A DNA stretch of 64,000 bases from an uncultured Planctomycetaceae bacterium (GTDB lineage Bacteria; Planctomycetota; Planctomycetia; Isosphaerales; Isosphaeraceae), in the NCBI GenBank assembly GCA_963833985.1, contig CAWIAD010000002.1, positions 544,001 to 608,000 on the forward strand. The letters are read 5' to 3'. A program made the translations under genes and the position numbers. The notes under the pieces are model-generated. The model had not been told where the DNA came from. It searched no databases and saw only the letters and a program-made list of their open reading frames with translations. How positions within the stretch are numbered: position 1 is the first letter of the stretch; every line of letters starts with the position of its first letter. Shown here in pieces: positions 1 through 64,000 of this stretch.

Positions 1-2
1 TG

Positions 3-608
3 GTGCGGACTGCAAGGGCGGCCGTGGGTGATCATGTCGAGCTCATGGTCGACGCCGGCGGCAGCGAGCAGTTCTGGCCGCACGGCGTGAACTGGGCCCG
101 GAACACCGCCAAGATGCTGGCGGATTACGGCATTGTCTGGTTCGAGGAACCGCTCCCGCCCGATGATCTCGAGGGCTATATCGACCTGACTCGCGTGTCG
201 CCGGTACCGATTGCCGGCGGCGAGGTGCTCACGCGCCGGCAGGCCTTCCGTCCCTGGATCGAACGCAGGGCCGTGGACATCCTTCAGCCGGACTGCACAA
301 AGAACGGCGGCCTGAGCGAGTCGCGGCGGATTGCCTGGCTCGCCCACGATCATAACGTCCAGGTCGTCCCCCACGGCTGGAACACGGCCATCGGACTGGC
401 GGCTGACCTTCAGTTCTCGGCGTCGATCCCCGTCGCGCGCTACGTCGAGTTCCTGACGCCTTGCGCTTACATCGACTCCATCACCACCGAGCCATTCCGG
501 CTCGACACCGAGGGACAACTCATGATCCCCCAGCGCCCCGGGCTGGGCGTCCACATCGACCCGGAAAAGCTCGCGCGGTACTGCCCGCTACCATCGATCT
601 TCTCGTGA
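3..608 (+). CDS. Mandelate racemase/muconate lactonizing enzyme family (enolase superfamily), 5'-truncated by window edge
   Basis: LMVDA, WFEEP, IAGGE, DILQPD, VVPHGW and P..PGLGV motifs of the enolase-superfamily barrel. Confidence 0.85.
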   Translation: MRTARAAVGDHVELMVDAGGSEQFWPHGVNWARNTAKMLADYGIVWFEEPLPPDDLEGYIDLTRVSPVPIAGGEVLTRRQAFRPWIERRAVDILQPDCTKNGGLSESRRIAWLAHDHNVQVVPHGWNTAIGLAADLQFSASIPVARYVEFLTPCAYIDSITTEPFRLDTEGQLMIPQRPGLGVHIDPEKLARYCPLPSIFS

Positions 609-721
609 CCCCGGGTCCGGGCGAGCAGTGCCGGTCACGCCTGGGTTCCCTGGCAGTGAGCCGAACTCCGGGAATCGCCGCCAGCGCCCACGCCGGGGCC
701 AGTGCCGTGAACGCCCTGAGC

Positions 722-777
722 TTGACGTCCAGCGTCAGACCGGTCATCCTGGACGCACAACTTTGCAATACAAAGTT
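722..777 (+). promoter_or_regulatory. Possible sigma70 promoter with a downstream palindromic operator for the permease gene
   Basis: TTGACG (722-727), 17 bp, CATCCT (745-750), then the AT-rich inverted repeat AACTTTG-N5-CAAAGTT (759-777). Confidence 0.4.
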
Positions 778-839
778 ATAGGGCGGGTCCCCGCCCTCCG
801 GCAGATCAACCAGGTGCGTATCGGGAGGTTGAAACCGCG

Positions 840-2576
840 ATGCGATGGGCAGATCCCGGACCCGTGTTCTGGAGCGAGTCGCAGCGCATTGCGCGGCAAT
901 GGAGGTTCTACGCATTTCGGTCGTTCCTGGTGGGTGGGCTTTTCCTCGGCCTGGGTGTTGTGACTGGTATCGGTGTCCGGCAGCTCGATCTTCGTCAGGT
1001 CGGCGAAGCGGCCAGGGTCGGCGAGTGGTACTTCGAGGTCATTGCCGCGGTTCAGGTTTCCCTGGTGCTGCTGGCTGCCCCGGCAGCGACCGCCGGGGCC
1101 TTCTGCACGGACATGGCGCGCGGTCATGTCGGCATCATGCTCGTCAGCGGTATCAGCCCGGCGCAGATTGTCTTCGGAACCCTGGGTGCGCGGTTGCTTC
1201 ACCTGCTGGGAGCCGTGTCCTGCGTCGTTCCGGTGCTCTGCGTTGCGTCGTCCCTCGGCGGAGTACCGCCGCAGTCCCTCATCCGTCTGGAGCTCGTCAC
1301 TCTGGGAACGGCCGTGCTTGGCTGTACCGTGGCCCTGGTGGTGTCGATCGTTTCAAGACGGCTTCACGAGAGTCTCATGGCCACGTATACTCTCCTTGCC
1401 GGCTGGGTGATGGGCTACGGCATCCTCTTCATGATCCGGACGACTGCCGCGGGGCGCCTGCTCCCGGCGGGATGGACGCCCTGGCTCCTGAAGGTCAATC
1501 CCTACTGGCTGGCGCTGGAGCCGGTCGTCAGCCCGGGCAGCTTCAAGCCCGGCGAGGAGTGGAGCTTTCTCGCGGGCTCGATCACCCTCTCTCTGGCACT
1601 CGCCACGGTCGCCTGCTGGCGCCTGCAAGCGGCAACGCTCGCCGAGCTTTCACCGCTTCGCAGGCGATCGTGGTTTTCGCGCGTTTCCGTCTTCAGCTCG
1701 ATTGTCAGTCTCGATGCCTCTCCGGTTTTCTGGCGCGAGTGCCGCTCGGCGCCTTCCTCGTTCTGGTTCCGCTTGATCTGGGGCTTCTACGTTGTCGGAG
1801 CCCTGGTCTTCACGGTGCTTGCGGTTGCCGAGTGCACCGCCTCGGGAACGAGGCGCACGGTCTGGGTGCGCCCGTTCAATGGCTTCCAGGCCGCGGTGGG
1901 TCTCGGCCTGCTCAGCCTGCTCACGCCAGCCGCGCTGGCCGAGGAGCGCGCCCGCGGCAGTCTCGACGTGCTGCTCGCGACGCCCGTCTCGACTCGCTCT
2001 CTGGTCCTGAGCAAGTGGCTGGCTTGCTACCGCATCGTACCGCTCCTGGCATTGCCGCCCGCGGTTGTAGCGGCGGCTCATGTTTTGCCCGTGGAGCGCT
2101 GGCCAGGGGTGTTGCTGGTAGCCGGCATGGTGCTGGCCCACGGCGCGGCCGTGACCAGCCTGGGGCTCGCCCTGGCCACGTGGTCCCCGCGCGTGGACCG
2201 GGCCTTGATGCTGTCGGCGACTGCCTCGGTACTGATCACCGTGGGCTGGATTCCTCTGGTCTTGCTCCTCTTCCGCGACAAAACAGTAGCCGTGGGCATG
2301 GCCATGGCAAGTCCGCTCTTCGGGGTCGTCCAGATCACTTCCGACCTGGCAACGGCTTCCCCCGCCGAATGGCGTCTGCACGCGCGCTGGGCGCTGCTAT
2401 GGATCGGCCTGCTCAGCGCGCTCTCCCTCACCTTGCTGCTGGCAACCCTGAGCACTTTCAACCGTTGCGTGGGCCGGATCACGCTGCGAGCCCCCGGGGT
2501 GGAACTGCATCGCCAACCCGCGTCCATGCCGCCAGAACTGACGGCTCACGCAACAAGCTCTCTTGCGGCGCGCTGA
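840..2576 (+). CDS. ABC-2 type transporter permease (two-repeat, planctomycete type)
   Basis: Many TM helices; GPVF..E..R start; 'ALAEERARGSLDVLLATPVS..LVLSKW' ABC-2 permease motif, repeated in degenerate form in the N-terminal half. Confidence 0.75.
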   Translation: MRWADPGPVFWSESQRIARQWRFYAFRSFLVGGLFLGLGVVTGIGVRQLDLRQVGEAARVGEWYFEVIAAVQVSLVLLAAPAATAGAFCTDMARGHVGIMLVSGISPAQIVFGTLGARLLHLLGAVSCVVPVLCVASSLGGVPPQSLIRLELVTLGTAVLGCTVALVVSIVSRRLHESLMATYTLLAGWVMGYGILFMIRTTAAGRLLPAGWTPWLLKVNPYWLALEPVVSPGSFKPGEEWSFLAGSITLSLALATVACWRLQAATLAELSPLRRRSWFSRVSVFSSIVSLDASPVFWRECRSAPSSFWFRLIWGFYVVGALVFTVLAVAECTASGTRRTVWVRPFNGFQAAVGLGLLSLLTPAALAEERARGSLDVLLATPVSTRSLVLSKWLACYRIVPLLALPPAVVAAAHVLPVERWPGVLLVAGMVLAHGAAVTSLGLALATWSPRVDRALMLSATASVLITVGWIPLVLLLFRDKTVAVGMAMASPLFGVVQITSDLATASPAEWRLHARWALLWIGLLSALSLTLLLATLSTFNRCVGRITLRAPGVELHRQPASMPPELTAHATSSLAAR

Positions 2577-2636
2577 ATCTTAAACAATAATTTGACAAGC
2601 CTGCCTGAACTCCACGACAAGGGGCCGAGACCCAGC

Positions 2637-5189
2637 ATGAGAGCCGTGCCGAACCTGTGCGTCATGATGGCCGTCCTCGGGCTCAGCCTCGGCCCAAGGG
2701 TCATGGCGGATGAGCGGTTGACGTTCGAGCGCGACGTCCGACCGATTCTCAAGGAGTTCTGCCTCGACTGCCACGGTGGCGGCGATGCCCCAAAGGGTCA
2801 GCTCGACCTGAGACTGAAACGCCTTGCCGAGCGCGGCGGGGACAGCGGTCCGGCGATCGTGGCGGGCAAGCCGGAAGAAAGCTATCTGCTGGACCGGCTG
2901 CGGGATGCCGAGATGCCCCCGGGCGAGAAGAAGGTCTCGCGCGAGAAGATCGCCGTGATCGAGCGCTGGATCGCTCAGGGCGCCGCCACAGTCCGACCCG
3001 AGCCGCAGCAGTTGCCGCCCGGTATCGACATCTCGCCGGAAGAGCGCTCGCACTGGGCCTACCAACCGATCCGCAGGCCGGTGCCGCCGTCCTTTCGTGG
3101 CGAGGACCGGGTGCGCACGCCGATCGATGCGCTTGTGTCCCGGCGATTGCGTGAGCACGGATTCTCCCTCGCTCCAGACGCCGATCGGCGGACCCTCATC
3201 CGCCGCGCCTCGTACGACCTCACGGGTCTGCCGCCGACCCAACGCGCGCTCGAGACTTTCCTTGCCGATACAAGGAGCGACGCGTACGAGCGGCTCATCG
3301 ACCTGCTCCTCGACTCGCCACGCTATGGCGAGCGGTGGGCGCGGCACTGGCTGGATACGGCCGGCTATGCGGACTCCGATGGTAACGGCAACGAGGATAC
3401 CGACCGTCCTTATGCCTACAAGTACCGCGACTACGTCATCCGGGCGTTCAACGCCGACAAACCGCTCGACCAGTTCCTCATCGAGCAGCTTGCCGGCGAC
3501 GAGCTGGTGCCCCGGCCCTGGAACAACCTCACGCCCCGCCAGGCGGAGACGCTGGCCGCCACGGGCTTCCTGCGGATGGCGGCCGACGGCACCTCGTCGA
3601 GCGCAGGCGACATGGCCCTGGCGTCCAACCAGGTCGTGGCCGACACGCTGAAGATCGTGGGCTCGACGCTGCTGGGCCTCACCGTCGGCTGCGCCCAGTG
3701 CCACGATCATCGCTATGATCCGATCCCCCAGTCCGACTATTACCGGCTTCGCGCCGTGTTCGAGCCGGCACTCGATCCCCAGCACTGGCGGAGACCGGGG
3801 CAGCGCCTCGTCTCCCTCTACCACGATGCCGATCGCGCCCGCGCCGCGGCCATCGGGGCGGAAGTCGGCAAGCTCCAGGCCGAGGTCGACAAGAAAACGG
3901 CGAAGTTCGTTGCGGTCGCGCTCGAGAAAGAGCTGGGAAAGTTCCCCGAGCCCCTGCGTACCAGGCTGCGGCTGGCACGTCAGACCGCGGCAGAGAAGCG
4001 CACGGCCGAGCAGAAGGCGCTGCTGGCTTCCCATCCCAGTGTGAACCTCACGGCCGGCGTGCTCTACCAGTACAACCAGGCCGCGGCCGATGAGCTCAAG
4101 AAAGACCAGGCTCGCGTCAATGCCAAGCGTGCGGAGATGCCCGTCGAGGACTTCGTGGGCGTGGCCGACGAGCAGCCCGGTCTGCGGCCAGAGACCCACC
4201 TGTTTCATCGTGGCGATCATCGCCAGCCCAGGCAGGTTGTTGTACCGGGTGATCTGACCATCGCCGCGGCTGACGGCACACGCTTGGAGATCCGCGACGC
4301 CCCCGGCAACGCACCAAGCTCGGGCAGGCGACTAGCCTACGCTCAGCATCTGGTCAGCGGCCGGCATCCCCTGCTTGGCCGCGCGCTGGTCAATCGCGTC
4401 TGGCTGCATCACTTCGGCCGCGGCCTGGTGGCAACCCCGGGCGACTTCGGCACGCTCGGTTCGCGGCCGACGCACCCCGAGCTGCTGGACTGGCTGGCCG
4501 ACGAGCTCGCGGCCTCCGGCTGGAGCCTGAAGCGGCTGCACCGGCTGATCATGTGCTCGACGGTGTACCGGCAGTCGTCGCGCCGCAATCCGGCGTTCGA
4601 CGCCCTGGATTCCGAGAATGCCCTCCTGGGTCGCTATCCCGTGCGCAGGCTCGACGCGGAATCGCTCCGCGACAGCATCCTGCTCCTGAGTGGACGGCTC
4701 GACCCGACGCTGTACGGCCCGGCGGTGGCGGTGGCCGAGGACTCCGTCGGCCTCGTCAACCCCGCCAACGACTCGCCCAGGCGGAGCATTTATCTTCAGG
4801 TCAAACGCACGCGGCCGGTGTCGCTGCTCGCGGCGTTCAACGCGCCGGTCATGACGGTGAACTGCGAGCGCCGGGTTCCCAGCACGACTGCATTGCAATC
4901 GCTTATGCTCATGAATAGCGATTTTGTACTCAAGGCCGCCAGCGCGATGGCCGCGGGGCTCCAATCGGGAGTCGCGAAATCTGACCTCGCCCGGCAGATC
5001 GAGCAGGCGTGGCAGCGCGTGTACCAGCGTCCGATCACGACCGAGGAGCTGGACTGGGCGCAGGGCTTCGCGGCCGAACAGCGTGCCGCGCTCGATCGCA
5101 CCGGAGCCGCCGGCGACCGGAGCCTGTCCGCGCTTGCCAGCCTGGTCCAGCAACTTCTTGACTCCAACGAGTTTCTCTATGTGGATTGA
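2637..5189 (+). CDS. Planctomycete cytochrome c / DUF1549 / DUF1553 (PSD1) domain protein
   Basis: Signal peptide, TFERDVRPILKEFCLDCHG (CxxCH), YGERWARHWLD, CAQCHDH.YDPI, NRVWLHHFGRGLV, HPELLDWLA; start placed at ATG 2637 (ORF track 2592). Confidence 0.92.
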   Translation: MRAVPNLCVMMAVLGLSLGPRVMADERLTFERDVRPILKEFCLDCHGGGDAPKGQLDLRLKRLAERGGDSGPAIVAGKPEESYLLDRLRDAEMPPGEKKVSREKIAVIERWIAQGAATVRPEPQQLPPGIDISPEERSHWAYQPIRRPVPPSFRGEDRVRTPIDALVSRRLREHGFSLAPDADRRTLIRRASYDLTGLPPTQRALETFLADTRSDAYERLIDLLLDSPRYGERWARHWLDTAGYADSDGNGNEDTDRPYAYKYRDYVIRAFNADKPLDQFLIEQLAGDELVPRPWNNLTPRQAETLAATGFLRMAADGTSSSAGDMALASNQVVADTLKIVGSTLLGLTVGCAQCHDHRYDPIPQSDYYRLRAVFEPALDPQHWRRPGQRLVSLYHDADRARAAAIGAEVGKLQAEVDKKTAKFVAVALEKELGKFPEPLRTRLRLARQTAAEKRTAEQKALLASHPSVNLTAGVLYQYNQAAADELKKDQARVNAKRAEMPVEDFVGVADEQPGLRPETHLFHRGDHRQPRQVVVPGDLTIAAADGTRLEIRDAPGNAPSSGRRLAYAQHLVSGRHPLLGRALVNRVWLHHFGRGLVATPGDFGTLGSRPTHPELLDWLADELAASGWSLKRLHRLIMCSTVYRQSSRRNPAFDALDSENALLGRYPVRRLDAESLRDSILLLSGRLDPTLYGPAVAVAEDSVGLVNPANDSPRRSIYLQVKRTRPVSLLAAFNAPVMTVNCERRVPSTTALQSLMLMNSDFVLKAASAMAAGLQSGVAKSDLARQIEQAWQRVYQRPITTEELDWAQGFAAEQRAALDRTGAAGDRSLSALASLVQQLLDSNEFLYVD

Positions 5190-6633
5190 TCCCCGCACAC
5201 AAAGCCGTCGCGCCTTCCTGGCCAGCACCTCGTTTGGCGTTGGTGCCGTCGCGCTCGCGGACCTGATGCGGCAGGAGGGGCTGCTGGCCGACACGGTCAA
5301 GAAGCCCGGCGAGAACCTGCCGCTGGACCTCCACCCGCGGGCGCCTCACTTCGCCCCCAGGGCGACGGCCCTGATCTCGCTGTTCATGCACGGGGGCCCG
5401 TCGCACGTCGACCTGTTCGATCCCAAGCCCCAGTTGAGCCGGTCCCACGGCACCGAGTACGGCGGCGATGTTGTCTTCAGTTTCGTCAACCGCGCCAGCA
5501 AGAAGCTCTTCGGCTCACCCTGGAAGTTCTCCAGGCACGGCCAGTGCGGCACGGAGGTCTCCGAGCTCCTGCCCGAGACGGCCCGCATCGTCGACGACCT
5601 GTGTGTGCTCCGCTCGATGCACACCGGGCACAACGGGCACGAGGTCTCCATTCGCTACTTCCACGGTGGCCTGCCGGCCATTGCCGGACGGCCCACGATG
5701 GGAAGCTGGATCGTCTACGGCCTGGGCAGCGAATCGAGGTCGCTGCCGTCATACATGGTCCTGGCCGATCCCGAGGGCCATCCCGTGGACGGCACGATTA
5801 ACTGGTCGAGCGGGTTCATGCCCACGCTCTACCAGGGGACGGTGCTCCGCGCCCAGGAGCCCAGGATCCTCAACCTCGACCCGCCTGGCCAGCTCGCTGG
5901 ATTGCCTCAGCGGCAGAACCTGGCGTTCCTCGACCGGCTCAATCGCCGCCACCTGGCACAGCACCCGGGCGAATCCGACCTGGAATCTCGGATCCACAGC
6001 TACGAGCTGGCCGCGGCCATGCAGACGGCGGCGAAGGAGGCGCTCGACATTTCGAGCGAGCCCGCGCACATCCGCCGGCTCTACGGCCTGGATGACGATG
6101 CGACCCGGGAATACGGCACGCGCTGTTTGATCGCCCGCAGGCTGGTGGAGCGCGGAGTACGCTTCGTACAGCTCTTTCTGGGTGGCCAGCCGTGGGATCA
6201 CCACACCGCCATTCGCCAGAGTTTGCCTGCCATCTGCCGGCGCACCGACCGGCCGGCAGCGGCGTTGGTGACGGATCTCAAGCAGCGCGGACTGCTGGAC
6301 ACGACGCTGGTGCACTGGGGCGGCGAGATCGGCCGGTTGCCGGTCAGCGAGGGAAGCCTCGACGCCAGCGCCGGGCGCGACCACAACGGCCAGGGCTTCT
6401 CAATCTGGATGGCCGGCGGCGGCATCCAGGGCGGCCAGACTTTTGGCGCCACCGACGAGGTCGGCCATCGCGCGGTCGAGAACGTCGTCACCCCCAACGA
6501 CTTTCAGGCCACGGTCCTGCACCTCTTCGGCCTGGACCACAACCGGTTGGTGTACCACGCCAGCGGCCGCGAGCAGCGCCTCACCGACGGCCGACCGGCC
6601 CGCGTCGTCAAGGAGATCCTGAGGAACGCGTGA
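5179..6633 (+). CDS. DUF1501 domain protein (Tat signal)
   Basis: SRRAFL Tat motif, LFMHGGPSHVDLFDPKP, ARRLVERGVRFVQ, WDHH, GRDHN; ATG 5179 overlaps the upstream stop; canonical partner of the PSD1 gene. Confidence 0.92.
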   Translation: MWIDPRTQSRRAFLASTSFGVGAVALADLMRQEGLLADTVKKPGENLPLDLHPRAPHFAPRATALISLFMHGGPSHVDLFDPKPQLSRSHGTEYGGDVVFSFVNRASKKLFGSPWKFSRHGQCGTEVSELLPETARIVDDLCVLRSMHTGHNGHEVSIRYFHGGLPAIAGRPTMGSWIVYGLGSESRSLPSYMVLADPEGHPVDGTINWSSGFMPTLYQGTVLRAQEPRILNLDPPGQLAGLPQRQNLAFLDRLNRRHLAQHPGESDLESRIHSYELAAAMQTAAKEALDISSEPAHIRRLYGLDDDATREYGTRCLIARRLVERGVRFVQLFLGGQPWDHHTAIRQSLPAICRRTDRPAAALVTDLKQRGLLDTTLVHWGGEIGRLPVSEGSLDASAGRDHNGQGFSIWMAGGGIQGGQTFGATDEVGHRAVENVVTPNDFQATVLHLFGLDHNRLVYHASGREQRLTDGRPARVVKEILRNA

Positions 6634-6649
6634 AACGTCCGGGTAGATT

Positions 6650-6945
6650 TCACGGCAGCAGATCCACCACCGCGATCGTGCCGGCAAACTGCCCGTCGAT
6701 CGTGACCGGCACGACCTGCCCGGGCGAAACATCGACACGGTTGCAATAGACGCCCGCGGCAGGGTCGGCGGCGGTGTGAACCTCGAGCTGACGGTCGCGC
6801 AGGTTCAAGACCCAATACACCGGGATCTCGGCGCGCGCGTACATTTCCAGCTTCTTGCCACGGTCGGTGGCCAGGCTCTTCTCCGCCACCTCGACCACCA
6901 GGCAACAATCCGCGGCCGTGGCATCGCGCGAGGCGTCATACTCGA
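6650..6945 (-). pseudogene. Uma2/DUF820 family endonuclease, 3' remnant
   Basis: LVVEVAEKSLATDRGKKLEMYARAEIPVYWVLNLRDRQLEVH is the C-terminal half of Uma2; the upstream half is replaced by the repeat array. Confidence 0.85.
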
Positions 6946-7340
6946 AGGATAAGGCGAAGGATAAGGAAGGATAAAAGGTGATAAGGGGCCACCCACGCTT
7001 CTGAGAGTGATAAGGGAGAGTGATAAGGAGTGATAAGGGGCCACCCACACTTCTGGCCTCCTACTCAAGAGTGATAAGGTGATAAGTGATAATAAGTGAT
7101 AAGGGGCCACCCACACTTCTGGCCTCCTACTTAAGTGATAAGGTGATAAGGAAGGTGATAAGAAGGTGATAAGGGGCCACCCACACTTCTGGCCTCCTAC
7201 TGGACAAACGGCTTCGACTTGGATACGTTTGTTCATTATGAGATGGGCCAGGTCGAAGTCGACCGCAGGAGGATAAGAGCAGGAGGATAACAAGGATAAG
7301 CAAGGATAAGCACAGGATAAGGGCCACCCACACTTCCTTC
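6946..7340 (-). repeat. Left end-repeat array of the RAYT-like element
   Basis: Five copies of (G)GGGCCACCCAC(A/G)CTTC at about 6985, 7037, 7103, 7173 and 7321, each preceded by several short units ending in GATAA(G). Confidence 0.95.
7201..7229 (+). promoter_or_regulatory. Second, diverged copy of the RAYT sigma70-type promoter
   Basis: TGGACA (7201-7206), 17 bp, TACGTT (7224-7229). Confidence 0.55.
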
Positions 7341-7346
7341 AGGTAC

Positions 7347-7375
7347 TGGACAAACGGTGCCGGATTAGGTACGTT
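7347..7375 (+). promoter_or_regulatory. Sigma70-type promoter of the RAYT-like transposase
   Basis: TGGACA (7347-7352), 17 bp, TACGTT (7370-7375); hexamers and spacing match the copy at 7201 although the spacer sequence differs; AGGAG RBS before ATG 7448. Confidence 0.65.
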
Positions 7376-7447
7376 TGATCATCACTAGGCGGACCAGGTC
7401 GAAGTCGACCGGGTCACCGATCGTCAGTCGATCAGGAGCACACCAGC

Positions 7448-8815
7448 ATGGCACGGCGGAATCGTGCGGAAGTCGTCGTCGCGGATGAGATGGGGGTCTA
7501 CCACTGTGTGCAGCGGATCGTACGCAGGGCGTTTCTCTGCGGGGTCGATCCGCTCTCAGGCAAGTCCTACGATCATCGCAGGGCATGGATCCGGGACCGC
7601 CTCGAGTCGCTCGCGGGGCTCTTCGGCGTGGAGATCGCCGCCTTTGCGGTGATGTCCAACCATCTTCATGTGATGCTCCGCATCCGTCCTGATGTGGTCA
7701 TGCTCTGGCCCGATCACGAGGTCGCCAGGCGCTGGCTGGTCCTCTTCCCCGGCCGGGTGGAGACCACGCCGGATCCCTCCACAATCCCGACCGCCATGGC
7801 CTGGCCGGTCGAACAGCACGGTCCAAGCCAGGCACCCGGCACCACGGCCTTGCCCTCCAGCGGAGCATTCACCGACCCGCTGGAACAGGCGGTCGCCATC
7901 CTCACCGCGGATCCTTCGCTGATGGCAACGATCCGCGGCCGACTCTCCAGTCTCTCATGGTTCATGCGTGCCCTGGCCGAGCCGATCGCCCGCCGGGCCA
8001 ACCGCGAGGACCGCTGCACCGGCCGCTTCTGGGAGGGCCGGTTCAAGTCGCAACGGCTGCTGGACGAGGCGGCCTTGCTGGCGTGCAGCATCTACGTCGA
8101 TCTGAACCCGATTCGCGCCGGGCTGTCTGATCGACCGGAGACCAGCGAGTTGACTTCCGCCCACGAGCGGATCATGGCCCTGCTCCAGGATGTCCCAGCC
8201 CACTGTGCACCCAGCGCATCACGTCTTGACGTCAGTCCTGTGGCAGTGGCACGGCCGAACGAGGCTCTGTCGTCTGCGGCGGAACAGGATACGCAAGTGC
8301 TTGTGGGAGAACCCCCTGTGGCGTCACCGGCTGCGGAAACCGTCCGCCGGGCCCGACCGCGCGAACACGAACGCGAGCAGGCTCACATGACGCTCCGCGA
8401 TGGCTGGCTCAGCCCGATCGAGCTGGATGAGCGCACCGAGCCGCTGACCACAGCCATGGCAGAACCGCGAGCGGCCGCGGCCGAGACGCCGGGCGAGCCG
8501 ACGCGAGCGCGGCGGGCCAGCAATCGCGGGCTGCTGCCGATGACGCTGGAGAACTACCTCGATTTGCTGGACTGGACGGGTCGACAAATGCGAACCGGGA
8601 GCCTTGGCGTGATACCCGCGGGGCTGGCGTCGCTTCTCGATCGGCTGCAAATCTGCGCCGGGACATGGCTGGAGACAGTGACGCGGTTCGGCCGCCGGTT
8701 CCACCGCGCGGTGGGGCTGGCAGACCACCTGAAGGCGGAAGCTCAGCGGCTGGGCGTGACCTGGCTGCACGGCGTCCGCTGGAGCCAGCAAGCGTTCGCA
8801 CCACCCGGTTCGTGA
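7448..8815 (+). CDS. RAYT-like HUH (Y1, IS200/IS605 superfamily) transposase, long form
   Basis: YHCVQRIVRRAFLCG, FAVMSNHLHVML (HUH), SLSWFMR, GRFWEGRFKSQ.LLDE, YVDLNPIRA (catalytic Tyr), YLDLLDWTGR. Confidence 0.9.
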   Translation: MARRNRAEVVVADEMGVYHCVQRIVRRAFLCGVDPLSGKSYDHRRAWIRDRLESLAGLFGVEIAAFAVMSNHLHVMLRIRPDVVMLWPDHEVARRWLVLFPGRVETTPDPSTIPTAMAWPVEQHGPSQAPGTTALPSSGAFTDPLEQAVAILTADPSLMATIRGRLSSLSWFMRALAEPIARRANREDRCTGRFWEGRFKSQRLLDEAALLACSIYVDLNPIRAGLSDRPETSELTSAHERIMALLQDVPAHCAPSASRLDVSPVAVARPNEALSSAAEQDTQVLVGEPPVASPAAETVRRARPREHEREQAHMTLRDGWLSPIELDERTEPLTTAMAEPRAAAAETPGEPTRARRASNRGLLPMTLENYLDLLDWTGRQMRTGSLGVIPAGLASLLDRLQICAGTWLETVTRFGRRFHRAVGLADHLKAEAQRLGVTWLHGVRWSQQAFAPPGS

Positions 8816-9079
8816 GCCCGTGGGTCCCCGCCTCGTTTCGAGCGATCGCGGCAAGTCTGGTAGGCCAGGTCTGATCGAGGCCGTGTGACCATCGCGGTCC
8901 TCGATTCGCGAATTCGGCACCGATGGCCAGTGCTCCGTCGCGTGGAAGGATTGTCCACGCCCGCGCAGCGAGCCTCCGCACGTTTTTGCTCCTCCAAGTT
9001 CGGGTCTGGGATGTCGGGACGCGCCGGGAGTGACTCACCGCCGCGGCGCGAGCATCCTGCAGAATGTGGGTGGCCCTAA

Positions 9080-10589
9080 TTCTACTGTATCCTGGGGTTG
9101 ACGAACTGTAAGGTTTTTTCTGATATTCGCTTCCGTCAAGGATATTACAAGGAAGCGAGGGCGTCATGGATCGACGATACGAAGCACGGTTGGCTGACAT
9201 GCTGGCACAATCGCAGGTGTCGCCTGACTTGGTCGATGGTCTGCTGGAACGGTTGGACGTCTTCATCGAGCCGTTCGCTGCGACCCTGAGTGAACCTGAA
9301 CAACATCGACATGCAACCGAGTACGTTACCGGTCTGCTGTCGAAGCTTGAGCACAAGACCGGCGAGGGAATCGCTTATCTCCACGATCAAGAACGACAAG
9401 GAATCCAAAAGTTCATCGGGCACGTGCCATGGGATCATCAACCCCTGCTCACGATCCTGGCGCAGCAGGTCGGCGAGCAACTGGGCGAGAAGGATGGGGT
9501 GATTATCTTCGACCCTTCGGGCTTCCCCAAGAAAGGGACTATGTCGGTGGGCGTCGCGCGGCAGTGGTGCGGCCGGCTGGGGAAGGTTGAGAACTGTCAG
9601 GTTGGCGTCTACATGGCTTATGCGTCTAGAAAAGAGCATACGATTACCAATGTAAGGCTTTACTTGCCCAAGGAATGGGCCAAGGATCGCGACCGCCGGA
9701 ACAAGGCTGGCGTTCCCAAGTCCATCAAGTTCCAGACGCGCCATCAGTTGGCCCTGGCGATGCTGGATGAGCAAGGTGGGTTGCTGCCACACGCGTGGGT
9801 GGCGGGGGACGATGAAATGGGCCGTCCCGCGAGTTTTCGCCAGGCGTTGAGGGAGCGGGGGGAGCAGTATCTGTTGGCGGTTCCGTCGAACACGACGATC
9901 CGCGATCTGGAGGCACCGCCACCGGAATATGGGGGGCGGGGTCAACCCCCCAAGGCTCCTTTCATGCGTGTGGATCATTGGCGTGCGGCCCTGCCGGAAT
10001 CGGCGTGGACGAGGCTCGACGTCCGTGATGGCGAGAAGGGACCTTTGGTGGTCGACGCGATCAAGCGGCGCGTCCAATCTCGAGGACCGGGCAATCGTGC
10101 AGGTTTCGAGGAGGTCCTCTTCATCACGCGTGAGCAACAGGCCGATGGAACAGTTAAACATGATTATTATTTATCAAATAGTAAAGCCGAAACTCCGTTG
10201 ATCGAATTTGGCCGGGTGGCCAAACTGGCGCATCGGATCGAGGAGTGCCTGGAGCGGGGCAAAGGGGAGGCGGGCCTGGCCGATTACCAGGTGCGGAACT
10301 GGATCGCCTGGCATCACCATCAAACCTTGTCGCTCGTGGCCGCGTGGTTCCTGAATCAGGAGACGCGGCGGGGAAAAAATACAGACACCGGCATTGACGT
10401 CACCGCGGTTGCGGCAACTGATCGCAGGGATCATCGAGGAACGTCTCAACGTCAACAGCCCCGAGAAGCTCTCCCGGTGCACCACACGTTGGTTGGAACG
10501 CAACGAGCTCGCCCGATTCTTCCAGCATTACTCACGCAAACTCTTACCCCCTTTGAAGAACCAACTACGAACGTAGAGATACAGTAGAA
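9080..10589 (+). mobile_element. IS701-family insertion sequence (1510 bp)
   Basis: Perfect 12-bp terminal IRs TTCTACTGTATC (9080-9091) / GATACAGTAGAA (10578-10589); 4-bp TSD CTAA (9076-9079, 10590-10593); removing it restores GGCCCTAATCAGACACC. Confidence 0.95.
9166..10576 (+). CDS. IS701-family DDE transposase; C-terminus probably reached by a frame change at GGGGAAAAAA (10370-10379)
   Basis: FDPSGFPKKGTMSVGVARQWCGRLGKVENCQVGV, WVAGDDEMG, RIEECLERGKGEAGLADYQVRNW..WHHH; TPALTSPRLR tail lies in another frame ending 10576 (zero frame stops at 10587). Confidence 0.92.
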
Positions 10590-11515
10590 CTAATCAGACA
10601 CCCTAATCAGACACCCTGCAGAATGTGGGTGGCCCCAATCAGACACCGCGGCGCGAGCATCCCGCAGAATGTGGATGGCCCCAATCACGCACCAATCAGA
10701 CGCCAATCAGACGCAGAATGTGGATGGCCCTAATTAGACACCATCGCGGTCCTCGATTCGCGAATTCGGCACCGATGGCCAGTGCTCCGTCGCGTGGAAG
10801 GATTGTCCACGCCCGCGCAGCGAGCCTCCGCACGTTTTTGCTCCTCCAAGTTCGGGTCTGGGATGTCGGGACGCGCCGGGAGTGACTCACCGCCGCGGCG
10901 CGAGCATCCTGCAGAATGTGGGTGGCCCTAATCAGACACCCTCTAATCAGACACCCTGCAGAATGTGGGTGGCCCCAATCAGACACCGCGGCGCGAGCAT
11001 CCCGCAGAATGTGGATGGCCCCAATCACGCACCAATCAGACGCCAATCAGACGCAGAATGTGGATGGCCCTAATTAGACACCATCGCGGTCCTCGATTCG
11101 CGAATTCGGCACCGATGGCCAGTGCTCCGTCGCGTGGAAGGATTGTCCACGCCCGCGCAGCGAGCCTCCGCACGTTTTTGCTCCTCCAAGTTCGGGTCTG
11201 GGATGTCGGGACGCGCCGGGAGTGACTCACCGCCGCGGCGCGAGCATCCTGCAGAATGTGGGTGGCCCTAATCAGACACCCTGCAGAATGTGGGTGGCCC
11301 CAAGCAGAGTGCCAAGCAGAGTGCCAAGCAGAGTGCCAAGCAGAGTGCCAAGCAGAACCGCCCCAAGCAGAGTGCAAACGTTGAGGATGAAGGCAGTGGC
11401 TGCGCTGAAAGTCAGCATGCGATGCAGGCCGGGAGGGCAACCGGTCTCTTCTCTCTTTTGTAATGCCATGAATCTTCAAGAGTTACGTTCACGATGGAGG
11501 GTCCCCAGCCAGGTC

Positions 11516-11531
11516 GGGCATGAAAGCTGCT
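11516..11531 (+). promoter_or_regulatory. Possible sigma54 (-24/-12) promoter upstream of gltB
   Basis: GGGCATGAAAGCTGCT: GG-N10-GC, partial match to TGGCACG-N4-TTGCW. Confidence 0.35.
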
Positions 11532-11657
11532 CTTTCGCCTGCGTTCTGTTCACGGGTCGTTCTCGCAGGTTCGTGCCTTTCACAGCTGAGACTCAGTCAA
11601 GTAGCTTCTTCGCCGCATGACCGGCTCAGCGTTTGAACGGTCAGGCCGGAACTGTCC

Positions 11658-14600
11658 ATGGCACAACTCAAGACTCCGGTTGACTTCGTATCGCTGCCGC
11701 TTGCGAAAGCAGGGCTCTATGACCCGGCTTTCGAGCGAGACTCGTGCGGGGTGGGGTTCGTGGCCGATCTCAGCCGCCGGAAGAGCCACGCGACGATTCA
11801 GAGCGGACTCCAGGTGCTCAAGAACCTGCAACACCGCGGCGCGTGCGGTTGCGATCAGGATACGGGCGACGGCGCGGGCATCCTCATGCAATTGCCCGAC
11901 CATTTCTTTCGAACCGAGAACGTGGCGCTGGCGGACCGGCTGCCCGCCGACGGAGATTATGGCGTGGCATTTGTCTTCCTGCCCCGCGGTGCATCCCAGC
12001 GCCTGATCTGCCATCGGACGCTGGAGGCGATTGTGGCCGCCGAGGGACAGAACATTCTGGGATGGCGTGACGTCCCCGTTGTCTCCTCGTCGATCGGCTG
12101 GCTGGCGCGCTCGCAAGAACCGGTGATGGAGCAGTTATTCATCGGCCGTGGCGAGGGGACGGCCGCGGGGGACGCGTTCGAGCGGAAACTCTATCTGATT
12201 CGCCGCCAGGCCGAGAAGTGGGCCTACTCGGAAAGCATCGGCAACGATGCCCTCGGTTTCGCGATCGCCAGTTGCAGCGCACGCACGATCGTCTACAAGG
12301 GCATGCTCAAGCCGGATCAGTTGCCGGTCTATTTTCCGGACCTGGGCGACTCCCGAATGGAATCGGCCCTGGCCCTGGTGCACAGCCGGTACAGCACCAA
12401 TACGTTTCCGCGGTGGGGGCTGGCACAGCCCTTCCACCTGCTGGCGCACAATGGAGAGATCAATACCCTTCAGGGCAACCTGCACTGGATGCAGGCGCGC
12501 CAGTCCCGGATGAAAAGCCGTGTGCTGGGCGCCGATCTGGAGAAGACCCTGCCACTCGAGTTCGAGGGCATGAGCGACTCGGCGGCCGTTGACCAGGTGC
12601 TTGCACTCCTGGTCCACTCGGGCCGTAGCCTTCCCCATGCGCTCATGATGCTCGTGCCCGAAGCCTACGAGGCAGACCGCTTCATCGACCCGGCCCGCCG
12701 CGCCTTCTACCAGTACCACAGCGGCCTGATGGAGCCCTGGGATGGGCCGGCCAGCCTGGTGTTCTGTGACGGCGTCCGGATCGGGGCCATGCTCGACCGC
12801 AATGGGCTGCGGCCCGGCCGCTACGCCGTCACGCACGATAACCTGGTGGTCCTGGCCAGCGAAGCCGGCGTACTGCCGATCCCGCCCGAGGCAATCCGGC
12901 TCTCGGGACGGCTGCAACCGGGAACGATCTTCCTGGTCGACCTCGCCGCGGGGCAGATCGTCGGCGATGCCGAGCTCAAAGAGTCGATCTGTCGCGCTCA
13001 GCCTTATGGACTGTGGCTGGAAAAGCACCAGGTCCACCTGGCGGACCTGCCCGCGCCGGCCGATGTCCCCGCGGCCGATCTCGAGACGCTGCTCGCCCGC
13101 CAGCAGGCCTTTGGCTACACCCAGGAGGATATCACGCGCATCCTGCTGCCCATGGCCCAGGACGGCAAGGAGCCGGTCTCGAGCATGGGCACCGACATCC
13201 CGCTGGCCGTGCTCAGCCGGCGCAGTCAGATCCTCCCCAATTACTTCAAGCAGCTCTTTGCTCAGGTCACGAATCCGCCCATTGATCCGATCCGCGAGAA
13301 GATCGTCATGAGCACCGAGACTCTCCTGGGTTCCGAGCAGAACCTGCTCGAGGAATCCCCGGAGCATGCTCGGCTCTTGCGTCTCAAGTCGCCCACGCTC
13401 AGCAACGCCGAACTGGCACAAGTGCGAGCCATGCGGTCGGTGGGCTTTCGGCCCCAGACGCTGTCCATCCTCTTCGACCGCAGCGCGGGCGAGGCTGATC
13501 TGGCGCCGGCGCTCGATCGCCTCTGTGCCACGGCCTTGCAGGCGGTCGACCGGGGTGCCACGATCCTCATCCTCTCGGATCGCGGCGTGAATGCCGACCA
13601 GGTGCCGATTCCCCCGCTGCTGGCAACGGCTGCCGTGCACCACCATCTCATTCGCAAGGGCCAGCGCACCCGCTGCGGGATCGTGGTCGAAACCGGCGAG
13701 GCGCGGGAGATTCACCACTTCGCGCTTTTGATCGGCTATGGCGCGGGGGCCGTGAACCCGTACCTCGTCGCCGAGACCTTCGAGGGCCTGGCGCGCGAGC
13801 AGTTGCTCCTGGAGGCTCAAGGCGCACCGCTGGAGCCCGGTCAGGCGTTGAAGAACTACACGAAAGCCATCGACGCGGGGTTGCTGAAGATCTTCAGCAA
13901 GATGGGCATCAGCACTCTGCTGAGCTATCGCGGTGCCCAGGTATTCGAGGCCATCGGCCTGAACCAGGCGGTCATTGACCAGTATTTCCCGGGCACGCCC
14001 AGCCGGATCGGTGGCATTGGACTGGAGATCATCGCGCGGGAGGTGCTGCAGCGTGTCGAGGTGGCGTTCCCGGGCGCGGCCGGTCCCGAGATCCCGCAGC
14101 TCGATCCCGGCGGTGAGGTCATGTGGCGGCGCCGGGGCGAGCACCACATGTGGAACCCCGAGACGATCCAGAAACTCCAGCACGCCCTCAAGAAGCAGGA
14201 GTTTTCCAGCTACAAGGAGTTTGCGGCCGCCAGCAACGACGAGAGCCGGCAGTTCTGCACGCTCCGCGGTCTGCTGGAGATCAAGCCCGCGCGCAAGCCA
14301 ATCCCGCTGGAGATCGTCGAGCCCGCCGCGGAGATCGTCAAGCGGTTCTGCACCGGCGCGATGAGCTTCGGCAGCATCAGCAAGGAGGCCCATGAATCGC
14401 TCGCCATCGCGATGAACCGGATCGGCGGCCGCAGCAACACGGGCGAAGGAGGTGAGGACCCCGCCCGGTTCCGCCGCGACGCCAACGGCGACTCTCGCAA
14501 CAGTGCCATCAAGCAGGTGGCCAGCGGGCGCTTCGGCGTCACCGCCCACTACCTGGCCAGTGCCCTGGAGATCCAGATCAAGATGGCCCAGGGGGCCAAG

Positions 14601-16240
14601 CCGGGCGAAGGAGGTCAGTTACCCGGCCACAAGGTGGACAGCTTCATCGCCAAGACACGGCACAGCACACCGGGGGTGGGACTGATCTCGCCTCCCCCCC
14701 ACCACGACATTTACTCGATCGAGGACCTGGCACAACTGATCTTCGATCTCAAGAACGCGAACCCGCACGCGGAGGTTTCGGTCAAGCTGGTGGCGGCCGC
14801 CGGCGTGGGAACCATCGCCACGGGAGTCGCCAAGGGATACGCTGACCGCATTCTCATCAGTGGCGACGGCGGCGGTACGGGAGCCTCGCCGCTTTCGAGC
14901 ATTCGCCACGCAGGTGTTCCCTGGGAGCTCGGCCTGGCCGAGACCCAGCAGACTCTCGTGCGCAACGGGCTGCGGGGCCGGGTCAGGCTCCAGACCGACG
15001 GCCAGATCAAGACCGGACGCGACGTCATCGTGGCCGCCTGCCTGGCGCAGAGGAATACGGCTTCGCCACGGCGCCGTTGATCGCCATGGGCTGCGTGATG
15101 ATGCGGAAGTGCCACCTGAACACTTGCCCGGTGGGCATCGCCACGCAGGACCCGGTGCTTCGCGCGCAGTTCTCCGGAACGCCCGAGCAGGTGGTCAACT
15201 ACTTCTTCTTCGTGGCCGAGGAAGTGCGGGAACAGCTCAGCGTCATGGGCTTTCGCACGCTCGACGAGATTGTCGGCCGGGCGGACCTGCTCGTTCCGGC
15301 CGACCGCCAGCAGCACTGGAAAGCCAAGCACCTCAATCTCCAGGCCATCCTCGAGGTCCCCAAGGTTCCCCATGGAACGCCGGTCCGTCGCGTCGAGCGC
15401 CAGCCCGACGTGCTGGCTGACCAGCTCGACTGGGAACTGCTGCGTCTCTGCACCGATGCCGTGGAGCACCAGAAGCGCGTCCAGCGGTCGCTGTTGATCT
15501 CCAACCGCAATCGGACGGTGGGCACCCTGCTCAGCTACTTCGTCACCAAGAAGTACGGCGAGCACGGGCTGCGCGAGGACACGATCGACATCCAGTTCAC
15601 CGGCAGCGCGGGGCAGAGCTTCGGGGCGTTCCTGACCCGGGGTATCACCTTGCGTATTCGAGGCGACGCCAACGATTACGCGGGCAAGGGGCTCTCGGGA
15701 GGAAAACTCGTGGTCGCCCCGCCCGCGCAGGCTGGTTTCACCGGCGGTCAGAACGTGATCGTGGGTAACGTTGCGCTCTACGGCGCAACCGCTGGCGAGG
15801 CTTTCTTCCGGGGCTGCGCCGGCGAGCGGTTCGCGGTTCGAAACAGCGGGGCCAAGGCCGTCGTCGAGGGCGTGGGCGACCACGCCTGCGAGTACATGAC
15901 CGGCGGCGTCGTGGTCGTCCTGGGCGAGACCGGCCGGAACTTCGCCGCGGGCATGAGTGGCGGTTACGCGTTCGTGCACGACCCCGCGGGCCGCTTCCGT
16001 GATCGCTGCAACCTCGAGATGGTCGATCTTGTCGCGGTCGATGATTACAAGGACGTGGGCTTGCTGAGCAACCTCATCAACCGCCACGTGCTCTACACCG
16101 GCTCGGACATCGGCAACGAGATCGTCAACGACTTCTCCAATGCCCTGGGAGCTTTCATCAAGGTCCTTCCCCGCGATTACAAGCGGGTTCTGGAGCAGAA
16201 CAAGATCGTCCAGAGGCAATGGGAGCTGATCAATGGCTGA
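11658..16240 (+). CDS. gltB: Glutamate synthase large subunit (one frameshift near 15045, likely sequencing error)
   Basis: DSCGVGF N-terminal Cys, [68 protein letters not shown], then [15 protein letters not shown] and GltB C-terminal domain in the next frame. Confidence 0.97.
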
Positions 16241-16296
16241 GCGAACGCCCTCACTGGACGCAGCGCTCCCCGTCGCGGCGGTGCTGGAGGGCGCAC

Positions 16297-17790
16297 ATGG
16301 CTGACCCTCGCGGTTTCCTCAACATCGAACAGCAGAAGGCGACGCCTCGTCCCGTTCACCAGAGAATCAAGGATTACCACGAGCTCTACCAGCCGATGCC
16401 CGTGGAAAGCGTGCGTGCCCAGGCCTCGCGGTGCATGGACTGCGGGGTGCCGTTCTGTCATAGCGGCTGCCCGCTGGGGAACGTGATACCAGACTGGAAC
16501 GAACTGGTGCATCGCAATCGCTGGCAGGAGGCTTTGCGGGCGCTGCATGACACGAATAACTTTCCCGAGTTCACCGGCAAAACCTGCCCCGCACCCTGCG
16601 AGGCGTCGTGTGTGCTGGCCCAGGCCGGCGCCACCGTGACCATCAAGGACATCGAGGCGGCGATCGTCGACCGCGGCTGGGAGATGGGCTGGATCACCCC
16701 CAGGCCGCCGGATCGGGAGACGGGCAAGACTGTCGCCATCATCGGCAGCGGGCCCGCCGGCCTGGCCGCGGCGCAGCAACTGCGCCGCGCGGGCCACGCG
16801 GTGACTGTCTATGAGCGCGATGATCGTGCCGGAGGCCTGCTCGCCTACGGCATCCCGGACTTCAAGATGGCCAAGGTGTACGTCGAGCGGCGGATCACGC
16901 AGCTCGAGGAAGAGGGGGTACGGTTCATGCTCAGGGCCGAGGTCGGTACGACGATCGACCCCCTCGAGCTGCGTTCCCGTCACGACGCCATGCTGATGAC
17001 CGTCGGCGCCACCGTGTCGCGCGATCTCGAGATCCCCGGCCGGCAGCTCAGGGGCATCGAGCTGGCGATGCCGTTTCTCACCCAACAGAACCGCCGCAAC
17101 CTCGGGGCTCTGAACGGCGAGACGCCGATCATGGCCACCGGGAAGAACGTCATCGTCATCGGCGGCGGCGACACGGCCGCGGATTGCCTGGGAACATGCC
17201 ACCGCCAGCAGGCCCGCTCGGTGACACAGCTCGACTACAACCCGCGACCACCCGAGGGCGAGAACCCCGACACTCCCTGGCCGCTCTGGCCCAAGGTGCT
17301 GCGAGTCACGCCGGCCCATGAAGAGGGCGGCAAGCGAGACTGGCAAATCCGGACCAAGGCGTTCATCGGCGATGATCGGGGCCACGTCAAGCAGCTGCAC
17401 GCCGTCCGTGTGTTCCAGTACTTTGATGAGGCCGGAGAGCGGCAGTTCGAGGAGGTCCACGGCTCGGAGCTGACCTTTCCCTGCGAGCTGGTCCTCCTGG
17501 CCATTGGCTTCTCCGGCCCCGAGAACCGGCTGCCCCGGGCTCTGGGCCTGGCACTCACCGAGCAGGGGGCTATTAGATGTAACCATCAATATATGACAAG
17601 TCAGAGTGGCGTATTCGCCGCCGGCGACTGCCGCAGAGGCCAGTCGCTGGTCGTGTGGGCAATCGCCGAGGGGCGGGAAGCCGCCCGGCATATCGACCAG
17701 TACATCATGGGTCAGCAGAGCCAGTTGCGAGCCCGCGATCGATCACTGGTCCAGATCGAGCCCCTGCCCGCGGCTACGCCGGGCGCCTGA
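16297..17790 (+). CDS. gltD: Glutamate synthase small (beta) subunit
   Basis: [73 protein letters not shown]. Confidence 0.97.
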
Positions 17791-18001
17791 GTGGCGGTGC
17801 CGTCAGATTCGATTCGACCCCGTTTCCCAGCCATGGTAAGGTGTATTGTTTGATTCCTGCCGCCCTCGGAGCCGAGGGTCTCCACAGAGATCCCGCAGTT
17901 CCGGTCCAGCCGGCAGAACGCCAGAACGGCGGAGGTGACTCAGATGTCTCCCGGTCCCATGCTCCAGACTCAGAGACTCCGCCACGGGCCAGACCCAGGA
18001 C

Positions 18002-19471
18002 ATGCCCGCGCTCGAGCCCGGACCGCTGCTCTTCGAGGACTACACCCTCAATCCCAAAGCCTGGGACGAACTCTTTGCAGCGCCCGGGCAGAGCCACCCG
18101 TACTGCAAGGTGCTGCTCGATCGACTGGGCGGTCTGAGCGTTCAGGAATTCCTCCAGCGGCGGAGCCTGGCGGACCTGGTGTTCATCAACAATGGCATCA
18201 CCTTCTCGGTCTACTCGGATCGGCGAGGCACCGAGAAGATCTTCCCGTTCGACCTGATTCCACGCCCCGTCAGCGGCAAGGAATGGGACCTGCTCGAGGC
18301 CGGGCTGGTCCAGCGCATCCGCGCGCTGAACATCTTTCTGGATGACGTCTACCACGATCAGCGGATTCTCAAGGAAGGGGTGATTCCCGCCGATCTGGTG
18401 CTTGAATCCAAGGGCTTTCGCCCCGAGATGATCGGCTTCTCGCCGCCGGGCAAGCAATACGTGCATGTAGTGGGAACGGACCTGGTGCGCGACCAGAAGG
18501 GCGAGTTCCTGGTGCTCGAGGACAACGGCCGGTGTCCGTCCGGCGTGAGCTACGTGATCGAGAACCGGGTGGTGATGAAGAAGGTTTTTCCCCAGCTCTT
18601 CCAGCAGTGCCGGGTGCGCAGGGTGGAGGATTATCCCCGCCACCTCTGGGAAGCGCTCAGCTCGGTGGCGCCGCCGGGCGCCGAGGATCCTCCCACCATC
18701 GTGCTGCTCTCGCCGGGACCTTACAACTCGGCCTACTTCGAGCACTGCTTCCTGGCCCGCCACATGGGTATCGAGCTGGTCTTCGGCCAGGACCTCTTCG
18801 TGCACGAGGAGCAGGTCTACCTGCGCACCACGCGCGGGCCCGAACGAGTGGACGTGATCTATCGCCGGCTCGATGACGACTTTCTCGACCCCCACTGTTT
18901 CCGTGCCGATTCGATGCTCGGCGTTCCCGACCTGATGAAGGCCTATCGCGCAGGGAACGTGACGCTGGCCAACGCCGTCGGCACGGGCGTCGCCGACGAC
19001 AAGGCCATATATCCTTTCGTCGAGGACATGATCCGCTTCTATATGAGTGAAGAGCCCATCCTTAGAAACGTGCCCACGTACATCTGCGCCCGGCCGGCAG
19101 ACCTGGCCTATGTGCTGGAGCACCTTTCCGAGCTGGTGGTCAAGTCGGTGAACGAATCGGGCGGATACGGCATGCTCATGGGCCCGTGGGCGACGTCGCA
19201 GCAGTGCGCCGAGTTCGCCGAGAAACTGCGCACGAACCCGCGCAACTTCATCGCCCAACCGGTGGTCACGCTCTCCACCAGCCCCACCTGGACCGAGGAC
19301 GGCCTGGCCCCGCGGCACGTCGACCTGCGGCCGTACATCGTCAGCGGCAGGTCCACCTGGGTCCTGCCCGGCGGGCTCACGCGCACGGCGCTGGTGAAGG
19401 GCTCGCTAGTGGTCAATTCCAGCCAGGGCGGTGGCAGCAAGGATACCTGGGTAATGGAGAACGGCCGATGA
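18002..19471 (+). CDS. Circularly permuted type 2 ATP-grasp protein
   Basis: GITFSVY, FPFDLIPR, VLEDN.RCPSGVSY, LSPGPYNSAYFEH, DVIYRRLDDDFLDP, RHVDLRPY, PGGLTR, VVNSSQGGGSKDTWV. Confidence 0.93.
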   Translation: MPALEPGPLLFEDYTLNPKAWDELFAAPGQSHPYCKVLLDRLGGLSVQEFLQRRSLADLVFINNGITFSVYSDRRGTEKIFPFDLIPRPVSGKEWDLLEAGLVQRIRALNIFLDDVYHDQRILKEGVIPADLVLESKGFRPEMIGFSPPGKQYVHVVGTDLVRDQKGEFLVLEDNGRCPSGVSYVIENRVVMKKVFPQLFQQCRVRRVEDYPRHLWEALSSVAPPGAEDPPTIVLLSPGPYNSAYFEHCFLARHMGIELVFGQDLFVHEEQVYLRTTRGPERVDVIYRRLDDDFLDPHCFRADSMLGVPDLMKAYRAGNVTLANAVGTGVADDKAIYPFVEDMIRFYMSEEPILRNVPTYICARPADLAYVLEHLSELVVKSVNESGGYGMLMGPWATSQQCAEFAEKLRTNPRNFIAQPVVTLSTSPTWTEDGLAPRHVDLRPYIVSGRSTWVLPGGLTRTALVKGSLVVNSSQGGGSKDTWVMENGR

Positions 19472-20523
19472 TCTCACGCGTGGCCGATCACTGTTTCTGG
19501 ATGAGCCGCTACCTCGAGCGGGCAGAGAACACGGCCCGCGTGCTGGAGGTCAACCAGACGCTCCTGCTCGATTTCCCCGTGCCCCTGGAGCAGCAATGGC
19601 AGCCGCTTCTCATCATCAGCGGCATCCACGACATGCCCAAGGACGCCGACGGCGAGCACGTGCAGCACCATCTCACCTGGGAGGCCTCGAATCATGCCAG
19701 CATCGCATCCTCGATCGCGGCTGCCCGCGAGAACGCCCGGAACATTCGCGAGGTGATCAGCGCCGAAAGCTGGGAGCGCCTGAACTATTATTATCTGTGG
19801 ATGCAAAGCAGCCAGGCGCAGTCGCTCTACCACGAAGACCGCAGCGCGTTCTACGGCCAGATCAAGCAGATCAACCAGCTCATGATGGGCATCAGCGAGG
19901 GGACCATGTCCCACGGCGAGGCCTGGGATTTCTTCCAGCTTGGCAAGTATCTCGAGCGCGCTTGCCAGACCGCGCGCATCCTCGACGTCAAGTACCACAT
20001 CCTGCTGCCGACCGTTGACCAGATCGGCACTCCCGTCGATCATGCCCACTGGGTGGCGATTCTCATGAGCTGCTCGGGCTATGAGCCGTTTCACAAGCAA
20101 CGTCCCGGCGCAGACCCCGGTACTGCCGTCTCCGAGTTCCTCATCTTCGACTCCATTTTCCCGCGATCGGTGCGCTTCGGCCTGGGCAAGTGCCGGACCG
20201 CGGCCTATTCGATTTCGGGCCGGCCCCTCGGCAGGCCGGGCAACCAGGTGGAGCGTGCGCTCGACGACCTGTTCGACTGGCTCAACCTGACGCGCATCGA
20301 CGACTTCGTCGAGGCTGGCCTGCACGAGGCGCTCACGAGCGTCATCGACCGGATCCACGGCATCGGCGATGCCATCCACCGCACGTACTTCGACCAGCGC
20401 GGCAGCGTGTCGTTTCCGGAACCGGTCGAAACCCACGCGAGGAAGCCGGCGCTCACCGCAACAGCTCAGGAGCGCTTACCGGCCTCGTTCTCCGCGGATG
20501 TGTCCCGCCATTCGACGTCGTGA
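19468..20523 (+). CDS. Alpha-E domain protein (DUF403)
   Basis: MISRVAD..FWMSRYLERAENTAR, ARENAR..RE.IS, GKYLERA.QTARILDVKY, FPRSV; ATGA overlap with the upstream gene. Confidence 0.93.
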   Translation: MISRVADHCFWMSRYLERAENTARVLEVNQTLLLDFPVPLEQQWQPLLIISGIHDMPKDADGEHVQHHLTWEASNHASIASSIAAARENARNIREVISAESWERLNYYYLWMQSSQAQSLYHEDRSAFYGQIKQINQLMMGISEGTMSHGEAWDFFQLGKYLERACQTARILDVKYHILLPTVDQIGTPVDHAHWVAILMSCSGYEPFHKQRPGADPGTAVSEFLIFDSIFPRSVRFGLGKCRTAAYSISGRPLGRPGNQVERALDDLFDWLNLTRIDDFVEAGLHEALTSVIDRIHGIGDAIHRTYFDQRGSVSFPEPVETHARKPALTATAQERLPASFSADVSRHSTS

Positions 20524-20585
20524 ACTTTCCAGGAACAACCGCGCGGGCGCCTCATCCAGTGCCAGTGCCAGGATAGCCACCCTCC

Positions 20586-23500
20586 ATGCCGATTCACGTT
20601 GCCCTGAACCACAAGACCTCGTATCGCTACCACAGGGAGGTGTCGCTCTTGCCCCAGGTGGTGCGGCTTCGTCCGGCGCCTCATTGCCGCACGCCCATCC
20701 TCAGCTATTCGCTGCGCGTCCTCCCCCAGCCCCATTTCCTGAACTGGCAGCAGGACCCATACAGCAACCATCTCGCCCGGCTGGTCTTCCCCAAGCCGGT
20801 CCGCGAGCTGTCCATCGAGGTGGACCTCGTCGCCGAGATGACGGTGGTGAACCCCTTCGATTTCTTCATCGAGGAATCGGCCGAGACCTGCCCGTTCCGG
20901 TATGACGCGGTCCTGGCCCGCGAGTTGATTCCGTACCTGGAAACCGAACCGGCCGGGCCACGCCTTCAGGCCCTCGTTCATGCGCTGCGGCGAAGCGACG
21001 TGCGCACCGTCGATTACATCGTCGAGCTGAATCGCAAGCTGCACGAGCAGATTCGCTACGTGATCCGGCTGGAGCCGGGCATCCAGCCCTGCGAGCAGAC
21101 CCTGGACCGGCAGAGCGGCTCTTGCCGGGACTCCGCCTGGCTGCTGGTGCAGGTACTGCGGCAGCTAGGGCTGGCGGCCCGGTTCGTCTCGGGATACCTG
21201 ATCCAGCTCAAAGCCGACGTCCCCGCGCTCGACGGCCCCTCGGGAACAGAGGTCGACTTCACCGATCTGCATGCCTGGACCGAAGTCTATCTCCCGGGAG
21301 CGGGCTGGGTGGGGCTTGACCCAACCTCGGGGCTGCTCGCCGGCGAGGGGCATATTCCGCTGGCCTGCACGGCCGAGCCGGGCTCCGCAGCACCCGTCAC
21401 GGGCTCCTACACCTGGAGCAGCCAGCCTGGCGAGGGCGAGCACGACACGTGTGAAGCCGCGTTCGAGCATCTCATGTCGGTGCAGCGCATCCATGAGGAT
21501 CCCCGGGTCACCCGGCCATACAGCGACGACCAGTGGCGGGCCATCGAGGCGCTCGGCCACACCATCGACGAGCGTCTCCGCGCCGGCGACGTCCGCCTGA
21601 CCATGGGCGGAGAGCCCACCTTCGTCTCGATCGACGACATGGACGGCGACGAGTGGAACACGGCCGCTCTGGGAGACGCGAAGCGCAAGCTTGCCGGCGA
21701 GCTGCTCAAGCGTTTGAAGCATCGGTTCGCTCCCGGAGCGATGCTCTATTACGGCCACGGCAAGCTCTACCCCGGCGAACCCTTGCCCCGCTGGTCGCTG
21801 GGCTGTTACTGGCGCAGCGACGGCCTGCCGGTCTGGGAGAACCCGGAACTCTTCGCCGACGAGGACCGCGATTACGGCCACACGCCGGCCGACGCCCAGC
21901 GCTTCATCACCAGGCTGGCGGAACGGCTGGGTGTGGATCCTGAGTGCGCGCAGCCCGCCTACGAAGACGTGCTCTACTACCTCTGGCGCGAGCAGCAACT
22001 GCCGACGAATCTGGATCCCCGCAGCAACAAGCTGGACGACCCCGTCGAGCGGCACCGCCTGACGCAGGTCTTCGATCGTGGCGTGAGCCAGGTGGTTTCC
22101 TATATCTTGCCGCTGAAAGCGCAACAGGCCCAGGCGCAGGCCCAGCCGCAAGCCGCGGCGAGCGGGGACCGGAGCCGCTGGATCAGCGACCGCTGGAACC
22201 TCCGCCGCGGCAGACTCTTCCTGTTGCCCGGCGACTCGTCGGTGGGTTTCCGCCTGCCCCTGGGTTCGCTTCCCTGGGCCACCGAGGAGGATCGCGAGCC
22301 TTTCATCGAGGTCGACCCTTTCGAGCCCCGGGCGCCGCTTCCCCCGCGTGATCCCCGGCCCGCGCAAGCGCAGAAAATCTCGACGATGACCGACACGCCA
22401 CGCCAGGGCGGCGAACCAGATTCCGGCGAGCTGCGCAGGCACTGGGCCGTCGGCCAGAGCATCTCGGGCGTGGTCCGCACCGCGTCTGCGCCGAGCCGCG
22501 TGATGGCAAGATTCACGTCTTCTTGCCGCCCCAGGAGCGGCTCGAAAGTTATCTCGAGCTGATCAGCGCCGTGGAGGCCACGGCCCAGGAACTGAGTCTG
22601 CCGGTGATCATCGAGGGTTATCGCCCGCCCACGGATCCCCGGCTCGAGCATTTCAGCATCACGCCCGACCCCGGCGTGATCGAGGTGAACATCCACCCGT
22701 CGCATTCGTGGGACGAACTGGTGACGCGGACGACGATCCTTTACGAGGAGGCCAGGCAGACGCGGCTGGCCACCGAGAAATTCATGCTCGACGGCCGGCA
22801 CACCGGGACCGGGGGCGGCAACCACGTGGTACTTGGCGGCCCCACGCCCGCCGACAGCCCGGTGCTGCGACGGCCCGACCTGCTACGCAGCCTGATCACC
22901 TACTGGCATAACCACCCGTCGCTCTCTTACCTGTTCTCGGGGCTCTTCATCGGCCCGCATAGCCAGGCCCCGCGGATCGACGAGGCGCGGAACGACAGCC
23001 TCTACGAGATGGAAATCGCCTTCCGCCAGATCCCGGACCGCGGCGGCGCTCCGCCCTGGCTGGTCGATCGCGTGTTCCGGCATCTGCTCGTCGACGTCAC
23101 CGGCAACACGCACCGCGCCGAGTTCTGCATCGACAAGCTCTATAACCCCGACTCTTCCAGCGGACGGCTGGGCCTGGTGGAGCTGCGCGCCTTCGAGATG
23201 CCTCCGCACGCGCGCATGAGCCTGGCCCAGCAGCTCCTGATCCGCGGTCTTGTCGCCCGCTTCTGGGAAAGCCCGATGATCGACCGGCTCATCCCCTGGG
23301 GCACCGACCTGCACGACCGCTTCCTGCTGCCGCACTTCGTCGACCTTGATTTCCAGGACGTGATCGCCGACATGCGGGCCGCGGGCTACGCGTTCCAGCA
23401 GGACTGGTTCGCGCCTCACTTCGAGTTCCGCTTTCCTCAGATCGGCTCGGTCATCGTGAGCGGGATTGTCCTGGAACTGCGTCAGGCCATCGAGCCCTGG

Positions 23501-23977
23501 CATGTACTGGGCGAGGAAACCACCAGCACCGGAACCGCTCGCTTCGTGGATTCCTCTGTCGAGAGAATCCAGGTCAAGGTTCAGGGTCTGACCGAGGGCC
23601 GGCAAGTCATCACCTGCAACGGCCGGCGCGTTCCTCTGCATCCGACCGGGAGTTGTGGCGAGTTCGTCGCGGGCATCCGCTACCGCGCCTGGCAGCCTCC
23701 CTCCTGCCTGCACCCGACGATCCCGATCCATTCACCGCTGGTCTTCGACATCTATGACCCCTGGCTGAAGCGGTCGGTCGGTGGCTGCACTTATCACGTG
23801 GTCCATCCCGGCGGCCGGTCCTACGACACATTCCCCGTGAACGCCAACGAAGCCGAGGGCCGCCGGCATTCCCGCTTCTTCCCGTACGGCCACACGCCGG
23901 GCACCATGGACGTACCTCCGCTCGAGCGGCACCCGGTCTCCCCCGTGACACTCGACCTCCGCCGGCCTCCCGGATGA
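20586..23977 (+). CDS. Transglutaminase-like protein fused to DUF2126 putative amidoligase (frameshift near 22485)
   Basis: [43 protein letters not shown] triad; [51 protein letters not shown] in the second frame. Confidence 0.92.
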
Positions 23978-24131
23978 ACGGCACCGCCATTCGTCGGCCC
24001 GGGATTCGAGGCCGCCGGGAACCGAAGCGATGGAGCGAACCGGCGAGCTGTCTATAATGCAGGTACAACCCGTTTCATCCCGGTTCGAGTCCATCCATTC
24101 ACAACCGGCTCTGCTCGCAAGGAGTCTCACG

Positions 24132-24851
24132 ATGATCCAGCGCCTGGCGGCGGGAACTCTTGGAATCGCCGTGGTTCTGACACTTGCTGGAATGGTGCAG
24201 ACCACGCCGCAAGCGAGACAGGCTCCAGCCCCGGCAGACAAGGACGGATCCAAGACCCGTACGGACCCGAGCGGTCCAAAATTGCAGGGGAAGACTCCCG
24301 AGAAGGATACGGCCGGCACCACGAAAAAGAAAACGATCGAGAAGGCCACCTTCGGCGGTGGCTGTTTCTGGTGCATGGAAGCGGTCTTCGAGCGCGTCAA
24401 GGGTGTCAAGATGGTCGTCTCGGGCTACGCGGGGGGCAATGTGCCGAACCCCACCTATGACCTCGTTTGCTCGGGACTGACCGGACACGCCGAAGTGGTC
24501 CAGATCACCTACGACTCATCCGTCGTCACCTACGAGAAGCTGCTTTCGATCTTCTGGGCGGCCCACGACCCGACGACGTTGAACCGCCAGGAAGACGACT
24601 TCGGCCCCAACTACCGCTCGATCATCCTCTATCACAACGACGAACAGAAAGAGGCCGCACTCAAGTCCTACCAGGATCTCACCCGGCGCAAGGTCTACCG
24701 ATCCCCCATCGTCACCGAGCTGGTTCCTTTCAACGTCTTCTATCCCGCCGAGCCATACCACCAGGATTACTACCGCACTCACCAGGGGAGCGAGTACAGC
24801 GATATCTATATCGTGCCCAAGCTCAGGAAGCTGAGGTCGAAGCTCAGGTAG
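24132..24851 (+). CDS. msrA: Peptide-methionine (S)-S-oxide reductase with N-terminal signal/anchor
   Basis: GGGCFWCMEAVF, GYAGG, TGHAEVVQ, HDPTTLNRQ, FYPAEPYHQDYY; hydrophobic N-terminus. Confidence 0.93.
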   Translation: MIQRLAAGTLGIAVVLTLAGMVQTTPQARQAPAPADKDGSKTRTDPSGPKLQGKTPEKDTAGTTKKKTIEKATFGGGCFWCMEAVFERVKGVKMVVSGYAGGNVPNPTYDLVCSGLTGHAEVVQITYDSSVVTYEKLLSIFWAAHDPTTLNRQEDDFGPNYRSIILYHNDEQKEAALKSYQDLTRRKVYRSPIVTELVPFNVFYPAEPYHQDYYRTHQGSEYSDIYIVPKLRKLRSKLR

Positions 24852-24890
24852 GGCATTGCCGGAACCGCTCGATCCGCGCGAAGAATGCGC

Positions 24891-24921
24891 TTGACCCTCA
24901 CGTTGCGTGAGGCCGTAGCAT
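24891..24921 (+). promoter_or_regulatory. MerR-type promoter/operator (19-bp spacer) for the TipA-like gene
   Basis: TTGACC (24891-24896), 19 bp, TAGCAT (24916-24921), with palindrome CCTCACG-TTG-CGTGAGG (24896-24912). Confidence 0.9.
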
Positions 24922-24966
24922 TCCCTCGTCGCATTTGCGTTTGCCGGACCAAGAGCGGAGTCGGCC

Positions 24967-25716
24967 ATGGGAACCGAGGCGCTGACGGTGGGAGAGCTGG
25001 CGCGGCGAGCCGGTCTCACGGTTCGCGCACTGCACCATTACGACGAGATCGGCCTGGTCAGGCCGTCCCGGCGCGGCGAGTCCGGATATCGCCTGTACTC
25101 GGCCCGGGACGTGGCACGGTTGCAGCAGGTCCTCGCGCTGCGGCGCCTCGGCTTCCGGCTGGACGAGATTCGAGATTGCCTCGACCGCCCCGATATTTCA
25201 CTTCGGAACCTGGTCGTCGCTCAGATCGAACAGCTCCGGCAGCGGATCACGCGGGAGCAAGATCTCTGCCGCCGGCTGGAGGCCATGCGCGACCGTCTGG
25301 ACGCGGCCGACCTGGTTTCGGTCGAGGAGATCCTTCAAACCATCGAGGTGATGACGATGATCGAGGAGTATTACACACCCGAACAGCGGGACTTCTTGAA
25401 CGAGCGCCGGGCGTTGCTTGGCGAGGAGCGGATGGGGCAGGTTCCGGGCGACTGGGAGCGGCTCATGACCGAGGTCCGGACCGAGCAGGAGCGGGGCACC
25501 GACCCGCTTGATCCTCGCGTGCTCGACCTGGCGCGGCGCTGGACTGCGCTGGTGCACGAGTTCACCGGGGGAGACGCCGGGATCTCCCAGTCCGTCGGGC
25601 GTCTCTGGAACGAGCAGGCGGACAAGCTCCTGGAGGAGCACCCCATGGAGAACGACCCGCGCGTGCTCATGACTTACCTGGGCCCCGCTCTGCAGGCTGT
25701 GCAAGGAACCGCCTGA
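24967..25716 (+). CDS. MerR-family regulator with TipAS-like effector domain
   Basis: LTVGELARRAGLTVRALHHYDEIGLVRPS.R.ESGYRLY HTH; C-terminal GTDP.DPRV..LARRW..LV.EFTGGD. Confidence 0.9.
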   Translation: MGTEALTVGELARRAGLTVRALHHYDEIGLVRPSRRGESGYRLYSARDVARLQQVLALRRLGFRLDEIRDCLDRPDISLRNLVVAQIEQLRQRITREQDLCRRLEAMRDRLDAADLVSVEEILQTIEVMTMIEEYYTPEQRDFLNERRALLGEERMGQVPGDWERLMTEVRTEQERGTDPLDPRVLDLARRWTALVHEFTGGDAGISQSVGRLWNEQADKLLEEHPMENDPRVLMTYLGPALQAVQGTA

Positions 25717-25898
25717 GCCTGCCAGCCTGGACCGGGTTTGCCCCGGCGACTGCCCGGGATCGCGGACCTTGGCTCCGGGCTGCCGGAGTGGTATGTTACT
25801 CGGGCATCCCCGGGTCCGCCTGGTGACGGCCTCTGCGGGCGGATTCCGCGGAGGCCGAGCGGGCTGGCCGGGGCTGGCTGTCAAGAAGGAGGTTCGCC

Positions 25899-26909
25899 AT
25901 GATACGCGTGGGAATTGTCGGTCTGGGGTTCATGGGACGCATGCATTATCGCTGCTGGAAAGCGATCCCCGGCGCGGCGGTCACGGCGATCTGTGAAGCC
26001 AACCCCAGGGTCCTGGCCGCCGCCGGCGAGCCCGCCGGGGGCAACGTGGGCGGAGCGGCCGACCACGTGGACCTCACCGGGCTCGACGTTCACACCGACC
26101 TGGGCGCGCTGCTTGCCTCCGGGTCGGTCGATGCCCTGTCCATCACGCTGCCCACGTTCCTGCACGCAGACACCACCATCCAGGCGCTCGAGGCCGGCGT
26201 GCACGTGCTCTGTGAGAAGCCCATGGCGCTCACCGTGGCGGACTGCGACCGCATGGCGGCCGCGGCCCGCGCCTCGGGCCGGGTGCTCCAGATCGGCCAT
26301 TGCATTCGCTTCTGGCCCGAGTATGTCGCCTCGCGCGGGCTCATCCAGAGCGGCCTGTTTGGCCGGCCCATTGGCGCGTCATTCCGCCGCTACACGTCCA
26401 TGCCCGCCTGGAGCCCCGATAGCTGGTTTGCCGACGAGAGCCGCAGTGGCGGCCAGCCGCTGGACCTGCACATTCACGACACCGACTATATACACCATGT
26501 TTTCGGCCTTCCCACCGCGGTGAGCAGCGTGGGCGACGCGCCGCAGACCTATATCTCGACGCAGTACCACTACCCCAACGGCCCGGCCATCGTGGCCGAG
26601 AGCACCTGGCGGATGGCCCCCACCTTCGGCTTCGAGATGAGCTTCGTGGTGGTCCTGGAACAGGCCACCATCCTCTACAACTCGTCCAGTACTCCGGCAA
26701 TCCGCGTCTTGACCACCGAGACGGCTCCACCGTTGCTGGAGGTCCCCGAGGGAGACGGCTACCAGCGCGAGATCGAGCACTTCGCCCGGGTCGTGGCCGG
26801 CGAAAACGTTGAGCCCATCATCACGCCCGAGCAAGCGCGCGATACGATTCGACTGGTGCTCGCCGAGAAGCAATCGGCGCGCGAAGGCCGGAAGATCGCG
26901 ATCGACTGA
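25899..26909 (+). CDS. Gfo/Idh/MocA family oxidoreductase
   Basis: VGIVGLGFMG, HVLCEKPMA, DLHIHD; AGGAGG RBS. Confidence 0.92.
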   Translation: MIRVGIVGLGFMGRMHYRCWKAIPGAAVTAICEANPRVLAAAGEPAGGNVGGAADHVDLTGLDVHTDLGALLASGSVDALSITLPTFLHADTTIQALEAGVHVLCEKPMALTVADCDRMAAAARASGRVLQIGHCIRFWPEYVASRGLIQSGLFGRPIGASFRRYTSMPAWSPDSWFADESRSGGQPLDLHIHDTDYIHHVFGLPTAVSSVGDAPQTYISTQYHYPNGPAIVAESTWRMAPTFGFEMSFVVVLEQATILYNSSSTPAIRVLTTETAPPLLEVPEGDGYQREIEHFARVVAGENVEPIITPEQARDTIRLVLAEKQSAREGRKIAID

Positions 26910-26968
26910 CACCCGCCGATGGAGCTGAGCCGGGGTGGAAACCGGCGCGGCCTGAACATGCCTGGCTC

Positions 26969-28087
26969 TCAGCTCATGGCCGCAACGGCCTCGAGGATGG
27001 CAGAGATGTAGCCGTAAGTGAAAGCGAAGGCCTGGAGGCTCTGGGAGTCGTCCGGGTGCGTCGGAACGTGATCAGGCATGAGCATAAACTCATAGCCAAC
27101 CTCGTGCAGCGTCCGCGCGACCGCGAGCATGTCCATGTCGCCCTCGTCCGGGAAAACCTCCTGGAAATCATCACGATGCCCGCGGATGTTGCGGAAATGG
27201 ATGTTGAAGATCTTTTTGCACCTGCCGAACTCGCGGATGATGTCGTGAATCTCCCGGCGCGGGTCCTGGAGCATCTCGGCCGTGGTTCCCAGGCAGAGGT
27301 TCAGACCGTGGTACGGGCTCTCCTGGATAGAGAGAAACCTGCGCAGGCCTGCGGGCGTTCCCAGCACGCGCACAATGCCCTGGAATCCCGCGGGCGGCAC
27401 GCCCGGATCATGCGGATGACACGCGGCCCGCACCTTGTATTCATTGCAGACGGGAATCACGCGGTCGAGAAAGTACGTGATTCGTTCCCAGGCCATGTCG
27501 GCCGAAACCTTCCCGGCCCGCGTCAAAGGAGGCTCTGCGCGTGCCTCGGCCAGCCGCCAGGTGCTGTAGCGTGAACCACCCCGGCCCGGTGTCGTGCCCG
27601 TACGCAAGACGCCCAGCAAGCTCATGTTGTACTTGAACGCCGGAATTCCGGCGCCCGCACAGGCCGCGATGATCTTCTGGATCTGTTCGATGTCACGGTC
27701 GCGCTCCGGGCTCTTGCCGAGCATGATCGCGCCCCGGCGCTCGCGGTCGATATGGCTGGACGTCAGGAATGGCAGCCCGATCATGTCCAGCGCGATGCCG
27801 TGCTGCTCGCAAAGGTCGCGCGTCCGTTTCAGGTCCTCAACACTCCACACGCCATCCCCGGCCTGGGCGGGCGGATAACCGCAGATATGGTTCACGCCAT
27901 GTCGCTTCAGATAATCGAGCATCCTCGGCGTCGTGGGCCCCTGCTGCGTTCCGAGGTGCATCTTCATAGGCGGGGCGGAACGCGCTTGCGATTCACCCTC
28001 GCCTCGAATCATCGCGCCAGCATGAACCCGCCCGCCAGGAAGCAGGGCCGCGGTACCCATGAGCGAGACAAACGATCTTCGCTTCAT
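26969..28087 (-). CDS. Mannonate dehydratase (UxuA) family protein with Tat signal
   Basis: MKRRSF Tat motif, ACHPHDP, GLNLCLGT, IHFRNIRG, FPDEGDMDM, MPDHVP. Confidence 0.85.
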   Translation of the reverse strand: MKRRSFVSLMGTAALLPGGRVHAGAMIRGEGESQARSAPPMKMHLGTQQGPTTPRMLDYLKRHGVNHICGYPPAQAGDGVWSVEDLKRTRDLCEQHGIALDMIGLPFLTSSHIDRERRGAIMLGKSPERDRDIEQIQKIIAACAGAGIPAFKYNMSLLGVLRTGTTPGRGGSRYSTWRLAEARAEPPLTRAGKVSADMAWERITYFLDRVIPVCNEYKVRAACHPHDPGVPPAGFQGIVRVLGTPAGLRRFLSIQESPYHGLNLCLGTTAEMLQDPRREIHDIIREFGRCKKIFNIHFRNIRGHRDDFQEVFPDEGDMDMLAVARTLHEVGYEFMLMPDHVPTHPDDSQSLQAFAFTYGYISAILEAVAAMS

Positions 28088-28875
28088 CTCGAGGTTCCTC
28101 TCCATTCGGTACTCGAGCAATCTCATTTTCGATGTCATCGCGGAAAGGCCGCTCTCTACACGATTGTGCGGCCGGCGAATTGCGGGCTCAAGCGGGTTGA
28201 GTCATGCTGAGGAGCGAAAGTCAAGAGGCGCTCTCAAGGCAGGAGCACGGCCATGACCAACTTCTCGTTTCACAAGGTGAGTGTTCTGTGCATCATGCTG
28301 AGCCTGGTCTGCGTGCTCCGGCTGGAGGCTGCCCCTGCTCCGGAGCCCATGTTCCAGGCCGGCTTCGCCGAGCGCGACATCTCGCCGGCGATCGGTATGG
28401 AACAGCCGGGCGGGTACGGCAAGGCGTATCATCAATCTTTTCATGATCCGTGCAAGGCCCGCGCCGCGGTGTTCGACGACGGCAAGGCTCGGCTGGCCAT
28501 CGTCGGGATGGATGCGCTGTTCATCCGCCGCCAGACCGTCCAGGAAATCCGGACGGAGATCCAGAAGCAATGCGGCATCGAGCCGGGGTCCATCCTCATC
28601 ACCGCCTCGCACACGCATTCGGGCGGACCGATCGGGTACTTTCTGCCGGGTGAGTTCGACGACGCGCCGCCTCTTGTGAAGTCGCTGGTTCACGACCGCA
28701 CCGTCTGTGCCGATCCCGCATACCTCGCCAGGGTCGAGCGGGCGGTCGTCGAGGCCGTGTGCGCGGCCGACACCGGCAGGACCAGGGTGCGCGGCAGCGT
28801 CGGGTTCGGACTTGAAGACAAGGTCGCGTTCAATCGCCGGTTCCGGATGAGGGTGGGTTATTCCATGACTCATCC

Positions 28876-30321
28876 CATAGCGTCCAACTTAAGGAATTTG
28901 GCCTAGAAAAAAAGAAAGGAAGTCCTTAATCCAGTTCGCGTTGTATCGAGCAAGCGCGTCCTGGAAGAAGGAGCTTCCGTTGGGGATCATAAACAAGGTG
29001 GCCGTGTTGTTGCAATCGAGCTTGGGTTCGAAACTCGACGAGATCGGTCGTGCGACGGGCGTGATCCGGCGGCAACGAAAATTCTCGGGCGCGTCGCTGC
29101 TCAAGACCATGGTTCTGACTGTGATGAAGACGCCTCGCCCCCATACCAACGACTTCGTCGCGACGGCGGCACTGCTGGGTGTGAACGTGACTGCCGAGGC
29201 GATCGAAAAGCGGTTCTCGGAGAAGCTCGTCGCGCACTTCGCGCGGGTTTGGAACACGTGTTGGAGTCCGTCGTGGAGGCGTCGGCGGCCGGCGTGGCGC
29301 TGCTGGACAAGTTCACCGCCGTCGTGATCGCCGACAGCACCACGGTGACCTTGCCCGACGAATTCGAGGCGGAATTTCCCGGCTGCGGTGGCAAAACGGG
29401 CAGTGGTAAGGCAGCGGTGAAAATTCAGGTGGCGTGGGAACTGCGCCGCGGTCAGTTGGAGAAGTTGGAGGTCCATCCCGGTCGTCACAGCGACGCCACG
29501 AGCGTGGACGTGGACGCACCAGTGGCCTCCGGATCGCTGACGCTCCGCGACCTGGGATACTTTTGCCTGGAGCGGTTCCGATCCATCGGCGCAAGGAGCT
29601 TATTGGATTTCGCGTTGGCAACACGGCACGGCCGTTTTCGACGCGGAGGGGCGGCGATGGGAGATGCTGGCGTTTCTCCGACGGCAACCCGCCGGCATGC
29701 CGGTCGACGTGTCGATCGCGGTGGGCGCGGCGGAGCGTCTGGGATGTCGGTTGATCGCCTTGCGAGTGCCTCCGGAGGTGGCGAACCGACGTCGGCAAGC
29801 GGCCTACGAAAAGGCTCAAAAACACGGCCGCGTGCCCACGCAAGAACATCTGGACTTGTGCGACTGGACGATTTTCCTGACCAACTGCCTGGCCGCACTT
29901 CTGACGTGGAAAGAGGTCGTGGTCCTGTATCGGACGCGCTGGCAAATCGAACTGCTGTTCAAACTTTGGAAATCTCACAACCACCTCGCCGAGTCGCGTG
30001 CACACTGGACCAGCATGGAACGCCTGGCGTTGTTCTGGGCGAAACTGATCGGCGTGGTGCTTCAGCATTGGCTGCTCCTGACCGCGAACGCGGCCGATCC
30101 CCGCCGCAGCCACTGGAAAGCGGCCCGCGTCATCCGGGACTGGATGGAATCCCTGACCCGAGCGTTGGATAACATCGACGAGCTCATACGCACCTTGAGA
30201 GACATGGCCACGACGATCGCCAGCGTCGCTCAGAAGAAACGTCGGAAGAAACGGCCCAGCCTATTCCAACTCCTTTTGGATCCAGAACTTCTGGAATGGA
30301 ATCCTTAAGTTGGACGCTATG
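28876..30321 (+). mobile_element. IS4-family (IS231-like) insertion sequence, 1446 bp
   Basis: 20-bp perfect IRs CATAGCGTCCAACTTAAGGA (28876-28895) / TCCTTAAGTTGGACGCTATG (30302-30321); direct repeat GGGTTATTCCATGACTCATCC at 28855-28875 and 30322-30342. Confidence 0.93.
28980..30308 (+). CDS. IS4-family DDE transposase, split by frameshifts near 29245 and 29590
   Basis: IRRQRKFSG, IADSTTVTLP, LRDLGYF, LYRTRWQIELLFKLWKS (YREK motif); stop codon inside the right IR. Confidence 0.88.
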
Positions 30322-31286
30322 GGGTTATTCCATGACTCATCCCGGCCAGGGAAACCCAGGAATCATCGAGCCCGCCGGCCCCACCGATCCGCAGGTCGGT
30401 GTGCTGGGTGTCTGGAACCAGGAAGGCAAGCTCTCCGGCTGCCTCGTCAATTTTGCCTGTCATGCCACGACCGGGCCGGGCGGAATATCGGCCGACTACG
30501 TTCATTATGTGGAGAAGACGATCCGGGGGCTGCTGGGCGAACAGGCGATCGTGGTCTTCTTGCCAGGCGCTGCCGGCGACGTGACCCAGGTGAATAATCG
30601 CAGTCCCTACCAGATCAAGCAATTCGGCGAGACCTCCGCGCGGTTCGTGGGCGGGCGAGTGGGCGCCGAGGCCGTGAAGGTCTTGCTCGATCTCGAGCAG
30701 GGAGCCGGACCGCTCGGACCTCTGGCGGCCAGGAGCCGGGAATTGCGAATACCACGCCGGCCGCCGTCGCGCGCACCTGGCGCGGGCTCTGGAGCTTGTC
30801 AAGAAGGACCCCGGCACCGTGGACGCCACGGAGTGGATCTTCGCCAAGGAGACGGTTCTGCTCGATGCCCGGAAGGCCCGCGAGCCGGAAGCGGCGGTCG
30901 AGGTGCAGGCTTTGCAGGTCGGGCCGGTCGTCTTGCTGGTTTGCCCGGCCGAATACTTCTGCCAGTTCGGTCTGGACCTGAAGGCACGCAGCCCGTTCCC
31001 GTTCACCTTCCCGGTCTCGCTCGCCAACGACGCGATCGGCTACGTCCCCACCGAGGAGGCCATGGGTCCGCGCGGTGGTGGCTATGAAACCCGTTTGACG
31101 AGCTACAGCAACCTCGAGCCAGGCGCAGGGCGGCGAATCGCCGACGCCCTGATCGAGCTGTCTCGAGGACTGATGCCCGGACTGATTCCCACACCTCCGG
31201 CACGACCGCCCTTTCGAGGCCAGCCCTGGTCCTATGGCAACTTGCCTCCTCAGCTCGATTGACCGAGATCCGCCCTCGCGAAGCGA

Positions 31287-33122
31287 TCAGGGCCGCTGGC
31301 AGTGGGCCGTGAGCGTCTGCCTGGTGCCGTTGAGCAGGACGACGGCTTGAAGGTCAAAGCTCATCCCGGGTCTGATATCGCTGTAGGTATTGCCGAAGAG
31401 GTCGAACGATTGCCGGCCGGAGAACTCGTCCACGCGGCCGTTCGTGTGGGAGACCACGAGCACGTTGTCTCCCTGGTGGACGGCGATCGGCCAGTGGGTC
31501 GGGTCGGGGCGCATCATCCAGCGACGGCCGTTGCTGGCGCTGATGGTCAGTTCCTCGAGAGAGCTTCTCGGGGGGAAGTCGATCACCGCCAGGAAATGCT
31601 GGTCCTTGGTCCCGTCGGCGTGGCCGGGGTCCTCGTTTTCTTTGTGCCCGCCAACGAAATCTCTGGACTCGTCAAGCCAGAGGAAGCTCACGATCGAGGG
31701 CGTGGTGACGGGCGCTGTGGATGCGGGTGCGGGTGCGCTTGCGGGCTTCTCCGGTGCGGCGGGCTGGGGCTGGGAAGCCGGCATGCGCGCCTGAACCTGG
31801 GCGATCTCTTCGGCCGTGGGCGGAGCGACGTCGAGCTCGATGCGCCGGCCCTTCACGCTTCGCACCGTGCCGAAGTTGATCTTGTCCGCGTAAGCCCGGG
31901 CGCTGTAGACCGGCGTCAGCTTGAGCCGAGATGTCTTGTTTTCGGTGCCCCAGCTCGATCCGCCGGAGTGTGAATAGTCCACGAGAGCTGTGGCTTTCTT
32001 GAGGATGAGCTGCTGCTGCGCCTGGTCCGAGATCTCCTTCATGATCAGGAGGACGGAGGGGCGTGACATGTCGTTGCCCCATTCGCGATCGAACTGCTGC
32101 CGTGCCTGGTTGATGCCCGCCATGAGCTTGTCGAAGTTCCCCTGGATGCCGTCCGTCCGCATCAAGATGTTCAGCTCGCGCGCCGCCATGTCCGCGTTCT
32201 TCTTGAGCTCTGTATTCACCACGTAGGTGAGGGCCGCCTTCTCCGCGGGCTCCAGCTTCGGCAGGCTTGCACCCTTCTGTGCCGCGGCGTCGAGCTTTGC
32301 CGACGCTTCGCCGACTTCTTGCTTCGCCCGCTCAAAGGTCTGGGGGTTCCGCATTCCTTTGTACCCCTGCGCCATCGCCATGAACGCCTGGGCCATCTCC
32401 ACGATCGCTTCCTGGTGCTGCTCTACGAGAGTTAGCCGGTCAGGGGCGATATCGGGTGCATCGAGCTCCGGATCGCCCGCGCTGTGCGCCGCGGGATCGT
32501 TGGGGCTCTCTGACGATGTGCCGACCAGTTGCACGCCCGCTTTCCAGGCTCGGGGAAAAAGACTCGAGAAGGTCCAGCCCAGGAGAATGAGCAAGCCGGC
32601 AACGGCCACCATCTTGACGCGGTAGACCAGCCAGTTTTTCAACGCGGGCGCAGGGGTACTCGCATCGGGTTGTCGGTCCTCCGGCTGCGATTCGCGACGC
32701 GACGCCGCGGTCGGCCCGGGAATCTCTTCGGAACCCGCGCCGGCTGTCACAGGGAGCGGCGGTTCGTCCTCGACCAGCGAGTACGCGCTCTCCTCTTCTT
32801 CAACCGCGCACCAGGGCTCATCGTGCTCGGCCTGCGCCCGCTCACCGGTTCTACGTTCAGGAACCCGGAAAACCTCGCCGCACTGCTTGCAGCGAGCCTT
32901 CTTGCCGGCGAGATTCGCGGCCAGGCGAAAGCCGTATCCGCACCGAGGACAGGGAAAGTTCAGCTCGGATTCCCCGCGCGTTGCGGACGTGTTCTCGGTC
33001 TGTGCGGCCGGAATCCGCATCACGGAGTCACATTCCTTGCACCTGGCCTTCTTGCCGGCCAGGTCGGCCTGAACCTGATAATTGCGACCGCAGCCGGGGC
33101 AAGCGAATGAGATCTCCGCCAT
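31287..33122 (-). CDS. Membrane-anchored protein with two N-terminal zinc ribbons, function unknown
   Basis: CPGCG...LAGKKARCKEC and CPRCG...LAGKKARCKQC; one TM helix; Pro/Ala linker. Confidence 0.7.
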   Translation of the reverse strand: MAEISFACPGCGRNYQVQADLAGKKARCKECDSVMRIPAAQTENTSATRGESELNFPCPRCGYGFRLAANLAGKKARCKQCGEVFRVPERRTGERAQAEHDEPWCAVEEEESAYSLVEDEPPLPVTAGAGSEEIPGPTAASRRESQPEDRQPDASTPAPALKNWLVYRVKMVAVAGLLILLGWTFSSLFPRAWKAGVQLVGTSSESPNDPAAHSAGDPELDAPDIAPDRLTLVEQHQEAIVEMAQAFMAMAQGYKGMRNPQTFERAKQEVGEASAKLDAAAQKGASLPKLEPAEKAALTYVVNTELKKNADMAARELNILMRTDGIQGNFDKLMAGINQARQQFDREWGNDMSRPSVLLIMKEISDQAQQQLILKKATALVDYSHSGGSSWGTENKTSRLKLTPVYSARAYADKINFGTVRSVKGRRIELDVAPPTAEEIAQVQARMPASQPQPAAPEKPASAPAPASTAPVTTPSIVSFLWLDESRDFVGGHKENEDPGHADGTKDQHFLAVIDFPPRSSLEELTISASNGRRWMMRPDPTHWPIAVHQGDNVLVVSHTNGRVDEFSGRQSFDLFGNTYSDIRPGMSFDLQAVVLLNGTRQTLTAHCQRP

Positions 33123-33500
33123 GGTTCAACCTGAGAGTCAAGAACGATGGATCTGCGGGATGCTTGCAGGCTGATCCTGCATCGAATCATCCCGTGATGG
33201 TCTTGAAGGATGATCTTTTCTGCCGGGGATCGATGGTGTCAAGAGCCTGACCGGCGGGCCGGAGAAGTTCTTTCATAACGGGTTTCTCGCCCATGAGACA
33301 CAAGCATTACGAGACAGGTCGGTCCAGCTCCTTCGATGGGATGGTCGGCCCCTTGAGCAAACGCATTCCCGGGCTGGAATCGTCTCTCGTGGGCACCTGG
33401 TTTGCGGCAGGAAGATAGTCAAGTGACCGGCTGACAAGGACTCCAGCGGCCGGCCCATTCGAGCCCAAGTTCATGAGCACTCTGATGCGAGGAACTTCTG

Positions 33501-34091
33501 ATGGATCCGCTGACTGGAACGATTGACAAGCTGGAAAAAGCCCTGGGACACAGCCCGCACCCGGCGGTCGTCACGCTGCCGATCGGGGCCTGGATGGTAA
33601 GCAACATCTCCGACGGACTGTCCGTACTTACTGGTGATGACGCGTACGAAGACACAGCAAGGGTCAGCATGGCCATTGGCCTTGTGGGCGCCGCGGGTGC
33701 GGCGATGACCGGCCTGCGTGACTATGGTTTCATCCCCCAGGACCGGCAGCCCAACCACGACGTCGCAACGACACACGGCCTGGGTAATGCGCTTGCCGGA
33801 ACCCTGTTCATCACCAGCTACGTGCTGCGCTCGAGAGAACATGCCGCCGGGTACCGTGCTGGTATGCTTTCACGCTTGCTCTCGCTTGCGGGTGGAACTC
33901 TTGCGATGTACACGGCCTGGCTTGGCGGCAAGCTCGTCGAGGAATACGGCGAGGCGGTCAAGCCGGTGATGAATCAGCCGAAGGCGGAGCCGAGACAGAT
34001 CGAAGCCGAGAATCAAGGCACGCAACATGAACGGGGCGAAAACGGATCACGCGGCCGTCGCCAGGGAAGCACGCAGCGCCGGGGCCGTTGA
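33501..34091 (+). CDS. DUF2231-like membrane protein
   Basis: HPAVVTLPIGAW, TGLRD, THGLGN, WLGGKLV..YG. Confidence 0.75.
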   Translation: MDPLTGTIDKLEKALGHSPHPAVVTLPIGAWMVSNISDGLSVLTGDDAYEDTARVSMAIGLVGAAGAAMTGLRDYGFIPQDRQPNHDVATTHGLGNALAGTLFITSYVLRSREHAAGYRAGMLSRLLSLAGGTLAMYTAWLGGKLVEEYGEAVKPVMNQPKAEPRQIEAENQGTQHERGENGSRGRRQGSTQRRGR

Positions 34092-34114
34092 TCACCCGGT
34101 TCGAGTGTGCGGCC

Positions 34115-36079
34115 TCAGTGATCGCGGCCAATTGGTCCGCTCCGCCAGGGATGCTCGCGGCTGAATGGAACGGCCCGAACCGGGGTGACGCGCAGCCATG
34201 AGCGGTACGCCGTGCCATCAAACCCCGCGCTCGCGAAGTCGCACAGAGCAACCGCTCCGTGCTCTGTTGCGGCCCGCACCAGGACGATCGGCGGCTGGCC
34301 TCCGTTCCAGGAGGTCAGCGGCAAGCTCGGAGCGGACAGGTCAATCGTGTCCGGGTCGCTGCCCCGGCCCGGGTTGAACCGCGGATCATAAGTCAGCAGG
34401 ATCGGCCCCCGGTACAGTGAAGCGCGTCCGGCACATTGCTGTTCGCCAGCCCAGGCATGGAGTGTCAGGTCCAGCTCCAGCGCGATCAGATCGCCGGGCG
34501 TCCAGGCGCGGTTCAGATCGAGGTAAGTTCCCGGCTTCGCGCCTTCCTGGAGATCGCCGTTCAGCTTCACGATCGTACGCGTGGACCAGTGAGGAATGCG
34601 GAGCCGCAAGCGGAATGAACTCTTCTCCCCGGGCGAGACGCGGATCTTGACCAGGCCGGTCCTGGGATAATCGGTTTGGATCGCCAGTTCGACCGGCGCT
34701 CCCCGGGCAAGCCGCGCCTGGAGCCGGCCCGGCCCGTACCAGTTCAGAACCAGACCATCGTCCCGCGGTGTCCTCATCACGGCCCACTCGGAAAGCAGTC
34801 CCAGCCCCCGCGCAGCGTTCACGCTGCAACAGTTCAGCTCGGGAGAGCCAGGACGGCACTGAAAGCCAATCTCGTGAAAGTTCGCCTTGCGGTCTCCGTC
34901 CATCGGTGTGTTGTACGTGCTCCACCGGCCCGATGGCGAGAACAACCCGAGCCCTGAATTGAAGGTCGAAAGCTCCAGTTCGTCGGCCGCGATGGAATCC
35001 CCGGTGAGCCGCAGCATCTCGACGGTCATGGCCATCCAGGCGATCGTGCAGCAGGTCTCGATGGCTCCGGGATGGTAAGGATTGCCCTGAGCCTGCTCGC
35101 CCGAGGAAAACCCGCCGTTGTTGTGCCGGTCGAGCCGGGCGATGCTCCACCACAGATTCCTGAAGGCTTCGCCAGACCGTGAATCAGCGTCGATCCGGGA
35201 GAGCGCCGCCAGGGCAAGCACGGGGTGCAAGCTTTCCCAGCGCGGTTTGGGAAGGCGGTAGAACTCTTCGCCCGCGAGGCCACGACGCAGATAGTCTCCG
35301 GCCAAGGGCAGCCCCCGGTCGTCGGTGGCGGCAAACTCCCCCACGAGCTGGCGAGCGAGGTCAAGGTACCGCTTTTCACCGGTCTTGTCGTACAGCAGGC
35401 ACAGCCCGTGCGCAGGGGCGAGGTTCATCTCGGTCGAGCCGGTATCGACGAGTCGTGGCCGCTTCTCCCCCAGAAAGGTCGCGCACAATAGATCGCCGAT
35501 CTTGCGGGCAGCCGCCATTGCATTCGGGTCGCCCGTGGCGTCATGCCAGAGCAGCAACCCGAGCAGCACATGGTAATGTCCCCAGGCGTCCCAGGTGGCT
35601 CCGTTTTTTCCGCCGATGTTGGGTGCTGAGCCGGTCAGGTGGTGGCCCGCGGGAAATGGGCCCAGGTACCCATCGGGATCTTGCAATGAGACAAGCTCGG
35701 CGACGAAGTTCTGAAGCTGGGATCGCAACCTCGGGTCGCCGGACACGCGCAAGACCTGGGTCGCACCCGTCAAATACTTGCCGGCAAACTCGCCCGACCA
35801 GGGGAGCAGGTCGCGGTAAGGAGCCCGGTCACGATTGCTGAACATGGCCAGCAATGCCGGATTCGCCTCGGGCGCCGGCAGAAGCCAGTTGCGAGTCAGG
35901 GCATCGAGGTAGACTCGCACAGGGCCTTCGAGCGTCATGTGCACATCCCCCGCGGCCATCGGCACGACGGGCGCAGCAGGCTCTGCCGCGGCCAGCGGCG
36001 ACTGAACGCCTGCGAGCAAGGCAATGAGCGGGAGGCACTGCCAACCCTGTCCAGCGCGCAACGACCTGGTGAAAAACAT
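34115..36079 (-). CDS. GH127-like beta-L-arabinofuranosidase domain protein, secreted
   Basis: GEFAGKYL, ETCCT, LNCC..N.ARG, LRLRIPHWS, YRGPILL; start uncertain (ORF track 36208). Confidence 0.8.
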   Translation of the reverse strand: MFFTRSLRAGQGWQCLPLIALLAGVQSPLAAAEPAAPVVPMAAGDVHMTLEGPVRVYLDALTRNWLLPAPEANPALLAMFSNRDRAPYRDLLPWSGEFAGKYLTGATQVLRVSGDPRLRSQLQNFVAELVSLQDPDGYLGPFPAGHHLTGSAPNIGGKNGATWDAWGHYHVLLGLLLWHDATGDPNAMAAARKIGDLLCATFLGEKRPRLVDTGSTEMNLAPAHGLCLLYDKTGEKRYLDLARQLVGEFAATDDRGLPLAGDYLRRGLAGEEFYRLPKPRWESLHPVLALAALSRIDADSRSGEAFRNLWWSIARLDRHNNGGFSSGEQAQGNPYHPGAIETCCTIAWMAMTVEMLRLTGDSIAADELELSTFNSGLGLFSPSGRWSTYNTPMDGDRKANFHEIGFQCRPGSPELNCCSVNAARGLGLLSEWAVMRTPRDDGLVLNWYGPGRLQARLARGAPVELAIQTDYPRTGLVKIRVSPGEKSSFRLRLRIPHWSTRTIVKLNGDLQEGAKPGTYLDLNRAWTPGDLIALELDLTLHAWAGEQQCAGRASLYRGPILLTYDPRFNPGRGSDPDTIDLSAPSLPLTSWNGGQPPIVLVRAATEHGAVALCDFASAGFDGTAYRSWLRVTPVRAVPFSREHPWRSGPIGRDH

Positions 36080-36283
36080 ATATTCAATTCCTACTTGAGT
36101 GCATCTCACCGCACCGCGCGGCCGCACGGCCATCGAGTCACCGGCCGCAACTATAGGTCCGGATGAAAGCACATGCAACGATGCGGTCGGGGACTCGATC
36201 GGATACACTCAGAAGCCCAGGGTCATCACCGCAAGCAAGGTGCGGTCTTGTTCATAGGGCGCACCGGACGCGAGGAGACAACC

Positions 36284-39102
36284 TTGCTCGATCATCGAAA
36301 GATCCTGCTGGCGAAGGCCGCATTGTTCCTTCTGATCGTCACTGCGCCGGGACTGGTGCGGGCGGCCGACCGCCCCAACATCCTCTGGCTCATCGCCGAA
36401 GACTTCGGCAACCACCTTGGCTGCTGCGGCACACGCGAGGTCTTCACCCCGCATCTCGACCATCTGGCGGCCGAGGGTGTACGCTATTCCCGGTTCTACA
36501 CCACGGCCCCGGTCTGCTCTCCGAGCCGCTCGGCGTTCATGACCGGGATGTACCAGACGACCATCGGCTGCGCATCATCACCGCTCGCACCGCGACGACG
36601 GATACTGCCTGCCGGACGGGGTCCGGCTCTGGACCGAGTGGATCCGTGACGGAGGCTACTTCACGGCGAATGTTCGCGAGCTTCCTGCTGGGATTGGCTT
36701 CCGGGGCACGGCCAAGACAGACTGGAACTTCACTCCACCGAAGCAGCCCTTTGACTCCCAGCGCTGGACGGATTTGATGGCCCATCAACCGTTTGCTGCG
36801 CAGATCAACTTCCAGGAGACGCACCGGCCGTTTCGAGCCCCGCGGCGTGCCGACCCGGCGCGGGTGGAGATCCCCCCCTACGAGCCCGATCACCCCATCA
36901 CGCGGGCGGATCGCGCCGCGTATCTTGACGCGGCCAGCGAGCTGGACCGCAAGGTTGGGCTCGTCCTGAAACAGCTTGAACTCGACGGCCTGGCTGACTC
37001 CACCATCGTGGTCTTCCTCGGCGACAACGGCCAGGTGCACGTCCGGGGCAAGCAGTTCTGCTACGAGGAAGGGCTGAACGTCCCGCTCATCATCCGCTGG
37101 CCCAGCCGGTTTCCCGGGCCGGCGCAGTTCAAGCCGGGAACCGTGGACGACCGCCTGCTCATGGCAATTGACCTGGCGCCCACCATGCTTGCCCTGGCCG
37201 GTGTTCCCGTTCCACGGACGATGCAAGGCCAGGTCTTCCTGGGCGACGCGGCGAAGCCGCCCCGTGAATACGTCTTCGGCGCGCGCGATCGCTGCGACGA
37301 GACGCCGTTCCGGTTTCGCACGGTCCGGGACTATCGCTTTCGCTACATCCGCAACTTCACGCCGGACCGTCCCTTCCTCCAGGCCAACGCCTACAAGGAG
37401 AATTCGTACCCGGTCTGGAATCTGCTCAAGCAGCTTCACGCGCAGCGAGCATTGACGCCGGTCCAGGAAACGCTCTGTGCGCCGACGATGCCCGCCGAGG
37501 AGCTCTACGACCTGGGGCACGACCCGCACGAGATCGATAATCTGGCCGGCCGGCCCGAACACCAGCAGACGCTCCAGCGGCTGAGGCGCGTGCTGGAGAG
37601 GTGGATCGATGAGAGCCACGACCAGGGCCGCGTCCCCGAGCCGCCGGAGCTCGTTCTCAGCCTGGGCGTGACCCGGCCAGGCACTCCTCCGCTGAAGAAT
37701 TACGCCCTGCCCGAGCCGGCCCGGACCAACATCATCTTCATCCTCGCCGACGACCTGGGCTGGGCGGACCTGAGCTGCTATGGAAGCACCTTCTACGAGA
37801 CTCCCCATCTCGACCGCCTGGCCGCGCGGGGCGTTCGGTTCACGCAGGCCTACGCGGCCTGCCCGGTCTGCTCGCCTTCGCGCGCGGCTGCCCTCACCGG
37901 CAAGTATCCGGCACGCATCGGGCTGACGGATTTCATCGGGGGCAGCCGGCGCGGGAAGCTCAGACCCGCTCCCTACCTGCACCAGTTGCCGCTGGAAGAG
38001 TCCACCGTGGCCGTAGCTCTCTGCGCAGCCGGCTACGTGACGGGTTTCGTCGGAAAATGGCACCTCGGCGGCCAGGGCTTCGGACCGCTCGACCAGGGCT
38101 TCCTGTCGAACGTGGCCGGCTGCTCCGCGGGAGCGCCCAGCACTTACTTCAGTCCCTACGGGATCCCCACGCTGAGCGATGGTCCGAAGGGTGAGTACCT
38201 CACCGATCGGCTGGGAGCGGAGGCGGACCGGTTTCTCAGAGAGCATCGGGCCGAGCCGTTCCTGCTCTGGTATTGCCCCTACGCGGTGCATATACCATTG
38301 CAGGCGAAGCCGCAGCTTGTGGCCAGGTTCGAGACCAGGGCCAAGGAGATCAGGCACGACGGCCAACCGCGCTTCCGCCCGGAGGGAACGCACCGGGATC
38401 GACGGGTTCAGGATCATGCCGTTTACGCGGCGATGCTCGCGAGCCTGGACGAATCCGTGGGAGCCATCGTCAGGACGCTCGAGGAACTCGGGATCGCCGA
38501 CAGGACGCTCATCGTCTTCACCTCCGACAACGGTGGGCTCTCCACGGCCGAAGGGCTGCCCACATCGAACGCGCCGCTGCGCCGGTAAGGGCTGGTTGTA
38601 TGAAGGCGGTATTCGCGTTCCCCTGATCATCAAGGGCCCTGGCGTACAACGTCCTGGACAAACCTGCGACGTACCTGTCGTGACGACGGACCTGGCGGCG
38701 ACCATGGTCGACACCGCGGGACTCCCGGGAGGCTCCATCAGCGCGTCCGACGGCGTGAGCCTCGCTTCATTGCTCGCGGGAAGTGGCGAGCCTGCCCGCG
38801 AATCCGTCTTCTGGCACTATCCCCACTACAGCAACCAGGGAGGCCTGCCGGGAGGTGCCATCCGCCAGGGCGACTGGAAGCTCATCGAGTTTTACGAGGA
38901 CAACCGGATCGAGCTCTACAACCTCGCGCAAGACCCAGGCGAGCGGAGCGACCTGGCCGCGCGCGAGCCGGCGATTGCGAACAAGCTGCGCCAGCGGCTG
39001 CGTTCCTGGCGCACGGCCATGAAGGCCAAGATGCCGGCGCCTGACCCCGCACCCCGCGAAAAGGCCGCCGGGCCACAGCCTCAGCCCGGCACGAAGCAAT
39101 AG
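36284..39102 (+). CDS. Tandem two-domain sulfatase (frameshifts near 36568 and 38581)
   Basis: RPNILWLIAED...PVCSPSR and, in frame after a linker, TNIIFILADDLG...PVCSPSR; GKWHLG, SDNGG, GKGWLYEGGIRVP, ELYNL..DP.E. Confidence 0.88.
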
Positions 39103-39104
39103 CT

Positions 39105-40163
39105 TCAGTTTTCCCGGACCGCTGCCTCGGCCGGCACGATCTGGAGCGCCAGGATCTCGGGCCTGCGCAGGACCCGCACGGGAACCTTCAAGCCCACGCG
39201 CTCCTCGGTGAGCAAGCGGTGCAGGTCGTCGATGCCGCTCACCGCATGGCCGTCGAGCCCCAGGATCACGTCGCCCTCTTCCAGCCCCGCCCGCTCGGCC
39301 GGTCCGCCGGGATCGAGTCCCACCACCAGCACGCCACCGCGTTGCTCGGACCCCTTGCGATCGGCCAGTCCCGCGGGCAGGGGAACCGTCTGCACGGCGA
39401 TGCCGATGCGCGCCCGCTTCACGCGGCCGTCCCGGATCAGCCGGCCGGCGACGAACTTGGCCGTGTTGATCGCGATCGCGAAGCAGATTCCCTGGGCCGG
39501 CAAGATCATGGCCGTGTTCACGCCGATGACGTGACCCCGCGAATCGACGAGTGGACCGCCCGAGTTGCCGGGATTCAAAGCCGCGTCGGTCTGGAGCACG
39601 TCATCGATGAGCCGCCCCGAACCGGCGCGGAGCGATCGGCCGAGGGCACTGACGACCCCGGCGGTCACCGAACTCTGGAACCCGTACGGATGGCCGATCG
39701 CCAGCGCGATCTGTCCCACGCGTACCTTCTTGGAATCTCCGAGTGCGGCCGGGACAAGGTCGTTCGCGTGCACCCGGATCACGGCCAGGTCGGTCTCGGG
39801 GTCGTCACCGATCAGGCTTGCCTGATGCTCGCTGGCGTCGGCCAGCGTGACTTCAAGCCGGTCGGCCCCGTGCACGACGTGGCTGTTGGTCAGGATGTAA
39901 CCGCTGGACGTGAACACGAACCCCGACCCGGTCCCGCGGTTCGAGCGGCCGCGGCCCGAATGCGCGTAGTGGGCCTCGATGTGAACCACCGACGGCCCCA
40001 CGCGCTCCGCGGCGCCCACGACGGCCTGCGAATAGGCGTCGAGCAACTCCACATCGTCTCGATCACCCGCCACAGCGGCACTGACCGCCCGGCGAGTTTC
40101 AACCTGCCGATCACTGGCCGGCTCGGTCCAGACTTCGTCCCAATCGATTGTGCTTGCGACCAT
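39105..40163 (-). CDS. HtrA/DegP-like trypsin serine protease with PDZ domain
   Basis: GTGSGF, LTNSHVV, TDLAV, QTDAALNPGNSGGPL, GPAERAGL..GDVI. Confidence 0.92.
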   Translation of the reverse strand: MVASTIDWDEVWTEPASDRQVETRRAVSAAVAGDRDDVELLDAYSQAVVGAAERVGPSVVHIEAHYAHSGRGRSNRGTGSGFVFTSSGYILTNSHVVHGADRLEVTLADASEHQASLIGDDPETDLAVIRVHANDLVPAALGDSKKVRVGQIALAIGHPYGFQSSVTAGVVSALGRSLRAGSGRLIDDVLQTDAALNPGNSGGPLVDSRGHVIGVNTAMILPAQGICFAIAINTAKFVAGRLIRDGRVKRARIGIAVQTVPLPAGLADRKGSEQRGGVLVVGLDPGGPAERAGLEEGDVILGLDGHAVSGIDDLHRLLTEERVGLKVPVRVLRRPEILALQIVPAEAAVREN

Positions 40164-40276
40164 GACATGGTTCCTCGACAGCTACGTCTCCCGTCGAGGA
40201 AGTGTATGCGCCCCGGGAAGGGAAAGGCAAATCGGCAGAGCCATGTGCGGCGCCAATCACCGGTCTTCGGGACCAA

Positions 40277-42536
40277 TTACTTTGACTTCACCGTCTCCGC
40301 GTGTTCTTGCCGGTTCATACCCCGGCGGACCAGAAGGAGCGGGTCGATCGCAACCTGATCGAAGGAATCGAGGCCCCGCTTGACCTCGATGGCCGGACCG
40401 CTTGCCTCCCCGAGCACGACCTCGCGCCACTCGAACCCGCCCTCGGGCTTCTTCACGGCGACATGGTCCTTGCCCCCCGTCCGCAGCACGGCGGAGGCTG
40501 GAACGGTCAGGCTATCATCGCGCTCTGTGATCGAGATCAGGGCCTTCGCGGTCATTCCCGGGCGAATCGCTCGATCGCCCTTGTCCAACCTGATCTTGGC
40601 CGTGAAAACACTCTGGGTGGACCCCATTCGCTGCGGATCGGGAAGCGGAGAGACCTCGGTGACCGTGCCCGTGTAGCTCAGACCCGGGAACGTGTCGACC
40701 TGAACGTGGGCCTTCTGGCCCGTCCGGATGCGCGCAACCTGTGACTCGGGGACCTTGGCGTCTAGCTGGAGCGGTGCAGAGAAATCGACGATCCTGAAGA
40801 CAACCTGGCGTGGGCGGACGGTTGCGCCCTCTCGAACGGTGGGCTGAAGGGGACGGGCTGGATCATTGGCATATTGAACAACTCCGTCGACGGGAGCGAA
40901 GAGCTTGCAATCGTTGATTTGTTGTACGAGGCTGGCCTGCTTCTCGTTCTCGAGCTGGAGCGTCGCCTGCCCGGCCAGTTCGCTGGAGCGGGCCTTCTCA
41001 AGCTCGGACTTGAGCCTCCTTGACCGTTTTGGGCTTCGTGTAGTCGGTGAGCACCCTGAGCTTCGCCTGTGCAGCCTCGAGGACGAAACGCTCGCGGCTC
41101 AGGACCAGGTTCACGGCGCTGATCCGGTCCTCCAGGTCCAGCTCGGAAATGATGTCGGAAGATTGCCGGATTCCCGTACGGCCGAGCATCTCTTTCAACT
41201 TCTGCTGTGCTTTCCTCGTACGTTCCAGCCTGGATTCCGTCTGCCTGATTTCCTCCTGTGCCCCCTTGATCTCGCCCTGGATCGCTTGGCACTCCTGCGG
41301 ATAGATACCCTCCTCATATTCCTTTACAGCAATCTCGGCGACTTCACGAGTGAGCCTGGCGTTCTCGTAGGCGGTCCGAGATGACTGGGTCGCCAACCTC
41401 TGTTTGACAAGGGTGTCACGGAGCGACGCCGAGTCCAGCTCGCAGACCAGATCCCCCTTCTTCACCCTCGTGCCCTCGGGCACGATCGAGACGATGGACG
41501 CCCAGCTCTCCAGGCGGCTGAAAACATCCTTGCGCTGGGAAGACTCGAGCGTGCCCTGTTCGACCGCGACCTGAACCTGGCCAATCTTGACCCTGGCAAC
41601 AGGAATGTCACCTTCAGGACTGGCAGCCGTGACCTTGCCAACGTCCTGGGGGCGGGCCGCACCGGACACCACTCCATTTCCAGCAGCAAGCAGGCCAGCG
41701 CTCGAGGCCGTCGCGCCGGCCACCAGCACCAGCGACGCGGCTTTCCACCAACGGTTCATGGACATGGCTGTAAGAACTCCCTGGGCAAGGATGGCGGCGG
41801 AGCCTTCGAGGACGGTTCGAGCTGCGGCAAACCGGACCGCAGAGCGGACCGTGGATTGCACGAGGCCGGCCGGAAGCAGAGACTCCATGCTGGCTGACCG
41901 CAAGAAAGGAACCACGCTGGCGCCGGGAGCCATCCCGCGACGGATTAGCCGATCCCGCAGCCGCTCGCGCGCTCGCGTCAGCCGGCTCTTGACAGTTCCG
42001 ACTGGCCAGCCCAGGTGCCCCGCCGCCTGCTCGTGAGTGCGGCCTTCCAGGTCACAGAGGATGACCGACATCCGGAACCGATCCGGCAGCCGGTCGATTT
42101 CTTCGTGGAGCACGTGCGCCAGGTCGTCGTGGCGATCGCCATCGCGAGAGTCAACCGAAATTGCAATCAAACGCTCGTGCTTGTGCCGCCGGGCGCGGGC
42201 CGAGCGCGCGGCCGAGGCCGTGCGCAGGGCCACCTGATGGAGCCAGGGGCCCAATGAATCGGTCACCCAGAGCGAGCGGGCCTTCTTCACCAGCACCAGG
42301 AAGGTTCCCTGGAAGGCGTCTTCAACATCGCTATGGTTGCCGAGCACGCTCGTGCAAACCCTCAGGACCATCGGTCCATGGCGCTCGACCAGACTGGCGA
42401 ACGCCTGCTCGGCATGGTCCCCGGACCGGGTGCAGAACCGCTCCAGGAGCTGCCCGTCGGTGAGCTCCGCCGCCGTTCCCAGCTCCAGCAATGTGCCGAG
42501 CTGGCGCAAGACGCATTCATTCTGTCCCGTCGCCAC
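40277..42536 (-). CDS. ECF sigma factor fused to a TM helix and HlyD/RND periplasmic adaptor domain (several frameshifts between about 40660 and 41015)
   Basis: LTDGQLLERF, RHGPMVLRVC, EDAFQGTFLVL, LGWPVGTVKSRL; then IVPEGTRVKKGDLVCELD, FAPVDG, IRPGMTA, LTVPASAV. Confidence 0.8.
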
Positions 42537-42636
42537 AGCTTGATCTCCCGGCCGGCCGTATCGGAAATCCACGTGTAATGTCGCGGCGCGGCGAGATGGT
42601 TCCAGGTTTTCCGGGAAAAAAATGTCGTCAGCCGCA

Positions 42637-45318
42637 TCACGGCCGCACGCGGAGTTCCGCCACCTGCGCCGACCAGGCCGGCAGCACGACTTCAACCATG
42701 AGCTCGCCGTTCCTGACGGCGGCCCAGGGCTCCGTACAAGCATGTGGCCGGGCGGGATCGAGGCCGATCTCACGGAGAGCGATGCGCCCGCTGACCTTGC
42801 GGCTCACGTCGCTGAGATTGAACACGTTCACCGCCAGCGCCTGCTCGCCAGGCATGACATGCAGATGGATCTCCTCGCTGATCCCGAAGAACTCACCCCT
42901 CTTGTAGAACCGCTCCAGCTCGCGATAGCGGCGCATGGCGGCCTGCTGGGCGCGTACGACCTCGGGCCGGGCATGCGTTCCGCCGATTCCCAGGTGACGG
43001 CAGGTGGAGGCGTACCACCAGAGCACAACGCAATGCTCGTTGTCTTTCCTGAGATCAATGTGCAGGTAGACCGGCACGTTGCAGCCAAGGTTGTAGTCGT
43101 ACAGGGCTCGCGCGCGGCCGCTTTTCAGGTCGGCCATCGGGTCCCACATCAGCTCAAAACCCCAGTTCTCGTCGTAGCTGCCGGACAGGCCGTACTTGTA
43201 ATAAACCGGGGTCATCCGCTCGGTGCTGCCGCCCGCGAGCATGTCGTGCATCTCGATGAGCACGTTCGGGTAGCGGGCATGAACGCGCCGGGCCAGGTCG
43301 ACACAGGCGCGGATGTGGTCTTCCATGCGGTAAGGGATCGGATGACCGTGGGCCGAATCGGTGCACGGTCCGTTCCACCAGGTGCCGTCAAACATCAGGA
43401 ACGCCGCGCCTTGGGCACAACGCGCCAGCAAGCGTCTCTCCGCCTCGGCCAGGAACTGCCGCGAGCCCATGCAGATCAAGGGCCCGGCGTCGGGCACCGT
43501 GGGCGGCCTCGGCCCGCGCCGGACGCCGCGATCATAGGCCGAAGCCTGGTCGGCCGGAACGGGCTTTGCCTCGTACACCTCGATCTCGTCGAATCGCACC
43601 GTGCCCTGGTTGCTGTCCGCAATCTCGACTCGGATCCATCGCGCGGGGATGGGATCAAATCGAAACTCACGGGTTGCTTCCAGCGGCTGGTCCGGATGGT
43701 CCACAACCGTCTTCCAGCCGTTGCGGTCGGGATGATGCTCGACGGCCGTCATGATTCGCAGACGCGTCGCGGCTCGATCGGCAAAGATTCCCTCCTGATC
43801 GTTGCTCAGGCCGATGCGCCCGATCGGGTAGACGGCACCCAGGTCAATCTCGACCCAGGCCGGCATTGTCGCGGCGACCCAGCTCCGCTCGTTGCCATAC
43901 CAGCCGTCGTTCAGATGGGCAACCTGATGAATGGCGAAGCCCGGCAAAGTGGACGAAGCCGTGGCTTTTGCCCCCGGCAAGAGCGCCAGGTTCCGGCATC
44001 CCTCACGAACGGCTGGCACCATCCGGGCGGAACCATCGCCCTCGGCCTCTTTGGGTGGTCGGCGGCGGCACGAAGCGGGCCAGTCCTCGGGTCGGAAGGG
44101 GCCCATGGACATTCCGTCCGAAGACGCCCACGGCGGCATGGGACAATGGAGAGCGAGCTTCAGGTCGTATGTCTCATGGATCAACCTGGTGAACGTTTCC
44201 TGAGGACCCAGCCAGTCCGCGCCCCAGACGAACGATCCGAACGAAGTGTCCCAGCCAGGATCAAGGTAGAGGGCCTCGCATCCGTACGCACGTCCTTTGA
44301 CGGCCTCTTTTTCGAGTGCCTCCCGGGTGTAGCGATGCGGGCGATCGTCCCAGGCTCCTTCCATATCGTAAAGCTGTTCCCAGTGGACGGGCGGGTTGTA
44401 ATCGGCCGGGAACCGGCATCCCTTCTCGTCGAGCAATGCGCGGAAGGCGTAGGCCGCGGGGACAAACCCTCCAGGAACCGACTGGTAGCGCGTGATGCCG
44501 AGGTCGACGACTTGCCCGGGCGCGACCCGCGCCAGCGCGGCCGGCTCGCCCGAGACCATAGCCGCTCCGCCGAAGTGCAGCAGGAAGCCCTCCGGCCCCT
44601 TCTCCAGGGCAAGGACGCTGGAGCGCATCACCTCCTGGCTGAAGGAAAAGATGCCCAGCGTGGACCCGCCATGGGTCCAGGCCCAGCCCTCGGAGGCGCG
44701 ATGCGATGCGGGAATAAGCTTCTTCCGGCGCCAGCTCTCGGCCGGCCGGTACTCCTGGCCGGGCTCGACGATCAGCTCGCTCAGGCTGAAGTCGAGCAAG
44801 CGAGCAGAGTCGGCCCGGTGTCGCAGTGGCACAGCCGCCCAGCGATCGCCGGCGAACTCGGGAAGCACATGACCGGAGCGATCCGTGATCCGCCGCTGGA
44901 GTCCGGCCTGGAACGTGACGAGGTTGATCGTTGAGTCCGTGCCGTTGCGCAGCCGGATCCGCTCCTCCATGATCGGCCGGTTCCCGGGCAGCGTGAAGGT
45001 ATGCTCGACTTCGAGCCCGGCAAGCTGGCCCTGGATCGTGAGACGATTGCTCTCGATGGCGAGCCTCGCAGCGCGCAATCCGCGCTCCTCCAGGGGATCG
45101 TTCGTGCGCTGTGCACGGTAGAGGTAAGGCCCTTCGGCCACGCGGAACGGTAGAGCCCGGTCATCGAGCGTAACCTGGACGGCGCCGCCTTCCACGACCG
45201 TTGCGGCCAGTCGATATGCACCGTTCTCCACACCACGGTCCGGGTTGCCAGGCGCCTGAGGCGCCAGCATCATGACGGCGGTGGCAACAAGGAAAGCCCT
45301 GTCGTGTATGGCGGCCAT
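42637..45318 (-). CDS. Putative glycoside hydrolase (GH36/clan D-like) with an inserted discoidin/F5-8 type C domain
   Basis: LYLDPGWD, FLMFDG, YPNVLIEMHD; insert NLAL...ATASS...HLNDG...WVEIDLG...ARWIRV...EIEVY. Confidence 0.6.
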   Translation of the reverse strand: MAAIHDRAFLVATAVMMLAPQAPGNPDRGVENGAYRLAATVVEGGAVQVTLDDRALPFRVAEGPYLYRAQRTNDPLEERGLRAARLAIESNRLTIQGQLAGLEVEHTFTLPGNRPIMEERIRLRNGTDSTINLVTFQAGLQRRITDRSGHVLPEFAGDRWAAVPLRHRADSARLLDFSLSELIVEPGQEYRPAESWRRKKLIPASHRASEGWAWTHGGSTLGIFSFSQEVMRSSVLALEKGPEGFLLHFGGAAMVSGEPAALARVAPGQVVDLGITRYQSVPGGFVPAAYAFRALLDEKGCRFPADYNPPVHWEQLYDMEGAWDDRPHRYTREALEKEAVKGRAYGCEALYLDPGWDTSFGSFVWGADWLGPQETFTRLIHETYDLKLALHCPMPPWASSDGMSMGPFRPEDWPASCRRRPPKEAEGDGSARMVPAVREGCRNLALLPGAKATASSTLPGFAIHQVAHLNDGWYGNERSWVAATMPAWVEIDLGAVYPIGRIGLSNDQEGIFADRAATRLRIMTAVEHHPDRNGWKTVVDHPDQPLEATREFRFDPIPARWIRVEIADSNQGTVRFDEIEVYEAKPVPADQASAYDRGVRRGPRPPTVPDAGPLICMGSRQFLAEAERRLLARCAQGAAFLMFDGTWWNGPCTDSAHGHPIPYRMEDHIRACVDLARRVHARYPNVLIEMHDMLAGGSTERMTPVYYKYGLSGSYDENWGFELMWDPMADLKSGRARALYDYNLGCNVPVYLHIDLRKDNEHCVVLWWYASTCRHLGIGGTHARPEVVRAQQAAMRRYRELERFYKRGEFFGISEEIHLHVMPGEQALAVNVFNLSDVSRKVSGRIALREIGLDPARPHACTEPWAAVRNGELMVEVVLPAWSAQVAELRVRP

Positions 45319-45355
45319 CGGTCTGTCTTCTCCTTCCGCGCCGATATCGAGGCTC

Positions 45356-46648
45356 TCAGGCTCCGTCGGGCCCAAACAGGGTCGCTTCCCCGCGGACGAC
45401 CTGCTCGGTGACGGTATAAGTCTGGCCGGGCGAACGCTCGGGCAGGTCGTACATGATCTCGAGCATCAGGCCTTCCATGATCGACCGCAGCGCCCGTGCC
45501 CCGGTGCCGCGGGCCTTGGCTCTCCGCGCGATCTCGCGGATGGCGCCATCGTTGAACTTCAGCTTCGCACCGTCGTAGTGGAAGAGTACCTCGTATTGCC
45601 GGGTGAGGGCGTCCTTGGGCGTGGTAAGGATTTTCGCCAGGTCGTCCTCGGAAAGCTGGTTGAGCGTGGCGATGATGGGGAGCCGGCCGATGAGCTCGGG
45701 GATCATGCCGTACCGTTCCAGGTCCTCGGGAGTGACCTGGGCGACCAGCTCGTTGCGTTCCAGCTCGCGATCGTGGGCGCGCTCGTCGCCGCGGCCGAAG
45801 CCGATCATCTTGCGGCCCAGCCGCTTGCCGATGATCTCCTCGAGCCCGACGAACGTTCCGCCGCAGACGAAGAGGATGTCCGTGGTGTTCACCTGAAGAT
45901 ACTGCTGCTCGGGATGCTTGCGGCCCCCCTGGGGCGGGACGTTGGCGATGGTTCCTTCGAGCAGTTTCAGCAGGGCCTGCTGCACGCCCTCGCCCGACAC
46001 GTCGCGGGTGATCGATACGTTCTGGCTGGTCTTGCCAATCTTGTCGATTTCATCGATGTAGATGATTCCCTTCTCGGCGGCCGCGATGTTGTAATCGGCC
46101 GCCATCACCAGCTTGAGGATCAGGTTCTCGACGTCCTCGCCCACGTATCCAGCCTCGGTGAGCGTGGTGGCATCGCCGATGGCAAACGGCACGTGCAAGC
46201 GCCGGGCCAGCGTCTGGGCGAGCGCGGTCTTGCCGCAGCCGGTCGGGCCGATCAGGAGCACATTACTCTTGGAGACCTCGACGTCCTCGAACTCCGGCTC
46301 GGTGACCTCACCTCCCAGTACGCGCTTGTAGTGGTTCACGACCGCGACGGCCAGGGTCTTCTTCACCCGCTCTTGGCCGATGATGTACTGGTCGAGGTGG
46401 CTGACCAGCTCGCGGGGCGTCGGTAGCTTTTCGAGTTTCGCATTCTTGCGCTCATGCTGCTCGAAGACGCTATCGCACATGTCCACACATTGGGCACAGA
46501 TGTGCGTGATCGGGCGGCCGGCAGACATCGGAAGAAGGGCCCGGCCCTCGATCATGGGTCCAGCGTCGGCGGTCGTCCGCCCGCAGAAATCGCAGAGCAC
46601 CAGGGCCTGCGCCGGGGACGAGCTCTCCTGGGTCGTCACGGTTCTCAC
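45356..46648 (-). CDS. clpX: ATP-dependent Clp protease ATP-binding subunit
   Basis: CDFCG...ICAQC zinc finger, [55 protein letters not shown] loop, GARALR. Confidence 0.96.
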
Positions 46649-46909
46649 TCCACACCGAAGTCACAAGTGGAAAGCAGCTATCGTCCCAGATTGCCAGGGG
46701 TTACGCCAGCGAGAGGCGCGCGGCCGCGGCAATCTGCTCATCCATCGCCTTCTTGACCTGAGCCCCGGCGCGCTCGAAGATGGCATGCATCAGGAACACC
46801 CATGGCCCTGGATCCCGGCGCGACGCCTGAGCCGGGTTCAGAGCGGCCTGCCTGAATCACTCCTTGGTTTTCCATCCTGCTCCACCCCTCCCACCAGAGA
46901 GGAACTCGG

Positions 46910-47870
46910 ATGAACCGTCGCGAGTGGCTGCGCGGCTCTGCCGCGACCGTAGCTGCGTCGACGTTCGCCCTCTCCAGCGCCGGGCTCCACGCCTCCGAAG
47001 ATCCGGACCTTCGCGCAAAGGCCCGGAAGAACTTCAAGCTGGGCATCATGTCGTCGGTCTATGCCGATCTGCCAGTCGAAGTCGCGGCGCGGCAGATCCG
47101 GGCCGACGGCTTCGGCTGCGTGGTGTGCGACTTCGCCTTCGCCGACATCCATTTCAATCCGCTGGAGCCGGACTGGTCCGCGGCGCGGAAGGCCGTCACC
47201 GCGCTGGAGCGCGCCGGGATCGAGCTCGTCAGCCTCTTTGGATATTACAACGTCGTCGATCCCGACGTGAACCGGCGCAAGCTCGGCGCGGCGCGGATCG
47301 AGGCCCTGCTTGCCGCCGGCGACCAGCTCGGCTGCCGCGTGGTCTCGACCGAGACGGGCACGTTCAACTCGCACTCGGAATGGGAAAGCGCACCGGAGAA
47401 CCAGACCGAGCAGGGCTATCTCCAGTGCAGGGCCGTCCTCGAAGCGCACGCTGCGCCTGGCCGAGAAGCATGGTGCGGTGCTGGCCATTGAAGGGTATTA
47501 CCGAAACATCATCGGCACGATCGACCGCGCCGAGCGCCTTTTCCGCGAGATCTCCTCTCCCGCGCTCAAGCTGGTGATGGACCCGTGCAACTACTTCCGC
47601 AGGGACAACCTGTCCCTGATGAAACCGATGCTCGACGCGATGTTCCAGAAGCTGGGTAGCCAGATCGTGATCGCCCACGCCAAGGACGTGCGGCCGACGG
47701 CTGATTCTGAGGATCTGCCCGCGGCTGGCCTGGGCGTGCTCGACTATCCGCTTTTCCTGCGCCTGCTGGCAGGGCTCGACCGTCCCATCCCACTTGTCGT
47801 CGAGCACCTCCGGCGGCCGGACGTGGCACGAGCGAAGGGCTTTGTCCTGGGGCAAATGGATCAGATCTGA
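46910..47870 (+). CDS. Sugar phosphate isomerase/epimerase (xylose isomerase-like TIM barrel), Tat signal, frameshift near 47440
   Basis: MNRREWL; LAIE, MDPCN, HAKD, G.G.LDY, VVEH. Confidence 0.8.
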
Positions 47871-47883
47871 GAATTCTCCACGA

Positions 47884-49326
47884 TCAAAAGGACAGAAGGA
47901 TCTGCCAGATGTACATGCTGGCCAGGCCGTCGATCTCCTCCCAGACGCGCTGGATGAGCTCGCCATCGCCGGAGATGGAGGGGATCTGCACGCGCTTTTC
48001 TTCCCAGGGCGTCACCACGCCGGGGTGCCTGGTCCCCGGTTTGCGTAGTGCGTGATGGCAGGCCGGGGGCGTGGTCGCGGCCGGTGCGAGCGCGTGCTCG
48101 GCTGCCGTGGAGTAGACTCCATGGTCGCGCGTGTAATCGGTCATCGCCCTGACGTTCTCGACTCTGGCGTCGTTCTGAAGGATCGCGCTCGAATCCATGA
48201 TGTAGCCGCCGTCACGAGCGGCGATGTCGATGACTTCCTTGCAACGCCGGCGGACCTCGTCCGGCGTGCCGTGGGCCAGGATGACGTTCGAGATGCCTCC
48301 GCTCAGGCAGAACTTCTCGCCCAGGACATTGTGCGTCCGGGCGATGTCACCCTGATCCACGTGATAGACGATGCTCCGCTCGGGCAGCTCGGCAAACGAC
48401 TCCAGGTGCCGGTCCCATTTCCCCTCGGCGTAGAAGAGCGTCTGGATCCCATCGGCCCAGAGCTCCTCGATGATCGGCTTGACCGTTGGCCAGTAGACGT
48501 TCTTGAAGACTTCGGGTGAGACGAACGGGACTCCGCCACGATGCATCCAGTAGCCGACGGGGACCTGCCGCAAGGGGTCGGCCGTGCTCCGGGCCACATA
48601 TAAAAGGTGAGGCAGCAGCGCCTCGCAGGCCGCGACCACCTTGTCCCGGCGTTCGTGCAGGTCGTCCACCAGGCCCAGGTAACCGCGCAGCTTGTCGGCG
48701 ATGATGTCCATCGGCGCCTTGAGGATTCCCGAGATCGCCGACACCGTGCCGGACTCGGCGCGGAGGCGGGCATTCTGGGTGCCGAAGGCGCCGAAGTACT
48801 CCATCATCGCCATCCCACCCTTGAGGAACGAGAGGTTGTGTGCGCGCGTGACCGGCTCACCCGGTTTGCACACCTCGGTCGAGACGCGCGGCAGCCAGAC
48901 GTCGAGCAGGAAGGCCGTGGGATCGTCGATCAACTGATCGTATTCCTCGGGCTTCATGAACGCGTCATGCTGCGGCGGTTCACGGTACTGGAAGCCCATG
49001 TCCAGCGAGACGTCGATGCCGGGAATGCCGTAATACCGCAGGCCGATCGCCTGGGTCAGCCCGGTCCAGACGTAGACCATGTTCGAGACCACGGCGTCCC
49101 AGTCGAAATCCGCCGCGCACTCGCGCGCGGCAGCGAAGGCCTTCCTGTAATCGTGTGCCAGCTCCTGGCAGGTGTAGCCGGCATGCACGCCGGTGAACTC
49201 GGCCACGAAGGGCCGGATGGGCACCATGTCGGGCTTGCCGTTGCGCAGAGCGGTCACGTAGCGGTTCAAGCGGGACTGGTAGCGTGCCTCCATCGCGGAG
49301 GCTGGATGGCGATCATCGCTTGACAT
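47884..49326 (-). CDS. Uroporphyrinogen decarboxylase (URO-D/MtaA) family protein
   Basis: PDMVP, F...YWPTVK, FYAEG, CLSGGI, GTPDEVR...ID..ARDGGYIM, ENVRAM. Confidence 0.8.
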   Translation of the reverse strand: MSSDDRHPASAMEARYQSRLNRYVTALRNGKPDMVPIRPFVAEFTGVHAGYTCQELAHDYRKAFAAARECAADFDWDAVVSNMVYVWTGLTQAIGLRYYGIPGIDVSLDMGFQYREPPQHDAFMKPEEYDQLIDDPTAFLLDVWLPRVSTEVCKPGEPVTRAHNLSFLKGGMAMMEYFGAFGTQNARLRAESGTVSAISGILKAPMDIIADKLRGYLGLVDDLHERRDKVVAACEALLPHLLYVARSTADPLRQVPVGYWMHRGGVPFVSPEVFKNVYWPTVKPIIEELWADGIQTLFYAEGKWDRHLESFAELPERSIVYHVDQGDIARTHNVLGEKFCLSGGISNVILAHGTPDEVRRRCKEVIDIAARDGGYIMDSSAILQNDARVENVRAMTDYTRDHGVYSTAAEHALAPAATTPPACHHALRKPGTRHPGVVTPWEEKRVQIPSISGDGELIQRVWEEIDGLASMYIWQILLSF

Positions 49327-49336
49327 GAAAGATCCT

Positions 49337-50203
49337 TCACGCGAAGAGCTCGCGCACGTAGTCGGCATTCCGCTTCACATCGGCCGCGGCGTTGCCCGTG
49401 GGGTTCGACGTCTCGAGCACGATCCAGCCGCGATAGCCAATCTCCTTGATGGCCGCGGCAATGGGTGGGTAATGGAGCTTGCCTGTTTCCAGAAAATCTG
49501 GACCATTCTTGAAGTGAAACTGCACGATCCGGTCCTTCAGCAAGCGGATCTCCGCGGGGACATCATAGCCTTTGGTGCCGCCGGTGTTGAAGCAGTCGTA
49601 GTAGATCTTCACGGAGTCGTGGCCGATGCGGTCGAGGATCCGGGCGTTCTGCTCGGCATTGACGTAGTTCTCGATCCCCAGGATGACGCCGGCGTCCCTG
49701 GCCCGAGGTGCGGCAGCTTTGAGACGGGCGACGACCGGATCAACGTCGCCTGGCTTGAGACGGCCGTCCGGGCCGAGCAGGTCGCCGTTGAAGAAGAAAC
49801 CCATGAGGATCACCTTCGCCCCCAGGTCCTGCGCAGCCTCGATGCTCTGCTCGAGCCAGCCTGGCGCACGCGGGTCGGTGGCCAGCGGGCAGTCGTTGAG
49901 CAGGGCCATCATCAGCGAGCTGATGGGCAACCCGGTCTTCTGCATTTGCTCCTTGTAGCGGCGCCGGACATCGGGCCGGCTGATCTCGAGCCGATCCGCC
50001 GGTCCGCCAACGCGCACTTCCACTCCCTCGAGTCCACTCCGCAGCCCGTCCTCCAGCCCGACCGTGCAGCCGCCGATCCTGATGCCGGGGGTGCCCTCGC
50101 GTGCCTTTGCCGAGGCCCTGGGCGTCCAGGTTGAGGTTGAAAGTGTGGCCGCTGTCATCGCGCCCACCGTGCCGCACAGGAATTTGCGTCGTGTGCCGCT
50201 CAT
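49337..50203 (-). CDS. Sugar phosphate isomerase/epimerase (TIM barrel), Tat signal
   Basis: TRRKFL; ILGIEN, YYD..N, FHFKN, IGYRGWIVLET. Confidence 0.85.
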   Translation of the reverse strand: MSGTRRKFLCGTVGAMTAATLSTSTWTPRASAKAREGTPGIRIGGCTVGLEDGLRSGLEGVEVRVGGPADRLEISRPDVRRRYKEQMQKTGLPISSLMMALLNDCPLATDPRAPGWLEQSIEAAQDLGAKVILMGFFFNGDLLGPDGRLKPGDVDPVVARLKAAAPRARDAGVILGIENYVNAEQNARILDRIGHDSVKIYYDCFNTGGTKGYDVPAEIRLLKDRIVQFHFKNGPDFLETGKLHYPPIAAAIKEIGYRGWIVLETSNPTGNAAADVKRNADYVRELFA

Positions 50204-50429
50204 AATTTCCTCCGAGCCAGCCGTTCGTTGTCACACCTCCTCATTCGACCCCACCCCGCCGGGCCAATCAAGCGGTTGCCCCTGCCGGCCGCGCTTGCCT
50301 CTGCACCGCTCGCTCGGGAGGCCATTCGTCTTCTCACTGTTTTTCCGTTGCGTTTACCAGCGCCTCGTTTATCGTGGTCCTATGCCGGTGCCATAACATC
50401 ACATCGGGATCCACCAGAGAGGCTTTCTG

Positions 50430-51779
50430 ATGCCCTCGGACATCGCGGACAGCTCAAGCCTGGAACGGCTGCTGGAATCGATCCGTGCCGACGATGTGGG
50501 CCTTGCCCGCATGCTGCTCGAACACGATCCTGCCCTCAAGGCGCAGCTCAACGAGCCGATCGGGCCCTTCGATTCACCGGCACTGAGCAGCGCGCGGAGC
50601 CGCGACATGGTGGACCTGCTGCTGGCTGCCGGCGCGGACATCGACGGCAAGAGCCGGTGGTGGGCAGGCGGTTTCGGCTTCCTGCACACGGCCGATCTGG
50701 CACTTGCCGAGTACGCCGTCGAGCGCGGGGCCGCCGTGGACGTTCATGCCGCGGCGCGACTCGGCCTGCTGGATCGGCTCGAAGAATTGCTCTCGGACGA
50801 TCCGGCAGCCGTGCATGCGCGTGGCGGCGATGGTCAGACCCCGCTCCACTTCGCCCGCTCGGTTGAGATCGCGGCCTACTTGCTTGATCGGGGCGCGGAC
50901 ATCGACGCGCGCGATATCGACCACGAATCCACGCCGGCGCAGTGGATGGTCGGCGAGCGCCAGGATGTCGCCCGATACCTGGTGGAGCGTGGCTGCGCGA
51001 CGGACATCCTGCTGGTAGCGGCTCTCGGTGATCTCGATCGCGTGCGTCAGCATCTGGATGCCGCCCCGGAGTGCATTCGCACGAATGTCAGCGCGGAGTT
51101 CTTCCCGATGGCCAATCCCAGAGCCGGAGGAAAGATTTACCAGTGGACGCTGGGTTATCGTGCGACACCCTACCAGGTGGCCGCGAAATTCGGTCATACC
51201 GACGTGCTCGAGCTGCTCATGGACCGCAGTCCGCCCGAGGCGAGGCTGATCGCAACCTGCTGGCTGCACGACGGCACGGCTGTGTCGGCTCTGATCGCAG
51301 AGCACGCCGATCTGGCTGGCCAGACCGCGGCTGCGGATCGCGACGAACTGGCGCACGCCGCGCGGAACAATGACACTCAGGCTGCGCTCTTGATGCTCCA
51401 GGCCGGATTGCCGATTAACGGGCGCGGCCAGCACCGCGCAACCGCCCTGCACTGGGCGGCCTGGCACGGCAATCTCGAGCTCGTCCGGGCGCTGCTGCGT
51501 GAGCACGCCCCGCTCGAGAACGCCGATAACGACTTCCATTCGACGCCCCTCGGTTGGGCCATCCACGGCTCGGAGCACGGCTGGCATCGGCAATCGGGAG
51601 ATTATCCTGCCGTCGTGTCCGCCCTCCTGGAGGCCGGGGCAGAGCGACCGACGACGCCCGCCGCGAACAAGACGATCGATTCCCTCCTGGCTCGCCATGA
51701 CAAGCGGGGCAAGGGAATCGAAAGGGGCTCAATCACGGCAGGTCAGGCAGAGCATCAAGATCAGGCACCAGACGCATAG
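50430..51779 (+). CDS. Ankyrin repeat protein
   Basis: GQTPLHFA, LLDRGADIDARD, TALHWAAWHG, TPLGWA. Confidence 0.88.
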   Translation: MPSDIADSSSLERLLESIRADDVGLARMLLEHDPALKAQLNEPIGPFDSPALSSARSRDMVDLLLAAGADIDGKSRWWAGGFGFLHTADLALAEYAVERGAAVDVHAAARLGLLDRLEELLSDDPAAVHARGGDGQTPLHFARSVEIAAYLLDRGADIDARDIDHESTPAQWMVGERQDVARYLVERGCATDILLVAALGDLDRVRQHLDAAPECIRTNVSAEFFPMANPRAGGKIYQWTLGYRATPYQVAAKFGHTDVLELLMDRSPPEARLIATCWLHDGTAVSALIAEHADLAGQTAAADRDELAHAARNNDTQAALLMLQAGLPINGRGQHRATALHWAAWHGNLELVRALLREHAPLENADNDFHSTPLGWAIHGSEHGWHRQSGDYPAVVSALLEAGAERPTTPAANKTIDSLLARHDKRGKGIERGSITAGQAEHQDQAPDA

Positions 51780-52321
51780 GAATGGGCAGGTCATCGAGAA
51801 AAGCGGATGGGCGATGAGTCCCGGCTGGTTCAGGGAGAGACCTGCTGCCAGTCCCCCTGTGACCATGAGGGAAAGCCCGACTCGTCCCGCGCGGAAGGAC
51901 CATTCCACCAGCCGATCGGCTCGGGGACTGTGTACGTCCCGGTGATGTTTACCCGCGTGGACCGGGTGCCTCGCACAGGAGGACGAAGACGATGCCGGCG
52001 CCCGGGGGCGTCCGCCTTGGGACTGCCTCAGCAGGTGTCTTTGCCTTGCCGCGAAGTGTGGACCAGCCTGGAACGGAGCTGACATCGCAAGCTCCTCGCG
52101 AAAGAAATGCTGAAAGGAATTGGGCCAGGAAGCGGAGTTGAACTTGACTGGAGCACCAGAGCACGATGGTTCTGTAATTGAATGTCAGGAGCTGGCTCGA
52201 TCGCGCAACAAGCCGTGGATTTTTTTCAGGAGCGGGAAGGCCCGTCGCGATTGACCGATGACTTTCTGTAGGATTATTGAGACATATCGAGCAACGACAC
52301 CCCTCGATCCGGAGACTGATC

Positions 52322-52915
52322 ATGCCCGAGGGCTCCGTGACGGTGATGATTCGACGTCTCCGCGCCGGCGATCGCGCTGAGGTTGCCTCGCTGTGGAACC
52401 GCTACTTCGAGCGCCTGGCCCAGCACGCTCATCCGATCGTGCCGTGGGGAGCATACGGCCGCGAGGATGCTGCGCTTTCGGCCATCAACGACTTTTGCGA
52501 TGGGATGGTGCGCGGCAAGTTCTTGTACGTGGAGGGTCGCGAGGTGCTCTGGGCGACACTGGCCCGGATTACGGAACGCAAGGCACTCAGGGGTGTCCGG
52601 CGGTTCCGGCGGGAAGTTTCCTTCGAGGCCCTGCCGCCGGGTACGAGGCTTTTTGACATCGGCGTCGACGGCGTCGCGTTCATAGAACCCACACCCGAAT
52701 ATAAGGCCCTGGTGAACATGACCCTTGCCGAGCTGATCGACGGATTACCCAACCCGCTCTGGCGGCAAGCTGTCCTGCTCCGGCTCGAAGGCCACAGCGT
52801 GCCGGAGATCGCGGCCCGTCTTGGCAAGAAAAGTCCCCGAATCGTCCAGCTCTGGTTCCGGGCCATCGAGGCAATCTGGCGGGAGCGGCTCGGGGGGGAC
52901 TCCCATGTCGATTGA
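52322..52915 (+). CDS. ECF-type sigma factor (kinase-associated planctomycete type)
   Basis: GSVT..I..LRAGD, LWNRYFERL, EDAALSA, LW..LARIT.RKA, LRLEGHS..EIA..LG. Confidence 0.8.
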   Translation: MPEGSVTVMIRRLRAGDRAEVASLWNRYFERLAQHAHPIVPWGAYGREDAALSAINDFCDGMVRGKFLYVEGREVLWATLARITERKALRGVRRFRREVSFEALPPGTRLFDIGVDGVAFIEPTPEYKALVNMTLAELIDGLPNPLWRQAVLLRLEGHSVPEIAARLGKKSPRIVQLWFRAIEAIWRERLGGDSHVD

Positions 52916-54716
52916 TTGCGCAAAATCTCCCGATCGCGGCATCCTGAGGGAAGACGGGCTCGCCTTGTCTCTTTCCTCAGGCAATCGGGAGCAAGAATAC
53001 GTGATGACCAGTGAACAGGCGATTCGGATCAGCGAGATTTGCGATCGCTTCGAATGGGCAATTCTCACAGGAGTGCCGACGCGGATCGAGGACGTACTCG
53101 CGACAACCCTGGACGAGGACCGATCCCATCTCTTCGAAGACCTTCTGCGGGTCGAGCTCGACCTGATGGCGGGGGAGGAGCAGCGTCTATCCATTGGCGA
53201 CTACCTGGGCCGCTTCCCGGAGCACGTCGAGCTCGTGCAGCGGATCTTCCGGGAGAAGGAAGAGCCCGAGCCCGCCCCGCTGGGCACCATCGGCAACTAC
53301 CACCTCCAGGAGGAGATCGGACGCGGGGGACAGGGCATTGTCTACCGTGCACTCGACGTGGGCCTCGTCCCTTTTGATGTGGCCATCAAGGTCCTCGTCC
53401 CGGGCGCTGTTTCGCTCGGGGACGCGGAGCGGTTCGTCGACGAGGTCCGGAGGATGCGGGATATCGAGCACCCGCACATCGTGCCGTACCGGGCCTCGGG
53501 GAACGACCGGGGCCAGCTCTACTACGTGATGAGGTTCATGCGGGGCGAGAGCCTTGCGGATCATCTGAAAAAGCACCCTGGTCCGGTCGCAGCCCACGAC
53601 GCCGCCAGGTGGATGATCCAGATCGTCGAGGCCGTGTCCTACCTGCACCGCCAGGACCCGCCCGTCGTGCACTGCGATCTCAAGCCGAAGAACATCCTGC
53701 TCGATGAGTCCGGCAACCTGTTTGTCGCCGATTTCGGACTGGCGTTCCTGTTCAAGCCCGGTGAATCCCACCGCAAGGGTTGCGGCACCCCGCCTTACGC
53801 CGCTCCGGAGCAGATGGATCTCCACCTCAGCTCGGTTGGACCCTGGAGCGACATCTACGGCCTGGGCGTGATCCTCTACGAGCTAATCACCGGCCTCAGG
53901 CCGGAATCTGGTGGAGAACCGCTTCCGCCGAGTCGTATCCGGCGCGGCATTCCCGATGCCCTGGACCGCGTCTGCAGAAAGTGCCTGGCGCGATCCACGC
54001 GCGATCGCTACCAGTCAGTTGCACAACTGCTCGTCGAGCTGAATCACTTCATCAAGGAAGAGCCGCTGGAATTCACGCCTCCTCTCACCGCCTGGCACCG
54101 CGTCCGCGACTGGGCCAGGAGCGAGCCGGCCCTGGCCGTGCGCCTGGCCGTCATCGTCGCGTGCTCGCTCGTGCTCTGGGGCCATCCCGCAGTTTTCGGC
54201 CTGCTCCCTATTGCCGATGGCCATTGGGCCAATCTTCCGTGGGTCAAACCAATCATTGAACGGCTCGGTCCGACTCAGCCGGTATTGATCTGGGCGAACC
54301 AGGTGATTTTCACCTTCTGGGGGCTGGCTTCATGGGCGTTCCAGCGCCGGCTCACACGCAACCGCGACGGTCGCGGCCCTCAACTCGCCTGGCGGCTCGT
54401 CGACGTACTGGTGCTGGCCTCGCTCATCTTGCTCGATGACGCGCTCATGAGCCCGCTCACTGTCTCCTTCGCCGTGTTGATCGGCGCCTCGGCCTTCTGG
54501 ATGCGACCCGAGCCGGTGATTCAAACGACGCTGCTTTCCATCCTCGGCTATCTTGGCCTGATCGCAATCTACTGGCTCACACATGGTGTGATCGACTACA
54601 GGTATCGTCATTTTCACTACGTGATCGCCGTGAGCGCACTGGGCCTGACGCTCATGCACCAGGCGAACCGCATGCAAGCCTTGATTCGGATCTGCGAGGC
54701 TGGCCGCCGGTCGTGA
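52905..54716 (+). CDS. Membrane-bound serine/threonine protein kinase
   Basis: ICDRFE, EIGRGGQGIVY, VAIK, HCDLKPKNIL, DFGLA, GTPPYAAPE, SDIYGLG; C-terminal TM helices; start 52905 or 53004. Confidence 0.92.
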   Translation: MSIDCAKSPDRGILREDGLALSLSSGNREQEYVMTSEQAIRISEICDRFEWAILTGVPTRIEDVLATTLDEDRSHLFEDLLRVELDLMAGEEQRLSIGDYLGRFPEHVELVQRIFREKEEPEPAPLGTIGNYHLQEEIGRGGQGIVYRALDVGLVPFDVAIKVLVPGAVSLGDAERFVDEVRRMRDIEHPHIVPYRASGNDRGQLYYVMRFMRGESLADHLKKHPGPVAAHDAARWMIQIVEAVSYLHRQDPPVVHCDLKPKNILLDESGNLFVADFGLAFLFKPGESHRKGCGTPPYAAPEQMDLHLSSVGPWSDIYGLGVILYELITGLRPESGGEPLPPSRIRRGIPDALDRVCRKCLARSTRDRYQSVAQLLVELNHFIKEEPLEFTPPLTAWHRVRDWARSEPALAVRLAVIVACSLVLWGHPAVFGLLPIADGHWANLPWVKPIIERLGPTQPVLIWANQVIFTFWGLASWAFQRRLTRNRDGRGPQLAWRLVDVLVLASLILLDDALMSPLTVSFAVLIGASAFWMRPEPVIQTTLLSILGYLGLIAIYWLTHGVIDYRYRHFHYVIAVSALGLTLMHQANRMQALIRICEAGRRS

Positions 54717-54802
54717 CGGATGTACTCCACTCGAATTCCTTTCCCGGGGTCTGACCGGTAGAATCTGATTACTGATCATTCGAGCCGCCGGAGACCCTGG
54801 CC

Positions 54803-55597
54803 ATGCCAAGCCCGTTCCCCGGGATGGACCCGTACCTGGAGCAGTTCTGGGGTGATGTCCATCATACGCTGATTACCTATGCTCGCGGTGCGCTGCAACG
54901 ACGGCTGCCCGGCGACCTGGTCGCACGAGTCGACGAGCGCGTCTTCGTCGAGTCGTCCCAGGGGCAAGGCCGGAACATCGTCCCGGACGTCCGGGTTGTC
55001 GAGCGCGGCAAATCTAGTGAGCGAGGTACCGGGCCGGGGAACGGCGTGGCACTCGCCGAACCTCTGGTCGTGCATCTCGAGCCGTCTGAACCGGTGCGGC
55101 AGGGCTACATCGAGATCATCGACATCAAGTCGGGCCGGCGCGTCGTCACGGTGATCGAGGTACTCAGCCCGTCGAACAAGGCTCCGGGGCCTGGGCGTGA
55201 CCTGTACCTCAAGAAGCAAGAAGAACTCAGGGCGGGGAATGTCACCCTGGTCGAGATCGATCTGCTCCGGGCTGGCACACGCGTTCTTTCCGTTCCCTTC
55301 GACCGCGTTCCGGAGGGGGATTGCTCTGCCTACGCGGCCTGTGCCCATAGAGGCTGGAAGCCATTCGAGATCGAGTATTACCGGCTCCCGCTCCGGGAGC
55401 GACTGCCCGCGATTCGCGTTCCCCTGCGCCGCGATGACTCCGACGTCGCGCTCGATCTTCAAGCGCTGATCGACGAGTGCTACGAGTCCGGCCGCTACGG
55501 CGACGACATCGACTATCGCGAGGAGCCCGAACCGCCGCTTGCACCCGAGGATGCCGCCTGGGCCAATGCGCTGCTGCGTGAGCAAGGCCGAAGATAA
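54803..55597 (+). CDS. DUF4058 family protein, copy 1
   Basis: MPSPFPGMDPYLE, PDV, VVTVIEVLSPSNK, LVEIDLLR, LP.I.VPL, LDLQ. Confidence 0.9.
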   Translation: MPSPFPGMDPYLEQFWGDVHHTLITYARGALQRRLPGDLVARVDERVFVESSQGQGRNIVPDVRVVERGKSSERGTGPGNGVALAEPLVVHLEPSEPVRQGYIEIIDIKSGRRVVTVIEVLSPSNKAPGPGRDLYLKKQEELRAGNVTLVEIDLLRAGTRVLSVPFDRVPEGDCSAYAACAHRGWKPFEIEYYRLPLRERLPAIRVPLRRDDSDVALDLQALIDECYESGRYGDDIDYREEPEPPLAPEDAAWANALLREQGRR

Positions 55598-55746
55598 GAG
55601 AATCGCGATGTTAACGAGCCCTCATGTCTTCAAACATCGTCCTGATGCGGGGCCGGCGCAGAGCTTTCGCTGGCGGAGATCGGCGTGATCTCCACCGTCA
55701 CCTTCACCGTGTGATGGCCTCCCCCGAGCCGCCGGAGACCCTGGCC

Positions 55747-56542
55747 ATGCCAAGCCCGTTCCCCGGGATGGACCCGTACCTGGAGCAGTTCTGGGGTGAT
55801 GTCCATCATCGCCTTATCACCTATGCTTGCGACGCGCTTCAAAGGCGTCTGCCTGGAGATCTCCTGGCGCAGGATGGACGAGCGCGTCTTCGTCGAGCCG
55901 TCCCAGGGGCAAGGCCGGAACATCGTCCCGGACGTCCGGGTTGTCGAGCGCGGCAGACCCAGAGAGCGAGGCACCGGGCCGGGGAACGGCGTGGCACTCG
56001 CCGAACCTCTGGTCGTGCATCTCGAGCCGTCTGAACCGGTGCGGCAGGGCTACATCGAGATCATCGACATCAAGTCGGGCCGGCGCGTCGTCACGGTGAT
56101 CGAGGTACTCAGCCCGTCGAACAAGGCTCCGGGGCCTGGGCGTGACCTGTACCTCAAGAAGCAAGAAGAACTCAGGGCGGGGAATGTCACCCTGGTCGAG
56201 ATCGATCTGCTCCGGGCTGGCACACGCGTTCTTTCCGTTCCCTTCGACCGCGTTCCGGAGGGGGATTGCTCTGCCTACGCGGCCTGTGCCCATAGAGGCT
56301 GGAAGCCATTCGAGATCGAGTATTACCGGCTCCCGCTCCGGGAGCGACTGCCCGCGATTCGCGTTCCCCTGCGCCGCGATGACTCCGACGTCGCGCTCGA
56401 TCTTCAAGCGCTGATCGACGAGTGCTACGAGTCCGGCCGCTACGGCGACGACATCGACTATCGCGAGGAGCCCGAACCGCCGCTTGCACCCGAGGATGCC
56501 GCCTGGGCCAATGCGCTGCTGCGTGAGCAAGGCCGAAGATAA
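55747..56542 (+). CDS. DUF4058 family protein, copy 2 (one extra base near 55870)
   Basis: Same motifs as copy 1; the frame shifts at CTGGCGCAGGATG. Confidence 0.85.
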
Positions 56543-56574
56543 GAGAATCGCGATGTTAACGAGCCCTCATGTCT

Positions 56575-57495
56575 TCAAACATCGTCCTGATGCGGGGCCG
56601 GCGCAGAGCTTTCGCTGGCGGAGATCGGCGTGATCTCCACCGTCACCTTCACCGTGTGATGGCCTCCCCCCAGGATCACCCCCTTGATCGGGCTGACATC
56701 GTCGTAGTCGCGGCCCCAGGCCAGCACGATGTGACGGTCGCAGGGAACCTGGTTGTTCGTCGGGTCGAGGTCGATCCAGCCAAAGCCGGGACAGAAGAAT
56801 GAGACCCAGGCGTGCGAGGCCTCGGCGCCCACGGCCCGCGGACGGCCGGGCGACGGAGTGTTCACGAGATAACCGCTGACGTAACGCGCGGCCAGGCCCA
56901 GCGACCGCAGGCAGCCGATCTGGAGATGGGCGAAGTCCTGGCAGACCCCGTGCTTCTGCTCCAGGACTTCCTTGATCGGAGTGGCGATGGTCGTTGCGCT
57001 CGGGTCGTACCGGAACTCGGCATGAATCCGCGCCGTCAGGTCCGCGACGGCGTCGAGAACCGGCCTCCCGGGCGGGAAAGAAGGCGCGGCGTAGGCCGCG
57101 AAACGCTCACCGGTCGTCACATAGGGCGAGTCGAAGACGAACTGGCTGGCGGTCAGCAGGTCGGCCTCCATCGCGGTGCGCAACTGCTCGCGTACCGCTT
57201 CCCAGGCCGGCGTCTGTCCGGGCGCGGGTATGCTCACCGGCGCCATCTCGACGACGTTCACTGCCGTCACGCCCAGCCGGCGGTGCGCTTCCTCGATGGT
57301 GGCGAAGGTGGCCGTGTTGCCGAAAAAATCGACCCGCTCCGTCATCACCAGAGGAGGCGGGCTGATGCGCAGCTCGCTGGAACGCCTGGTCTGCCAGGGA
57401 CAGCTTCGCGCGGCCAGGTGCAACACGTTATGGCAGAGCGACACCGCCTCGACATAATCATAAAGGGTGGTATGTGTTGCTTTATAGAGCGTCAT
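56575..57495 (-). CDS. Transglutaminase family protein
   Basis: Y..THTT.Y.Y, DFFGN, GVCQDFAH, ARYVSGYL, ASHAWV, LDPTN, GRDYDDVSP. Confidence 0.93.
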   Translation of the reverse strand: MTLYKATHTTLYDYVEAVSLCHNVLHLAARSCPWQTRRSSELRISPPPLVMTERVDFFGNTATFATIEEAHRRLGVTAVNVVEMAPVSIPAPGQTPAWEAVREQLRTAMEADLLTASQFVFDSPYVTTGERFAAYAAPSFPPGRPVLDAVADLTARIHAEFRYDPSATTIATPIKEVLEQKHGVCQDFAHLQIGCLRSLGLAARYVSGYLVNTPSPGRPRAVGAEASHAWVSFFCPGFGWIDLDPTNNQVPCDRHIVLAWGRDYDDVSPIKGVILGGGHHTVKVTVEITPISASESSAPAPHQDDV

Positions 57496-57506
57496 GTGGT
57501 GTGTGC

Positions 57507-60181
57507 TCACACTGGGATCGCGATCCTCTCGTCTTCCGGGCGAGGCGCGTCGTGATCCTGGCTGCCCAGGTGGCGAGACGTTTGCAGATGGCTGAAGTAA
57601 CTGGCGGCGATGACGTCGGAGAGGACCGGCAGATCGGTCTCGATGCGGGAAAGCAGGCTCACCAGCTCGGTCCGGCAACCGGACTCATCGGCGCGGGCCA
57701 GGGCGTCGAGATCGGCGAGCCGCACTTCGGTCAGGTTCGCCAGAATCAGGCGCTGCTCGGTGCTGCGCCCGGCAGCGCCGGATCGCGCGGGAGGTGGTCG
57801 ATTCCATCGGCCAGCGCGGCAAGCTGGAAGGCCAGTGCACGGGGGTTCGTCTCGTCGGACAGCAGCAAATCGAGCACCGGTGCCGCCTGAATCATGCTCA
57901 GGTAGCGCCGGCGGTACGTCATCGAGCTGTCGGCGATCTCCAGCAAGGCTTCCAGCAGTGATCCTTCGGTGCGGGTCTCGATGCACAGGGTGCCCCGGAG
58001 CAGGCTCGACATCTGGAGCGACCGCTCGAGCCTGCGGCCCATGTCCAGGAAGGTCAGCGACTGGCCGCGCGTCAGGTTCTCGGCGACAAGCCCGCTGAAG
58101 GCGGCCAGCCGGCTTATTCCCGCGTCGAGCAGCTCCAGCACGTCGCTGAGCACGCCGCGGGCGTCCAGGTGTTCCAGCTCCAGTGATTCCGGGGCATTCG
58201 TGTCCGACTGCTGCGCCATGGCGGTGAGATCGGCGATCATGTCGACCATCAGGTGGCTGAGCGCTCTCCACATGTCCACCGAGATGCGGTCGCGGACCTT
58301 GGAGGCCACGCGCTGGAGCAGCACCAACGTGGCGGCCAGGCTGCCTGGGCGGGCGCGGTCGAAGATGACAGAGAGCAGCTCGTCCTCCGGCTCATCGATC
58401 GAGTCGGGCCTGGCCGGATCGAAGAACCCGGGAAACGTCCGCGTCTGTGCGGTGAGCACCCGCAGCAGGACGGGTAACTCGGGCGCATCGGACATTCCGG
58501 ATTTCTCTGTGAGGCGTACGAGAATGCCGCGGAGCAGCCGAACCACGCTCTCGGCGCGTTCGACGTAGCGACCGAGCCAGAAGAAGTTGTCGGCGTGGCG
58601 GCTGGAGAGATCGCCACCGGATCGGCTCAGCCGCAGCGAGCGATGCCGTGGTGGCAAGAGGCTGAAATCACCCACCGGTTGATCGCCCAGCACCCAGGTA
58701 TCCTTGCTGCCGCCCCCTTGCTGCATGGTCACCACCTTGGAATCAGACCGGCACGACACGCGGGCCAACCCGCCCGGCATGACCGCGTAGCCGTTGGTCT
58801 GAGCGGTCAGGAACATGCGGACGGCGGCATATCTTGGGTCGAGCCGGTCCCCCTGCATCACCGGAACCGACGAGAGTGCGATCTGCTCTTGGCCCACGAA
58901 ATTGCTCGGGCGGGCCTGGATGCGCCTGGCCAGCTCCTCGAGCTGCTGCGCATCGAGCCGGTCGGCGAACACGGGCTCGAACCAGCGACTGGCAAAGGTC
59001 GGCTTGATCACCATGCGCCGCAGCTTCGCCAGTACATGTCCGAGCCCGACAGGCTCTCCGCACCACCACGTTTCCGCCCAGGGAAGCTTCAATTCCTCGC
59101 CCAGGAGCTCGCGGCTGATGGCAGGAAGATAGGCGAGCAGCGCGGGCGTCTCCACCAGTCCGCTCCCCAGCGCGTTGGCCATGGCGACATTGCCGGCCCG
59201 CAAGACCTGGAGCAGTCCGGGAACACCCAGGAACGAATCGCCCCGGAGCTCCAGCGGGTCGCAGTAGTCGTCATCCACCCGGCGCAGGATCACATCCACG
59301 GGCTGAAGTCCGCCCAGCAGCTTCAGATAGACGCGGTTGCCTCGAACCAGCAGATCGCCCCCCTCCACCAGGGTATAGCCCAGGTATCCCGCCAGGAACG
59401 CGTGCTCGAAGTAGGTTTCGTTGTAAGGCCCGGGGGTCAGCAGGACGATCCGGGGATTGTCCCGGTTGTGCGGGGCGATGGACTGCAAGAGATCACGCAC
59501 CGACTGGAAGAAGGGAGCCAGCCTCTGCACCTGGCAATCGCGGAACAGTTCAGGAAGCATCCGGGACAGGACCAGCCGGTTTTCAAGTGCGTACCCGGCT
59601 CCCGACGGCGCCTGGGTACGGTCGCCCAGCACCACCATCGTGCCGTTGGCCAGTCGGCCAAGGTTGGCTGCGTAAAGATGAAGGTAGCGGTTGCCGGGAA
59701 CCTGCATGCCATGGCAGGCGTGCAGGAAGGCCCGATTGCCGAAGACCAGCTCGGGAGGCAGGAAACCCCTGGCCAGCAGGCGCTGGGGACCGTAAAGATC
59801 CGCCAGGATCTGATCCAGCAGCAGCGCACGCTGGATCAGGCCTGCTTCCAGGTATTTCCACTCGGAGGTGGGGACCAGAAGCGGGATCGGATCAAGCTGC
59901 CAGGGTCGATCGGTCCCCCGCGGGTCGCCGTAGACGTTGTAAGTCACCCCGTTCTGACGGATCAGGTCCTGCGATTCTTCCCACCGCCTGCGGATCTCGT
60001 CAGTGCCGAGCTGCTGCATCGCGGCGACGAACGGCTGCCAGTGCGGCCGCACACTTTCCGCGCAGGTCCGCAGCTCATCATGGCAGCCCGAGAGCGGCCG
60101 GTAGCTCTCCCAGACCGAAGGCCGGGACGTCGCATCAGCCCACAGCGGGGATGTTTCGGCTTCGGCCGTCGTGGATTGCAT
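57507..60181 (-). CDS. Circularly permuted ATP-grasp / alpha-E fusion protein (frameshift near 57768)
   Basis: NGVTYNVY, WQLDPIP, DRTQAPSGAGYALENR, LTPGPYNETYFEH, PGGLAR, GGGSKDTWV; then FWLGRYVERAE, MGRRLER, YRRRY, DETNPR. Confidence 0.92.
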
Positions 60182-60243
60182 GGCGGGACTCGATCGGGCT
60201 CGACAATGAGCGCCTTGACTGTTCAAAGGTCATGATAGCATAG

Positions 60244-60258
60244 GCAAAACTCATACCA
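60244..60258 (-). promoter_or_regulatory. Sigma54 (-24/-12) promoter candidate for the ATP-grasp-alphaE/transglutaminase operon
   Basis: Minus strand TGGTATGAGTTTTGC (TGG-N8-TTGC), about 60 bp upstream of ATG 60181. Confidence 0.65.
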
Positions 60259-60562
60259 CAAACCCCAAAGTCCTGGGAACAGCTCCTGCTGACTATTCCG
60301 GCAGTGTTCACGGCCCGGGTCCTCCAGGCGCTGAACCGTGACCTTACCCGATGCCTTGGACGAACCTCGATTGCTTCCATGCATCCATGTGAGGCTACGG
60401 TGATGGGGAAAGGCGATCGAACAATACCCATTTTCTACAAAGTACCAAAACACGCTCCTCGATATAAATTCCACAAAATCCCCAAACCTTGAACCGGTCG
60501 CTGCCGATAGTGAGAGCGGACTTCGTGAGAGTCCGGAACCAGGCGCCCCGGCGCGCTTTACG

Positions 60563-60591
60563 TTGACGTGGCTGCGGGGATGGGCTATGGT
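60563..60591 (+). promoter_or_regulatory. Sigma70 promoter candidate for kdsD
   Basis: TTGACG, 17 bp, TATGGT; GGAGG RBS before ATG 60660. Confidence 0.55.
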
Positions 60592-60659
60592 GCCCGCGCC
60601 GGCCGTTCTGGTCATTTGGCCGACAGGAACGGTTGCCTCAGAGGGCAGGGAGGCCCACG

Positions 60660-61686
60660 ATGGCGGTGATCACGGACACGGCCCTGTCACTGGACAGCCA
60701 GTCCGAGGCTGAGGGCCTGGCGTTTGCGCGAGATCCTGAGGATCGAGGCTGAAGCACTGTTCAGGGTGCGCGAACGGCTGGGGCCGGCGATCGCCCAGGC
60801 GGCGGAGCTGGTCTACCGCTGCACAGGGAGCGTGATCGTCACCGGCATGGGCAAGGCGGGCCTGGTCGGCCAGAAGCTCGCGGCGACCCTCGCCTCGACG
60901 GGCACCCGCGCCTTCCCACTGCATCCGGGCGAGGCGGTTCACGGCGATTTGGGCCGGATCCGGACGGACGACGTCGTGATCGCTCTCTCACAGAGCGGCG
61001 AGACGGAAGAGGTCGTGCGGTTGGTGCCGTCCTTGAGGCGCCTGGGCGCCGTGCTCGTTGCGATCACTGAGCGCACCGGCAGTGCCCTGGGCCGGGCAGC
61101 CGATCTCTGCATCGCCATAGGCCCCATCGAGGAAGCCTGCCCGCTGGGCCTGGCACCGTCGGCAAGCACCACGGCACTGATGGCCGTGGGCGATGCCCTG
61201 GCGCTGCTGGTCAGCCGCATACGCCATTTCTCCCCGGAAGACTTCGCCCTGTACCACCCCGGCGGCAGCCTGGGTCGGAAGCTGGCCCGGGTCGAGGACG
61301 TGATGCGCACCGGCCGCCAGCTTCGCCTGGCCCATGCCGGCGAGACCGTCCGCGACATCTTCGTCCGGCTGGCTGGCCCGAGGAGACGCTCAGGCGCCGT
61401 CCTGATCGTGGACGACCAGTTTCAACTCCTGGGCATCTTCACCGACAGCGACCTGGCGCGGCTGTTCGAGAAGCGACGCGAGGGCGACCTCGACCGGTCG
61501 ATCGGGGAGCTCATGACTGTGCATCCGAAACGGATCGTGGCCGGCGCGTTCCTGAGCGAAGCGGTCGAGGTCTTGAGGTCGCACAGGATCAGCGAGCTGC
61601 CGGTCGTGGACCGCGGGAACCACCTGGTCGGTCTGATCGACGTCACCGACCTGATCGGTCTGGTCCCCTTCGACGTGGAGGACTGA
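60660..61686 (+). CDS. kdsD: Arabinose-5-phosphate isomerase (KpsF/GutQ; SIS + CBS), frameshift near 60727
   Basis: VTGMGKAG..G.K.AATLASTGT, HPGEAVHGDLG, EACPLGLAP.ASTT, GDALA, HPGGSLG, GIFTD.DL. Confidence 0.92.
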
Positions 61687-61692
61687 ACCTCT

Positions 61693-62241
61693 ATGGGGCA
61701 TGCGTCGTTGCCAGATCTGGACGCCCGGTGCGCCGCCATCGAGCTTCTCGCCGTCGATGTGGACGGCGTTTTGACCGACGGGCTGATCGTGGTCGATGAC
61801 AGGGGCGTCGAGTCCAAGCATTTTCACGTGCGTGACGGTCTGGGTTATGCGCTCTGGCACCGCGCGGGGAAGCACTCGGCCATCCTCTCGGGACGCAAGG
61901 CCGAGGTCGTCGTGCGCCGGGCCGCCGAACTCAAGATCGCCCATGTGGCTCAGGGCCTTGAAGACAAGGGCGAGGCCTTCCGTGCCCTGCTGGATCAGCT
62001 TGGCCTCGAGGCTCGCCAGGTTTGCTTCGTGGGCGACGACCTGGTCGACTTGCCGGTGCTTCGCGCGGTAGGCCTATCGGCTTGCCCCGCCGATGCAGTA
62101 GCCGAGGTGCGTGCCGCGGTCCAAGTGGTCGCGACGGCCGCGGGGGGCCGGGGTGTGGTCCGCGAGGTGATCGAGGTGATTCTCAAGGGGCAGGGGCACT
62201 GGCACGGCCTTTGCGAACGATATGGCGTGCCTCCTCTCTGA
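61693..62241 (+). CDS. kdsC: KDO-8-phosphate phosphatase (HAD family)
   Basis: DVDGVLTDG, FHVRDG.G, VGDDLVD, GGRGVVREVIE; follows kdsD. Confidence 0.93.
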   Translation: MGHASLPDLDARCAAIELLAVDVDGVLTDGLIVVDDRGVESKHFHVRDGLGYALWHRAGKHSAILSGRKAEVVVRRAAELKIAHVAQGLEDKGEAFRALLDQLGLEARQVCFVGDDLVDLPVLRAVGLSACPADAVAEVRAAVQVVATAAGGRGVVREVIEVILKGQGHWHGLCERYGVPPL

Positions 62242-62340
62242 ACTGCTTCGAGGGTGAAGTTGATTCCAGCTGGGACTGTTCCGATCGTACAGACGCGCCC
62301 ATGGCCGCGGTAATGCGCCAGCGGCCGGCGCAGATGCGGA

Positions 62341-64000
62341 ATGAGACTTTTGCTCAGAAAACTCCTCAAGCTGGTGATGATCCTCGGCATCCTGGTGGGG
62401 TGTTACCTGGGTTACGTGCGCGCCTTCGACACGGTCATGGCGCGGCTGGTCGCTACCCGCAGGGTCGACGAAGTCCCTTTCATCGTCAGAGACTCACGGT
62501 CGAAACGCGAGGCCATTGCTCATGCACGCGAGTCGTTCGGCCGCGACCACTGGACCGCTGACGATAACCTCCAGTTACGTTATTACAACGCCGAACGCGG
62601 GTTCTGGATGTACTCGCAGCACGACGATCCCGTGATCGAGGAAGATGGCGTCCGCTACGACCGAAAACGCATCCGCTTGCGCCCCGCAGCCATCATCTGG
62701 CGTGCCAAGGACGGCAGCAGCACGAAGACCGTCACGGCCGAGGAAGCGATCATCGACTTCAATCAGCCCCTCTCCTTCAACGCCAGGCCGGATGGCGAGC
62801 CAATCATCGTCAAGCACGCGCGGCTGGAACGCAACGTGCAGATCCGCGACGACCGCGGAACGCCGGCAGACCGTAGCGACGACATGAACATCGGCCCGCT
62901 GACCTGGGTCGAGTACAACGACGACAAGCTGGAGATCACCAGCGATTCCGACGTTCTCATCGTTGATCCCGACACCCGGATCACCGGCAACGGGATGCTC
63001 ATCAAACTTCGCCCCAAGTCCGACGCCAAAGCTTCCTCCGCACGCTCGTCGGGTTTCGAAGGCGCCCAGAGTGCACAGCTCAATCGCAACCCGGTCGTCG
63101 TCTTCACCGACGTCGGCAAGACCGGCATTCTTCCCGACACGGCACAGACACGGAACAACGCCGCCGGCAAGGTCGAGCTGAACCCTCAGGTGGATCCCTC
63201 GCGACAACCCAGGCTGGAAGCCTCGCCAGGCAAGAAGACCGCCGTGCCGGTTCCCATGGAGATCCGTGCCGAGGGACCGATGCAGATTTCCTTTCCCAAG
63301 CCGCAACTGCCGGTCAAGGAAGGTCCCCCCGCGCCTGCCGGCCCCACGCTCGTGCACTTCGAACGCAACGTGGTGGTGCGCCGCGGCAAGCCGAGCGAAC
63401 AGCCCGATCAGCTCGGCAGCGACAACCTCGACCTGACCCTGGTCCCGTCCGAAAAGACCCCGGAGCCAAAGCGCCCTCTAAAAGCCAAGCAGGAGAACGA
63501 GCAGCACGGAGCGCTGGGCGACCTGGTCTTGCAGCGCGTGCACGCCACTGGCCATGCCGTCTGGCTGAAGTCGCCTGCCAACGGTGTGCGGACCTTCAGT
63601 AATGAGCTGTTGCACAAGATCGGCGGGCCGGGCGGACCCAATACCACCTACTGGAGCGCTGATGACACCCGGAAAGTCGTCATCGAGAAATACGACTTCA
63701 CCGAGCAACGCCCCCAGGGACCCCAGGGCCCTGTCGTGCGCAAACCGGAATCAGTCACTCACATCTGGACGGTCGACGTCACCATGGTTGACAGCGGCAC
63801 GGGCATGGAGACCGCCAATCTCTTTGCGCGGCCCAGGACTGCTGGAGACACGCCCCGTTCCCGACAGGACCGACAGCTCGCTCAAGGACGTTCCACCCGA
63901 TCGCACGGCCGTCTGGCAAGACCTGATGATGCTCAAGAACCTGCTCGGCCCGGACAAGAAGATCGCCCAGCGCGAGATCGTTCTGAAAGGCCGTCCCAAG
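62341..64000 (+). CDS. Large membrane-anchored protein, possibly LptC/LptA(OstA)-like, running off the window (probable frameshift near 63828)
   Basis: Frame from ATG 62341 (MRLLLRKLLKLVMILGILVGCYLGY, TM anchor) appears open to the window end and is absent from the ORF track; beta-rich repeats; sits after kdsD-kdsC where lptCA usually lie. Confidence 0.55.
   Translation, partial: MRLLLRKLLKLVMILGILVGCYLGYVRAFDTVMARLVATRRVDEVPFIVRDSRSKREAIAHARESFGRDHWTADDNLQLRYYNAERGFWMYSQHDDPVIEEDGVRYDRKRIRLRPAAIIWRAKDGSSTKTVTAEEAIIDFNQPLSFNARPDGEPIIVKHARLERNVQIRDDRGTPADRSDDMNIGPLTWVEYNDDKLEITSDSDVLIVDPDTRITGNGMLIKLRPKSDAKASSARSSGFEGAQSAQLNRNPVVVFTDVGKTGILPDTAQTRNNAAGKVELNPQVDPSRQPRLEASPGKKTAVPVPMEIRAEGPMQISFPKPQLPVKEGPPAPAGPTLVHFERNVVVRRGKPSEQPDQLGSDNLDLTLVPSEKTPEPKRPLKAKQENEQHGALGDLVLQRVHATGHAVWLKSPANGVRTFSNELLHKIGGPGGPNTTYWSADDTRKVVIEKYDFTEQRPQGPQGPVVRKPESVTHIWTVDVTMVDSGTGMETANLFARPRTAGDTPRSRQDRQLAQGRSTRSHGRLARPDDAQEPARPGQEDRPARDRSERPSQ

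Follow-up and report, generated by a model that had tools for sequence, protein, structure and literature searches.

A candidate TIRtron-type Y1 transposase element with repeatedly re-copied inverted ends in a planctomycete genome

The window, a 64,000-nucleotide stretch of an uncultured Planctomycetaceae genome, contains a gene for an HUH/Y1 tyrosine transposase with arrays of one short motif on either side (Table 1). The encoded 455-aa protein carries the motifs NHLH (residues 71-74, with H72 and H74), FWEG (194-197), YVDLNP (216-221, with Y216), and TS (236-237), two low-complexity insertions, and a long C-terminal tail conserved to residue 450. The spacing between H72 and Y216 is 144 aa and includes a lineage-specific insertion, and the catalytic HUH and Tyr residues are conserved. 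Of 8,000 candidates examined, 7,765 proteins matched at E <= 1e-20; the Alteromonadales relatives show a 42-45% match to the protein. The predicted model is best matched by TnpA_REP (4ER8; Z 11.4, rmsd 3.0, 158 aligned). A PDB sequence search gave weak Y1 matches only, Foldseek with the predicted model returned none at E <= 0.001, and no DNA-binding domain was identified in that model.

Table 1. Features of the element and its left flank (window positions)
Feature	Position	Strand	Remarks
Uma2-family endonuclease gene, 3' half	6650..6946	-	Pfam Uma2; left flank, truncated by the element
Left end array	6943..7330	-	5 motif copies and short tail stutters
End motif TGGRTGGCMC, left copies	6986-6995, 7038-7047, 7104-7113, 7174-7183, 7321-7330	-	5 copies
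Older diverged re-copy, ~90 nt of left end	7174..7273	-	68 nt of it 79% like the inner end
Innermost left end motif	7321..7330	-	
HUH/Y1 tyrosine transposase gene, 455 aa	7448..8815	+	
Innermost right end motif	9067..9076	+	
End motif TGGRTGGCMC, right copies	9067-9076, then 9 within 10626-11300	+	10 copies
IS701-family insertion sequence	9080..10589 (1,510 bp)	+	NCBIfam IS701, E 3e-106
Right end array	10590..11375	+	9 further motif copies, short tail stutters, restarts -18 to -36
Perfect 340-bp tandem duplication within right array	10603..11282	+	0 differences in 340 nt
189-nt right-end re-copy	10740..10928	+	repeated at 11080-11268

All 15 motif copies face outward from the transposase gene, and their counts on the two sides are exactly those of a first-pass annotation of the sequence. 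That annotation had the arrays bracket the gene; the arrays are there, but 1.5 kb of the right interval had been overlooked as an IS701-family element, with a DDE transposase (9166-10587), 12-bp inverted repeats, and a 4-bp target duplication. IS701 has at least 13 copies in the genome among the matches listed; the copy here is a later passenger inside the right array, directly after the first right motif. The array segments are nested and share a common outer end. Their restarts inside the element, at about -90, -28, -28, and -18 on the left and at -21, -36, -18, and -189 on the right, are close to the figures given earlier; the greedy repeat parse over-splits at point variants and was applied to long restarts only. 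The perfect 340-bp duplication means that 4 of the 10 right motifs stem from one event, which may have been recombination, one long re-copy, or assembly. At the outermost right motif the tail sequence changes (12-nt units, 11300-11375). The element ends have 17-19-nt inverted arms, and promoter and terminator scans gave chance levels only. Copy numbers at the locus are assembly counts. The sole read run found matched 6% of words and, at 80% likeness, covered two short gene-start pieces and IS701-like bits, with no array. The source assembly shows apparent frameshifts in gltB and in the second copy of the element.

In congeners, similarity of intact Uma2 homologues to the left flank reaches position 6946 and ends there; these homologues are the sole basis of the target-site comparison. 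A tblastn search of the source genome found no Uma2 5' half, and 14 congener genomes searched with both flanks yielded orthologous neighbours and no uninterrupted copy of the site. In the outermost left pair of 12-nt units (6966-6955 and 6954-6943), 4 bases align with the Uma2 target. The genome holds a second copy of the element, 99.2% identical, and more than 10 copies of a related 355-aa group. The outer arrays of the two near-identical copies differ, and the inner array parts, including the older diverged left re-copy, are common to both. That re-copy therefore belongs to the mobile unit and, since the inner array parts travel with the element, growth is not in-place only. The re-copies are locus-specific, and the proposal of growth in place is otherwise supported.

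The same motif recurs throughout the family. Of 69 homologue loci, 64 have it upstream of the gene; a downstream copy is present at 27 of 51, and the other 24 lack a right motif within 520 nt. Most homologue ends, read inward, have GTGCCAYCCA. The source genome contains 25 motif clusters, only 4 with a RAYT match nearby. Gene-less mini-elements with outward-facing motifs exist and also carry tandem re-copies of their ends (stutters), and in one congener the arrays reach about 1 kb at both ends. A role of the motif as end signal across the family is thus supported. Six end folds (z from +1.2 to -1.35) gave no significant hairpin, the 3-bp palindrome is broken in 88 of 91 homologue ends, and the GTGG inside the motif lacks a stem.

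In the source genome, an outer stutter accompanies 35 of 56 TGTGGRTGGCMC sites versus 9 of 56 on the inner side. The corresponding share is 1-8% at five control motifs and 4.8% at randomly chosen positions, so that the stutters exceed chance. The commonest units in the parsed arrays, a tally that includes some chance arrays, are short repeats of 7-14 nt that do not contain the motif and are derived from the tail found at the same locus. As counted over events that are partly dependent, units most often measure 11-13 nt (from -1/0 to about +11), and the peak of exact tandem junctions lies +9 to +13 outside the motif. Restarts are most frequent at -1/0 and extend as far as -189, no one base being preferred (65 events, some of them dependent). 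An independent count, with one innermost motif per cluster, placed junctions at +9 to +13 at 5 of 42 sites of the element's own strict motif, 15 of 39 sites of the 355-aa subfamily in the same genome, and 13 of 133 sites at homologue loci. By comparison, each inner window had at most one, four control motifs together had 0 of 79, and the fifth had 1 of 233. Re-copies of 20-540 nt share the same outer end, and 25 of 91 homologue ends stutter.

Enzyme-independent replication slippage or an assembly artefact would suit the perfect 340-bp duplicate, the assembly frameshifts, and array lengths that come from assembly alone. The stutters, however, are one-sided, locus-specific, at a fixed distance from the motif, and absent at control motifs, and they occur in many independent assemblies, complete isolate records among them. 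For the family as a whole this explanation is already largely refuted, and we consider it very improbable. No more credible is an origin of the arrays in excised end pieces or mini-elements that inserted again and again into the ends of the same element, a route proposed for REP clusters. Gene-less mini-elements, tail changes within arrays, and some diverged re-copies agree with such insertions, but most units are 7-14 nt long, contain no motif, and match the tail of the locus in which they lie, and they would probably be too short for a circular intermediate.

At 33 independent exact duplications, the shared sequence is 0 nt in 11, 1 nt in 8, and at least 3 nt in 9, whereas a homology-blind null gives 51%, 25%, and 11%, respectively; the excess of microhomology is modest and family-wide. 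The long right-hand restarts have 2-4 shared bases, and many junctions carry 1-3 extra bases. The earlier suggestion that restarts fall at shared sequence is thereby weakened, with 0-1 shared base in 19 of the 33 cases. The excess and the shared bases at the long right restarts speak for template switching, much as in the first-pass annotation, in which the 3' end left by a nick on the outward strand slips back and re-primes at a short shared sequence, or for fork collapse at the nick followed by misaligned repair; the perfect 340-bp duplication and the kilobase arrays fit recombinational expansion, and nickase-driven array expansion is described in the available part of PMC12008805. These routes are at odds with the majority of duplications sharing 0-1 base and with the inserted bases in inexact ones, and leave the restart peak at -1/0 across unrelated tails unexplained. 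We judge them unlikely as the source of the stutters, and they may act secondarily on existing arrays.

The boundary of the mobile unit was approached by comparison of paralogues. Outward sequence is shared to +9..+12 at 15 of 30 own-genome paralogous end sites and to 13-20 at none; the shared outer stretch is only 1-7 bases long at 11 of these 30 sites, at 23 of 30 homologue sites, and at 10 of 12 sites in the 355-aa subfamily. No enrichment of 2-5-bp target duplications was found among 33 end pairs at offsets 0-14, and a classical DDE insertion sequence was rejected as a description of the HUH element, which has no fixed short target duplication. Among 36 loci, an abutting repeat of at least 9 bp was found only at locus L105, where a 114-bp direct repeat (99%) starts 7 and 12 nt beyond the outer motifs; this is the sole clean case. 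At locus L110, a repeat with 79% similarity over 123 nt stands apart from the left end and was left out of the count. The tails at the two ends are more similar within elements than between them (4.4 vs 3.4 of 10), a measure confounded by relatedness and left unused. A staggered double nick at about -1 and +11, with the 12-nt overhangs filled in before the enzyme or host end-joining seals them, would give repeated units resembling target duplications. It would match the modal unit, the frequent extra bases, and the two Ku genes of the host. It would nevertheless need a second route for the 20-540-nt re-copies with the same outer end, insertions occur without an 11-12-bp target duplication, and no Ku gene turned up in 4 of the 5 stuttering genomes, which are incomplete. 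This alternative, too, appears improbable.

The first-pass annotation held that the architecture fits neither of the two known kinds that it named and may be undescribed, a view that is not supported: the TIRtron/TIRYT (Di Nocera 2013; PMC3733652, in its available part) consists of a RAYT-like gene with terminal inverted repeats, not related to REPs, on both sides, and these repeats occur elsewhere as dimers or clusters. The locus shares this gene between inverted ends and the clustering of the repeats elsewhere, and its basic architecture is therefore already known. Some, not all, TIRtrons have GGGGWSAS, whereas the ends here, read inward, are GGGGCCAC or GGTGCCAC, with C at position 5; the available text of that paper allows unrelated inverted repeats, and it describes no nested re-copies, cut position, or mobility. 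According to the available part of Quentin 2018 (PMC6006769), 20 of 26 published TIRtron examples belong to subclass 2.1 and none to subclass 2.3, and no associated flanking repeat or REP-like ends were found for TnpA_Y1 subclass 2.3. The same text gives for subclass 2.3 the motifs NH[Y]H, WE, YVDLNP, and a proximal TS (Table 1 therein) and medians of 325 aa in length and 110 aa in HUH-Tyr spacing. The protein described here fits subclass 2.3 as judged by published motifs, spacing, and copy number rather than by the authors' profiles: it has NHxH, WE, YVDLNP, and TS, a long HUH-Tyr spacing and C-terminal tail, multiple copies, and no REP hairpin. It differs in the middle residue of NHLH (L rather than Y), in length (455 aa versus the median of 325 aa), and in its Planctomycetota-like relatives, the subclass in the paper being from Alteromonadales; the conserved inverted end motif, stutters, mini-elements, and 99.2% duplicate also set it apart from the published description. 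The literature searched, which included the available parts of PMC3733652 and PMC6006769, yielded neither an end motif of subclass 2.3 nor tandem end re-copies. Within that literature, these two features appear to be new here.

Other HUH systems are similar in part. REPtrons (REPIN-RAYT) contribute the closest solved fold (E. coli TnpA_REP, 4ER8), the YxxxNP class, and non-autonomous partners, but have a GT[AG]G-footed hairpin that is absent here, and here the gene itself duplicates. The REPtron enzyme cuts between C and T, at a fixed dinucleotide and a variable distance, whereas the cut here would be set by distance and the restarts show no single base preference. The IS200/IS605 elements IS608 and ISDra2 share the Y1 HUH core fold (2vhg; Z 7.8, rmsd 7.4, 113 aligned) and the absence of target duplication; they have asymmetric hairpin ends, YxxxQ, and fixed short targets, in contrast to YxxxNP, symmetric non-hairpin ends, and no such targets here.

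In sum, the locus has the form of a small jumping gene of the TIRtron kind, both mirror-image ends of which have been partly re-copied many times. Our main reading, to which we assign a probability of about 0.5, is a mobile TIRtron-type element of TnpA_Y1 subclass 2.3 whose stutters record abortive rolling-circle starts. The transposase would bind the same TGGRTGGCMC at both ends and nick at a measured distance outside it, about 9-13 nt, on the strand reading into the element; Y216 would keep the protein linked to the 5' end so made. On the flank side, the 3'-OH set free would prime inward host synthesis that displaces the protein-linked strand. This synthesis would mostly halt at the edge of the bound motif, about 11-12 nt on, and at times only after tens to hundreds of nucleotides. 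The enzyme would then join the new 3'-OH to the linked 5' end, and the result would be a tandem copy whose outer end is fixed and whose inner end varies; any copy containing the motif would be a new nick site, so that arrays could run away. In transposition, the same 5'-linked ends would each be joined separately to a host 3'-OH, giving no fixed target duplication and occasional long duplications or flank deletions. The first-pass annotation had placed the nick at the end motif; an HUH nick is still the likeliest trigger and the outer point is fixed, but the predicted site lies outside the motif.

The motif, the geometry with its fixed outer end, the recent duplication, the mini-elements, and the lack of a fixed target duplication are read directly from sequence; binding, nicking, strand, priming, and re-ligation are what we infer from them. 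The fixed outer and variable inner ends, together with the same distance marking the mobile boundary, argue for the model, as do the 4 target-aligned bases of the last left unit and the differing outer arrays, which suggest in-place growth. The 5'-phosphotyrosine of TnpA_REP is resolved when a 3'-OH oligonucleotide is supplied (PMC8266576, available part), which we also count in its favour, together with the conserved catalytic residues, the lack of a short target duplication among the end pairs, the L105 direct repeat, and the failure to find Ku in most of the stuttering, incomplete genomes. The duplication geometry may reflect a rolling-circle strand-displacement intermediate. IS91 (PMC13181058, available part) is comparable in its HUH enzyme, presumed rolling-circle start, lack of target duplication, and variable end points, but is target-specific and has an ori and a ter end that differ from each other and form no inverted repeats, whereas here one inverted motif marks both ends, stutters occur at each of them, and the transposase is of the Y1 type.

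Against the model, characterised Y1 enzymes recognise single-stranded hairpins and dinucleotide or tetranucleotide sites (PMC8266576 and PMC6006769, available parts), and none among them appears to act at a distance from a non-hairpin motif. The 1-3 extra junction bases also count against it, and pure copying would account for them only through nested events. The protein model with no identified DNA-binding domain, the microhomology excess, the short-shared paralogue pairs, the few stuttering homologue ends, the absent right motifs, the lone long direct repeat in 36 loci, and the host Ku genes likewise read as points against it. With more doubt than confidence, we suggest a third mode of HUH transposition, in which a Y1 enzyme would read a non-hairpin, probably double-stranded inverted motif and nick at a ruler distance, both ends would serve as rolling-circle-like origins, and the 5' ends would be joined to any host 3'-OH. 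Through abortive starts the enzyme would then be an in vivo writer of tandem repeats; its telomere-like arrays, up to 1.3 kb long, would form in cis as well as on mini-elements, in Planctomycetota and Gammaproteobacteria alike.

The locus and its relatives are relevant to the mobility of class 2 Y1 (RAYT-like) genes and of the repeats associated with them. They supply a candidate motif for binding, a prediction of where and on which strand the nick falls, and natural mini-substrates; the 99.2% duplicate is evidence of recent movement, and array growth offers a cheap readout. The scars at the ends may thus indicate the cut site of the enzyme and a possible mode of its movement. If the model is true, it would explain a widespread class of irregular bacterial tandem repeats, and the known HUH enzymes would be joined by one able to duplicate DNA at directed sites with no need of a hairpin.

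A 455-aa ORF lies between outward-facing copies of TGGRTGGCMC, five to the left on the minus strand and ten to the right on the plus strand in the assembled sequence, which bears out the first-pass annotation of a gene bracketed by inverted outward motif arrays. The variable inner restarts of the tandem re-copies ("stutters") also stand: with positions inward of the motif negative, on the left the long ones fall at about -90, -28, -28 and -18, and those on the right at about -21, -36, -18 and -189. Three features had been overlooked: (i) an IS701 copy, (ii) a perfect 340-bp tandem duplication supplying four of the right-array motifs, and (iii) the predominance of short tail repeats without the motif, the commonest units across the parsed arrays. 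Among the 13 IS701 copies listed for the genome, 10 follow NTAG, unlike the window copy. The apparently split gene downstream, which we take to encode the glutamate synthase large subunit, may carry a genuine frameshift or be split by an indel in the assembly.

Coordinates of the element, its relatives and neighboring features (plain numbers, window; G000, genome of the window; G010, another genome; C, contig; L, locus)
Feature	Location	Remarks
Transposase ORF	7448-8815 (+)	
IS701	9080-10589	directly after first right motif; 4-bp target duplication
IS701 target	9076-9079	ends in AA, within tail of end motif
Split ORF pair	11658-15080; 15077-16240	one gene apparently split into two overlapping ORFs
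Second copy	G000:C2:2518841-2520769	longest stutter of short units, at right end
Second transposase copy (L002, L003)	G000:C2:2519136-2520501	1-nt insertion near codon 327-331 shifts frame
Large gene-less cluster	G000:C2:2584850-2586050	motif in both orientations, many stutters; adjoins unrelated 479-aa ORF
16-kb region	G000:C2:490500-506500	several mini-elements and subclass 2.3 gene fragments bound small gene blocks
Orthologues (L133, L144) of two genes flanking the element (4924-11900)	G010:C6:89115-95144	5.6 kb apart; relative orientation opposite to window

Matches of the protein to Pfam Y1_Tnp and NCBIfam RAYT fall below the family cut-offs. The HUH histidines, Y216, N220 and P221 show little or no variation among 95 aligned relatives picked from 120 listed, and the top match of the predicted model (pLDDT 79) is TnpA_REP 4ER8 (Z 11.4, rmsd 3.0, 158 aligned). 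In motifs, spacing and long tail the protein matches TnpA_Y1 subclass 2.3 as described in the available text of Quentin 2018 (PMC6006769); that text reports neither REP-like ends for this subclass nor evidence of mobility for class 2, and places in subclass 2.1 the group 1 of Bertels 2017 (PMC5581495), whose available text ranks this group first among RAYTs for duplication rate. The layout had been thought to fit no known kind; a RAYT-like gene flanked by inverted repeats is, however, the TIRtron of Di Nocera 2013 (PMC3733652, available text). Since the class is already named, the window element is a variant and not a new category.

The inverted motif and nested re-copies expected of homologue flanks are both present there. 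Across 79 loci (from the best 80 of 103 matches; Planctomycetota, several loci per genome), the motif occurs within 220 nt upstream in 64/69 evaluable loci and within 520 nt downstream in 27/51, compared with a background of 0.14 per kb, and an outer stutter is found at 25/91 ends versus 68/1,280 control positions. Judged from these flanks, the TGGRTGGCMC-type motif reads as a family-wide end signal. In the own genome, strict motif sites stutter outward in 35 of 56 cases and inward in 9, and control motifs in 1-8%; a congener carries 43 right motif copies over ~1.3 kb and 28 left over ~1.0 kb. Judged by eye, related ends occur in eight gammaproteobacterial records (8 of 13, complete sequences), seven with stutters or re-copies, and a second transposase group of the own genome (355 aa) has the same stutter with a different upstream motif. 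We regard an artefact as very improbable. End folds revealed no significant hairpin at the element ends. At one homologue locus (L125, G021:C7), the left re-copy spans 250 bp and the right ~540 bp, taking in the 3' part of the gene. Other G000 repeat families have short stutters just outside their ends (e.g., C1:297084, C2:5714558, and downstream at C2:3198699); one is REP-like and palindromic, with GCCTGTCC at its end, and another has a CTGACAC-type end.

Exact tandem junctions are most frequent 9-13 nt outside the motif, and a second maximum lies near +22. When each cluster is represented by its innermost motif alone, junctions at +9 to +13 occur at 5/42, 15/39 and 13/133 sites in three sets, and inner windows hold at most one junction each; four control motifs give 0/79 at +9 to +13 and a fifth 1/233. 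Restarts, as partly dependent events, are most common at -1/0 and become fewer farther inward, with no single base preferred. Microhomology is absent from 11 of 33 duplications, is one base in 8 and at least three bases in 9, versus 11% under a homology-blind null; it is thus modestly enriched yet not required, and the proposed restart at a short shared sequence holds only to that extent. Microhomology slippage or break-induced expansion is an unlikely source of the re-copies, although it may act on existing arrays. Many junctions contain 1-3 extra bases. A staggered double nick with fill-in also seems unlikely: the host encodes Ku, but Ku was not found in four of five stuttering genomes, all incomplete.

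The second copy is 99.2% identical to the window element over 1,929 nt and has unrelated flanks and different outer arrays; both have the same inner left array, and their right tails agree over the first 11 nt. At paralogous end sites of the own genome, outer sequence is shared to +9 to +12 in 15/30 and to 13-20 in none, 4/30 share longer stretches including an array, and 11/30 share only 1-6 nt; homologue pairs share at most 9 nt, and 23/30 share 7 or fewer. Stutters therefore end where the longest simple tail carried by the element ends, though tails are often swapped for other sequence. A genome scan for arrays without the gene recovered gene-less 150-200-bp elements with the same outward motifs and stutters; the 16-kb region possibly consists of composite units.

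No short target duplication was found in 33 end pairs, and a 114-bp direct repeat abuts both ends in 1/36 loci. Repeated insertion of pieces into the ends strikes us as a remote explanation. At its left end the window element breaks into a Uma2 gene; a search of the genome for the 5' half of that gene found no match. In the outermost 12-nt unit pair at left, four bases can be aligned to the reading frame of a Uma2 homologue with 72% identity, moderate evidence that the array grew after the junction formed. Growth in place, as first suggested, is favored by this pair and the differing outer arrays, but not by the shared inner left array. The reversed orientation in G010 hints at an inversion near the site. 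Elsewhere, an element end lies beside a fragment resembling another transposase (L100, by eye), and a further one lies inside another subclass 2.3 gene (L106).

We favor, at a probability of about 0.5, flank-primed inward copying, every biochemical step of which we infer: the enzyme would nick the inward-reading strand ~11 nt outside the bound motif, the flank 3'-OH would be extended inward until it stalls, and the stalled 3'-OH would resolve the phosphotyrosine. One such route would account for the constancy of the outer end, the variability of the inner end, the dispensability of homology and the coincidence of the mobile boundary with the stutter distance. In the available texts, TnpA_REP takes an added 3'-OH to resolve its phosphotyrosine (PMC8266576), and IS91 is presumed to begin rolling-circle copying where an end has been nicked, with no target duplication left behind (PMC13181058). 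Neither stuttered ends nor an end motif for subclass 2.3 turned up in the literature searched, which covered text and part of the figures and supplements. What these observations offer is a numerical prediction of the cut site for this enzyme class.
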